Positions 1 to 64,000 of a stretch of 64,000 nucleotides of DNA are shown piece by piece. The position numbers and the translations under genes are program-made. Origin of the DNA: Microthyrium microscopicum (taxonomy: Eukaryota); contig MU004230.1 of NCBI GenBank assembly GCA_010405405.1, forward strand, positions 2,576,627-2,640,626. Direction: 5' to 3'. The notes beneath the pieces are model-generated. The model was not told the DNA's origin. It made no database searches and saw only the letters and a list, made by a program, of their open reading frames with translations. Numbering within the stretch: position 1 is the first letter of the stretch; each line of letters starts with the position of its first letter.

Positions 1-573
1 CTAGTTGGAGATGAATCGTTCAGTGACAGTCAACAAGATGTCGAACTCTTGAACTCACGGAGTAGCCAAAGAATGTAGGAGACCATCCAGTGAAGATCCC
101 ACGAAATCCTTCAGCGCGACCAATCTTTCCCCAAGCTTCAAAGTTGCCTTTGTACAACTTGCTGTCAACCTGTCGTCTACACTTGACGAGATCAAGCGGC
201 GTAACAGCAGTATGCGTCAACCCCTGTAGACCTTTCAGTACAGCCATCACTGTGGTTTATAGACTGGTTCTCATACGCAAGCCACCAAACCACCGAATGT
301 ACACGCAGCGTAGAACTTTGGAGAATACATTTCAATAGCCCCAGTCTTGTTCTGTGCAATTGCGCTGGCCTTGCTGTATTCTTTGGCCGCAGCATCGCCC
401 ACCTGGGCTGCCTTTGCCTTGACATCATCTCCCACACTCCATGCCGAGTATACTTTCTCATTCGCGCGCCATTTCTTTTCAACGGGTGCTTCAGAGCTGG
501 ACGAATTGATACGGAGATAGCGAGCGAAGGGACTGTGGTAGAGAAGCGCGTCGGTGGAAGGTAGTAGAGGCAT
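1..573 (-). CDS. Mitochondrial phosphate/copper carrier (SLC25 PIC2/MIR1 family), 5' part; continues off the left edge
   Basis: ATG at 573. Exon 573-277 ends YSPKFYAACTFGGLVAC; intron 276-224; exon 223-59 reads GLTHTAVTPLDLVKCRRQVD...GWSPTFFGYS with the carrier signature PxDxxK; next donor GTGAGT at 58. Confidence 0.9.
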
Positions 574-1885
574 TTCAACAGGATCGTGGACTGCCAGAAG
601 CAGATAAACTTGCAGATATCCGCTATTTGGGAAATTGAGGTTCAACACAACCTTGTGCTCAAGTCGCAATGCTTGGATTGTCAGATCAATGTATGATGTA
701 AAGATAAGTCCGTCTTGGCAAGGCTGAGGGGTTAGCGCGGATTTAGTGTTAATTCAGAAAACCAATTGGACATTGAAGTTACTTCCTCGCCGATTGACGG
801 ACTCGCCCCGAAAATGACTGGTACACAGCTCAAAGATAGAAGTATCGCATTTTCGCATTTACGAAGATGTCAAGCCTCTTGGGCGCAATGGCAAGGCAGT
901 CAATTTCTGCTGCATTTTGGCTAAATCCGCAAATTGTGGGGAGGGTTTCAAGCCCCATTTCACGATAGTGACCAATCATAACACGGATCTTCTGCCACAG
1001 CCTCGTTCTCAGCCTGATATCTGCTTCCCACTTTGCCTTTCCGAATAGCATTAGACGAAGATCCAAGTCTACTCACGAGGTTCTAATGAAACCTGGGACT
1101 AAGTTACATGTCGCAAAAAATGTGTTTCCTCAAAACTTCGTTTCATTAATCTCCATTCGTAATGTAGGAAGCAATAGAAGTAAATCACTGCACGAATGAG
1201 CTGCTCAAACTTATTCAAGGAGGCAACTAGCATCTCATTTCATCACTCAACTTAAACGAGTGATAATCGTCGACATCATTGCAGTCTGTACCAAAGCCAA
1301 CCTTGGTAAGCTACCGAAATGCACTGATTTCAAGGTTGAAGGAATGTCCGTTCGGTCCCAAATTTGCACACTCCTCAAAACGTATATAAGCCGCCATTCC
1401 CCCCAGCACTGCAGAAATCTCCGCAAAGCACACCGGTTGACTACTTATTCGGTCCTCAATCCGAGCACTCGCCAAACAGTATATAAACCGCCATGACCCC
1501 AGCGCTGCAAGAACGTTCGCGGTTTTACGCACCACTCCCAGGCGTCTCTAATCCACGTTGGATCCCAGCTGCAGACCACAGCATACGAGCTCCTCTCATG
1601 CATGCACCGGAATATTTCAGTTTTCATCTGTTGATGTAGCAGAACTTCGTGGAGGCTAAAAGGTACCTCTAAGGTCACAACATATCAGTATTCGCAATGG
1701 TCAGCACGGAACAACTGGGAAATGGTGATAGTAGTAACCCGGGACCGACCATCTGCAAATTAGAGAAAATAAGAGTCTAGATCAATCTATATAATACATT
1801 GATACTATCATTAGAAAATTCATAATTATTTTACATGTAAAAAGGGTATAATGCTACAAAACCACATTTATCCTGCATAAATGCG

Positions 1886-3396
1886 TCACGATTCGGCCTT
1901 AACTGGCAGCGTGAATTCCGAAACAAACGACTCAAACGGCTTCCCACGTACTTTACGTCTCCGCTGGCCATTTTGATCCTTGACATCATGGAATAATTTT
2001 GGTTCGAAGCTGATTTGTGACCACACGTAGAACAGCCGTCGCCAATAGCACGCTTGCGCTGCCGGAGTGAGGTATCTGTCTCTGAAAGTTTGCACGCTAT
2101 TCCGTGCGATCCGCTGCGCCTTTCGAGGCGATGTAAGAAGATCTTTCATAGCCGAGTCTAGATTTGTGAAATTTCGGTCTACTGCGACGATATTTTGGTT
2201 CGGCCCTTCTGATATGAAGAGATGGGTATGTGGTTCGAGCCACATCGGGGTGTGGACGATGGAGACGGACTGGCAATTAAGGAGGTATTTGCCACGTCCG
2301 GAATAGGAATGTCCTTCGGTGTGGACGACAAATTTGTAGTTGCAGTGTTGTGGAATTGTCAAGCCGATTTTCTTTAGGTTGGCCTTATCGTCCCACGTTA
2401 TCGACTTGATATCCGCCCAAGGCTTGTTCTTCGATTTCTTCAATAGTTCTTCCCGCAGCTCATTAGTCGCGATAGCTCCACGCCAAACGGCTTTGGGGAA
2501 TTTGTGTTGCCATGATGGCTCGTTCTCTCGGATCTCGTGTCGAAGCTCGGAGTATTCGCCCATGAAGGATTCTGGCCAGCTCCAATAGCCAAAGTCCGGT
2601 ACCACCCATTTTTCAGGGTCTTCTTCGTGCCTAGTAAACACCCAGAGAGGCCAGCGGTGATCCGGGTCAAGGGGCCAGTCGGACAAGTTGAGGGCAAATT
2701 CGATGTTGGGAAGCTTTCCAGGATAAGAGATTACTGCTCGATTGATGGAGTGGAGGATAGCGATAGCGCGAGGAACATCGTAGCCGTGGTCTGCCCATTC
2801 GACATCGATTATGTAAAGCTACAAGATCACGTATTAGCATAAAATGATATGTTGTGCACGTCAACGCTGCGTACCTGCTTGTCATAAATCATCGCTCGGA
2901 GAATCTCGCCGCCACCTTCTCGCCATGTAATGTCGACATCTTGCTCTGTAATGCGTCCCAGGCCTTTCAGTATGCGATATTTGACAGCTCGCTCAATCTC
3001 ATAGTAGAATTTTGGAAACGCGATCGAGCATTGCTTAGGTGACAGGTGAAAGTTTCTCTCGTCGCGGTCCGTGTCAAAGGTCCAGTTATCGTGAAATCCG
3101 GAGTACTCATCCTCCGGGGTCAATGACATCGACGCATTGATCGGAATGCGCTGATCCATTGGTGGTAGTTTCCATATCTTTCTAGTTTCTGCTGATTCCT
3201 GCTCTGGTTTTGATTGAAGAGATGTCGGAAGCCGTGAGCCATAAGGAGGGAAGAAAACAGTCGTGATTAATATCAATAGAAGCACCATACAAGAGAAAGT
3301 GCACAGAGTGTAGCCGCGTCGATTTATCGTCCATGGTTTCATCGTTGGTGATGGCGGCGGCGAGCGAGCGAACCTGCCAGGCTTCCTTAACCACAT
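1886..3396 (-). CDS. Glycosyltransferase family 90 (CAP10/DUF821-like) type II membrane protein, 2 exons
   Basis: N-terminal TM anchor (FSCMVLLLILITTVFF). Motifs PDFGYWSW, AVWRG, HCNYKFVVHTEGHSYSGRGKYL and YLTPAAQACYW. One intron at about 2874-2819. Confidence 0.85.
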
Positions 3397-5093
3397 CGAA
3401 GCGTCTTTGGTAGAAATTTTTGTTTGGGAAGGAGATATTAGTCCATGCGCAGGTGTTGTGAGTGTTGTCGATGATTTGTAGCTACATTAATAAAAGTTGG
3501 AGGGGCAGTCGCGATCGAGGTGGTTGACGAGTATCGTGGAGTTGAGGTGAAGCTCCAACACTCTGCGGTTTGAGACGTGTTCGAGTCGAGTTTGCTGGAC
3601 CACTATCTCTAGATAACCAACCCAGCCAAATTGATATTGGCGCATACCTTGGCCGCGGGTACCTTGGCTGAACAACTTCTGACGAGAAGGCCTAGCTCCT
3701 TTAAAGTGTGCCTCTAATTGGAGATCTTCAAGGATTCAATGTTGCCATCGCTAGGACCACGATACGCTCTTTCAGTCACTGGATTCCAATTTGCCCTCAA
3801 ATTACCAACTGCCAACAGAGCCTACCTCTTTAACATCTTCCAATAAACGTGGTCAATTTCAACGCTTGCCCTGCACGATCACCACCGGGGAATGGACGTT
3901 CCTATACGCATAGCCGCACATCATACCAGCACTCTGAAGCTCCTCAAGTCACTGGCGACATTCTCATGTTCTAAGAACTATTTCGGAAAAACGAAGTGTA
4001 GACCAAGAAACTAAGATCACTTAGTAGAATCGATGCTACCTCATGATTTCTATCCTTGTCCGTTGCCAACAATATTAATCTATATTGATTAAAATTCTGA
4101 AGGATCATGTAGATCCAAAAAGCCTAACCGTTGGTACACTGTGTGATATCAGAAGTTCAGGACCCAACCATGAATATTCTAAACTAGCTAAGTAATCTCC
4201 CTTCGCCATTGGAGTACCAAGGACATGCTTATTGGAGTAGCATAAATATAAATAAAAGATAGTAATGGTTTGACATGATAGGGTTGTGCATGGGCCTCGA
4301 AAGGGAAACGTTGAGGCTCCTAGCTGAAAGAGTTACCGAAACTTCAACTGTAGGAAACATAAACATGTTCTAGAATTTCAATTAAGCTTCTCAGTAAACT
4401 GTTCACACAGACATCTATATCTAGTGACGCTTTGCTGAACTATTCACTAGTAATCAGCAATACAGCTTTCATTTGATCATAAATACTAGAGTAGGTCGTA
4501 CGCCTGGCAATCATTACAACACTTGACTGCTCCAGGAAAGTATGGTAGTGCCGACAACAAGAAGCGATATGAATAAGCTAATGACGATGAAATATGGGCC
4601 AAAGACTACACAGCTGGTGAATATCAAACAGAGGTGATGTTTACCAAGACTGCTATCCTGCAAGGGCCCGAAAGAAACCGGGAATTCCGCATCAGGTTAA
4701 CCTAGTTTAATATTCCGGTCCATCCCATGCTGCGGGTGAACTTCCACTTTATAGGAGCTGTAGCCTACTGTAGGGTGTAAAAGTCCAAGGCTGGGCAGAA
4801 ATCTCGGCATATGGACAGAAAGCTCACAGGAGAAGGAGGTTTAAGAGTATGCATTGTGAAATTGGGTAATTCCTGCAAGAGGATTCTATGTATAATCTAC
4901 AATACAGGCTAAAACCATCAAATATAACGATAACAACAAACTCCCGAGCCTTAGAACTCGTTGTGTAAAACGCTAGTTGTGCGAATCATAGGTTATGAAT
5001 GTGTACAATTGTGGTACGGGTATCAAAGCGCTTCTTCAAAACATGGCGCAAATCCCTTCTTCTTTTGTTTGGGATTGTTCTTCAAGAACACTT

Positions 5094-8000
5094 TCAATTT
5101 TTCTGTGGTTTTGCCGTGGTAGGCCGGAAGCCAACGAAAGGAAGCTTACTTCTGAGAAGCAAGCTACTGCAGATGACGCTAATGCTGCTCAATGCCATAG
5201 CAAGGGAAGCCCAGACTGGCTCGAGAACGATGTGTTTGCCGTTTGACACGATGGCATAGAATACGCCGGCTGAAACAGGCATGGCGATGATATTGTAGAC
5301 TAATGCCCATGCAAAGTTGAACCATACTCGTCGGAAGACTGCACGGCTGAGATCGATGAGGGTGATGATGGATGAGAGATCGGAGGAGATGAGCACAAAC
5401 TCGGCGGAGGAGATGGCGACGTCTGAGCCAGAACCGATGGCAATGCCGACATCAGCCATTGTCAAGGCGGGAGAGTCGTTGATACCATCTCCGACCATGG
5501 CGACGAGAGCGCGCTCCTTCTTGCCAGGTGGTGTGATGGTCTTTTGAAGGTATTGAATCTTTTCTGCTTTTTGCTCTGGCAGTACACCTGCGATGATATT
5601 GTCTTTGTGGATGCCAACCATGGCGCCGATGGCTTGAGCGGTATCAACGTTGTCACCCGAGAGCATCCACACAGCGATCTTGCGCTCTTGTAATGACTTG
5701 ACGATGAACTTGGCTTCGGGTCGGAGCGCGTCGGCGATAGCGAAAGTGACAGTCAAGATCCATCCATTTTCGGATGGATCGGAGAAAGGGCTAGTAGCTC
5801 GAAGCGCTACAAGGACAACACTATTGCCTGCTCTTTTCCAGGTTGAAAGAAACTCTTTTGTCTCGTCGGTGATGGTGACCTTGAACTCATTCATCAGGGT
5901 CTCATTGCCAACAAGGACTTCGACGTCAAGAGCCGGGTTGCTTCCTTCTTCCAGTCTGAAAATGCCTAGCATTCCTTTGCCTGGCTTCTCGTGAATCTCG
6001 GTTGGAACGTAGGTTTGCATGGAACGAGCAGCACAGAAACCGACCACGGCCTTTGCAATCGGGTGACCACTATTCTCCTCGATTCTCTTGACCATGCCCA
6101 AATATTCTTGCTCGTTATCATCAGTGAGTTGGCGAAAATCGACGACGGTAGGATCGCCACCAGTAGTCAATGTACCTGTCTTGTCGAATACAATGCAGTC
6201 CAGATCACTGGCTTCTTGGAAAGCTTCGCCTCCACCCTTGACAAGAATGCCGTTCTTGGCCGCCATACCTCCGCCCACAAATAGAGCAGTAGGGGCAGCA
6301 AGACCAATACCACAAGGGCAGGCTACAACGAACACGGAAATGGCAAATCGTAGAGCCCAGAGAGCCCAGCCACCATGTTGTCCTTCAATCCAGGCTTGAG
6401 GCAATCTGCCTCCAAGACCAAGACCAAGCCAGGTGCACCATGTGATGATACCAACGGATACGACGAATGGGACAAAGTGACTGGTGATGATGTCGGCAGC
6501 ACGCTCTACTGGTGCACGTTTCGCTTGACCTTCTCGAACGACCTTGATGATTTGATCAAGCATAGAAGACCCGGATACGGTGGTAAGTTTGACTGAGATG
6601 GGGCCAGTCTTGTTGACAGTTCCTGAATATACTGGATCGCCGGGATTCTTGGGCACCAGTCGGGATTCTCCAGTCAAGCTGGATTCGTCAAACTGTGCTG
6701 CTCCATCGATGACGATACCATCATAAGGAGGTGATGCTCCGTTTTGTACAAGAACAGTGTCTCCAACATCCAGCAAGTCGATCGCTAGCTTTCGACCCGC
6801 GACGTCAGTTTCTTCTATGAGAATGGCTTCTGTGGGTCTCAGCTTGCCAAGAGCAGTAACGGCATCTCCAGTTTTAGCTTTGCTGTACGCTTCAATAAAG
6901 CGACCGAGCAAAAGAAACATGGTCAGGAAAATGACAGAGTCGAAATAGTTATGGCTGTCATCGTTCATTGATGAATGTCCTTCTGGCATTGCGGACTTGG
7001 CAGTATGACCGGACATGGACGAATGGGCCGACATTGAATTATCTTTCATGGGGGCGTGGCTATCCATTCCGTGCGTAACGTGGGCATTCTTCTCCGTCGC
7101 CTCTAGAATTAACTCGGCGATTGATGAGAAGTAGGCAACGGAAGTACCCAATGACATGAGCATGTTCATGCTACCAAATCGGATGAACCGGTCGAGTAGA
7201 GATGTTTTGCTGCCTGGCCTCCATAAGGCCTTGAGTTCTTTCAGTGCTTTTCGGTGGAAAGTATCGGCCGCGAAGAAATAAATCGGAGTGGCAAGGAAGA
7301 ACAGTGCCCATTCAGCCCGACTGACTGTTCCAGCCCACATTGGATGCATCATGTACATCCTTATGCTGCTGTTCTTCATCATGAGACTCATACATACAAC
7401 TCCGATGATGAATGCAGGAATGGCAGTAGTGACAGCGAGAGCAAGACGGAACAGAATTCTTTTTCGTTCGCGAGCATGCATCTCTCTTGAGCGGTCCTCA
7501 ATGGTTGGTGGATGGTAGATAGATGTGACAAATGCGTTGTCAACGGAGTTGATGGTGCTAAGGATATGTCGAATCGTAAACTCGGGAGGTCTTGATATGT
7601 ATTTGAGTGTCAATATAGGGTCTTTCAACGTGATTTCTTTGACGATATCGATGGAATTGCCATATGTTTCCTTGAGCATGTTGACTATCCTGTCAGGGCA
7701 ATGGTGACAATACATATCATCAACTTTGATATAGACTTCCCGTGATTTGAGGTCGTCAGTCTGTACTGCCCCCAGCTCTTCGACTTTATCGACGGCAACA
7801 TCGAAGCCAGCATCTTCAATTGATTCTGTGATTTGAGCCAGATTATCTCGTCCTTCGAATATGATGGTGCCGCTATTGGAGATCAAGTTGATACTTGCAT
7901 TTTCGATGAAGGGTAATTGATCGAGTTGACCGATGATGCTGTTGACACAAGCACTGCATGTCATGCCACTGATGGCCACCTCGACTTTCCATAGTTCCTT

Positions 8001-8909
8001 GCCTGACTTTTTGGATGACTTTGGCTTTTGTTGTTCCAAGTTTTCGATCTTGGCATCGAATCCAGCATCCTCAATGGTGGTGACAATTGATTGTGCATGA
8101 TCTTGACCATTGAATAGCACGGTAGCACTGTTCGTTAGCAACGCGACGTTGATAGTTCGAACGAAGGATAGCTCTTCAACAGCTCGTGTAATGGCGCCTA
8201 CACAGGCACTGCATGTCATGCCCACAATTGAGATTTCTGCTTGCCATATATCTTCTTGGGATGACGTATCCACCACAACGAAGTCTGATTTTTCGTCGAC
8301 AACCTCAAGCTGTTCCACCTTGGTTCCTTCCTTGGACAATGAGCTGATAGATCCGGATCCCCCTGTCGGTATCGAGCCGGATGCTTCGTTGTGAAGAGCA
8401 CCGGCAACTTCTGCACGGCACTCGGCGCAGTGCGCTGCGTGGGTTCGCTTTTTGCCCATGTCGGCGCTTTCGATTCCTCCTTGTGATGTCTCTGAGTTGT
8501 ACGATTGTCTGATATCTCTGTGTCTGGTGATACTACTCCTCCATGACGTTCGCCACTTCTTAATTGCTTCGTCGAGGGAGTCTACCCACTCACTTCCGGA
8601 GATTCGAGTAGGTCGAGAACTGTGATCGTTGCCTACAACGCTATGGATCTCGAAGCCGGAGGTGTCAAGAGCGTTGACAATGGTAGACTGGAGTAACGAA
8701 GGAGAATGGACAATGCTGACGCTATGTGTTAAGATTGAAACAGCAATTGATTCTGGTGGTGGATGTAAGTTGTTGAGAGTCGTTTGAATGAGCTGAGAAC
8801 AGGAATTGCAATGCAAGTTGGCAATAAAGACGGTTGTTAAGATCTGCTGGCCAGTTTCTGTGGGGAAACTGATTGCTTGCGGGCCATGGGTGTTTAGAGA
8901 CGAGTCCAT
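5094..8909 (-). CDS. crpA: Copper-transporting P1B-1 ATPase, CrpA/Crp1 (efflux) type, intronless
   Basis: HMA motifs NLHCNSC, two GMTCSAC and MYCHHCP; TGES, CPC, DKTGT, HP and GDGIND; YN and MALSS copper-site residues. The N-terminal xHCxxC domain and MxCxHCP motif resemble Candida Crp1/Aspergillus CrpA more than Ccc2 (from memory). First ATG at 8909. Confidence 0.88.
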   Translation of the reverse strand: MDSSLNTHGPQAISFPTETGQQILTTVFIANLHCNSCSQLIQTTLNNLHPPPESIAVSILTHSVSIVHSPSLLQSTIVNALDTSGFEIHSVVGNDHSSRPTRISGSEWVDSLDEAIKKWRTSWRSSITRHRDIRQSYNSETSQGGIESADMGKKRTHAAHCAECRAEVAGALHNEASGSIPTGGSGSISSLSKEGTKVEQLEVVDEKSDFVVVDTSSQEDIWQAEISIVGMTCSACVGAITRAVEELSFVRTINVALLTNSATVLFNGQDHAQSIVTTIEDAGFDAKIENLEQQKPKSSKKSGKELWKVEVAISGMTCSACVNSIIGQLDQLPFIENASINLISNSGTIIFEGRDNLAQITESIEDAGFDVAVDKVEELGAVQTDDLKSREVYIKVDDMYCHHCPDRIVNMLKETYGNSIDIVKEITLKDPILTLKYISRPPEFTIRHILSTINSVDNAFVTSIYHPPTIEDRSREMHARERKRILFRLALAVTTAIPAFIIGVVCMSLMMKNSSIRMYMMHPMWAGTVSRAEWALFFLATPIYFFAADTFHRKALKELKALWRPGSKTSLLDRFIRFGSMNMLMSLGTSVAYFSSIAELILEATEKNAHVTHGMDSHAPMKDNSMSAHSSMSGHTAKSAMPEGHSSMNDDSHNYFDSVIFLTMFLLLGRFIEAYSKAKTGDAVTALGKLRPTEAILIEETDVAGRKLAIDLLDVGDTVLVQNGASPPYDGIVIDGAAQFDESSLTGESRLVPKNPGDPVYSGTVNKTGPISVKLTTVSGSSMLDQIIKVVREGQAKRAPVERAADIITSHFVPFVVSVGIITWCTWLGLGLGGRLPQAWIEGQHGGWALWALRFAISVFVVACPCGIGLAAPTALFVGGGMAAKNGILVKGGGEAFQEASDLDCIVFDKTGTLTTGGDPTVVDFRQLTDDNEQEYLGMVKRIEENSGHPIAKAVVGFCAARSMQTYVPTEIHEKPGKGMLGIFRLEEGSNPALDVEVLVGNETLMNEFKVTITDETKEFLSTWKRAGNSVVLVALRATSPFSDPSENGWILTVTFAIADALRPEAKFIVKSLQERKIAVWMLSGDNVDTAQAIGAMVGIHKDNIIAGVLPEQKAEKIQYLQKTITPPGKKERALVAMVGDGINDSPALTMADVGIAIGSGSDVAISSAEFVLISSDLSSIITLIDLSRAVFRRVWFNFAWALVYNIIAMPVSAGVFYAIVSNGKHIVLEPVWASLAMALSSISVICSSLLLRSKLPFVGFRPTTAKPQKN

Positions 8910-11897
8910 GTTGTCTAGGGTGTAATCTAGGTACGCTCGTATCAAGGAATCGTATCGAGAAGCTGTCTTGGCTTAATTAAAGATCGCTGGACTGCACTTC
9001 ATATATCAAACAATCGCATGACCTACAGGGTAAAGTACTAGGTCTGTTCGCGGGATTGAGCCTATGGCAGCAGGTGATATGGAAAGAGGCGACTGAAAAT
9101 CAGAGAAGAAGTTATGTGCCTAGACAAGCAAAAATTGTGGCCGCACAAATATCTCGTTCAGTGAAGTATAGAGCAAAAAAAGCTAAAGCTGGGAGTCAGA
9201 TGCGTCAATTCCGCGCTGGAATGTTGTGGAATAATGGGAGGTGCAAACAAGGGGAATGCCACTGCCGTCCAACACTCGTGGCACTTGCCATTGACAAACC
9301 TCATTTCTCAACTTCTAGAATACTCTACTTTACAGTCGTAACATGTACAAAGTCTACGAGGTTTTGAAACTGGCAGCGGTGCCGCTGGTGGATGACGAGG
9401 TGGCAATATCCAATGAAAGGATCGTGAATTCGCGACCAACTGGGCTGACCCCATCGCCGCTAAAACTTCCCATCCGATATGGAAGAGCGAACATAGGAAA
9501 GCCATTGTCAAGCACGCGGCCCTAATCTAAAGATGACATGGTTGCGTGGCCAGGTGTCACAGCGCAGACGTTGCCAAAATATAAGGTCTAGTATAGAGAG
9601 AATGAAGTGAAGTTAATTAAGTGGCGGCTGGGGCGAGAGCGAACCTACATGTAGCCAGGGTTTGGACGCTATAGCGATTACTAATTTTCTGTATGTCCTA
9701 AAGACCTACTTTATGGCTCCTTATGGCTAGATCGCGATATCTTGAACGCTTCATGCCTGACAAGTTGCTTACATAACGCGTAATCAGTCCAAGCGAGCAA
9801 CTCAAAGATCATCTACCTGCCTTGCCTGCCTATCATCGCTACTATGTATGATCAATGCCGCATGCCGCAGCTGTCACAAGTATCATTGCTAACGATATCA
9901 AGCTGACACCAGCAATCATTACCACTACTATTGTACATTTCTTCGAAGCGCTATCATGCGCGAGGCACGCCGTCCGGCAACCTGGCTATGACTCCAAATA
10001 TGACGGACACTAACAACCTCCTATTCGCCTTGCGAGAATAATGCGCACCAGTAATTCAACAATCCGCTATAATCCTCAGTAACAAACGTGGCAAATCCAT
10101 CCATCACTCCAGCTCCCAAGCCATGCTGAGCAACCACAATCCCGTCCCAAGGGACATCCGAGCATGCCAACCAAAAAGACCCATAAAGAGTGACAAAATA
10201 GAGACATTACAAAATCTCCTGCTCCTTCTAGATCTGGTCTCAGTCCACCCGCACATGTCCAACCCACGAGCCTTTCTAGCGGAAGCAAAGCCGTGCGACT
10301 GGCCGATCCTCGCAATCGTCTGCTCAATATAGATTGACCACTCCCCCCAGCCAACCAGCCCACCAAAAAAGAAACGACTCCCTACAACCCAATACCCTTT
10401 CGCGGCTCCGCCAACCGGATAATCTCCCCTCGTACCTGCATTTTTCCTGCTAATGTACTCCAGAATGTCCAGATCAAGCTTACTCCCCGGAAACAATCGA
10501 CCCACTGGCCAAGCTCCCCAGACATCACATCTATCTTTATATTAGGCTGTCAGTGCAAAGTCGCGTGGTAACCAAGCATGAGACCTTGCTGGTGACGAGA
10601 AAAATTGTCCATCGACTGGCGTGACTGTCGTATTTTGGCAGCTGGCCAAATCATCGTGGTGCCACCACGTAACTATGCTTAGCAACAACTGATCTCCGCT
10701 AGGAGTCTACATTTCGCGATTGCTTCCCACGTTCGGGTATAGATCTGAGAAAATGTTGTAAATTTGGTTCGTAACACGACCTTGATCTTGAATTGGGACC
10801 TTGATCGTCATAGACTATCAACCGCAATATTGGTATCGCGTACGTAGACCACCACCTCAATTTGCATGTTGCGTCCGGGGATGCTCCAAAAGATTCCCAG
10901 GCTTGAAATGAGACCGAGCATGGTGTTAGTTGGACGGCCCACAGTAGCGGATAGTAGCAAGTACTCAAGCACGTGTGGCATCAATCTTGCCAATGTGTAG
11001 TACGCAGTGCCACCGAACCGTCGACAGAAGTGCGAAGTAACGGTATCATTTTATCTGGTACATCGCGGTAGTCCTTCGTTCTCGACAGCGAACTGGATCC
11101 CCAGCTCCTGTTTCAGGCTTTCAACAAGTATATTTGAGTCACATAAGATGAAGATGTCGATAAACCATTCTTCTTCATGGGTCTCTGGCAATCAAAAGCA
11201 CTGGACATGAACAAATGCTCTTAGTCGTAATTGAAGATTTTCAGTTACGAAGCTCACAGATATCAAGCTTTTTCATACAAGACTTTCCACGCGATTGACT
11301 GTAAATTTCCGAATAACTCTCTTGGCACATCACGGGAGCTCGATTATTACATATCGTCTGGCACTGAAGATACTATATTCAGTGGAATATATATCAAAGC
11401 TTCAAATGACAACGTCAGCTGTCTCACTGACAGCCCTGTCCACGTACCTGTAGCCTTTAGGCTTTTACGCTCTTTTAAAGATTTCGGATAGATAAGGGAA
11501 ATAGTCCAGTATAGATTTGTTAGTAATATTGAGTGGAGGCAGCCCTGTCTTAGCATGAATAATATTTTGATAATCCATCACTAATGCCAACGGCTATATC
11601 CGCGAAGCAATGGCACTCATGTATTTACTTTGTGATATTTCAACAGAATAGGCAATGCGGATTGACATATGGGTTCATCATCTCAATTAACTATGTATGA
11701 AGAATGACAGCAATTCCATGGGGTATCAAGCTGCCCTTTCCCAGCCAGCCATAAGGACTTTGGAATCAGAATACAAAACGCCGTAACATTCGTCATGATT
11801 CTCATACAACTACACCTGGCATTGCGGCCCATCCGCCCGGCTCAGATTCTACCGTTTCTTTGGATATCGTTGGTACGCAAGTAGTCGGTGAACCGTG

Positions 11898-14063
11898 CTA
11901 GGAACTAAATCGACCTACACTGGACCCAGCCACGATGGCAGTTCTAGCAGGTGCTTGGCCCAGGCCTTCGCCCATAGCACGCGGTGTACTCGTCGAGCCT
12001 CTTCTTGCCTGCAAGACTTGCCGGTTAGATCCAAAATCCGACTGTGCTTGATGTGGCGGGCTGCCTTGTCCGAATGGTGTCATTGATGGGCCAGGTTGTG
12101 ATGAATTATGCGTTGTTTGTATTCTTTCCATATCTTTGATGCCGAGATTGACAATGCGGTTCACTGGAACTGGAGTCTCGACGGGGACGTCTGCGTAATG
12201 GTGCATGGTATGGGCGGCTGACGATGGTGGATTTGAAGCCATTTCGATGGTAGATGCGGAGCCATTTACCGTAGTTGGTTCTCCCACCCGTCTTTGTTGT
12301 GCGGGAGTTGCAAATCCGCTTGTTGTGCCTTGAGAGTGGAATGCTTTGACGGATCCCGCTGCATGAGCAGGGTGTTGAGGATTAGCCCAAGGAGTGCGTT
12401 CTATGAATTGCTCGCTGGCAGGCGTTCTATCTTGGATTGGCTGAGGTCGGATGAGGCCGCTAGACGGTTGTCGAGTGATCTGGACATGTCAGAGTAGTTC
12501 GTGTAATGCCAATCGATAATTTCATACCTCCATTGCCTCAAGGTCTCTTTGGATTTCATGTGCAGAAAGAGCAGACATCTCTGGCGCAGCAGGGAATCCA
12601 ACATGCTTGGCAATTCCTGCAAGTACAGAAACTTCCATGTTGCGCGCCTGCTGCTCCTGCATAAGTTCAGGCTTCCGGTTAGAATATAGCCTAGTCGAGC
12701 TCTCCTCCATGCCATATCGCCGTCTTTCTTTCTGAAGTGTATAAACCTCTTTATAACACCTATCGATCGCATTGTCTCGAATCTCGCGTACGTCTTGAAA
12801 GTACTGGCTAAGAAGCTGACCTCGCTCTGCAATGGTTTTGTTGACAAGAGCCTGGAGGTTGTATTTGAGTAGAGCGTTTTCGTGGCGGATCTTCTCATCG
12901 CGTCGTTCATCAACGCAAGCCAATTGTGCGAGATAGGCTACATGGGTAGAGTTTGGCTGCTGTAGGAGGGATAGTTCGACATCCACTTGATCAATCTGTT
13001 CTTGTAAAAGGCTTGGTAAAGTTAGATATGTGGTGGAAATGTTATAGAACACATCACTCACCGATCCCTGAACCCTATAAAGTCTTTCTCGACGTTTGTG
13101 AGAGCTTCGAGAGCTATCTTGCGCTTTAGAACTGCGAAAAATGTTAGCTCGATTGTTAGGAACTTTTAAGAACCACGTACCCTCTTCATCGTGCGAGGGG
13201 TCATCCTCCTCCTCACGATCCTCCTCAACCGGTTCTTCAGCCTCTCTTATTGGCGTGTCTGAAATCTCCGCTGGTGTATCTGCGTCCTGCAAAACTGCAT
13301 CCTTTCTTCCTTTCCTACGTCCCTTGCCCCGGGCTGCACTCTTGCCTCTCGGGGCTGGCCTCAATTCCTCTTCTGCAGCCTCATTCAAGTGTGATTCAAC
13401 TTCGTCATCCTGCGCGTCTTGAGTCGAACCTGTAGTATCTACTGGCTGGTCCTCAGCATCTACCTCAGGTAAACTTTCAGACGCTCGATTTTCAGCCTCA
13501 AGCAGTTTCAATTGTAGATCGTCCGCAAGGGTATGGGTGCGCTTAGGTAGTGGCTCATCCAACGGCAAGTCGCTCATAGAGCTGGCCCCTGGGCTGGGTC
13601 GTTTGCGCTTTCCCAGGTTGATCTTTCCGTCGACAGGCGTCGGCGATTGAGATGCTCGCGCCTCATGATCAACAGGACTTGGAGAGTCTGGAAGTTCGGC
13701 GTCAAGAAGGGATTCGAGATCGCCTGGCGTGTCTTCCAAGGCTTCTCGTGTCATCACCGTAGAAAGCTTGCTTGGGGTCTTATCCTGTGTTGCTGCGTCT
13801 ACTATGATGTGAGGTTTGAGCGGAGTCTTTTCGAGCTTCTCGGTTTCGGCTTCAGAGTCTACTTCCATATCTTCGTTTCGTCTAGAGCGCGAAAGCTGTA
13901 AAGCAATGGCTTCATGGTCGTCATCAGAAGGATCTTCGACGTCGATCTCGCTCAGACTGCTTGAACCATTGTCTGGACTATCGACATCAACATCCGTATT
14001 CTCTAGAATCCCCATGGACCCATTAGCACCATTTTGAGCCTGTGTGGTCATTGTGGTTATCAT
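11898..14063 (-). CDS. Sds3-like domain Rpd3L histone deacetylase complex subunit (Dep1-like), 4 exons
   Basis: Acidic disordered N-half (SSSLSEI, DSEAETEKL) followed by an Sds3-type coiled coil ending EVSVLAGIAKHVGFPAAPEM. Introns near 13180, 13061 and 12527-12480; last exon in frame to TAG at 11898. Start codon uncertain. Confidence 0.75.
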
Positions 14064-14810
14064 TGAGCTTGTTGGTCGAGGAGAGGGGGTGGTGGTAGGA
14101 GGCGCAGGAGACGTCAGGTTTCGCGATTTTGGCAATGCGCCTGGGCAATTCGGATTCAAGCCAAGCGATACTTCTATATAACGCGATTGTTAGCTTTTTG
14201 GATGGTTGATAGGGTGGTTGCGAGGCCGCAGTAAGAAGCAGTTTTCATCCCCAACACCAACACGCACTCAGCAGCGTCCGGGCAATGGAGCGAACGGTTG
14301 GACAGAAATTGCTTTCGCAAAGAATCGCAAGAATCTATGAGAGCCACGAACCTTTTGAGAGGGTTCCAAGCGGCGCGCGCCTCTAGGTGCAATGGACACG
14401 CTGTGAGCGTAATGAGTGTCACTCAGGCGGGGAGGAATTGTTGCAGTGTGATCGGATGCTCGCTGTGGGTTCGTAGGAAGCAAGTATTGCAAGGAAGCCG
14501 ACAGTATTGATCTAGGAAAAAAGCCGAGTCGGGAGAAGTCAACAAACGGTTTTTTCAGTGGGGGAATGGTTGTTGGTGGGAGGGATTTGGATGTTGCTGG
14601 AAGCTGGAAAGAGCACTGGAACCACGGCAGAGAAAGCAGCAACGGCCGACGGAACGCTTCCCATCCTCATCGCAGCTTCCCCCAAAAGAGCTTGGCGGTA
14701 TCTGCAAGCCGCTAATCCCCATTAGGCTAGAGCCCCTCCCCTCTCTACTTTTTTTCTGTGCGCAAAATGTCAATCTTGACATTTGTTGATAGATCACCAA
14801 TTACCATAAA

Positions 14811-16489
14811 ATGGCAAAGAAAGACAAGACCGCTAAGAGCGACAAGCTGACCAAGACATCCCCATTTCTCCCTTCTCTCGCCAAAAGAATAGACAATGAC
14901 CTTGCCGCATTGTTCGTCTCTTCCGCTGGTCCAATAGCTCCTCCCACCAGTCAAAAACGCGACAGAACAGTTAAGAAAAGTGCCGCCAAACGGGCCGCTA
15001 CGTCCAATTCTCCTGACGAAGATGGAGAAGCACCCAGTGTGTCTTCTGATAAGTCCGAAAAATCAGTGGCGTCGGAGGTAGACTCTGAACAAGATGAAAA
15101 GCCGGCTCCACCTGCGCAGCCTAGCAAGAAGAGAAAGAGGAAGGATGCACACGACAACTTGGAAGCTCGTTACATGGAGCGCCTGGCCGACGAGGAAGCT
15201 AAAGAAGAAGCCGAAGCAAAACTAGAACGGAGGAAAGCTCGCGCTTCTCGAAACGAGGACGACTCTTCGTCGAGCAGTGCCAGCGAAGATGAGGAAGCCT
15301 CACAAGACGATATCATAAGCGTGGAAGAAGTTGAGGAAGAAAGCGAAGACGAAGCTCGCCCTCAGCATGTCGCCCTTTCGAAAACAAACGACGACCCCGA
15401 AGTTGAGAAAGCTTCAAGAACAGTCTTCCTAGGCAATGTTTCCACAGAAGCCATAACATCCAAACCTGCAAAGAAAACTCTACTTACTCACCTCGCCTCA
15501 TTCTTCCCTCAACTCTCCTCCAAGATCTCTACCCCGAAAGTCGAGTCAATTCGCTTCCGATCGACAGCATACTCCTCGAAGCTACCCAAGAAAGCCGCAT
15601 TCATGACGAAGGAACTAATGGATACTACAACCAAGAGCACCAATGCATACGTGGTATACAGCTCAAAGTCTGTCGCGAACGAAGCTGTAAAGCAGCTCAA
15701 CGGCACCATCGTCCTTGACCGCCACTTGCGAGTAGATTCAGTTGCGCACCCTTCACCTGTCGTCCATAAGCGCTGCGTATTCGTAGGAAATCTAGACTTC
15801 GTTGATGATGACAGTCAGATACGAGAAGAAGCCTATCAAGGCAAAGATCTCACCAAACAAAAGAGCAAGCCACCTGCAGACGTGGAAGAAGGACTATGGC
15901 GTTCGTTCGCCAAAGCAGGCACTGTAGAAAGCGTGAGAGTAATTCGTGATTCGAAAACGCGAGTTGGCAAAGGAATCGCATATGTTCAATTCATCGTAAG
16001 TTACACCCCCTCCAAGAAAATCAATCAACTGACACATAGTAGGATGAGAATGCAGTTGAAGCAGCCCTGCTATTTGACGAGAAGAAATTCCCACCACTTT
16101 TACCTCGCAAGTTACGAGTAACACGAGCAAAGAGTATCAAACGCAATGCAGCAAATGGCCCAATCAAAAGAAGTCCTGGCACCGGAGCCAATGGAAAAAT
16201 CGCCGATAGGTCTTTTCAGGGGCGCGCTGGCAAGCTACTGGGTAAAGCAGGCGCATTTCAGGCTCGGAACCAAGATCGACAGCCGGCTAAGAAACAAAAA
16301 GTCAATGGCCAATACGATAAGGCTGGCGGCAAGGCTGACGGCATGGTATTTGAAGGACATCGAGCACAGAGCAATGATACGACAGGCTTGAGATTCGGAG
16401 GAAAGAAAGCCAAGGGTAAGCAAGGAAAGCCAAATAATCGAAGTACGAAGAGAGCGGGTGCTTGGAGAAAGGCTCAGGCTGAGTCTTGA
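14811..16489 (+). CDS. NOP12: Nucleolar RRM protein Nop12, 2 exons
   Basis: RTVFLGNV, VESIRFRS, RHLRVD, CVFVGNL and KGIAYVQF RRM motifs. Intron 15996-16042; exon 2 starts DENAVEAA and is open to TGA at 16487-16489. Confidence 0.9.
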
Positions 16490-16795
16490 GAGTAGCTAGT
16501 CATAGTCAATACCTGTTATGAATTAATGCATTCGACTGGCGACTTGAATTAATGCTACTCTCATTGTCTTTCCTATTACCGTGTGCATTCGATAAGATGT
16601 CCAGCTTATATATACCGCATGGCATTTGGAGCCATTGGCAAGTAAAGCGTGCTACATGTCAACGAGCACTGTAGATAAAAATACATGAGGTAGTCTTTAG
16701 CTCAAGCGGTCCACATCGACGGACATTTTATCGAATAGGCTTACAGCCATTTTGTTTTATCTTGGTCTATACAATGCTCAGTGGTATCATACATG

Positions 16796-18752
16796 CTATC
16801 TGCTTAGCGCAATATCATCAATTCTCAGAATCATTTTCACCGTCTCCGCAGCCAACTCCAACGCACTAGTGCTGACCAGTAGCGGTTGCAATACGTTTTC
16901 ATCCGCAATGTTGTTCTTTACACCTCCAGTCTTGATGCTAACACCTGCATTCTTCTCTCCAATGGCATGGCGATGTCGTAGGTCCGTCACTACTTTGATG
17001 GAGTTGAGACCAGCATTTTCAGCAAGTGTTGTTGGAATGACTTCCATGGCATCGGCGAATGCTTTCCAGCAGATGGCTTCGGTACCGGCTAGAGTACGTG
17101 CCTTGGTCGCGAGCTGGTGGGCGATTTCGATCTCTGGTGCGCCGCCACCGGTCAGAAGGGCCCTGTGGTTAGGTTAGTAAGGAGGATATTGAGAGGATAT
17201 GAGATGTTTACTTTTTCTTGACGAGGCAGCGGATGACGCATTGAGCGTCGTGAAGACTTCGCTCTGCTTCGTCAAGGACTTGCTCGTTGGCTCCGCGGAC
17301 TACGATGGAAACGGTTTGAACTGGGCCTTTCACACCAGTGACCTTGACAACTCTCGCGCCAGAGGACTGTGTCTCTTCGATAAGATCAGCTGTTCCTAGC
17401 TTGTCTTCGGTAAAAGAATCTATGTCTGCAATAGGCTTGCAGCCAGTACTCTTGCAGATGAACTCGATCTCATCGCGCTCAATATCCTTGACAGCCAAGA
17501 TATTCAGCTTTGCAAGGAAGTGGAGACTGAGCTCATTGACGGCATCGCGAAGAATAGACTTTTGTATGAAGAGAACGTTGCACTTTGCCTTCTTGATCTT
17601 CTTCACCATGTTGAGAAGATATGTCCGCTCCTCTTTGAGAATCTTGTCCATCTGACGGTAGTCATTGACAACGATCTGATTTTCCATATCAGGTTTGGGA
17701 GGAGACAACTGGAATTGGATTAGACCGATGCGGGCCTTTTCTATTCTCGTGGGTCCGCCGCCACTTTTGAGCACTTGTTGTCGCAAGACTAGTCCTTCTA
17801 TCATCTCGCTCTCGTCCAATGTTCCACCGGGCTTTTTTAATATGCGAATGTTTTTGAGATCCGCGTTATCAGCTGTTTTTTGGTCGATGACTTTGAGAAC
17901 TGAGTCCACCGCCATGGGTGCGAGTTTGGGTTCGGAGGATACAATCTTGGAAGAGAGAGAAGTAGAGGCGGCTTTGAGAAGAGCTGGGCGATCGGAAAGG
18001 TTGATGGGTATAGACATGTCTTCAAGGATTGTAACCGCTTCGGCGGCAGCTCGCTGAAAAGCCTCGGAGATGACTGTGGGATGAACGCCTACAGATGATT
18101 AGTCTCTTTGCTTCGGAATTCCATAGCGTGTCCTGCACCTTTGTCCAAAAGTCTCTCTGCAGCTCCCAACAAGCTTCCAGCTATAACGACCACGGATGTA
18201 GTACCATCGCCAGCTTCGATATCCTGAGCATTCGCGAGGTCGACAAGCATCTTTGCCGCGGGATGCATAACGGACATATTTCGCAACATCGTATTACCGT
18301 CGTTTGTCTACTGGAGTATTAGCTCTTGAATTCCCAGGGTCTTTAACTTCAACATACAATCGTGGTTTCGCCTTTTCCATTTTGGATCTTTAAGCATATA
18401 TTAGTCTCGTAGTCCCCGCGTGCTTCGTGCCGATGCGCTCACCATTTTGTCCATACCCTTTGGCCCTAGAGACTATTATATTGTAAGCTCTGCGTTCGAA
18501 GAGAAATCTGGGAGTGTTTACGGTTCGTATGGCATCGGCAACAGCTTTAGAGAGATCTGTCAGTGGAACTCGCAGAAGCACAGTCGCATCAACCAACCTC
18601 GAGCAGCCATGATGTTGGCAGTACGAACAGCCTGTGGCTTCTCCTTGTCCTATACTCAATATCAGTATCGAGTAAGTTTGTATGAAAGTTTTGTCACTGA
18701 CGCGAAATGCGGCATTTGTGGATCCACCACCGGCAATCTGTGCAACGGCCAT
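16796..18752 (-). CDS. CCT4: Chaperonin CCT/TRiC subunit delta, about 8 exons
   Basis: Spliced reading gives [54 protein letters not shown] and ILRIDDI. Confidence 0.95.
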
Positions 18753-19425
18753 CGTGTATCAAGGGCTTTGATGAATTTCACACTATAAGGAGGGAAGAAA
18801 AGATGGGAACTGGAACGCGACACTTGGAAATGTTTCTCAAATAATTTTGGTGTTGATTTTCGAAGCCTTAGAGTTTGGAGGGGTGACGAAGCTCGGGCCC
18901 TGCTTGTTGCCCCTGCCAAACTGATGAACATCAACAAAATAACTGGCGTGCCCGCCGACTGCGATGGCTCCCACACAACACGGTCTGGTATCGAGTGCTT
19001 TATTTACCAATTAGGGCGTTCAGACCGAGAAGTTTTATCGAATGCTATGGAAAATATAACGCCTCTTAATTAATAGCGCCCGTAGGAGCCAGCGCAGTTG
19101 ATGGGAGTTGAGCGCGCCTTCCTTCTATTTTGCCGCGCGGTTGCCTGCTCGGTGCTTTGGTGTCTGTGCGCGAACACCAATTTTCTCTGCAGCTCCAACA
19201 TTTTTTCAACCTCTTCTCCTCCATCTCAACCTCTTCTTCTTCTCAACATCAAGCTTCCCCCCATTCTACCATCTTTTACCCTTCGTTCTTCGCAACTTGC
19301 GTCTTGTCTAGCTCGCTGGAAGATGTGGGCTCCATGATGGCAGAGCTCGTTGCCAGTGTCGGCATTACTCGCGAGCTCTGCCTCACTGTCCTGTAAGTCT
19401 CTCCATCTATCTTATTCTCCCCGTA

Positions 19426-19513
19426 CCTTCAAGATTAAAAACCATAAACCGCAAATCAAACTAGAGTCGCTGAATTTCTCATGAAGTAATTTCAACGTCA
19501 GAATGATGGAAGG
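19426..19513 (+). ncRNA. snR78: Box C/D snoRNA, snR78 homologue with a second snR72-type guide
   Basis: Terminal stem CCTTC/GAAGG; degenerate box C AAGATTA at 19431. Guide TCAAACTAGAGTC (19456-68) before D' CTGA (19470) is antisense to LSU GACUCUAGUUUGA (yeast Um2421). Guide ACGTCAGA (19495-502) before D ATGA (19503) is antisense to LSU UCUGACGU (yeast Am876). Confidence 0.82.
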
Positions 19514-19910
19514 AAGCTGCTACCAGTCTTTACTCTCGCATTTTCGAAGCAAAATGCTAACAGCTTGCAGAAATCGTCGTCTCTCCGCCAGCTCCCATGA
19601 AGGGCAATGTCTCCCGTCTACTAGGTTCTACGACTGGCTGCTTTACCTCCTCTTAGATGCGCAAACCTTCGATTCCCCATCGAAAGCTCTGGGAGTTAAA
19701 GCGCCTTCTAGCTAATAGCGTTGGTGAGAGCCATTGTACTCGTAGGGAGCCCGCCATATATGTTGCCAATCCATTGCCTGCCACCATCGTTCTCAGCATA
19801 TGGAGTTTCACCACATCTGCTGAATAAATGGCTCAAGTGGACTCGGAGCCTAGCGTCATGCGCCTTTAGTTACTGGTACGTTCCCAAACCTCGCTGTCAA
19901 ACCCATTCTC

Positions 19911-20010
19911 CTTGACTTTATGATGATTATCTTTTAATTGGAATTACCGGCTGAGGACTTCTACTCGAGTCCCTGAAGTAGAACATAGAGGCTGTTTCTG
20001 ATCTGTCAAG
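19911..20010 (+). ncRNA. snR77: Box C/D snoRNA, snR77 homologue (SSU Um578 guide)
   Basis: Stem CTTGAC/GTCAAG; box C ATGATGA at 19920. Guide TGGAATTACCG (19939-49) before D' CTGA (19951) is antisense to SSU CGGUAAUUCCA. Box D CTGA at 19998. Confidence 0.92.
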
Positions 20011-20126
20011 CACAAAACCTTTTTACCCATCATATTTTGTTAGTTCTCCTTGCTAACGCGATTGGTGTCTCGCAGATTTTCCGTGGTATGTTCGCATAGA
20101 TCCAGCTGTTAAGCCTTCTTCCACAC

Positions 20127-20220
20127 CATCGCATGATGCAATTGCACTGGGCACCGATATTATATGAGCGATATGCTTTCTCGCGACAGGCCTAGAAAAC
20201 CTCGTCCACTGATTTCGATG
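20127..20220 (+). ncRNA. snR76: Box C/D snoRNA, snR76 homologue (LSU Cm2197 guide)
   Basis: Stem CATCG/CGATG; box C ATGATGC at 20133. Guide GCACTGGGCA (20144-53) before D' CCGA is antisense to LSU UGCCCAGUGC. Box D CTGA at 20209. Confidence 0.88.
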
Positions 20221-20340
20221 TCACGACTCAAACCTGTCCAATACTGTATTACGGACTCAAGCTAATGCTTCAATTTCCGTTAGTGCGAGAACACTCTCAG
20301 AGACAATCTTGTACGTATTTACCTTGCCTCATCTCTCATT

Positions 20341-20436
20341 GTAATATGATGAACATCTAGATGACGAGTCAGACTCGAAGTTTTTTCGCTGTTGATAACC
20401 TTTTATTTAATACCATTCATGCCAAACTGATATTAC
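20341..20436 (+). ncRNA. snR75: Box C/D snoRNA, snR75 homologue (LSU Gm2288 guide)
   Basis: Stem GTAAT/ATTAC; box C ATGATGA at 20346. Guide TAGATGACGAG (20358-68) before D' CAGA is antisense to LSU CUCGUCAUCUA. A second antisense element CCATTCATGC (20413-22) precedes D CTGA at 20427. Confidence 0.92.
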
Positions 20437-20562
20437 CCTGTCATGAACAATGACTTTTCATTCCTGTTAAGGCCAAGACTAACCATTCGAATAGGTAGCC
20501 AATCCGTTCCTGGCCTGTGTCAGACACTTCACGTTTTGGTAGGTCGACCGGTCTCAAAGTCC

Positions 20563-20646
20563 TCAATCATATGATGATCTAAACTTTCTTGACAAGCATA
20601 TGTCCAAGCTATTTATAGCTGTGAAGATTCGATTGATTCTGATTGA
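20563..20646 (+). ncRNA. snR74: Box C/D snoRNA, snR74 homologue (SSU Am28 guide)
   Basis: Stem TCAA/TTGA; box C ATGATGA at 20571. Guide GACAAGCATATG (20591-602) is antisense to SSU CAUAUGCUUGUC; with D' CCAA the +5 rule gives A28. C' GTGAAGA at 20621; D CTGA at 20639. Confidence 0.9.
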
Positions 20647-20775
20647 TATCGACATATCACAGTCTAGCCTCACCTGATATTATGGACTCGGCTGACTTGA
20701 GTTTATAGCTTTCAAGTAAGCTCGTTGAATCTTCCTCGGTACGTACAACACTTTGCAAAGTCTTCCCTCTTACCA

Positions 20776-20864
20776 TTTCATGATGAATCAATTTTATATC
20801 ACGACGGTCTCCATAGCTACGGCTTTGATGATATCGCCCTTGACACGGCATTTTCCCTGATATC
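20776..20864 (+). ncRNA. snR73: Box C/D snoRNA, snR73 homologue (LSU Cm2959 guide)
   Basis: Box C ATGATGA at 20780. Guide TCACGACGGTCT (20799-810) is antisense to LSU AGACCGUCGUGA. C' TTGATGA at 20825; D CTGA at 20857. Confidence 0.88.
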
Positions 20865-21091
20865 TATTCACTCTTGAACCATTGCACTGCCTTGAAATAC
20901 GAAAGCTAACTGCTTTCCCACAGGAATTAAATGACGGTAAGTCTGTAAGATAAGCCGCTCCATCCTCGCTATGGGCTTCAATGTAAGTTTGGTGTGATTC
21001 AGAGATGTCATGGCACATCATCTGATTGTAGTATCTAAGTATATAGTCATATCTATACTCTTCTATCGTACACCACCTTCATTCACTTTGT

Positions 21092-22818
21092 CTACCACGC
21101 CGTGATATCATCAACCTCACTAACCATCCCTTTGCCCGCCACACTAGGCCCACTCTCCGTGGCCTCCGCCTCGGCATCTGACTCCCTCTCCATAATATCA
21201 GGCAACACCTCCTTCATAAACGACACCAAGTGCGCATTCACCTGTTCAAACTCTAGCAAAAACGCATCATGGCCTTCACTGCTGTCTATCGTCTTCAAAA
21301 CAGCGTTCGGTATCGTCGCCGCCAACTCCTCCTGCTCCGCAAATGTGAATAGCCCGTCGCTCTGTATCCCCAAGACCAGTGTTGGCTGTGAAATCGTCGC
21401 TAGCGCTGCGTGGAGCGGATCTTCGCCATCCTCCACGCCTTCAAAGTCGCGGTTCCGACTCACGTCGTGCGTATCTAGTTTGCGCGTTATGGCGATGTAG
21501 CAGTTCGCATCGAAGCGACTTATGAACTTGTCTCCTTGGTATCGTAGGTACGACTGCGCAGAGAAGTAGGTTGGTGTACGCTTTTTGGGGCCTGCGCTGG
21601 GTGGTGGGGTAAGTGGTTCGGGTGTTCCGCTGAATTCGGGGTCTAGGACTGCTGTGCTCGTTGCGGTGGAGATCTTAGAGGTGGAGGTGGTGACAGCGGA
21701 TGTGGGTGCAATGGAAGGTGGAGGCAGGCTATTGATGGAAGCGGTACTGTTTACTCGCGAAGGCCGCGGTGAGCCGGCGTGTTTGTGTCCGTCGTTGTGG
21801 ATGGCAAAGTGGTGGTTTCCGTTGTATTGTGCTGTGTTGATGTTTTGGCGGCGTGATGGGTCAGGGATGTTGCGGCCGAAGCGCTTTTCGAAGGAATCTC
21901 GGCTGCGATAGGTTAAGAGAGCGGACATGCGGGCTGCGCCGAGACCAGTGGATGGTGGCTAGTAGTAAGGGTCAGTTGGGTCGCAGAAGGCCGGTGATGG
22001 TCAATAGGAAAACATACGTCGTCTTGGGCATAGTAGCCGTCGTCGTATTTGGGGTCGCTGTAGATGCTTTGGCGCTGCGCTTCACCCCAGCTGATACCCC
22101 AAGCGCTATATCGTGCAGATGTTGCGATGGGGATGATACTTCGAACGTAGTCTTGTCCAAGGAAAGCGAACTCTAGGACTGTACCACCGCCCATTGAACC
22201 GCCGATGACTGTGGCGGTCTGCCGCACTCCGAGGTCGTCTAGGACGATTTTGAAGATACTATAGTCATTAGGATAGTCATCATATGCTACGGATATCCAT
22301 ATACTTACTTCACATCGTCTCTAATCGTAGTCAGAGGAAACTCTGGCCCATAAATGCCTTGACTACGATCTCCATTCTTGCTCGTCACCGGGCTCGCACT
22401 TCCATACGGACTGCCCAGGCAATTGAAGCAGACTACAAAGAATCTTGACTTGTCGAAAGCCTTGCCAGAGCCTCCCAGTAATGGGCCCCACCAGTCAGCG
22501 ACGTCAGCACTTCCAGTCAGTGCGTGACATATGACCATGCAGTTGTCGCCATTGGGTGACAGCTTTCCAAAGGTCTTGTAAGCTACGGGCACGTTCTCAA
22601 GAGTGACGCCAGATTCCAGGGCAAATGAAGGCACAATTGCAATTGTTTGGCTCGGAACCAGATTGGCATATTGATTTTCTGGTTGGGTATAAACTCGTTC
22701 TGCATGTGAAAGTTAGTATAAATTTTTACGGATATAAATTGTGACCGGGGATGATGGGCGACAAACCGAATGGTTTATGTGAGCCATTGGCCCTTGTAGA
22801 TTCTGGTGTGGCAGCCAT
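21092..22818 (-). CDS. MET2: Homoserine O-acetyltransferase, 4 exons
   Basis: ICHALTGSADVADWW, GSPYGS, nucleophile GGSMGG, YLRYQGDKF, FDANCY, SDGLF and EGHDAFLLE. ATG at 22818. Confidence 0.93.
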
Positions 22819-23038
22819 GATCTTCGATCTCTGAATTTTGAAGGACATTGTCTGGGGATATACGAGGTGGACCAGTGTCCAAATAGTGACACACTTGTAC
22901 TTGGTTTGTTGTCAAAAAAATGGCATGCATAAGCTCGGGATCTGAGAAGTACTCACTTTTTACCGTAGAATCCAGATCCCGGACGATGGCGAAATCCTTA
23001 ACAACACACTTGTATCAAAATCACATCATTTCGAAATA

Positions 23039-23045
23039 CACGTGA
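23039..23045. promoter_or_regulatory. CACGTGA (Cbf1/CDEI-type bHLH site) about 220 bp upstream of MET2
   Basis: Exact TCACGTG on the minus strand. Cbf1 sites are established for yeast MET promoters, but function here is only inferred. Confidence 0.35.
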
Positions 23046-23984
23046 CGGATGATATACATGTGCACAGAGGTGATATCTAATCCTGATCGGAAAGCGAAGA
23101 ATTATCTATTTTATCAGTACTTTGATTTTGAGGTTGGAGTCATACAATTATTACATTATGCATCTCGAGAATGTGGCATGCAACGTGCCATTTCCAGCTC
23201 CAGCTTCTACCACGTCAGCGTTACGGTCAAGCATGAACATTGCAATGCCAATCACGACCATGTAGAAATGTAATATTCTATATTTCACGAGGAATGAAAT
23301 GACTTGGCCATGTCAAATCGTTCATCGATTCATGTAAAAAGTCATTGATGGCTTTGCAATACTTCAGTGATCAAAATCTGATTTTTGATTGCAGAGTCAA
23401 GTCGTATTGCACAACATCAATTTAGTAGTACTTTCACTTACTCTTCTGCCATACTGCAATAATCTTCGGTCGTAATGGCGCCACAATCTGTAGGTTAAGA
23501 GAGACGGTCCCTCGTCATACAAAGTGGTTGTAGAAATCTCAAGGGCTCGGAAGTTGAAGGATAGATAGACCGCTCTCAAAGCGGCAAGGCAAATTACTAC
23601 TCGATATTAACATGACAGCATCGCTGCTAGTTTCCCCTGAATATGATGTAGCGATATTTCCTCGCTAGTCCTCTAAATGACTTTTGCTTATTGAATCTGT
23701 TGGCTTATTGGTGCTTTGGTAGTGGTGAACGACACTCGTCTCACACGATGAACATGTACACGCTCGTTCCCGGTGTTACTATGCCAATCGAGCCCAGCCT
23801 TGTCCATATAAAGGACTAAGGGTGCAATCAACCAGTATTGATTCTTCGTCACCAGCATAGAGTGGGATAATTTTGTTGCACGTTCTTACTGTTTGTGCTC
23901 CATGATATAAGAGAGTGGTCAGACCGGGCGCTGGCTGAAGTCAGTTTGGAAAATCCTCATACATCCATACCAAGAAAATTCAAA

Positions 23985-24521
23985 ATGAAGTCTGCAATCG
24001 TTCTCTCTCTGCTCACATCTCTGGCCCTTGCGGCCCCATCGGCCTTTGCTCCCATCCACGCAAAGGTTGCTCTCAAGGGAGACACTCCAGAGTCCAAGGT
24101 CGCTGGCACAATCACGCTGTCGCAAGAATCTCCTGATGCCGCAACCACCATCACATACGACATCACTGGCCTGACCCCCAACGCCGAGCGTGGCTTCCAC
24201 GTTCACACCTCCGGTGATATTGCCAAGGGATGTGCTGGCGCTGGTGGCCACTACAACCCCTTCAACAAGGACCATGGCGCACCAACTGACGCTGACCGTC
24301 ACGTCGGAGATCTAGGAAACATCAAGTCTGATGCCAAGGGCGAGGCCAAGGGTACCATCACAGACAAGTTGGTCAAGCTCTCCGGCCCCGAATCTGTTCT
24401 TAACCGCGCGATCGTTGTCCACGCTGGCACCGATGATCTTGGAAAGGGAACGAGTGCGGATTCGAAGAAGACTGGAAATGCTGGTGGTCGACCGGCTTGC
24501 GGTGTGATTACTGCGGCATAG
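23985..24521 (+). CDS. Cu/Zn superoxide dismutase with N-terminal signal peptide, intronless
   Basis: CAAAATG start; signal-like [18 protein letters not shown]; motifs [37 protein letters not shown] and [21 protein letters not shown]-like element at about 23807. Confidence 0.93.
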
Positions 24522-25189
24522 ATGGGCTATGAACCGTCTTGCTGTTTAGCCTTGTGTTGCTGTAGCGATGTTTACGCTTAGTATAGTGGACACGAATATC
24601 AAAAAGTGTAACATTTGGAATGATTCCATGAAGTGAGCATGCTGAGTGAGGTTTGAAAGCCCGAGTTCGTGAAGGCGCGAAGCTGCGAGCTTTATACGCG
24701 TCAAACTGGCCGGCGTTGGGTTACATAAAGCTTTAGAGCAGGATTGAGCAAATAATTTGAGAATAGATGAGGAGCAAGTAAGGTAAAGACAAGATGTGTG
24801 TAGAAGAAATGGTTGAGACCAAAAAGGGTAAGCTCTTCAAGATGACTGGACTGGACTGGCCAACTGTGGGGCATGTCAAGCGGGCAACGGGTCACTCTTA
24901 TTCGGCCAACACTAACCCACTCACTCCATCCCAGCAGACATTTACTCCAGAAGAGAATTTTGATATTGCTTCAATCTTCTTCATCGCCTGAATCCAAACA
25001 AGATTGGTCACTACTACGAGGCCAACACTCCCTACAACCGCGTGTGACGTAGCTGGGTTAGAATCTGATCGGGCACCAGTCGGTAGCAACCCAATTTACT
25101 ACCATCGCCGGTCCATAATTTAATTTTTGCCTGCTCTTCTCTACTATCTCTACTACTCTCTCCAATCTAATACCATACAAATCCACATC

Positions 25190-27502
25190 ATGTCGGACCT
25201 TAACTCCTGGGAAGGTATGTTTGGCCTTGGAATACTTTGACAATCAATGATGATGCTAAACCTCCCCAAGACGACAAAGACGCGCAAGAGGAAAGTCTCC
25301 CTCAGCAAACCCAGCGCATGAACCTTAACAACGCCCAAGCCCCTACCTTCCAACCCGGTGCTGCCACTTTCCAGCCTGGCGCTGCCTCATTTCAACCCGC
25401 ATACTCACAATATCAACAATACGGAGGAGGTTATAACCAACAGCAGCAGTACCCACAATATGGTTATGGTGGCTATGGTCAACAAGGGCAGCAGGGTCAA
25501 CAAGCTCAACAGTTCCAGCAGTACGGTGGATACAACCAACAATATGGCCAATATGGCTACAACCAGCAACAACCCAACTACAATACACAACAAGCGCAAC
25601 AAGCGGCACCAGTAACCATCGCACAACGACCTGGCGGCGCCGACAGCGCTCAAGCTCCAGCAGCCTCGAAGCCGGCAGCGGATCCCTCAGCAGCTCCAAA
25701 GGCCAAAGTTCTGTCCATAGGACTTGATTCTTCAGCGAAAGTAGAGAAGACCGGAGGAACTAAAGTACTGAGCATTGGTGGACCTGCACCACCAAAGCAA
25801 GATTCGTCAAAAGCTGCACCCGAGGCAGGAAATAAAGTCGCCGCTGCTAAAGCGATCGAAAAGACTGGAGATGCTCCAGCAGCAAAATCAAGTGGCAAGA
25901 CCTCACCCGCTCCATCATCAGGGAAGGATTCTCCTGGTCCAGCAGACAAGGCGCCAGTAAAAGATGTCGATGCTGTTGCAAAAGAACAGGAAGCGGATGT
26001 AGACGAGAGCATTCTTGCTGAAGTTTATGGCAAGGAACACGTCAACGTCATCTTCCTCGGTCATGTTGATGCTGGCAAATCTACTCTTGGTGGATCGATT
26101 TTATACGCGACTGGTATGGTAGACGAACGGACGATGGAAAAATATAAGCGAGAGGCAAAAGAGGCTGGGCGAGAGACGTGGTACCTATCGTGGGCACTTG
26201 ATCTCACGAAAGAGGAGCGAGCCAAAGGGAAAACGGTTGAAGGCAAGTTGTTATACATGTTCCGGCTCCATGATATGCTTCTAATATATAACAGTTGGAC
26301 GCGGGTTCTTCGAGACTGAAAAGCGTCGATATTCTATCCTCGATGCTCCAGGCCACAAGACCTTTGTGCCAAGCATGATTGGAGGTGCCTCTCAAGCCGA
26401 TGGTAAGTCTTTCTTAAAGAAAAAAAGAAAGGAGCAGTCATTAATGTAATGATTAGTTGGTGTTTTGGTCATTTCGGCAAGAAAGGGCGAGTACGAGACA
26501 GGCTTCGAAAAGGGTGGACAAACTCGAGAGCATGCGATACTTGCCAAGACGCAAGGAGTCAACAAGCTTGTTGTCGCTGTCAATAAAATGGATGACCCAA
26601 CGGTCGAATGGAGCGAGGCTCGCTATAAGGAGTGTACCACTAAGCTCGCTGCCTTCCTCAAGGGCGTCGGTTACAACCCAAAGACAGATCTCGTATTCAT
26701 GCCAATCAGCGCGCAAACAACCCTAGGTATCAAGGACCGAATACCCAAGGATGTCTGCCCATGGTTCGATGGCCCATCCCTGCTGGAGTACCTCGATGGC
26801 ATGCAAGCGTTGGAGAGAAAACTCAACGCACCTCTCATGATGCCTATCGCCGCAAAGTACAAAGACATGGGAACCATGATCGAGGGCAAGATCGAAGCTG
26901 GTGTACTAAAAAAAGAGAATACATACCTCATGATGCCTAATCGCGAAAAGGTGCATATCTCAGCACTTTACGGCGGTGAAACTGAAGAGGAGATTCCAAT
27001 GGCTACATGTGGAGAGCAGGTGCGACTACGACTCCGGGGTATTGAGGAAGAAGACATCTTTCCAGGATTCGTGTTGTGCAGCCCGTCTCGACCGGTGCAT
27101 TGCGTTCGAGCTTTCGAGGCCCAGATCGTGGTCCTGGAATTGCGCTCTATCCTAAGTGCTGGGTTCAACTGCGTGCTGCACGTTCATAGTGCACAGGAAG
27201 AGGTAACTTTTGCCGCTCTGCTACACAAGCTTGAGAAGGGAACTGGACGGAAGAGTAAGAAGGCTCCTGGATTCGCTACCAAGGGCATGAGTATTATTGC
27301 TCGCTTGGAGGTTATAGGGGGCGCGGGAAGCATTTGCGTTGAAAAGTTCGAGGACTGTAAGTTCTCCGCACTTTCTTACTGACTTAGCGAAGACTGACAA
27401 CTTTTAGATGCTCAACTTGGTCGATTCACTCTGCGTGATCAGGGTCAAACAATTGCCATTGGCAAAATCACTAAGCTGATATTGGATGCTGAGGCAGAAT
27501 AA
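25190..27502 (+). CDS. SUP35: Translation release factor eRF3, 5 exons
   Basis: Starts MSDLNSWEDDKDAQEE; Q/Y/G-rich N domain; GHVDAGKST, DAPGH and NKMD GTPase motifs. Introns 25215-25270, 26243-26294 (GC-AG), 26403-26456 and about 27357-27407; TAA at 27500. Confidence 0.96.
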
Positions 27503-28094
27503 ATGAGGATTTCGCTTGACTGATCCTTCTTGTTTATGTGGACTCTACGAGCTTCCATACGACGCTTCTAGCTCCTCTGCTGCGTTTGCCAATGGACGTT
27601 CTGACAGTTTGACCCTGGAAGCTGTGATCAGCATGGCTTGACAGGTGAGGTTTTGCATAGGACAATACGATATCTGTTCTGCGGCCTCCCGTGATGTACC
27701 AAGGGAGAGTAAATTTGAACCTTCTTGGTTCGGTAGATAAGCTTAACATCCAATGAAGAGGATCCGTACCATTCCATATATTCTATACACGTGTGTCTAG
27801 TCTGCTAAAACTCTGATAGTATCCTTATCAATCCATATATTTTATATCCTAGTTCGATGAAATTGCTGTGGTTAGATAACCACTTTTCAGTTGCCAGGTT
27901 GCCTTCTATCTGCCAGCAAATGCTCACTTTTCCCCTTTATTTGGATCCTCTTTCATCTGATTGCAAACTAGATTCGGCATCCTGCAGACGATGCATAAGG
28001 AAACGATCGTTTCGACAAATTGCTGCATTCTTCTCGCACGCTAGACTACACACTACCCGTCCATTGATGTACCTACCCGCTCGCTGTACACCAC

Positions 28095-28505
28095 ATGCTC
28101 TCGGAGTCATACTCTGATGAACCAAAGGATTTAATATCCCGCCTAAATGTACCGAGGTCTGCGATACATAATTATTATGAAGGACACTTAGAAATTGATC
28201 AATCAACAATTTCCGTCAACGAGTTACGAGATATGGCGGAGGCAAACATCGTCGTTTGCAAAGCCAACGTGGTATTGTGCTACTTGGAGTACTATGCCTC
28301 GGACGTATCAAAGCGCGCTGTCAGATTCTGTAAATTGTCGGATGAAAGCAAAATCCCAGGTATCGGCATTTCTTGCTTTGTCCTACACCCTCATATATCA
28401 AATCATCAAGGGAAACCAGTTGTGCAAACTGAGGGCCAGCAAGCACCAGAGTTGAAACCTTGTGTTTGTATCCTTTCGGAAGAAGGCATATCTACTCCGA
28501 GGTAA
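28095..28505 (+). CDS. Hypothetical 136-aa ORF, possibly one exon of an orphan gene or a relic
   Basis: ATG-initiated ORF with globular-looking composition and a possible donor GTAATT at 28502. No recognisable family. Confidence 0.3.
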   Translation: MLSESYSDEPKDLISRLNVPRSAIHNYYEGHLEIDQSTISVNELRDMAEANIVVCKANVVLCYLEYYASDVSKRAVRFCKLSDESKIPGIGISCFVLHPHISNHQGKPVVQTEGQQAPELKPCVCILSEEGISTPR

Positions 28506-29223
28506 TTTCCAACAATGCATCTATCCATCCACTGATCAGCACCACAGAGTCTTCATGATGACATAGACATGCCTACTTGAGTTTCATGCGACCAGTTGAA
28601 GTAAGATGCCGTCTCTGCGTGCGACAAAGACCCAGACATTATATGTACAGACACACGGATAGGAACTGACCGGTCAATTCTCCTGGGCTTCTCATCCGTG
28701 GGCAGAATCACTCGATAAGCCAGAAGTTGCCCAAAAGTTTTACCTGCAACTGTAATTGTGCTCTGATGAGGAGTACGAATCCGGCAGGCAGAATCAACGT
28801 TTGATACTGGCTAGGCTTTGAGGACATGTCTGCCTTCCATACAAGGAAGACTTGCTAGACATCCGTCGGTAGGAGTTGTTGCTGTCACATATTCCGATGC
28901 CTTCTTCTAGTACAGTTTTTATGCCGAGGATGTGCTAGAACCCAAACGACTTTCACGGCCGCTTGCATAGACTGGTGAAGCAAAGATGTCCACTGCTGGT
29001 TGCACAGGCTGGAGCATTGCGGAAGCAAGCGCTTGGGAATCTGCTTCTGGAATCGAACGATCAGATGAGAATAGCTTGGTTTTAAGCTATCCATATATAT
29101 TGAGCATCACTGGCCGGCTACTTATGGTGTCTGATGTTGAAGATATCTACTTCATCTTTTCCATTTACGCTAAATAATTCTCAAGCATTACCTTGCATTT
29201 TCGTTTGTCTTGCTTTCATAGGT

Positions 29224-30215
29224 ATGGCTTCAGCTCCTGATACCTCTCCGCCGAGGCACGACGTCGAGACATCCCCGAATAGTAGCAGCATTGGCCAGTC
29301 TACTCCTGCCACAGGTTCAGGAGACTCAATACCATCCGCCACCGACGGAAGTGCCCATGGCGGCCGAGTTGAATCAGCGAGCGTTAATTCCAGCAGCAAT
29401 TCTGAATTCACTGATTCTCAGCCTCCTTCGGGCGAGCAGGCTCACCATCGAGTTGGTCCTGAGAGACTACATCATAGAAAGCCCAGTATTGGACTGAGCT
29501 GCATCAGCTGTCAAGAACGAAGGGTAATTTGTACATCACCGCTGCTTACCTAGCCGTCACTAACACATACCAGCAAAGATGCACCCCTAGCAAAAGAGGA
29601 TGTCTTGCCTGTGAGCGAGGTCTCAAGCGCTGCATCTTCGACGGTGCCACAGTTTCTCGATATCAGCAAGACGACAGAAATACCATGGGAGATACGCGCC
29701 GCCCCCACGAGACCTCGCATGCCAGTGTTCCCACTCTGCCTGGAACGGATGGTGACCTTGAGATGGCGTACGACGACAATTACTCGTCCTCAGACACTGC
29801 AGTGCCGCTACTACCCCAACCACCAGCCATGACACTACCGCCGGCAAATATGCTGTATGGCCCGGACGGAGTTATCTACGAAGTTGGGAACAATCAGGCG
29901 GCGCACAGCGCGGGTTGGGGGAGGTTTGCTACAGCTGGCAACACATGCCATCCAGTACAGCATCCGGGATTGGATCCGCGTATGCGAGTGCCACACCAGC
30001 CATCCGGTCAGGGGTATAGCCATGGACCAGAGGTAGAACACTCTAGAACATATTTGCCTGGCTATGAAATCGTGAAGTTTTCTAACAATGTTGTGTTAGG
30101 ACCAGGACCATGCGAGTTGGACCCGGGAGCAGGTGACGAACGAGGTCACAGAGACGATGCTGGAGGCCATCAAGATGATGAGGAAGATGATGAAGGTGAT
30201 GCTCAAGGTAGGTAA
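29224..30215 (+). CDS. Small Zn(II)2Cys6 (GAL4-type) domain protein
   Basis: Removing intron 29524-29573 gives CISCQERRQRCTPSKRGCLACERGLKRC, which is Cx2Cx6Cx6Cx2Cx6C. 3' end uncertain (possible donor at about 30208). Confidence 0.75.
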
Positions 30216-31076
30216 CATTGTTCCAATGATGCCATTTGTGCTTTGTTGTACATGAGTTACTGAATCTAATTCATTGGGCGATATATAGCACGATCTCATC
30301 GATATGGAGTACCCGTCCTCTGCAATGTGTGACAGCCTCAATCTAGGTTAGTGTCTGACCCACGACGCATGGCGATATGAGACAACGCGGTTTGGATATC
30401 GGTATCTGGAATATCTTAGTTTCCATTTTTTGTAAATGTGCCCTCCACTGTTTAAAAAGACCACAACAACAAAAAAGGTAGCATCCGTAGGTTTTTTGAG
30501 TGATTTTTGGTATGACATGTTCTATGACATCGTTTGAAATACCCGCAATATAAGTCATCGCTTCAGGTCGCTTCAAATGTTCTTGTTGAAACCATGCATC
30601 AGTGATATTGTTCTTTCCAAGCATGCTCAAATATGAACACGGGCATCCTAGGCTTGCTCAGAGTTCTGGGACCATTACGCGATGTCAGCTTGACCAACAA
30701 AGTCTGCGCCTGGAATACGGTGATTATCATAAAAATTGTAGACGTTGTTGAAAGACTGGAGGAGGAAGAGCTCAGAGGATGCATGTGATATAGGAGAACT
30801 TGCGCTAGTCCAACTCCGGCCTAGCGCTTGGCCGGCCATGGAATGAGTGAGGAACCACCGCAGGCGTCAGGTTAAGAGCCTCTCAGTTGTTCAGCATATC
30901 ACCAAACCCATTCATCAATCACTCGTTCACACGACAGTATCCTCTCAGCTAATTCTAAATTCCATCAACATACAATATCTTACTATCTCTTCACGAATCT
31001 CCAAAGCCTTCAAATCTCTTCTACTTGCCCAGATCTCCGTCGCCGCGTCAGCCTCCAAGAGGCCGCAACCAGAGGC

Positions 31077-32425
31077 ATGGCTGTAACCAACGGACCGCGT
31101 AAGAGTTTGTAGTCTCTGTCCCAAAGCCTGCGCTTCCCCAGTGCTAACGTATATACCAATAGCTCCGTCTGGAAACCAATCCGCCTCTCGCAATACCTCC
31201 ACCGCCTCTACCGTCATCGACCGCGGTGTGTACACCAAGCTCTATCCATCGGAAGAGAAGAAACAAGTGAAGGTGGTGGTAAAAAAGAAGGTACAACCAA
31301 GCCAAACAGATGCAGGCAACTGGCAAGATAGCAAGGCGTCGAAACCGAAACCAAAATCCTCAAATGCGCAATCCAAGAAATCCGATGCGCGGGGCCCCCA
31401 AACTGTAATCAATACGATTGAGACTCGCATAGCCGCAACATACCCTTCCGGTCTAGCCTTTGAAGAAGCAAGCGATATGATCCAATGCAAGCACTGCAAG
31501 AAACCGGTCTATAAATCTGCCGCGCCAGAACACATCAAGGATTGTCTGCGGAAGAAGCAGGAGAAACTTCAAAAGAAGAAGGAAGCGAAAGAAGCCAAGG
31601 ACGCTGCTCTTCGGAAAGAACGCAATGGAGGAATCTCGCCGGAGCCTGCGGACGATGCTGGAAAAGTTCAAAGCTCGGCGAAGAAGGGCGCAGTAGATGC
31701 AGATGGTGTCACAGGAGCAAAGAAAACTAGCAAGAAGCGCAAGGCTGAGGACGATGGTAAAGGCCCTAATGCGAAGAAAAAGAAGAAGGATGATCCCAAG
31801 CCCAAGACAGCGAAACCAAAGGGCCCAGTTGACGTTGAAAAGCAGTGCGGCGTTCTTCTTCCTAATGGCTCCATGTGCGCCAGAAGTCTGACTTGCAAGA
31901 GTCATAGTATGGGCGCGAAACGAGCGGTACCGGGACGAAGCATGCCGTACGATGTTTTATTGGCTCAATACCAGAAGAAGAATCAAGCCAAACTTCAACG
32001 TAAGTCAAATTCGCTTGCTCAAGTGACCCATATGCTAACCTTACCTTGCAGGTGCTGCTCTGGATGCCAATGCTCCATTACAAGATGATTTTGAGCCACA
32101 AGGCACAGTCGACTCTGACGAAGAACGTGACAAGATCATGGACGCCATCAACGCATACTATCGTGAAGATCCAGTAACAGGAGCTCGGACGATGGGTTCT
32201 CCCCTCGAAACATGGACTAGTGTGCCTGTTCGGAGACGGTATAACTACATCCGCCTTAAGGGCCAAATTCAACAATCAATCGGCGGCGTACATGGGAATA
32301 GACTCTTTGCACCTTCTATGAATACAGGGTCGTATTTAGGCTCTGCTGTTGATTTACCGAGCGCGACGCTGGAGAGTTTTGATGGGAGTCGGAGAGGTTC
32401 GATTCGTAAAGCAAGCATTGGATGA
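31077..32425 (+). CDS. SGF73: SAGA deubiquitination module subunit Sgf73/ataxin-7, 3 exons
   Basis: Zinc finger CKHCKKP...HIKDC and SCA7 domain PVDVEKQCGV...CARSLTCKSHSMGAKRAVPGRS. Introns about 31099-31162 and 32000-32051. Confidence 0.92.
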
Positions 32426-32953
32426 GCAGATCAAGATTTTCATTACAGTTGAGCGTACCTCAAGCATATCGAAATGACTTTTACGACCCAAGTGTTGGGC
32501 ATATTCACGTACTGCTTGGCTATGGACTTCACGACATCGCATGACAAAGGGATTCCATGATAGTCAGATTACTCATTACTCACTCATACAAAGCTTTCAT
32601 ACCCCGCGATTTCAGAAGATTTTCTTCTTCTTCAATGTCTTGGTCAAGCCAAAGCCATCAATGAAAAAAAGAGTGTTCGCCTTAGCCAGAGGTAGTGCAA
32701 TACTGGCCAGACAGTGGGTCCAAGGCATGAGTGAGATGCGTTTTCCCCGAGGTCCCAAAAAATGCCTTATACTAGAGTAGGTTATGTAAGAAGAAGAAGA
32801 AGAGTTAGAGAATCTTGGGCATGATGCTCAGGCTTTATACCCTCTGCCAAGCAGACAATCTTAATGAGAGGCAGTTGCTTATGAGCTTGAAGTACAATGG
32901 GCAAGTACATTAGGAGACAAGTGGTTCGAGATCAGACAAATTCATAGGAAGTT

Positions 32954-34064
32954 TTACTTCAACAGTCCTTCCGCTTTCAAGCCAGAATACAACGCCAACG
33001 CAGACAAAACCTTCCCATCTCGACAGCCCACCTTCCACAAGTCCCTCAGTCGACACAGTTTCAGCGTAATCTTTTCGCCTTCGTCCCTGAGACCTGTCAA
33101 GCTGCCCTCCAAGCTGTCCATTTTATCTCTCTTGATTCGCTTCTCACAGAGGAACATAGGGATGATCTCGTCACAGCCTCCAATCGATGGGTAGACACCA
33201 GTTTGTAGATCCTCTGCGATATTTGGCTTATCGACTTCTGCAGCTGCCTTTGCAGCCAGTTCGCTCATGTTCGTCAACTCGCTTTCCTCAATAGTCAACC
33301 CGCACTCTTCCTTGATCTCCTTCGCCGCGGCGCCTGCAAAGCTTCCATTGTCGACCATACCTGCGGGAAGCTCAGTGAACTCAAGCGACGCTCCTGCTGT
33401 GCGTGGCTGGACGGTTAGTATGACGAATTTATCCTCGTCTGACGTCTCTGGGACATCATCAGGCTGTAGAATAATCTAAATGATTTGTCAGACCACTACC
33501 TCCGTTGAAAACAAGTTCGTGACATACCATCATAGCAACGCTACTTCCACGTAGAAATACCGCACCCGGAAGCCAGTCTTTCTGATCATTGTTGATATTG
33601 GCGTAAATCTTAAGAAATCCAATACGTGCACTACTTCCGCTGCCGAAGAAGTCGACGGCTTGTACTTCGATGGAGCGAAGCTTGTAGGGCGCTTTGTGAA
33701 ATGGATGGTTTGAGTCGGCTTGGAGTGATATAGCTTTGTTCAATCGTTCTGTCCACTCTCGGAAGGGTCTGAACTTCTGTATCTTTTCTTGCGTCAAGCG
33801 TTTTTCTGTTGGAGTGTCTTCGCGGTTGTGGAATGATACTGGGCAGCGAGGATTGTAGCTGGTGAGGTCGAATGTTTCTGTGAGAAGCTTTGATGCTTTG
33901 GCATTTTTCTCAGCGTCAGATGATTTCGTTGATGTAGCCATGTTTCTTGATAGGAGATCGAAGCGTGCTGGTTGCCAAGTTGGTGGTGCTGATGCCCGCC
34001 TAGAGAGATGAGCTCGTGTGCTCCACAGTCGCTTCCAAGAAAGTACCAGCAATGTGTTTTTCAT
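32954..34064 (-). CDS. Nudix hydrolase (ADP-sugar/NUDT14-like), 2 exons
   Basis: LPGAVFLRGSSVAMM; Nudix box PAGMVDNGSFAGAAAKEIKEECGL; PSIGGCDE; TGLRDEGEKITL. Alternative ATG at about 33941. Confidence 0.85.
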
Positions 34065-34525
34065 CAAATGATTTTCGTGTGATTGATTATTGAAGAAAGG
34101 TCCAGCGCTAAGTGACTTGGGCGCCGTAATTATCTATATATGGTCTGTCGTGAAGTTTGGGCGCAGTAATGGTGAGGCCGTAGAGGACTTCAGCAATCGG
34201 CCTCAGGAATTTTTTGTCTGATGCTTTGTTTGCGGTCTTGACGCTTCTGAGTTTTTCGAGAGAATATGTGGAATAGCATAAGTTGTGATGATTCTATGAG
34301 TTTGAAGATGGAAAGCCTAAGATGATTTATTGCTGGCCCTCAACCTCTTGCTCCCATCGCCCCAACTTCATCCATACCGGTACTACTCCCAAGCTCCATG
34401 CTATTATCTACTTGTCCCTGCAACAACGCCGTCTAAATCGAGTTTGGATCAGCTATCTTATGACATATTGAAAGACACACTCAGGCATTAACCGATTAAC
34501 TCAGTATCCGGTGTGGTCACGAATT

Positions 34526-36219
34526 ATGGGCACACCCGGGGCGTTGCGCAGCAGGATTCTCGATGGAAGCCAATGCGAGCACAAGTTGCCCACCTCGTGC
34601 GTCCTGACATCGACTCAAGAATGTTGTGCATGTGAGGACGAGAGAGATCACGTCGTTTCTTACAACATTTATATTGATGGCGCAGGTATGAAGCCTTGGG
34701 GAACCAGGTGGCAAGACTACTGCTGGCCGTGTAAAGGTAGGTACGCCCCTTAGCGCAATCACAAGCAAGGCAAGTACCACTATTTGGATGCTGACACGCC
34801 ATCTCCAGAATTTTGGAATAATCGTACAGGACGTGGCATAATACCTCCGTCGCAAACGAGAATACCGGAAATACCGGATCAATCCCTGTTTTTAGAACGG
34901 TTCGTTGCATTATTGCCTCTCCATCTTCATGGATTGAGGACCAGCACCTAATTTTGAGTCTAGCTGGTACGACTTCTATCGTGGCTATAGTACTACAAGT
35001 ACTGAAAACGGTGTTGAGATCACATATCCTATCCAACATGAACCGTGGAGAGACGTAGATCCAGGAAGATTACCCAGAACAACAGACGAAGTTCGTCAGG
35101 GCCTCGGTCGTAGCCAGTACGAAATCTACATCGACTCTCTTTTGCAGCATAGACACGAGAATATGAACCGTGCCGTAGCTGAAGCTCCAGTATCCAACCT
35201 GGAGGAAACACTCGATGCATTGATGGAAGATGCTGAGGATGAGGTCCATGTGATTCCATCGGAATCAGTGGCGCCCTCCAGTGGTCGATTGCATAGCTTC
35301 GGAATGGACCATAATTTTGACCTAACTCACACGGAGATCTCCAATATACCACCACTTGAGCCGGTGGTCATACCATCACCGCCTGCGATAGAAGGCTATT
35401 CTGAGCAAGCTGGAACCCACCTCGCAGGCTATCCTCTACGGCTCTTATCTATCATGGCAGAAGATGAAGCAGATTCTGCTGAGACTGCCTCAGGCCCCTC
35501 GATTCCAGGCACGCCTGAACCAGAAAATATCATCCCACCACAAGACACTGCCAACTCGCACCACGTCCCACCAGAAGAATCTTCTAGTCTTATGAGTTCA
35601 CACGACGGAGTATGGGAAGCACTAAGTCGCCTCCGCGAAGCGCGTGAAAGAAATACCCGCGACGGCGAAACTGCAGCCCCAGCAACAATGGCTCAGATCA
35701 TGCAAGAACTCCGTGAACAGCGCTATACAGGCGGAAGCAGGGGGCGCGAACATTTCCCCGCCCTCCTCGAACTACTAAGGGATTCACGAGATTGGCGACG
35801 CTCGACCCGTAGTGCAGAATCATCAACATTTCAATCCGTGAACCGCCTGGGCTTGGATTCACTTCCGCGGCCACCGCCATTGGAGGACGAGCAGTTGACG
35901 GTTAAGTTGGATTGTCGGATTTGTCTCACGCAGATCGCGAAGATTGCTTGTATACCTTGTGGCCATGTTGTTATGTGTCAATGGTAAGTTTGAAATGATT
36001 CTATTTCACGCAAGTGTGTTAGTACTAATACTTCATGATGCAGGTGTGCGGACATTCAGATGCCGCTGATGCCAGAGTCGACGTCAACACCTAGAACGCG
36101 AGCGTCGCAATGTCCAGAGTGTCGTGGTATTGTTCGTCAGCGGGTATGTCTTCACCAGAAGCATCTTTACCTAGTAATATCGGTTATCTAACTGCTTTCA
36201 GATCAAACTGTATATTTAG
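34526..36219 (+). CDS. C3HC4 RING-finger protein with N-terminal Cys-rich domain, 4 exons
   Basis: C-terminal CRIC...CIPCGHVVMCQW|CAD...CPECRG is split by intron 35984-36043; last exon IKLYI*. N-terminal CEH...C...CCAC...YCWPCK. Confidence 0.8.
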
Positions 36220-37445
36220 AGCTACTGGTGCCTTGCTACTTGGTCATGCACATGTACCAAGTGGCAGAACCCCATTTCAGGCCGCTCATTGTATAGTGAG
36301 ACTCAAGTGGAAGTTGGCTCTGACTAGTTGAGCGTTATTGGCTTAAGTCGACGACGGAGTAGGTATTGAAGCTGGTGCCGATATCAATGCAGCTTCCATG
36401 GGAACTTATTCTCCATCGTGCACTTACAACCGCAGTACGGGACTCTTACCGCCGTGATAACAATTGGTTGTTTGCTTCGTACGCGTTATGATGGACGTCG
36501 GTTTTGAGTTTGCCCAAGTTGTCGGCAAGGCCGATAGGAGCTTCCACTATGTGGGTCATAATGGCCTTTGGCACCACCTGTTAGTACGATATTTTTGAGT
36601 CTCTAGCACTAACACAAACGGAACACGCAGACTCAAGGTGCCGAATCAAAGCTTAGAGGAAGACATCGTGAAGATGGAGATGTGAGGAGTGGTTTTGGAG
36701 GAGATTAGATCTACTAAGGTATCAAATGGGCGTTTCAAAGTTGTTGAAGGGTTGGTTGTTGTCAACTTGTTGGCGTCCAGTCGGAATCTTCTCCAGAATT
36801 AAGGTTCTGACGCGTGGGATTTGTAGCCTGTTAATTGTGCCTCAATGGTTTCTTGGGCCTTGACTTGTTGCTCTCTCCCCTCAACATTTCTTCCATATTC
36901 TACATTTATTGCGAAGTCTTCAAAGCTTTGCCCTTGGTTTTCACTTGCTATCTCGTGGTGAAAGTGGTGGCTTCTTGATCTCACGCAATCTCCCATCCTT
37001 GGGATCTTATCCGGCTTACCTCCAACCTTCCTGCAGCTCGTAGTCCCTCCAAAAAAGGACGAACTTTCAAGTTTTGACCTCGCAGACAAGGCGGAATACC
37101 CTCGGATTCTCTGTTACTCCAACTGGCGACTTGGCAAGATTTATCGCTTTCCCCTGTGTCTCACCGGAGAAATAGAGTAACGCATCCATATCCCAACAGA
37201 TCAAGCATCTACAGCCGTCCATCTACAAAAGCTTGCTGATTCGACTCGCCCACCTCATCATCAGCTACGGGACTTGGCTCGCTGACCTTTTCAGCTTCGT
37301 GTTGTACTTGGCCAGGCCAACCGGCCAACTCACCATCCAAAGCTCTTCTTCTGGACAACCGAGCCACCACCCGCTTGAGGAGGTGCCCAACGCTTTCTTC
37401 ACAAACTATTCTTATATATGCTAGACGTCTAAAGTCAATCTGGCT

Positions 37446-38493
37446 ATGGATTTCACACCTTATTTTCCCGGCCAGCAATTTGGGCTATACAATGGAGGTG
37501 TTCCTCTACATACTGCTTTCACAGAGGAGTCCGGCACGGCAGCAACACAAAATGTGGGTATATCTCATAAATTTTCCTGATTTGTTACGAATGTAAACAT
37601 GGACGAACGAAGCTCTCTCAAACTTCTAGCTTGGTCACGCCGGAAGCTAATAATACGAAGGATCCCTCGGTATTTGACTCCTCGGCCATATTTCAACAAC
37701 CATACGAACCCTTCGGCTATGATCAAAATGTTGTTGGGTCGCCCGAGATGGCAGATATGCCAATGACTCACCATGCAACGTTAGCAGATGATGGTACAAT
37801 ACCTGCTGCTTCGATGCATCACGATTCCGACTCGCTAAGAACCGACTCGCGAATGGATAGGGGAAGGAGTAGTAGTGATGAGAATTCTCACCTCACTCCA
37901 GCTCAAAGTCGAAGAAAAGAGCAAAATAGAGCAGCGTAGGCCACACTAGCATCCCCAATATCAATCTCGTCTAATTCATCTACAGTCAACGAGCCTTCCG
38001 AGAGCGAAAAGAGAAACACGTCAAAGAACTAGAAGCCAAACTCTCCGTCTTTGAATCATCAGCCACAACACTAGCATCCGACAACCAGCGCCTCAAACTT
38101 GCGCTTCAACGAGCGATGACTGAAAATGAGATTTTGCGCTCAACTACTGGAGCTATTCGATCGAACGGCCCGCCGCTCAAACGATTGAAGCGGCCAGTGC
38201 GATCGAGTTCGTCTCAGCCGGACGAGAATCGAGACGACGCAGAGTCGCCATATGCGGACGATAGCGAGAAGGACGGCAATGAGAAGGCCAAAATGCTTAC
38301 TACCGCGCGCGTGTGGGACTATCTGGTGGAGCACCCGTTGGTCAGATCTGGGCGCATAGATATTACTGATGCTGTTGATCGCTTGAAGCGCATGGCGAGG
38401 CCTGGTAATCGCGGTGGACCGGTATTTTCAGAGAAAGAAGTGCGCAGAGCGATAGAGAATAGTCGGAGGGGAGGAGGAGATGCCTTGATCTAG
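37446..38493 (+). CDS. AP-1/Yap-like bZIP transcription factor, 3 exons
   Basis: Basic region SRRKEQNRAA|QRAFRERKEKHVKELE across intron 37937-37985, followed by a leucine zipper. C-terminal VWDYLVEHP...GPVFSE domain. Confidence 0.88.
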
Positions 38494-38619
38494 AAGCATG
38501 CCCGGAATGGTTGATGACACCGATAATACACAAGAGCAACACGGAACACTTCCAGCAGGACTTGTGTCAAATCTATGGTCATACAGTATGCTATGGGTAT
38601 ATGGCACAAGGTAGCGAAA

Positions 38620-39516
38620 TCACTCCCAATCACTGTCTTCATCGTTGGCCACTGCACTGGGCTTGCTGCTGCGTAGAGAAGTTGGATGAGGATCCTCCTC
38701 CTCTTCTTTCCGTGCAACACGATGATCGCTGTGTTTTAACGCACCGACTTGTATCAGCACCTGTTCGAGATCTTGGGCGCTGTCAGAAGATGCAATAGAA
38801 GAGTACTGACCAAGCACTTACCGCTTTGTTTTGTCTGTAGTCCTTTCAGCTCCCTTAAGGTGACAATCTGTCGCTTGATATCTCCGTTCCGATATATCAG
38901 AATGGTGGGAGTATTTCGCTCTGGGTATCCTTCGATGCAAAGATCGGCTTGTATTTGACAGAATTTGATATCACCAAATTTGTAGGCCAGTTGCCGCCAT
39001 ATTTCCACAAGAATCCGAGACTCGACGTTGGTTCCAGTCGGCGATGTTAATAGTACAAATATAAAAGCTTTTGCCGACTCTTCTGTAACCTCTTTTGCAT
39101 AATCTGGTTTCTGTAATGGGTATACCTGATTGTAGACCGCAGCTGTTCGTATTGCAGACATTTCAGCTATACGTTTCTGACTTGTCTGAAGTTAGCAAGA
39201 GCAGAAGACAATTCCACGCAAAGCTTGCGCACCGATATGAATTAAGGAAATCTTCGTCCTCGTCATCTTCAAGTTCGTCTAGCTCATCAAGATCTTTGCC
39301 TTCGAGCCGATTTTCATGCATTAGCCTTCTAGCTTCCACCAGGGCCTCCTCAATCATCGGAGTTGGCGACGGCGGTTTCTCTGGAATGACTCCATGTTTG
39401 CGGAGAATATCATTCCTTCTCAGAAATTAGCAAGCCATACTGCTCTCAACGACAGGTGCATACCATTCAGTGTCAGCGTCTGGGTGGTCAATGGGCACAT
39501 TCACGGGCGCGTCCAT
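38620..39516 (-). CDS. PLP2: Phosducin-like protein (CCT co-chaperone), 4 exons
   Basis: DTEW|NDILRKHGVIPEKP, DELEDDEDEDFL, KPDYAKEVTE, CIEGYPERNTPTILIY and C-terminal DEDSDWE. Confidence 0.88.
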
Positions 39517-39927
39517 GACTGTTATAACGCCTTGATTTAATTTAAACCCCGAAGAGACCGACTTGAAAGAGACAAAATACTTTTTTCAACAAAATGTATG
39601 CTCCTGAAGTAAGTGGAACGAACTTTATATAGAGTTGGTGCCTTAAAGGTAGGAATAGTACCAGGGACTAGGGTTAAGCATCAGTCTTGGCATCAACTCC
39701 CAAAATGCCACGAAGCCCGCCGATGCGACCGCCGCACAATCCTCCATGACCACCACGCTTACGTCTTGATCTCTAAAAAGCTTGTTGACATCAATTGCAA
39801 ACACGTTCCTAACAATTGGTCGCACGGCCAGGTCTCTCATTGCCCATGGAATACAACTAGACTGCCCGCCAATTCAACCCCTTACTATTGAACCTCCCAC
39901 CTTTAGACCCGAAACCACATTGTCATC

Positions 39928-42900
39928 ATGTCATACGGAAAGCGAGACGAAGATGCGGACGGCGCAATTGTGCGGGTTGACCGAACCGCTGTCTTTCAAG
40001 AGGGTACCTAGTTCTATTGAAGTTTAGGCGAATCCGATGCTGACATCTTGAAGCCCGCCTTTTCAACTCGTCGCCAGTGTCCCCTCGAAAATGTCGAATC
40101 CTATTGACCAAGATCGCCCTCTTACTATTCACTGGCGAGAAGTTCCCTACAAATGAAGCTACGACCCTGTTCTTTGGTATCTCGAAGTTGTTCCAAAATA
40201 AAGATGCTAGCTTGCGGCAGATGGTATATCTTGTTATTAAAGAGCTGGCCAACACGGCCGAGGATGTTATCATGGTCACAAGCAGTATAATGAAAGATTG
40301 CCAAGTTGGAAGCGATATCGTGTACCGCGCCAATGCCATTCGAGCTCTTTGCCGAATTATCGACGCGACTACAATTCCTGCTATTGAGCGTATCATCAAA
40401 ACTGCCATTGTCGACAAGGTCCCTTCTGTTTGTTCAGCTGCCTTGGTGTCGTCTTACCACCTGCTCCCTGTCTCCCGAGATATCGTTCGAAGATGGCAAA
40501 ATGAAGTACAAGAAGCCGCGTCTGGATCCAAGTCCAGCGGATTCTCTCTTGGGTTTGGTGGTTCGCACTCTCAATCGATACCCAACACCAGCTACAATAC
40601 CCAATATCATGCCATTGGTTTACTCTATCAAATGAGATCTCATGACCGGATGGCTTTGGTTAAAATGGTTCAACAATATAGTGCCGCTGGCGTTGTCAAA
40701 AGCCCGGCCGCCATCATGCTCCTCGTTCGATTGGCAGCCAAATTGGCAACAGATGACCCTGGCCTCCGAAAACCAATGGTACAGCTTCTCGATGGCTGGC
40801 TCCGCCACAAGTCAGAGCTCGTCAACTTTGAAGCTGCTAAAGCGATTTGCGATCTTCCAGACGTAACCGATGGCGAAGCTACCCAGACCATTCACTCACT
40901 TCAACTCTTCCTTGTCTCTCCTCGACCGGTCACAAAATTCGCCGCCATCAGGATTCTTCACAACTTTGCTACTTTTAAGCCAGATTTGGTTCGCGCCTGC
41001 AACCCAGACATTGAAAGTCTAGTCACCAACACGAATCGCTCCATCGGTACTTTTGCTATAAGCACATTGCTCAAGACTTGCAATGAGTCGAGCGTAGATC
41101 GCCTTATGAAGCAGATAACAACTTTCATGAGCGAAATCAGCGACGACTTCAAAGTAACCATTGTTGAGGCGATCCGCACTTTGGCCATTAAATTCCCTTC
41201 GAAACATGCCAGCATTTTCACATTCCTTAGCCAAACGCTACGCGAAGATGGTGGCTTTGACTTCAAGAAAGCTGTGGTGGAGAGCATGTTTGACTTGATC
41301 AAATTTGTTCCAGAGAGCAAAGAAGATGCTCTGGCTCATTTGGCAGAGTTCATAGAGGATTGCGAGTTTACAAAACTGGCTGTGCGGATATTGCATCTTC
41401 TGGGTATGGAAGGTCCAAAAACGAAGACCCCTACGAAGTATATCCGTTACATTTACAACCGAGTGGTCCTCGAGAATGCTATCGTTAGAGCTGCTGCCGT
41501 GACTGCGCTCGGAAAATTCGGACTTTCCAAGGATGAGGAAGTCCGAAGCAGCATTAAAGTGCTACTCACACGTTGTCTTGACGATGTTGACGACGAGGTG
41601 CGGGATCGCGCAGCCATGAACTTGAGACTCATGGCTGAAGATGACGATACTGCGTCCAAGTTCATTCGAAATGGTAGGATTTCTGTTTTTGTCATATTTG
41701 AGAATATTTGCTAAATCTTCCAGATTCAATGTTCTCCCTACCTGTTCTCGAGCATCAACTGGTGATGTATGTAACTGCCGAGGGGCGAGATACGTTTGCT
41801 TCGCCCTTTGATCTATCCAAGATCCCAGTGGTTACCAGAGAACAAGCAGATGCAGACGAACGAACCAGGTACATATGCCCCAAAAGATTCGAAAATGAAC
41901 GCCCTGCTCATATCTACGTAGAAAACTTACCTCTGCAACGCCAACGCTCAAAGCTCCATCCATGCCCAAAACAACAGCCCAGGGTGCAGCAGAAGCGGCC
42001 GCCTCAACTGCTGCAGCTGCGCAGAAGTATGCGGCAGAACTGCAAAAGATCCCAGAGCTATCATCATATGGTGGTGTGCTCAAGTCTAGCCCGGTGGTTG
42101 AATTAACCGAAAGCGAAACTGAATACGTCGTAAAAGCGATCAAGCATATCTTCAAAGAGCACATCGTCCTCCAATTTGTATGTATCTCAGGTCATCTCGT
42201 GACTACCATTCTAACGTTTCTAGGATATCAACAACACACTTCCAGATACTGTACTCACTGATGTATCCATATTATCAACGCCAGTCGATGCAAATGATCC
42301 TGACGAGGCCGCACCTCTCGAGGAAGACTTTTTAATCCCCGTTTCGCAACTGAAGACCAACGAACCCGGCACAGTCTACGTTGCATTCAAAAATACATCT
42401 GGCTCATCATATCCAGCATGCACCTTCTCCAACATCCTCAAGTTCACCAGCAAGGAAGTCGATCCATCAACCGGCGAACCCGAAGAAACTGGCTACGATG
42501 ACGAATACCAAGTCGAAGACCTCGACCTCGGAGGGTCAGACTTTGTTGTACCAGCTTTCGCGGGTAGCTGGGAAGGTGTTTGGGAATCCTCAGCCGGTGG
42601 AGAAGAAGCAGCAGAGACGCTCAGTCTTACTGGCTCCAAGAGCATTGCTGGTAAGTTCTCCTCTCATATTAGAGCTCTTAGCGCAGTTTATTGACGGTAT
42701 CTAGATGCCGTGACGCAGTTAACAAACGTCTTCCAACTTCAACCGCTGGACGGCAGCGATGTTGCCCTCTCCGCCTCAACGCATACGCTCAAACTGTACG
42801 GCAAGAGCATCAACGGCGGCAAAGTTGCTGTACAAGTACGCATGGCTTTCTCGGCGAAAGCAGGCGTCACTATCCAGATTCGGGCGCGCAGTGAGGAGGA

Positions 42901-42940
42901 TGGAATGGCTACGGCTGTTATATCGAGTGTTACGGGATAG
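39928..42940 (+). CDS. SEC21: Coatomer subunit gamma, about 6 exons
   Basis: MSYGKRDED start; ARLFNSSPVSPRKCR; IEDCEF; YIRYIYNRVVLEN; DDEVRDRA; LTESETEY. Confidence 0.95.
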
Positions 42941-43401
42941 TTCTCGTGACTTTGGATGGAATAGACTCAGGTGCCTGCAGTGATAAAGTGACTTGCATCA
43001 TGCCTCATTTTTGCTCAGTGGCGATAGTTGCAATGTAGAGCTGATGGTGATTTGGCGCTCAAGCGTTGGCTCGGTTGGGTCAAAAAATGATCATACGGTT
43101 GTAATGCATGATATGAAATATGTAGCCTCAATTGAATTACATCTATCAATTCACCTGGGCCCATTGGTTTCGCTATAGCTCTGCTCGACACATAACCCTA
43201 CCAATTATCCTTGAAAAATAACATGTACTGAAAAGATCATCTGGTACGATTGGAAGCGGAAGCAGCAAGTGCTCAACGAGAGCCATCAGTCTCATGTGCT
43301 TTTAATGGCCCATTGCGTAGGAATAATTCGAACAATCCATTGCCCGAATGATAATCGTCAATTTTCGACCCGTTCGTGGACTTTGATAGCGCTCGCAAGG
43401 G

Positions 43402-44946
43402 CTAATGATCGTTACCAGCGGCGTCAGTTCTCGCAAGATTCTCATGTCTAAGTTTTGCCAGAAAAGCTGCAACTCCGCTGCTCAACTCCGGCTCATCAAC
43501 CTTGCGAAGACGAGTGTGATCTTTTTCAGGAGTAGATCGTGTCGAGCTGAGTTCCGACATGTCCTGGTCAACTTCGCATCCCTTGGCCAGGGCTTGGATC
43601 GTGGTTTCAAGATCTTGGTCGGCGGTGAGGTCGAGAGTGTACTGCACTTTGTTTCCGGGAGTGACTTTGACTGCTTGATTAGGCTTGGTCTGCTGCTGGC
43701 CACGAGTTTGAAATCTAGTTTTCTTTAGAGGAAAATGGCTGCTTTTGTCGTCAAAGGAGACATGCTCTGCCTTTGATACATGCGTCTTTGATCTCAGTGG
43801 TGCTTCGATCTCGATCATATCGTCGTTCTCTAACTGGCCTCTGTTGGCCTCAGTCGCTCGTTTCTTCCGCTTCGGTAGGATTTCGATGTCTTCGTCATCT
43901 ATGTCTACTTTCTTCTTCTTCTGTCTCGGTTTGGCAGGCTTTTTGGCTTTAGGTTCTGCAAACTTGGACTGATGACATATCAATACATGATTACTTTATG
44001 AGCTGAAGCACTCACTGGGTCCCAAGACTTGTCAAGCTTGCCAGTAGATACGGCGACCTTTACATGCTGCTTGGTCTCCTCGTCAAGCTCGTCATATCCC
44101 TCTAGAACTTCGGCGTGCCCGGAGATCTGTGCAGACACAGCACTGATATGAGAATCCTCAAGACAAGACCTGGTAAGTGTCAGCTGTGATGGCAAACAAT
44201 CTAGCTGGTGTCCAAATGCCATCAACCCACCAATGATAGTATTGCCAGCTTGAATGGAGTGGACCATCATTCGAATCGCCAGTCACACTGGGCATACAAG
44301 CGAGGCGAAACTCTCCCTTCTTGATCTTCTCTTCCAGTCCACACTTCTGACCGTGGCACCTGGCTGCAGTAGACTTGGCAAAGTCAACCTTGAATGCATC
44401 ACTGAGGCCGAATACGTTGATCGAGAACTTCGAATCGGGATTCTGAACAACACCCTCAGTAAAACTGGCACTTACTTCGACCTTTGCCTCTTCAGAGAGT
44501 GAATCAAAACCGCAGATCTCGTCTACTGTTGTGACCAGCTTGGCTATGTTGCTGAGTTGTTTCGTCGTTACGCAACCCCTATGATAGTCAGCAAAAGCGG
44601 TCATATTTGTCAGGTAAGGTCCTCTTACCAGTGCTTCCACTGATAATTGTCCCAGTAGCTATTGTATGTCGCAAGAGCCAATTCTCCCATGAGAATTTTA
44701 GTTTCAGAGTTCTTGCAAGCTGCAGTGTTGCATATGCGTTTGGCAATAGGCGAATGCGCTGTTCGGAGTCAACTTGAATGCGAACATTTCACGAATTTAA
44801 AGTAAAGTAAGAAAGTACTTACCAAGCTTGTACATTTTGGGGTCTCCATCGCGAATTTCCTCTCCTTCACGAGCCTCTTGACGTTCTTCCCAGTCCTCTC
44901 TGGCCCCTCCCCGATGTTGATTGGGTTTGACCACGACTGAAAACAT
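43402..44946 (-). CDS. Protein with two PARP-type zinc fingers and a basic/acidic tail, 5 exons
   Basis: Spliced finger 1 is CNTAAC...ILMGELAL...WKHW|GC and finger 2 is FAKSTAARCHGQKC...IKKGEFRL...YYHW|SC. Each is followed by a GFDSL/GYDEL motif. In-frame ATG at 44946. Confidence 0.75.
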
Positions 44947-46273
44947 GGCTGATCATGAAGAAAGTAGGATGAGACGTAGGAAAGAGACAGAGTGAAGTTA
45001 CAGTGAGATAAAGTCTGTGTCGTATGTATGATGCTAGTACATTCTGTAGCCTGAATTCAAAAAGAGAAGGAAGGAACGATCCGATGCTTGCCAACAACCT
45101 CACCCATCTCCGCGCTGAATGCTAACAGTCCAACAAAGCAGCAGTTATTGCTGACCATGAGAAATCGTTTTGCTAGAACATGATGCTCAAGAGTGCTAAT
45201 GCGATTGAGCATTTCATAAGGCCGACTCGACAAGGCTAAGGACGAGGTTAGAGCCGTGCAGCAAGAGTTTATAAACCGAACAGAAATCATGGGACACATC
45301 ATTCCGATCTCCCTCTCCCACGCCCCTTCAAAAATGTAGTAGTCATGTTCCTAACTTTTCCATTCCTGACTTGTGAAGGATACTCCTGCTTTGACCTAAC
45401 AGTGTCGAATGAAACCTTGGCCCCTTGAGTTATAGATCACGTAAGTACAGAGAGAAAGCAAAATATCCATCTCAAGAAAGTTTTATTGTTGAGTAAAATG
45501 CCTTAAAAACAGCCATGCAATATGGCCAGAGCCTCTTGCTAGGCTTTATTCACTACCAAGTTTAGCTGGTCAAAAGCTGCTTCTCTGGCACCAACCTGTC
45601 AGGGCACCGGGAATTTCGGGCATGCCGGACTCTTGACTCCAAGATAGATGCCAAAGAGAAGCCTCGACCAGCATGAATACTGTTGCTAATATGTCCAACT
45701 GAGAAAAAAAATTGAGATGGAAAGAAGACAAGAGGCAATAGAGTGACCCCCGAAAAAGATATATAGGGATATCAACATGCTGTTATGAGAGACACACACT
45801 TTTTCGTTACCCATTCGTCCTTGATACTGATGTAAATATTGGTCCAGTCTAATCTTGGTTCGCCGACGTAGTGGATGACCCGAGACTAAAGAAAAAGAAA
45901 AGGAAAATGGATGATGAGAAACCAATGACATTGGTTGAGATGGAGAGAGAGAGAGAGATGTGGAACTCTGAACACAAGACCGGGATGCAGCTCTAGAATA
46001 GCTCAGAGTTGAGTAGATATCCTGAGAAGCTGTAAGATTGGCAAGCCAGAGTAAAATCATGAAATCATTCATATCGTAAAAAGTCCTGTTCGATAACCGT
46101 CGCTATGCCCATATATGAAGTATCCGCTAAAATATGCATCTTTGAAGTATGATCGCGAACAGTCGAGCAAAAATCAGTCGTCAAAAGCATGCAAGGTCGC
46201 CTTAAGTCCAGGAAAAAGTCGCAGTGTAATAGGCAAATGATGGATGTGGAAGATTTCGCACAAGCTTTGAGTG

Positions 46274-49200
46274 CTAAGACGATGATCGCTTGCGCTTTTC
46301 GCTATTGTATTCATCCTCCGGCTTCCACTGTTCTGGTGAGAAATCAGGGTTTGCGAAGTGCGCAGTGTTGAAGTGTGAGCTATGACCACGGTTAGTGTTC
46401 GCTCAAGAATGGTTGGGCTGTGTCAACGTACTTCTTGAAGATGGAGGTCTGACACAATGACAATCCACGACGATTCATTGAGATGTAGTCAAGCTCTACG
46501 GCATACTTTGACGGCCGAAACATGGTGCCATTCTGTACTGAGCAAGGATAAGCTGGAATGGCCTGCGGTATCGCTTGTTGAATAGCAGGCGCAATAGGCG
46601 TGGTTGGCGTACGGGTGTTCATGGTCAAGGTTGCAGTGCCGTACCCAAAATCATGCACAGAATTCGGCGGCGCAGGATAGTCTCGCGTCGGAGAGTGGTT
46701 TGTAGCAATGTGAGACGCAATCGAAGTGGCTGCTGACTGGCCATTGGGAGAGGAATAATCCATATGTCCTAAAAGTGGTGCCCATGCAGGGTGGGTGATT
46801 TGCTCTTGAGGGAAAAAGTCCATGGCTCCTGGTATTTCGAAACCATTTGAAAATGGTACTTTAGCAAAGGAGCTATGCTCAGGAGTTTGACGATGACTCA
46901 ACGCAACAAATACATCTTGTTGGGTACTAGGCGGCTGCTGAACAGGTAAATCTTGTAGTCTGTAGAGGATGTCATAATGTCCACTAATACAAAGTCAGAA
47001 GGGTTGACGGGATGAGCTCGGAGCCACTTACGGTCGGTAGAGAAGTTGGAAAGTTGGGGGGTTGACAAGTGCTGCACCTTGGGGATCCAGTGGATCAAAT
47101 CGATAAGTTGTCACCTCTTCGCCAGGGGAACGATCGAGATAAAGGACCTCGACAGCAATACCGGCTGGTTTGGCGAGTAGATCCACCAGAGCACTTAATC
47201 CAACATGTTCAATTTCAGCGACGGCTGGCTCAATTCGATTTTTGCAGTATTCGGCGACTGGGATATCGATGAAAGGTGAGTACTCATCGGGATGTTTTTG
47301 AATCCAAGCACTTGTCAGTAACTACTGGTTGTCAGCATGCAGTCCCGATGACAATCTTGTACGAGTTCATAGAGTACCTTGAGGAAAGTGATGATACTCT
47401 GCGATCTGCCGAAATCATTGAAGGCGGCAAGCAAAGCCGCTCCCTCATCAGTAGCAGAGGCAGTCTCTTTGAGCAATTCCAGGGCATCCTCTACAAAATC
47501 TTCATAAAGATGTTGTTGTAATCCAATATCTTTGAGAATGTTTTGCATAGACTTTAGTCGAGTCTCTTCTTCGAGGAATTTAACTCGGTCGGCAGTGCGC
47601 ATGAGTGTCTCATAGTAACAAAAGGCAATGGCTAACGATGGTTAGTAATGTCAAGGATAGCTGGAGGATCGAATTACCTCTCCAACCGCAATGGCCGTCT
47701 CCACGGCATGTTCGATACTGAGCATACTTTTGTGGTAGTGACTATGAGCGGATTAGCCCTTTTGTCCGAACACGACTGAAAATTGACATATAACATACAG
47801 CAGTTTTGACCTGATAAACAGGGTCGGCATCGGCATATTCGGTAGTCAAGTTACTACTAGCAATGCGCTCACTGACCAATGGCCCCTGCAACAATTGAAT
47901 TAGCATGATAGTTGATGGAGAAGGAGTATGAATTTTTTGCAAATCGGAGGACATACCGTGGCTTCAGGTTCCCAATTGTTGGACAACTCCTGCATGCGAG
48001 CCAACTCATCATCTTGGCCATCAAATGGCGGATCCATGCTCATTGTGATTTGAGCCGAGGGTGGGGTAGAATGGTGCAGTGGCGCGAAGTGTGATTGCAC
48101 AGGATAATGGGCAAAAGCCGAGTGGAGGGTAGCACTGGCGACAGGCGAGCAATGAGAAGAAGAAGAAGTACAGGAAGAGGGGAGATGAAGCTGGGTATGG
48201 GGAGAAGTTGAAGGAGAGACAGAAGGGTGGTGGAAGGTTGAGAGCTTGAGTTGGGAGTGAGCCGCGTGCGAAGTCGCAGGGGGGTGCTGGTGTGTATGGG
48301 AGCTCTGAGAAGAAAGGGAATGGGAATGGGAATGGAGATCAAGATGATGGGATGGAAGGCGAGAGCCTGGTGATTGTGATTGTGATTGTGACTGTGAAAG
48401 GGAAAGCAAGCGGGACCCGGCTGGAAAATGAACTTGTTGTTGCTGTTGGTGTTGCTGGCGTTGGAATTGCTGAATCTGCTGGGAATTGTGGTTGAGATGT
48501 TGTTGTTGCTGTTGGTGTTGCTGAAGCACAATGGCGTGGGACAATCGACCATCTGCGGGCCCAAATCCCAGGCCAGCAGGTTGTAGAAAATTGTTGTGTG
48601 TCGCGTTGTTTGCCTGCTGCTGCTGCTGCTGCTGTTGGCGATTGTGGTGGGCTCCTTGGTGGAGGGAGTCGAATGAATGCAGGTGGGGCTGTTGTACTCC
48701 AACGGGTGTTGAAGAGCTTGCAACAACTCCTGAGCCTGAGCCTAAGCCTGATGGTTGACGTCTCTGTTCTGAAAGTGACACTACTGCAGCCGATTGTGCT
48801 GTATCGAGTCTATCGACTTGATTTTGAGCTTGACAAGGGTGGTGCGGCCCGGGACGTGGAGCAGACACGGAAGCATCACCATTAGTCGCCGCCGCTGCCA
48901 TCGCGCCAGTCCCAGTGCTCATGGTACTGGGAGTTTGAGAACTAGCACTGGCGGATACTGCACCGGCTTGAGATCCCGATGAACCTTGAGACTGCATCTC
49001 CTCAGAGCCAGCCGGTAGCATCAGCATACCCCCAAAGTCAAATGTATGATGGTGGCCTGCTGCCCTATCGCCATTCGTTGGAGAACATCCAGCCGAGTGT
49101 TGCAAGGTCGAGTTGTGGAAGATTTGGCTATGCTGGCTGGTCTGGCTGCCAGCCTGGACAGGATTGTGCAGACCATGTGCATCTGCGAGATGCAGCTGGT

Positions 49201-49564
49201 GTTGCTGATCATCGTCGCAATGCTGCTCAAAATGCCCCAATTGCTCCAATTGTCCGTACGGAGACTGACTGAGCCCAGTGGGCTGACTGCTGCGCTCCAA
49301 TTGCTGCGAGTCGCTAATGTGGTCGAGCAAACGTACAGGAAACGTCTGATTTCGCCATTTGCGCGCTGCCCGCCAGCCTTTACCAGATACTCCTCCAGCT
49401 ACTGTCGACCGAATGTAGCGTGAGCTGTTGTTGCCCAAGCCAGCATGGTGATGGTGATAAGGGTGGTGATGGTGTTGCTTCTGCGGAAATAAAGGAGACG
49501 GGAGATCTTCAGCTGCATCCATCAACATTCCGCCTGCAGCATCTGCCCCATTGCTGCCGTCCAT
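46274..49564 (-). CDS. Otubain-family deubiquitinase (peptidase C65) with a long low-complexity N-terminal extension
   Basis: Catalytic RTCRGDGHCGWR|AIAF, EVLYLDRS and LLYRP|GHYDILY; last exon SHFNTAHFANPDFSPEQW...TAG at 46274. Exon 1 is open from ATG 49564; alternative start MSMDPPF at about 48043. Confidence 0.85.
48317..48640. repeat. Coding microsatellites (poly-Q CAG/CAA, TCACAA for SQ, CATTCC for HS)
   Basis: Visible (TGC)n, (TGT)n, (TGTGAT)n and (GGGAAT)n tracts on the plus strand. Confidence 0.8.
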
Positions 49565-52500
49565 CTAGGGTAAGGCTGAGCGACCTCGAGACCTTGAAAA
49601 CCTGTTCGTTGATACTGGCGATACGAGATGCGTTGCGTCTATTCTTCAACAGATCAAGATCTCTTTACACCCTCTTAACAATGACCGATCTCGTGTCCTC
49701 CAAAGCCTTCCACAGACTGCACTTACAACTCCTCAAACAATACACCGTAAGTAATGGCTGAGTGGTTAGCAAACCGTGCTGCTATCATGCAACCAATCAA
49801 CACACGCAACTCCCACTCCACCTGGTCCACCCTCAACCTCTCTCCTCGCCCTCGTTGATGAAGGATCGTCCCCTCTCCTGTCACTGTGTCCAGATTTGTC
49901 GGCAGCGAGCGTATGCAAAAGAGCTTGGTCGATGAGGTTTGCGTGTTAGTGTTTGTCAGTCGTGTGTACGACTCGTAACTGCTTGCTCGGCTTCACAACA
50001 ATGTAGGCCACAGCAGCAACAGCAGACCTGATTATTGTTACTCCGGGTAGCCAGCAGGACGGACAGGTCTTCATTAAAGTCGGGTACAAGAGGTAGAGCT
50101 GATGTTTGCTTTGTCCGGGTTGTGTCGACTCCAGTGGAAAGACGGATAGTCCAGATCCAGATATCAAACTTTTTAGTTGGCATACAATGTGCTGGCCAAA
50201 GAGGTACCTTTAACAACAACACAAAGTCTGACAACACTGGCCCAATATCAGTGCGAGATGTACCGGCAAGGCTGCATGCAAGCAATCGTTTTCTTGAGCA
50301 GACCCGGCGGGGGCGGGCCTGAGGTAACTTTAGTATTCCCCCTGGTGTGTTCTTGTACGACAAGCTGCACACAAGCTAGAAAGAGTACACACTTCTCATA
50401 CACCTCTCGCAGCCCATACACCACACAAACCCAAAACATCAAGACCTTCTACACACTTCCTATTTCTCTTTGCCCTGCTGACGCTCGTATAACCCGTCCG
50501 CCTCCCCCTAGATGTGCCGGCCTTGTCCCGGCCATGTCTCTGCACTTTCTGCCCATCTTGAAATCTCTCTTTCCCGGCTCGCGTCGCACACTCGACTGGC
50601 AGTGAGAGATGCGCTGGGGCCCACATGTCCCCATCTTCCTTTCTGGGTACTGGTTGACCCCAGTGGAAGCCTCGCGCCTACAGGTGTCGAGTCGGGTATC
50701 ACTATACTTTGCTTCATAGCACACAAATGTTTTCAAGCTTCCAACCCCCAACCAAGTTCTTGCTCTGTACAGGGCTTGAATCATCTCTGGTAGCTTCTGG
50801 GTGGCTTTTGTGCTAGGCGGGGTCACGATACACAACGGGAATACTTGTGTACACACTGTCAACTTTATCCACAAGGTAAAACGAAAGAGATGTCTAGCAA
50901 GCCCAGAAACCGTTCTTTTGCACATCAAAGAAAAGCTCCCCCAGGACAATTCAATAGTCTGCCAACTTTTGCCAAAACCCACAATCAAGGATCTTACAGT
51001 GCCCCGATTCCGTATCTTGTACACGCCAAAGAATCTCTTTCATTCGAAACATATTCCTGGATCCCAGCTGAACCGGCAAGAAAAGCCGACGTGGGTAAGC
51101 CTTGCCGTCATGCGGCGAACCATTTGGACGGCGAGCTGTCATCTGAACAAGAGTGACAAACGGCCGTCAAACAACCGTTAGTGAACTTCATATTGCCCAA
51201 CAATGAAAGCTTCTTTAACCTTCCTTCCTACGTCGCATTCTTTCGTCGCTTTGCCTTGCCTATACTTGACAAGTTGGATTTGACCTGGCCATAAGACAAA
51301 TATGATCCAATAGCCTGCATGTGCATTCCAGTAAGTACGGAAAACCAAGCCAACATACGCCAAACACTACTGTACTCTACCGAATAGACTAAGGAAAACG
51401 CACGCTATGGACGGCCCTCCCGTCATCCAGACTAATTGCTACATCTCCGCTGCATGATACCTACGCCAATGAACAGCCTAGTCCGCCCTGTAGCGTGGCA
51501 TCGTAGATCGTATTTTGCTCTTCTATACTACTAGTCTAAACTACAATCGTACAACCTCCCCCCCCCTCTCTCGTGAGAGAGTCCAACGATGCCAGTCCCT
51601 CTTCGCGATCTTCCGCAAGTCCGGCGATCCAAATCTTCCAGTGAGTTCAAGATCCAGTGAGTCCCACGCGCCATCTCGAAACCCGTTCCGATCGCGCACC
51701 TATCCATGTCCCGCAGTCTTTTTGCGCCATCGGCTACAAACGACTATTGCGTACATGGACATACATCGCCCCTGGGGCACAATACGGGCTAGGTGTAGAG
51801 TGCCGAAAAGGGTATGCGTGGCGCGGGCGTGGCGTGGCCGGATGTCGTGCAAAATGCGGACCGTTGGGTGGATGTGTTTAAAGAGGGCAGGCGAATGGGC
51901 TAAATTACACCGAAATTGATCGTTTAGATTCTTTTCCTCAAAATATGGGGATGGGATATGTGTGATTTGATGTAAAGTTCACAGTAGATCTGTTTTCATA
52001 CAGGCAGTGTGTTTAGATTGGTACTTTGATATTTTCGGGCAGGGACAATTGTGATTCATTGATAAAGCTACAAACTACTGTACACTAGCGAGTACTGGAG
52101 GCTGCGGGAAAGGCCCCAAGAAGCACATCTCACATGGCAAGAGATGGGGGAGAAAACAGGAACAGCGTTGACTGCGTGGTAGACCAGGAACTACCTAGGG
52201 AGTGTTGATCAGGAGAGAACGGACGGCTTGCATGGCCGATACTGCGGGCATGTACAGGACAGAGCGAAAGCCAACTTACTTGACTCTGAGACTGAGCTGA
52301 CGCTGAGATTCGATCCTGCGCGAGACAGCGAGAGCATGTAAGGGGCCAGACTAGCACACTGGAACATATCGTGATGTAGTCCTATTTCTAGCATATGATC
52401 GAGGAGAAGACAAGGCCTTTGAAAAGCAACAGTGAGATAGTACCACAGCAACAAGATTAAAAAGATTCGGCCGCGTCGGCGGTCTCTAGCCTTCACAAAA

Positions 52501-52824
52501 TCTAGTGTGTTAGATCTTGTGTGGTTCCACGAGTGTTCAGAGAACCAGCACATATCACTTTCTTTTCACCATGGACCCTTGAACGGCCAGACTGATGAAG
52601 GCTGCACGTCAGTAATAACGCCTATCGGCAGCTATGGCGAGCATGCACCGACGACCGTTGAGCCGTCAAGTGGATGTCCAGGGACAAGGGCAGTTATCGT
52701 TTTGGAAGCAAAACTGTACGTTCTTCCCGCTTAGGTATATAGAATGGCAGGAAAATTGGGATACACAGAGCGACATCAGATAGCCTTTAATTTTGAGCTA
52801 TCGACAACATTACGTCGTAGGTAT

Positions 52825-54566
52825 CTATCGGCCACCGGGCATTCGTCCCGATCCCGATGCGCGAATCTTGCCTCCTACCTTCATTCGACCAACACCCCCA
52901 TTAAGGATCTTCATCGACTGCTGCGGTCCTCCAAGAGTAGATGGATAGTTGTCATCGCCTCGGAAACCGTCGGCCTCATTGAGGATATTTGACAAGAGTG
53001 AGCCGACGGCAGTAGCCCAGTCTCCGACGGCATCAACACGCTCACGATCAACTCGACTTTCCACCTCGACAATTCCGTGCTGCTGATCAATCTTTCCACG
53101 CAATTGACCAGCCACAATCAAGTATCCCAGAATATCCTGTACCTCGGCAAGGGAGATTTTGAGTTGCTTGGCCAAAAAGGCGAGGGTGAACTTTGTGTAC
53201 GGTGCAATAAGTTTCAGCACGGCTTTGGTTCGCATGTTGCGTGTAACCTCATCGATGTTTTCGGCAATAAATGGATCTGCCAAGAGATCGCCATTCTCTT
53301 GCAGGATCTTACCGTAGCCGTGGATATCGTCGCGCTGGTACGCATCAACCAGGTTAGTCATTGCGGAAATTCGCGCATCGTTTTTGTACGGCTTGGTTTC
53401 TTGTGAGTCAAAGGGGTTAATGTCCGACTTCATTAGCATGGTTGTGAGGACAAGGTATTTCAGGACCTGGATGCGCTGCAGTGATCCAGCCTCGTCGTAG
53501 TTTTTGAAACTCTCGAAAAAGTCGCTTTGTGCTTCAATCCAGTTCTCTGTGACCTGTCAGTCTCGTTATTGTGTAGCAGTCGGGTTTTTCTCCAAACCTT
53601 CGCTTAGGTGCATCTTGCCACCACATTCTCGGATCACGCCCATGATTTTTGGATGGGGTACTGCGGATTTCACTCGAAGCGCACGCTGGTACAGAGCCTA
53701 TAAGCATGGGTTAGAACAATTTCCGTTTCCAGTTTTGGTTCAGAATCCTTACTTTGAGGCGCTTGTTGTTTCTCGTCTCCGCATACATTTGAATCTCTAG
53801 AGCGTATATTTCCAAGGAAAGAGTTCCCTTGTTAGGATCATCTGTTCCATCCGGTAATTGGCAAGCCTTATGTAAGTCTTTCAACTTCGATTCTAGCTGA
53901 CGGTAATTGCGCTGCGCAAACCACAACCGAGCCAGCTTGATGTTTGTCTTCAACCATAGTCGTTCGTTGTTCGTGCTTTGGAAGGATTCGAGCGTGAGCG
54001 AGTAGAACTTTTCAATCGAAGCATTGGCTTTTTCGTTGTCGGCGTTCTTTTCGATGAAGTCCAACATGTTGTTGATGGACTTTTCAGAATAATTCCGTGT
54101 CACAGCCGACTTGACGAAAGTCAGCAGCTCTTGGTAATGTTCGACAGCCTATGACAGTCAGTGGAAATTTGACGAGAGGGAGGACACGACAAACATCGCT
54201 GTATCGTTTCAGCTTGAACTCCAGCTTGATAGCTTGCTTCAATCCTTTGAATCCCCTACCAGAATCGTTAGTGTTTGAAAGCTGTCTTATGAACAGTCAT
54301 GCGCACCATTCTCCCTTCTCCGGTTCCAAAGCCGGTATGCCCAAGAACTCGTCCACGGCCTCTTCAGGATTATCCAACTTGATCTGCTTAGCATTGTAGT
54401 ATTTGTTCTCGATATCGACATCTCCGCCTTGATCGTCGTCTTCGTCTTCGTATTCAAAGTCGTAGCTATAAGAGTCTAGGTTAGCATTTGATTAATCGCT
54501 AGTGGGGTGTTTTGGCAGAACATACTCCTCCTGTTCAGAGTCGTTCATGAAATCGTCATCGCTCAT
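52825..54566 (-). CDS. CSN2: COP9 signalosome subunit 2 (PCI domain)
   Basis: MSDDDFM start; [64 protein letters not shown]. Confidence 0.95.
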
Positions 54567-56424
54567 TTTGGGTGCTGGTTCTGGAGACGGATTAGAGCAG
54601 TGAAGTTGTGGTTTGAAGATTCAGAGAGCGATTCTGGGTGAGCGATGTGGTGGTGGATTAAATAATGTAAACACAGTGGTGACGGCAAGGTCACCAAGAG
54701 CTCTGGAGTTGAATTGTTGAAGTCGCCTAGACGCTAAACTGGATGAGGTTAGCGTTGTCGAGATCCCTGAGCCTCCCAAAGAATCAAGTCGATTGCCTAA
54801 AACGGCAGGAAGTCGCAAAGGACCTTCGCGACGGATGAGGTTGCCGACTACATCTATTCTCTCAACCTGCCCGCTCTTTAATGATGTTAGATTTTCTTGA
54901 TTTTGAATTCTCACGCTAGTGCACTGGTTTCTCTACGAACATTCTGGGTAAAATATTCTGATACACTGTTTGGCTGTTTTTAAAAGATGACTTGAGAGTA
55001 ACAATTGGGGATTCTGCATTGTTACGGTATGAGGCTTGAGCACTGAGGAGGATATGCCCGAATATGCGCTACTACTCTTCGGTGCCTTACCCGTGCCGTG
55101 ATAATGTCTGCCAAGCGGATAGTATGAAGCTCAAAACTTCACTCGTTTAGTGCATAATAAGTCTACTATAAGTGTCCCGGCAAAGACATGATAGAAAGTT
55201 CAAAGCAACTCATGGGCGGGGATACTGGAGACCCGCCCGGATAAGTGCTATCCATGATGCATGTTTTCCCTGTTCATTGTCCAAACGTCGTATCGGAGGA
55301 TTGATATAGACCATCAATGATTAATCAAGCATGCGGAACACACGCCCCGCGTATTGCGCACTGCGATGGCGGCTCATCCCAGTTGATATTGTCAACGTCT
55401 CCACTAAGCAGAAGAAATGGTAAAGATGTTAAGGCCATCTCTGAATCCCTTGCACGCCTGGTTGTATGGGCCTTTCCGTAGGAGGTGTTTGTAAGGATTG
55501 GACAAGTTGGAAATAGCTTTCCTCCAGAATTTCGAGTAGACAAAGCGGCGATAGATGCAGATGGCGCTAGAAAGTGAGGAAGCCAAGATCCATCATGATC
55601 AGAGTACAGTATCAGGCGACCTAGATCAGTAGAGATATTGTGGGGGCAGATGGTGTTAGGTGATACTAAAAAGACAGCTAGAGTTCGGCATAGCGGCTGC
55701 AAAAAGAGTTGGATACTTAGTCTTCTGGATTTACACTGCCATTGGCCCATCCAATGCACGTTGCGCCAGACTGCGCTGGCCTAAGGTCTTGTTGGCTTGG
55801 ACTCTGGAGCTTGACCGTCCGTCAACTTGCAAGCAGTAGCAGTAGCGCAATACATGTGTATGTACTGTATGTGTGAGTGCGCAAAGTAGTGAGCGAAATA
55901 CCGTAAGTGAGAGTGGTGGCCGCTCTTCCAAGGTTGTTTAACGGCGCCATCGCTACTACCACTGCTACCGTCTACGCTTGCAACTCTACATCCTGCACAT
56001 CATCACTTCCATCTCATCTCTCATTTCTCACTACCTACTGCCTCGTTCCTCCTTCATACTATTCTCTCTTCTCAAATCTTTCCTCTCAAATATCTTCCTC
56101 TCCAACTCTCTCACTTGGTGAAATATCCCATTAATTTTCTCCATATCCAGACGTCACTTGTGTTTGCCAGCCCTATCTACGCTCTGCGCCTCGCCCACTA
56201 CTTCGCCAAACCACTTGCCTTTCCTAGCAATGCATCCTGGTCTAACGAGGACCTCGTCCTAAATCCACACCTTTCACAAGCTGCCCCAGACTCGGACTCT
56301 ACCCTCAGCATCCAGAGCTGGACGCGCTACACGTCTTCCTCCTCACTATCCGCGCCATACTCCCACGCCTCCGCTGGCCCTTCCGTTGCCGACAGTCGCC
56401 TCTTTTCCTCTCACATAATCTACA

Positions 56425-57467
56425 ATGTCCTCATGTTTTGGCCTGCGGGGCTCAAAGCCTTTGGCACGCAAAGTCGTGCTGCTGTACGTTTTCTATTCTG
56501 GCAGTGTGCGCTGTTCCGCAAGTCTGGTCCACTAACAAAAGTAGCGGTGACGGTGCGTGTGGAAAGACATCACTCTTGAACGTCTTTACTCGAGGGTAAG
56601 TGAAACACTGTTGTCAACTTTTGCGCTGAACATGAAGGTCAGCTAACCAGAGGCGCAGCTATTTTCCGGTGGTATAGTAAGTCCATTCAGTCAGCACGAC
56701 TTTGAGCAGAGCTCGTTTACTTACCAAGAATCGCAAAATAGCGAACCAACTGTTTTCGGTAAGCTTTAATCAATGGCTGGAAGCTTGAATTTGCTAACGA
56801 TCAGGGCAGAAAACTACGTGCACGGTATGGCAAGCATTGATTGTTGCGAGAGAAAAATATCCGCGAGACTAACTTGGATCAAAGACGTTTACGTGGATAA
56901 CAAGTACGTCGAACTTAGCTTGTGGGACACAGCGGGTCAAGAAGAATTCGACCGATTACGGTCCCTCTCATACGATAGCACTCATGCAATAATGCTCTGC
57001 TTTAGCGTACGCAACCCCTTGCTTGGGACTAAAGAACATCTTACTAACAGTTGCAGGTCGACTCACCCCAATCACTGGAAAACGTAGAAACCAAGTGGAA
57101 ACAAGAGATCGAAGAAAACTGCCCTGGTGTCAAAATTGTACTAGTGGCACTAAAGTGCGACTTGCGAGAAGGTCAAGATGAAGAAGAAGAAGGCTCGAAC
57201 GATGCGGAAGCGGAGCCCAAACGGCCAATGATCGAGTACAAGCAAGGCCTACAGGTTGCTAGAAACATCAAGGCTCTGCGATATCTCGGTATGTTAGACT
57301 ACGTGTTGGAGCAATGATTCGATGTCAACTAATCTGATACCCCTGCAGAATGTTCAGCCATGAAGAACCGTGGCGTTCGAGAAGCATTCAACGAAGCGGC
57401 GCGTGTGGCACTGTCGGTGAAGACAACATCGGACAAGTCGTCATTCTCAAAGTGCATCATTATGTAA
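56425..57467 (+). CDS. RHO3: Rho-family GTPase Rho3, 7 exons
   Basis: N-terminal Cys (MSSCFG); [54 protein letters not shown] box CIIM*. Confidence 0.92.
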
Positions 57468-57983
57468 ATGGAGATTGTTTTTGCGGTGAGCGCATATAAC
57501 TACCTATGGGCCTGTGCATACGGCGTTGTGGCCTGCTGTGATATTTAATTGATATTTGACTGGCTAAGCTGTAGACGCTTATTATTTGGGGAATAGAGGT
57601 CTTTTGAAAGGGCCAAGTGATTGTTGTTGTTTGATTATGATATATCCAGCTTGCGATTTTGTACAAAATACTACTTATTTCTTGTTGATAGTCACGAAGT
57701 GCTAACTTGGCGGCGAACGTACTTCGTCTTGCGCCGCATCAGGGATATCTCAAAGTTTTCTCACTCAGCTAGTGCACAAAACCCAGCAGTCTGGATTCGT
57801 TTCACATTCTCCTGTGTAATACAACACCAAGAGAACAAAGGAAAATCGGTGACTATGAAGCAGCAATGGAAATTGCCTCGCAAGGCTTTTTTGATTGAGG
57901 CTCCCTGCATAATGCAAATGTAGAAGCAGAAACCGCTTTAACACCGAAATACCCATAACCCGAACCAACCAATGCCAATGTTC

Positions 57984-58564
57984 TCAAATCGTCGTCTCGT
58001 ACGCGATTGGTGTGATTGTCTCTGGCTTGCCCAGCTTGATAGTTCGTGCTCCACGGGGCATGGCAGGTTGGCGCTTGAGATTGATCTTGTTGCCAGTTGA
58101 CTTTGCCTCCTTCTTTGCAGCAGCATTGGCCTTTACGCGGCGCAAAAAGTCCTCGCGCGAGCGGCTCTTCTTGACGTGTTCGAGACGGACGTTGATGCGC
58201 TTCTCAATGTAGCGGTTGCCGACTGGGCGGTGGAGAATGACGCCGACGGCGGACTTGGTGACGTTGTAGACGACGCCGGTCTTTCCGTGGTAGACTTTGT
58301 ATGGCATACCCTTTTGTACGGCTCCGTTGGCTACCACGTCGACAATGTCGCCGACCCTGGGCGTTTGTTTAGTATGGGTGCTTCTGAGAGCGCGGTGGAT
58401 AAACTAACTTGTATTGCTCGAGGTAGGTAGATAGGGGGATGCTTCCGGTCTTCTTGAAGCCCCGGGAGAAGGCATAACGAGTACCTGCGCGGAGACTGGA
58501 GATTGTTAGTAGTGCTCTTGAAGGGATTGTGATGGTGGTGATATCACCCTGCTGAGTGACCCAT
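57984..58564 (-). CDS. RPL21: 60S ribosomal protein eL21, with an additional 5'UTR intron (58627-58578)
   Basis: MGHSAG|LRAGTRYAFSR and VQKGMPYKVYHGKTG...EKRINVRLEHV. Confidence 0.95.
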
Positions 58565-58875
58565 TGCGACGGTTCAGCTGCACCGAGTTAGCGATTTATC
58601 AGACGAGATCAAATGCAAAGCACATACAGAACTGTATTCGGGTGCAATGAGACGTAGAAGGTGAATTTGATTGTTGAAGATGTCGGTGGTGGTGAGCCCA
58701 CTCAGAATTTGGCAGTGTCAGTGGGTGGGGCGGCCCGTGCGAGCAATTCGGCAAAACCTCGGCCCACAGCTCAAATCCCAGTCCCGCCGCACCAAGCTCA
58801 ATTTCTCACCACCACTACAACTTCACGACTGTCTTTCTCTTCCTCCCAAGATATCGCCATCTCTCAACTTCCACC

Positions 58876-59735
58876 ATGGCGCCACGATCCTACTCCAAGA
58901 CCTACAAGGTCCCTCGTCGTCCGTTCGAGTCTGCACGTCTGTATGTTTGATCATCTCAGAATTCATGGCGGCCACTGTGCGCTGGGGTCTCTCTCGCCAG
59001 AGGGCCGCTGCCTCACGCTCCTGAAGTTCGTGCATTGACAATTGTCGTTTTCTAGGGACTCTGAATTGAAGACTGTTGGCGAGTACGGCCTCCGCAACAA
59101 GCGTGAGGTCTGGCGCGTCCAATTGACACTGTCCAAGATTCGTCGTGCCGCTCGGTAAGTCCCATACACTCCCCTCAATTGCAGGAAAAGATCCAAGGCC
59201 AATGCTTTTTAATCTTTTGTCAATGGTGCACCATCGTATGAATTGCTAACGTTGTAACTATTCCAGTGAGCTCCTCACCCTCGACGAAAAGGAACCAAAA
59301 CGTCTCTTCGAAGGAAACGCCCTCATTCGCCGTCTCGTTCGTGTCGGTGTCCTCGACGAATCCCGCATGAAGCTCGATTACGTGCTCGCCCTTAAGGTCG
59401 AAGATTTCTTGGAGCGTCGTCTACAGACTTGCGTCTACAAGCTCGGCCTCGCCAAGAGCATCCATCACGCTCGTGTCCTCATCAAGCAGCGCCACATTCG
59501 GTACGCTTTCGCAGTCACCATTCATCGTTTGCGCATTAGCTAATCCAGTGATTACAGTGTCGGAAAGCAAATCGTCAACGTGCCATCATTCATCGTCCGT
59601 CTCGACTCCCAGAAGCACATTGACTTCGCTCTCACCTCGCCATTTGGTGGTGGACGTCCTGGTCGTGTAAAGAGAAAGAAGGCCAAGGCCGCTGAGAAGA
59701 AGGATGATGGTGGTGATGAGGAGGATGAAGAGTAA
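58876..59735 (+). CDS. RPS9: 40S ribosomal protein uS4 (S9), 4 exons
   Basis: [27 protein letters not shown]...[10 protein letters not shown] and RRLQT...[11 protein letters not shown]. Introns 58941-59055, 59155-59266 and about 59501-59557. Confidence 0.96.
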
Positions 59736-59956
59736 ATTGTGGTATTACAGCAGGCTCTACCCGGAGCGATTGGCGCTACTGGGTCACTCTCTGGCGTTGA
59801 TGATTCTTGTGCGTTAGAAATCAAGGTTGCCAAAATTGGCTCATCAGCATCGGACATTCAAAAATGAAATCATATGACATGCTCTCTCACTCCAGAATTG
59901 ATAATCTATGTGCTACTAAACGCAGTGATACTTGATATGATTTACATTTCCCTGGT

Positions 59957-62900
59957 CTAAGTATTATGATACATGCCCGAGGATCTTCGCCTTGCCAAAT
60001 CCTGCAGAGATTGCGAGGATGATCGTCTTTGTACCTGTTCACTCTGCTGAGCCAAGCCTTCTGCTGGCGACGTCTTACGTGAGGCCTTTGGTGTTGGAAT
60101 CAGAGATTGTCGCGAGCGTGTCTTGCGAGCCTTTTGCGTCTGCGTAGGTTTGGAAGAATCTGGAGATGGATTGGTCGATGAGGTATTGTTTGTAATTGCG
60201 GAGAGGCTGTGTGGTGTATAGGATCGCTCAGGCAGCTGTGGTGAGCGTTCTTGCTCCGAGCTTTCTGTGCTTGATGTATTGGTGCGTGCTGGATGTGTGT
60301 ATATCGGAGAGGGCGTGTGGTTGTGTAGAATGTCAAGTGGTCGGCCATTTGGCTGGGCGTTGACATCTCCATGTTTCCATGCTTCGTTGAGGCTAGGTGC
60401 TTTGCTTGTTGAAAAAGTCGCCTGCTCGTCAACAACGATATCGCCTGACGGCTCGGCGGCTCTCACTGTGTTGCCAGAGCCTTTGGAAATAATGTCGGGC
60501 TGATGGAGTTCCAGCGGCTCTGTATATACCCGACTGGTATGTCCTTGCACATCGCTTTGCGAGTTTACTTCACCATTATCACGCCTGTGATTGGAGCTCG
60601 ACCACAACGTATCCATAGCATCCTCCTTTTTGGGGGCGCTTGACGCTACGGATTCATCAGTGTCTATATTTGGTGCTTGAATGATAAGGACGTCGTCTTC
60701 GGGAGTGTATGACTCTGGTGAACGATCCAAGTCAGACCCATGTCGACCACTTTCGTGGTTACGTGAGGGAAGGACAGGCTTGATCGCGCGTGGAATGGAA
60801 GATCCTATGGACATTTCGTCCATGCTAGGTGATCTAGAGTCTTCCCGTAGTCTCGGTGGCAGACGAGGAGGTTGCGGTGATTCGGGGATGGGTGATCCAT
60901 CTACTTGTGAGGAAGCTGGGGAGTACGGCCTATTGTCACTGCCATTACGTTTTCGACCTAGCATCGATAGAGGTCCTGCCCAGGTCATTCTATTAGCCTT
61001 TGGTGGTCCAGGGAGTGGTGTACCTGGCGGTGGCAGAGGTTGGCCGCGGCCGAAGGGCTCATCTTTTGTGCCAATGCCTAGATTCAAAGATTCTTTAGAT
61101 AGTCGCTCGTTGGGAGTTCTCTCATCGCGGTGGTTGTCAGCGACGGGACTTGGATTTGAGGCGGAGTTTGAGGGTGAATGTCGCGTAACAAACCCAAGTC
61201 CCCATTTTCTCGCAGCGAGAGCGGTTGAGGCAATGGTTTGGCGTTTTGCCAGATTGTTGGACTTTTGTGTCGAGTTCGAGGCCTCCGTCATCAGAGATGC
61301 GTTGTCTGAATCTTGAGTATTGTCGTTTATGGTAGCTGATCTTGGAATTGCAATTCCTTGCGTCACTTCATCTGGGACGCCACTATCGCCATCGCTGCCA
61401 GAGACTTTCGATGTTGTAGAAGGGCTTCTTACGCTCTTCCTTTTCCAGATACCTGCGGTAGATGGGGAGCCAACAGGCGACTCGGTAGGAGTGCTGGGTT
61501 GAGATCGAGAGGAAATGCCTTTCAATCCAGTCGCTGCATCGTACTGGCTTTTTCGGGGAGATTCCGCAAGAGCTTCAGAGAGAGCAGCCTCTTTCGTGAC
61601 CACGGGTATGGCAGCCTGAGCAAATGAACCAGAGCGCATAACTTTGGGAGTAAAGTTTTGTCCACTTTCAGCACCTGTGGTAATGGCCACGTCCTCTGCT
61701 ACTTCAGTATGAGTAGAACTTGCTTTCGAGCTCTTGTTCTTGCGATGCTTGGTAGCAGCAGATTTTGGCAATGCTTCTGCTGGCGTTTCCAAGATAACCT
61801 TTTCCACAGATTCCTCCGGGTCTTCATCCTCTTGCATCAGAGCCTCCTCGCCTCCTTCTACCAATGTCGGCGCAGCACTTAGTCGCGAATCCATAGCTTC
61901 CGCGGAATCATGCTGCCACAGTCCACTTCGAATCTCGTGGCCCAGCGTATCAGCAAAAGGGGCATCGTCCCAGTTGGGATAGACCACAGTGTCAGCCATC
62001 ACCTCGCGAATCCGGCTTTCAATGGCCTTGAGTACCAAGCTGTAGGTAATCTGCCGGGAGCTAATCACAGGTTCCACGGAGAGGTCCAGCTTTGGCATGG
62101 TCACAAAAGAAAACCAAATTCTGTTGCTTGGTGGAGGTTTCACGCGGAAGTACATGTGTCCTTCCAGGCTCTTCAAGATGACCGCAAGCAAAATCTGCAT
62201 CTCTCTGGCTTTGAACCTGGCTCCAAGATCTATGCGAGCAATGGCTGCGACATCAATCCGAACATTGCCCTTGTACTTAACATCAGCCTCCAAAGTCAAA
62301 TCACCGTCGCGGGTAAGCTCTTTTAGTTTCGGTCCGGTGATGAACGGCGCGCTGTCCCCGAGGTGGATATTACGGATCTGGATCGCACTAATAAAGGCTG
62401 GTTTCGGCACTCGTGAGAGCTTCTTATTGATCTTCTTGCGCACCAGATCCTCAACAAGAGATGTTTTGTACAAGGAAAGGAAAAGTCGGCCCACCAGGGC
62501 GTTGATCCAACGGGTTTGTAAATTATCCTCGGATGCATGAAGCTGCCTAATGAGCTTCACCATGTGTTCGCCCTCGAACGTCAGAGGCTGTGGCGCATCT
62601 CCAGTGTGTTGGCCTTGGTCTTTCAACATCGCGTAGTAAAAGTCCTCCTTCTGAGAGCAATTACTGGAGAACAAATAAAAGGGTTTTATGTCGGTTGAGA
62701 AGCCGTCATCCTCGGGCTTCCGGTTCATTCTAATGCAATTCCTCTTGACCCATAGCTCTCCCTCAGGAATGACCTCGCCGCCTCCATAAACATCAATATC
62801 ATACTTCTCTAGAGATATGACATGCCGCACCTCCAATTGCTCTTCGTCATCGTAAAGCATAAGTAGCCCAAGCCTACGAAACAGTCAGTATAGCCTTCTT

Positions 62901-63385
62901 TGGCGGGAACAGCCTGGTGCTTACCTGATGACAACGAAAAAGACACTGTTCGCCCTTTTCGACCCTTTTGTTTTGTTATCCAAGCTGGGACTCTGCGTTT
63001 TGCCTCTTTCAAAGATACTCCTGTACATGCTCTGGTATACGCTAGGACTCTCGCCTGTAGCTAGCGATGCTTGCGAGCCCTGTCGCTCCAGTGGCTTTCC
63101 ACTAACACCTCCAGGTACATATTCGCGACAGACGGCAAAATATCCAGCGGCAACATCGGGTTCGTGAACGCGCAGTTTGACCTCAGACGGGAGGCCTTTC
63201 AATTCTTCTTGCGCGACGTCTTTCTCCTCGCTGGTGAGTTCGAGGGCATCTTGCGCCGAGGAAGCAGTCAATTGTCCTACAGGTTGCGAGGAATATACGT
63301 GGTAAAGAATGGCGAGTAGGATTAGGGGTATAAAGGTGAGTCCGCCCAGGATATATACCAGCAGATAGGAGACGATGGTCAACAT
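59957..63385 (-). CDS. NVJ2: TM-PH-SMP membrane-contact-site lipid transfer protein (Nvj2/TEX2-like), 2 exons
   Basis: N-terminal TM (YILGGLTFIP); PH-like LMLYDDEEQLEVRHVI...KEDFY; SMP TRWINALVGRLFL...KPPPSNRIWF; disordered tail. Intron about 62924-62874. Confidence 0.85.
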
Positions 63386-64000
63386 TTTGAAAGCACAACG
63401 GCCAGCAGATCAACGTCGCTCTCTGCCATGAGCGTGACAAAGATACATTGGTAGAAAAACGGTAGGGACGGTAGGGGAGGAGGCCAGAGATCAGTTGGAT
63501 TGCGTGAGATGGATCAGCGCAAGGCAATGAAGAGGAAGTCACAGGATTTAGTTGTTGACGGGGTATTTGGAGGGAGGATGAGTCGCAGCGGCGATGATGC
63601 ATGGATGCAGTCAGGAGCAAGTTGACAGGTTGGGACAGGGAGCTGAGCAGCAGTTAGCATCGCGTCTGGCGCTTGTTTGGTCCTAGTTACTTGGTCCTAC
63701 CACAACACCATGCCGCCGCTAGTTCTCCTATCTCCAACTTCACCTCTCTATTTATCGCTCTCATTAAGGCTTCAAGGACTCCAGGCTTTTATTGCACTGC
63801 CCCAATGACAGCATGGATTCAACCACCTGGGATCAATCTCACCCCATGCTTCCGACTTATTTGATCATCATGGCACTCGTAGGCGTGCACGTTAACTCAG
63901 CATCATGAGCAAGAAGTATACCTGCACGCATCAAAATCACATCAAGTCTGGTTCACGTTCCAGAATTATGCGCACCATAGAGTACATTGACTTTGCTAGA

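Follow-up and report, generated by a model that had tools for sequence, protein, structure and literature searches.

Which gene, if any, occupies the stretch between protein genes around positions 18980 to 21200 of the window, that is, of the whole 64,000 nucleotides of Microthyrium microscopicum DNA (contig MU004230.1) analyzed here? A sequence-only reading had placed in this stretch, which it called an ORF-free gap, a GAS5-like host gene carrying one snoRNA per intron. Six introns are indeed present, each holding one rRNA-methylation guide, in a spliced non-coding host gene lying between protein genes. The locus is almost certainly the Pezizomycotina (Euascomycete) form of the ascomycete box C/D snoRNA 'cluster I', a spliced host without convincing coding capacity and with one guide per intron. 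The gene is real, and its arrangement is already known, being well described and conserved across ascomycete fungi. Published work is cited below by PMC number.

The evidence for splicing comes from the contigs of one public run of a single study (X1), which are unstranded and whose run record carries no statement of RNA. All seven X1 contig pieces compared with the window are at least 99% identical to it, and six GT..AG joints, including both of those flanking the 10-nt exon, occur in these contigs (Table 1). The joint 19875/ATTTTCCGTG/20284 corresponds to the removal of two introns with the 10-nt exon at 20076-20085 kept. The six consecutive GT-AG introns proposed from the sequence are all found spliced out: the five junctions that had been singled out for checking are joined in the contigs, and so is a sixth, 20738/20924. 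The description of the exons as micro-exons holds for exons 3 to 6 (10, 27, 44 and 30 nt) but not for exon 1 (at least 413 nt) or exon 2 (305 nt), and the start formerly put at 19200 falls within exon 1 of a transcript that begins at or before 18980. The 5′ splice sites of introns 1 to 6 read GTAAGT, GTACGT, GTATGT, GTACGT, GTAGGT and GTACGT. Parts of introns 1, 2, 4 and 6 lie outside X1 contig cover, and this has no bearing on the mature snoRNAs. At its 3′ end the contig of the last exon continues into a convergent alpha/beta-hydrolase gene (Abhydrolase_1, minus strand, 21092-22634).

Table 1. Exons, introns and intronic snoRNAs of the host gene, in window positions; bit scores are given with the Rfam gathering threshold where one applies.
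Feature	Position	Strand	Elements	Evidence
Exon 1	18980..19392	+		728-nt X1 contig; letters 21-413 on 19000-19392, then joins 19571; 5′ end is the contig start only
Intron 1 (178 nt)	19393..19570	+	GTAAGT...CTAAC...CAG	joint 19392/19571, GT..AG
snoRNA 1, fused snR78/72 type	19426..19513	+	C AAGAUUA 19431-37; D′ guide 19456-19468 (13 nt); D′ CUGA 19470-73; C′ AUGAAGU 19481-87; D guide 19495-19502; D AUGA 19503-06; stem CCUUC/GAAGG	snR78 (RF01176) 19.6 bits, gathering 48; guide and D′ aligned; D′ guide matches LSU rRNA
Exon 2 (305 nt)	19571..19875	+		contiguous with exon 1 in X1 contig
Intron 2 (200 nt)	19876..20075	+		19875 joined via ATTTTCCGT(G) to 20284
snoRNA 2, snR77 type	19911..20010	+	C 19920-26; D′ guide 19939-19949, then CUGA 19951-54; D 19998-20001; stem CUUGAC/GUCAAG	Afu_300 (RF01509) 46.1 bits, gathering 40; snoR77Y 39.7 bits
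Exon 3 (10-nt micro-exon)	20076..20085	+	ATTTTCCGTG	letters between 19875 and 20284 in X1 contigs
Intron 3 (198 nt)	20086..20283	+		X1 joint
snoRNA 3, snR76 type	20127..20220	+	C AUGAUGC 20133-39; D′ guide 20144-20153, then CCGA; D 20209-12	Afu_513 (RF01514) 66.9 bits, gathering 48; snR76 40 bits; rRNA match
Exon 4 (27 nt)	20284..20310	+		X1 joints on both sides
Intron 4 (184 nt)	20311..20494	+		joint 20310/20495, GT..AG
snoRNA 4, snR75	20341..20436	+	C 20346-52; D′ guide 20358-20368, then CAGA 20370-73; second rRNA-complementary element 20413-20422; D 20427-30	snR75 (RF01185) 74.3 bits, gathering 40; rRNA match
Exon 5 (44 nt)	20495..20538	+		X1 contig and joints
Intron 5 (170 nt)	20539..20708	+		joints 20538/20709 and 20538/20597, GT..AG
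snoRNA 5, snR74/SNORD27 type	20563..20646	+	C 20571-77; D′ guide 20591-20602; D 20639-42	SNORD27 (RF00086) 21.2 bits, gathering 52; 18S guide match
Exon 6 (30 nt)	20709..20738	+		X1 contigs
Intron 6 (185 nt)	20739..20923	+		joint 20738/20924, GT..AG
snoRNA 6, snR73 type	20776..20862	+	C 20780-86; D′ guide 20799-20810; C′ 20826-31; D 20857-60; without clear terminal stem	snR73 (RF01207) 33.8 bits, gathering 37, E 0.0036; LSU guide match
Last exon	20924..21200	+		2208-nt X1 contig collinear from 20923 and running on past the listed end, 21200

As had been claimed, each intron carries boxes C and D, with AUGAUGA and CUGA in four of the six and variants in intron 3 (AUGAUGC/CUGA) and in intron 1 (AAGAUUA/AUGA, with both GA dinucleotides kept). 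The span from C to D is 72-85 nt across the six snoRNAs. Clear terminal stems had been reported for five of them; four have helices of at least 5 bp, and the fifth and sixth reach only 4 and 2 bp (5, 6, 5, 5, 4 and 2 bp for snoRNAs 1 to 6). Minimum-energy folds contain the terminal stems of introns 1, 2, 4 and 5. Note also that single-sequence folding gave z-scores of -0.79 to +0.69, which are not informative, as expected for C/D snoRNAs, and that a box pattern (TGATGA, 55-85 nt, CTGA) matched 12 times across the window against 8.8 expected, a number that is not above chance alone; four of these 12 matches cluster on the plus strand within 19921-20860.

Identification of the individual guides by Rfam, the check that had been proposed along with the cluster, succeeded at gathering level for three of the six (snR75, Afu_513 and Afu_300), while snR73, SNORD27 and snR78 remained below their thresholds. 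RF01514 (Afu_513) models snR76 for Pezizomycotina; Afu_300 is snR77-like. The snoRNAs called snR73, snR74 and snR78 are assigned as functional equivalents, judged by guide, boxes and place in the cluster, rather than members of the Rfam models. In intron 1 the snR78 model aligns with the conserved D′ guide and its CUGA, and the C and D boxes are mismatched. Two further candidates were rejected, namely a seventh, snR72-type snoRNA in 20924-21031 (no Rfam match, X1 contig collinear, no canonical box C and too little room) and a hidden snoRNA in exon 2 (no Rfam match on either strand). When the literature was searched for the snR78 guide motif as a text string, no paper related by title came up, and a scan of viral_contigs with an snR75-type pattern, aimed at stray fungal contigs, gave no matches.

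Complementarity to rRNA provides the second line of evidence on guide identity. The antisense elements, announced as 10-13 nt long, measure 13, 11, 10, 11, 12 and 12 nt in snoRNAs 1 to 6 and lie directly upstream of the D′ boxes. This position is essential: 10-mer complementarity to rRNA alone occurs in about 125 blocks per strand in the 64 kb (about 2 per kb) and is not significant, so that complementarity counts only when it stands beside the boxes. The rRNA loci used belong to other eukaryotes, drawn from metagenomes and from contaminating contigs of prokaryote assemblies, and are not M. microscopicum rDNA; both LSU loci tested are LSU_rRNA_eukarya and both 18S loci tested are SSU_rRNA_eukarya. 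For the LSU, a single pattern combining the snR76, snR75 and snR78 guides, each as its reverse complement, matched 87 metagenome stretches. The gaps are exactly 82 and 122 nt in 76 of them, which gives distances of 91 and 133 nt between target nucleotides, the spacing of Cm2159, Gm2250 and Um2383 in Neurospora crassa (PMC2780460). Two elements that were not part of this pattern also match: 32 of the 51 LSU loci with sufficient reach contain the complement of the snR73 12-mer, at 725-855 nt on the 3′ side of the snR76 site (758 in N. crassa), and the second snR75 element matches 79 of the 87 loci at about 20 nt from the target. Loci for 18S were found with a published 18S primer-type pattern, and 21 of the 31 with sufficient reach contain the complement of the 12-nt snR74 guide (in locus L102 it covers positions 25-36 of the SSU match); the complement of the snR77 guide is likewise present in eukaryotic 18S. 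Counting from D′, the fifth guide nucleotide upstream faces U, U, C, G, A and C in the rRNA for snoRNAs 1 to 6, in agreement with published sites. Rfam, together with eukaryotic rRNA complementarity that follows the published spacing, supports the guide identities and their 5′ to 3′ order, snR78(/72), snR77, snR76, snR75, snR74 and snR73; the sequence-only reading had given the same order with plain snR78 at its head.

The first snoRNA requires separate discussion. Judged by its guides, it would correspond to the snR78/72 fusion of Euascomycetes, a double guide (CD5 in N. crassa), here with non-canonical boxes. Its D guide forms eight contiguous base pairs with TCTGACGT in the LSU, followed by two mismatches. 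Of 67 LSU loci, 25 contain TCTGACGT, at -1237 to -1427 relative to the snR76 site (-1303 in N. crassa); the corresponding snR72-type D guide of N. crassa pairs over 10 bp, versus 8 here (PMC2780460). Such features could also point to a decaying copy that no longer forms a functional snoRNP, leaving five of the six introns to give working guides. The score of 19.6 bits against a gathering threshold of 48, the mismatch of the C and D boxes to the model, the shortened D guide and the near-perfect agreement of fungal C and D boxes with the consensus (PMC5824354) would all fit decay. We nevertheless consider this unlikely. Both GA dinucleotides that form the kink-turn core (the first GA of box C, and that of box D) are retained, the boxes are enclosed by a terminal stem of 5 bp, and the 13-nt D′ guide remains intact, with a match in LSU rRNA; the distance of 50 nt from D box to branch motif is that of the other five introns. 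Moreover, U at position 6 of box C could pair with A at position 1 of box D, a two-sided change from G-C. An ATGA is listed among the D boxes of this cluster (PMC3596301), and 4.2% of fungal C/D snoRNAs have a substituted position 1 in box D, mostly with A (PMC5824354). A candidate double guide in intron 1 is the reading retained here.

How the snoRNAs leave the precursor is suggested by the geometry of the introns. A branch motif (CTAAC, CTAAT or CTGAC) lies 45-51 nt past the end of the D box in all six, and the 3′ splice site lies 63-74 nt past it, also in all six; the constant spacing of D box and branch point fits release by splicing. Alternatively, an endonuclease such as the yeast-like RNase III/Rnt1 could free the snoRNAs from an unspliced precursor, with splicing being incidental. 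The S. cerevisiae cluster does come from an unspliced transcript (PMC3596301), and X1 includes one contig with intron 3 unspliced (20075-20312 collinear) and another with part of intron 5 retained, through an alternative GT..AG 3′ splice site that falls within the snoRNA guide (20596/20597). But the six snoRNAs lie strictly one per intron, and the constant 45-51 nt spacing is what splicing-coupled assembly predicts, whereas release by an endonuclease would make no use of it. Apart from one in exon 1, no hairpins were found between the snoRNAs, and Euascomycete copies are treated as intronic (PMC3596301). Endonucleolytic release is therefore very unlikely, and release by splicing is the reading followed below.

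Does the host RNA encode a protein? The stretch is not ORF-free as formerly stated, since the spliced RNA contains short ORFs, the longest being of 78 aa (19101-19334) and 67 aa (from the ATG at 19336 over the exon 1/2 junction to a stop at 19713-15). Either of them could be taken for a micro-protein gene with the snoRNAs in introns of a long 3′ UTR, and exons 1 and 2 are far longer than the other internal exons. This is extremely improbable. No Pfam family was reached at threshold by the host ORFs, including the ORF part in exon 2, the only match being APOBEC1 at the chance level of E 0.19; each of the two overlaps further short ORFs, a four-codon ORF opens upstream with the ATG at 19324, and five introns would fall 3′ of the micro-protein stop. 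Host RNAs of this kind are also described as poorly conserved, with only short ORFs of 159-267 bp (PMC3596301, PMC2780460). A non-coding host remains our reading, and its comparison with GAS5 is borne out for the short ORFs and for the one snoRNA per intron.

The cluster would work as follows. The host would be transcribed by Pol II, and C/D core proteins would bind each intronic kink-turn during splicing; Snu13, Nop1/fibrillarin, Nop56 and Nop58 are the core proteins that assemble on an intronic C/D kink-turn at this stage. Once excised, the lariat would be debranched and then trimmed by exonucleases to the snoRNP, and the spliced exon RNA would be a by-product. The snoRNPs are predicted to 2′-O-methylate A28 and U578 of 18S and A876, C2197, G2288, U2421 and C2959 of 25S rRNA, in yeast numbering. 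For three of these seven predicted sites, the numbering is that of PMC5824354. A further proposition departs from this general scheme in two separate respects: the first snoRNA of this lineage may act on a re-wired kink-turn (U-A for G-C at C position 6/D position 1) with its snR72-type guide down to 8 bp, the A876 function being lost or changed, and the cryptic 3′ splice site 20596/20597 in the snR74 guide may mean that a precursor gives either snR74 or one of the host splice forms but not both, a choice that could be regulated. This proposition is unlikely.

The main value of the locus is for annotation, in that six guides for seven putative conserved rRNA methylations sit in what is an 'intergenic gap' for protein-centred pipelines. 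It also provides a clean, RNA-supported case of an internal exon as short as 10 nt and of snoRNAs placed at a constant distance from the branch point. The expectation that the architecture would prove not to be new is borne out, as the same intronic Euascomycete cluster, with its order, its size of about 1.5 kb, its one-per-intron layout and its alternative splicing, is published (PMC3596301, PMC2780460, PMC5824354); with architecture, evolution and alternative splicing in print, no new question is opened.

Among known systems, the mammalian hosts UHG and GAS5 resemble this gene in that each intron carries a single C/D snoRNA and the spliced RNA has little coding capacity, with short ORFs only, but share no sequence relation with it and carry another set of snoRNAs. 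The snR78-snR72 polycistron of S. cerevisiae has the same guides in the same order, and the yeast-derived models snR75, snR76, snR73 and snR78 match here at 74.3, 40, 33.8 and 19.6 bits. Differently from the present locus, with its six intronic snoRNAs and an snR78 homologue that would include the snR72 function, the yeast cluster consists of seven separate snoRNAs in an unspliced precursor. That precursor is processed by Rnt1. For Aspergillus fumigatus, the cDNA clones of the cluster members Afu-300 and Afu-513 measure 88 and 129 nt, a northern size (about 90 nt) is given for Afu-300 alone, and the homologues are listed as intergenic (PMC2377427). In N. crassa, the homologues are CD5, CD24, CD12, CD7, CD21 and CD31, and the hosts are UHG/gas5-like and alternatively spliced, with ORFs of 159-267 bp (PMC2780460). 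All Euascomycetes have cluster I in introns, with snR78/72 fused and CTGA or ATGA as box D (PMC3596301), and in Ascomycota both the order of its members and its length, about 1.5 kb, are conserved (PMC5824354); the snoRNAs described here span 1.44 kb (19426-20862), with the same families in the same order (PMC5824354). Local details of the M. microscopicum locus, which published figures or supplements may already show, are the AAGAUUA/AUGA boxes, the snR72-type guide of 8 bp versus 10 bp, the 10-nt exon 3 and the cryptic 3′ splice site in the snR74 guide. There is no difference in kind from Euascomycete cluster I, with which the locus shares the six guide functions, their order, the placement of one per intron, a host with short ORFs, a probable fused snR78/72 at the 5′ end, a length of about 1.5 kb and alternative splicing.

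Six introns with canonical fungal signals, recognized by inspection of the sequence, span positions 19393-20923 of a non-coding host gene on the forward strand, and in each the branch motif reads CTAAC, CTAAT or CTGAC and the 3′ splice site YAG (see table). Their removal was followed in run X1, which is kept as unstranded contigs, contains 0.53 of the sampled words and was presumed to be RNA without being recorded as such. Seven pieces of X1 contigs aligned to 19000-21200, all seven at least 99% alike, and since every joint is GT..AG, the material comes from spliced RNA. All five splice junctions predicted in an earlier, sequence-only reading were seen, together with a sixth. The ATTTTCCGT(G) between 19875 and 20283/4 means that introns 2 and 3 were both spliced out and the 10-nt exon 20076-20085 was retained. 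Exon 1 is at least 413 nt long, exons 2-6 are 305, 10, 27, 44 and 30 nt, and a last exon follows; the micro-exons proposed earlier are thus limited to exons 3-6 and do not include exons 1 and 2. Because the first X1 contig begins at 18980, the start formerly placed at 19200 falls inside exon 1.

Positions of the host-gene introns with their splice joints and Rfam matches, and of the flanking genes
Feature	Position	Strand	5′ splice site	Joint in X1 contigs (each GT..AG)	Database match
TCP-1/CCT chaperonin subunit gene, multi-exon	16796-17047, 17208-18017, 18089-18289	minus			PF00118 (Pfam)
Intron 1, snR78/72-type	19393-19570	plus	GTAAGT	19392/19571	
Intron 2, snR77-type	19876-20075	plus	GTACGT	19875 to 20283/4 with ATTTTCCGT(G) in between	Afu_300, 19916-20003, plus, 46.1 bits
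Intron 3, snR76-type	20086-20283	plus	GTATGT	same joint as intron 2	Afu_513 (RF01514), 20129-20214, plus, 66.9 bits
Intron 4, snR75-type	20311-20494	plus	GTACGT	20310/20495	snR75, 20344-20432, plus, 74.3 bits
Intron 5, snR74-type	20539-20708	plus	GTAGGT	20538/20709	
Alternative intron within intron 5	20539-20596	plus		20538/20597 (additional)	
Intron 6, snR73-type	20739-20923	plus	GTACGT	20738/20924	
Alpha/beta-hydrolase gene, convergent with host gene	21092-22634	minus			Pfam

One 257-nt contig is collinear with the genome over 20075-20312 and leaves intron 3 unspliced, as a retained intron or a precursor. In a 170-nt contig exon 5 is joined to 20597, so that the 3′ half of the snoRNA stays in the spliced RNA; the alternative AG (20595-96) sits within the snR74-type guide, and CTAAA with a pyrimidine run right behind box C could be the branch site of this 58-nt intron. 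The last contig (2208 nt) passes from exon 6 to the last exon (20924 on) and continues more than 1.9 kb past 21200 into the hydrolase gene. This leaves the 3′ end of the host undefined, unstranded contigs being unable to part host RNA from hydrolase mRNA, and suggests that the two convergent transcripts overlap at their 3′ ends. Both flanking genes lie on the minus strand; the chaperonin gene, the upstream neighbour, is transcribed divergently, with about 0.5 kb of unassigned DNA between it and the host gene (about 18450-18980). Exon 1 also holds a perfect 11-bp inverted repeat, GGCAGAGCTCG (19339-19349) and CGAGCTCTGCC (19372-19382), separated by 22 nt and stopping 10 nt ahead of the intron 1 5′ splice site. 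A TTAGGG at 19012-19017, 5′ of the snoRNA cluster yet within the span of the first RNA contig, belongs to the Tbf1 site type. TBF1 motifs are reported from RP promoters in A. fumigatus and N. crassa (PMC4138321).

At gathering thresholds, a Rfam search of the entire 64-kb window gave exactly three matches, all on the forward strand and in introns 4, 3 and 2. With permissive thresholds, snR76 (40 bits) coincided with Afu_513 and snoR77Y (39.7 bits) with Afu_300; RF01514 (Afu_513) and RF01209 (snR76) are described as one family, built from Pezizomycotina and Saccharomycetales, respectively (PMC5824354). Taken with the Afu matches, this assigns the window to the Pezizomycotina. The same permissive search placed intron 6 with snR73 (33.8 bits, below the gathering threshold of 37, E 0.0036), intron 5 with SNORD27 (21.2 bits) and intron 1 with snR78 (19.6 bits; E 0.66 with the intron alone as query).

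The guides were compared with eukaryotic rRNA of public collections. For the large subunit (LSU), the pattern held only the reverse complements of the D′ guides of snR76 (10 nt), snR75 (11 nt) and snR78 (13 nt), with gaps based on the positions of Cm2159, Gm2250 and Um2383 in N. crassa (PMC2780460). It matched 87 metagenome stretches, and both LSU loci tested were identified as LSU_rRNA_eukarya. The gaps were exactly 82 and 122 nt in 76 of the 87, which puts the target nucleotides 91 and 133 nt apart, the same as the published N. crassa spacing. Three further elements lay outside the search pattern. The 12-mer of the snR73 guide occurs in 32 of the 51 loci long enough, 725-855 nt 3′ of the snR76 site (758 in N. 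crassa). About 20 nt from the target, 79 of the 87 loci match a second conserved snR75 element (20413-20422), and extra base-pairing elements of this kind are described in PMC3116282. In the intron-1 snoRNA, the snR72-type D guide forms 8 contiguous pairs with TCTGACGT, present in 25 of 67 LSU loci at -1237 to -1427 from the snR76 site, compared with -1303 in N. crassa. The snR77-type D guide (19986-19997) can pair over 10-11 nt with a conserved LSU segment (GAACAGCCTCT); 17 of 87 loci have it 312-357 nt 5′ of the snR76 site, and four more have the 10-mer at -744 to -856. Judged by complementarity, this segment could be a second, LSU target of the snR77-type snoRNA, or the match may be due to chance, given the 10-mer background; the predicted target of the N. 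crassa homologue CD24 is U5 snRNA instead of LSU (PMC2780460).

Intron 1 had been assigned to snR78, and in the snR78 alignment the D′ guide and CUGA are indeed conserved, with AUUAAAA and AUGA opposite the UGAUGA and CUGA of the model. A register two bases upstream gives box C as AAGAUUA (19431-19437) and box D as AUGA (19503-19506), both GA dinucleotides being intact and U at position 6 of box C being able to pair with A at position 1 of box D, where canonical boxes have a G-C pair; CCUUC/GAAGG forms a 5-bp stem around the boxes. ATGA is among the D boxes of this cluster, whose first snoRNA is a recombined snR78/72 in all Euascomycetes (PMC3596301), and N. crassa CD5 directs its D′ guide to Um2383 and its D guide to Am856 (PMC2780460); D position 1 is substituted, usually to A, in 4.2% of fungal C/D snoRNAs (PMC5824354). 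Boxes, stem and three agreements with the literature thus make the intron-1 snoRNA best read as a fused snR78/72 double guide rather than snR78 alone. It is probably functional, with an unusual C box and a weak second guide.

For the small subunit (SSU), a primer-type pattern that includes the 11-nt snR77 target matched 47 contigs, all eukaryotic contaminants of prokaryote assemblies. Among the 31 contigs that extend 560 nt or more upstream, 21 contain the 12-nt complement of the snR74 guide, which precedes the snR77 site by 526-696 nt, mostly 534-544 nt. In contig L102 the SSU match has this complement at positions 25-36, and the fifth nucleotide therefore faces A28; 18S-Am28 and Um575 are N. 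crassa methylations (PMC2780460). Note also that the 18S-bearing contigs L088-L134 (L102 and L110, for example) are filed in bacterial or MAG assemblies, and that both 18S contigs tested are full SSU_rRNA_eukarya matches of more than 1700 bits, which marks eukaryotic contamination in public prokaryote assemblies.

No one motif alone supports the identification of the cluster. Common 10-mers between the window and the rRNA sets form about 125 blocks on each strand of the 64 kb (within 19000-21200, 12 antisense versus 3 sense blocks), and the bare box pattern matches 12 times in the whole window (8.8 expected), four of these within 19921-20860. Given these backgrounds, what carries the case is boxes, guide position, the published target spacing, Rfam scores and intron placement taken together. 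In all six introns the end of the D box lies 45-51 nt upstream of the branch motif and 63-74 nt upstream of the 3′ splice site, and box C starts 32-47 nt downstream of the 5′ splice site. Splicing-coupled snoRNP assembly on intronic C/D snoRNAs requires such constant spacing. Mainly because of this constancy, we infer that the snoRNAs would be released by splicing, debranching and exonucleolytic trimming. In N. crassa, most intronic snoRNAs are reported to sit 41-60 nt from the 5′ site (PMC2780460).

The longest open reading frames of the spliced host RNA encode 78 and 67 aa, and no Pfam family reached threshold on the host RNA ORFs; this agrees with the ORFs of 159-267 bp in N. crassa host genes (PMC2780460). 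Splice joints, Rfam and rRNA targets bear out both the observation and the interpretation of the sequence-only reading, an intronic snR78-77-76-75-74-73 host gene, and its caveat that the architecture is probably not new was justified, every structural point being in print. The locus is a known, conserved one and is correctly annotated here; what novelty there may be is confined to the variant boxes of the first snoRNA, its snR72-type guide of 8 bp and a cryptic 3′ splice site in the snR74 guide. Mitrovich et al. 2010, cited in PMC4138321, is reportedly among the published accounts of this locus type. Guide order, a length of about 1.5 kb, and the Euascomycete one-per-intron layout with 5′ fusion, UHG/gas5-like host and alternative splicing have been published (PMC3596301, PMC2780460 and PMC5824354), and the homologues of A. 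fumigatus are known from cloned small RNAs (PMC2377427).
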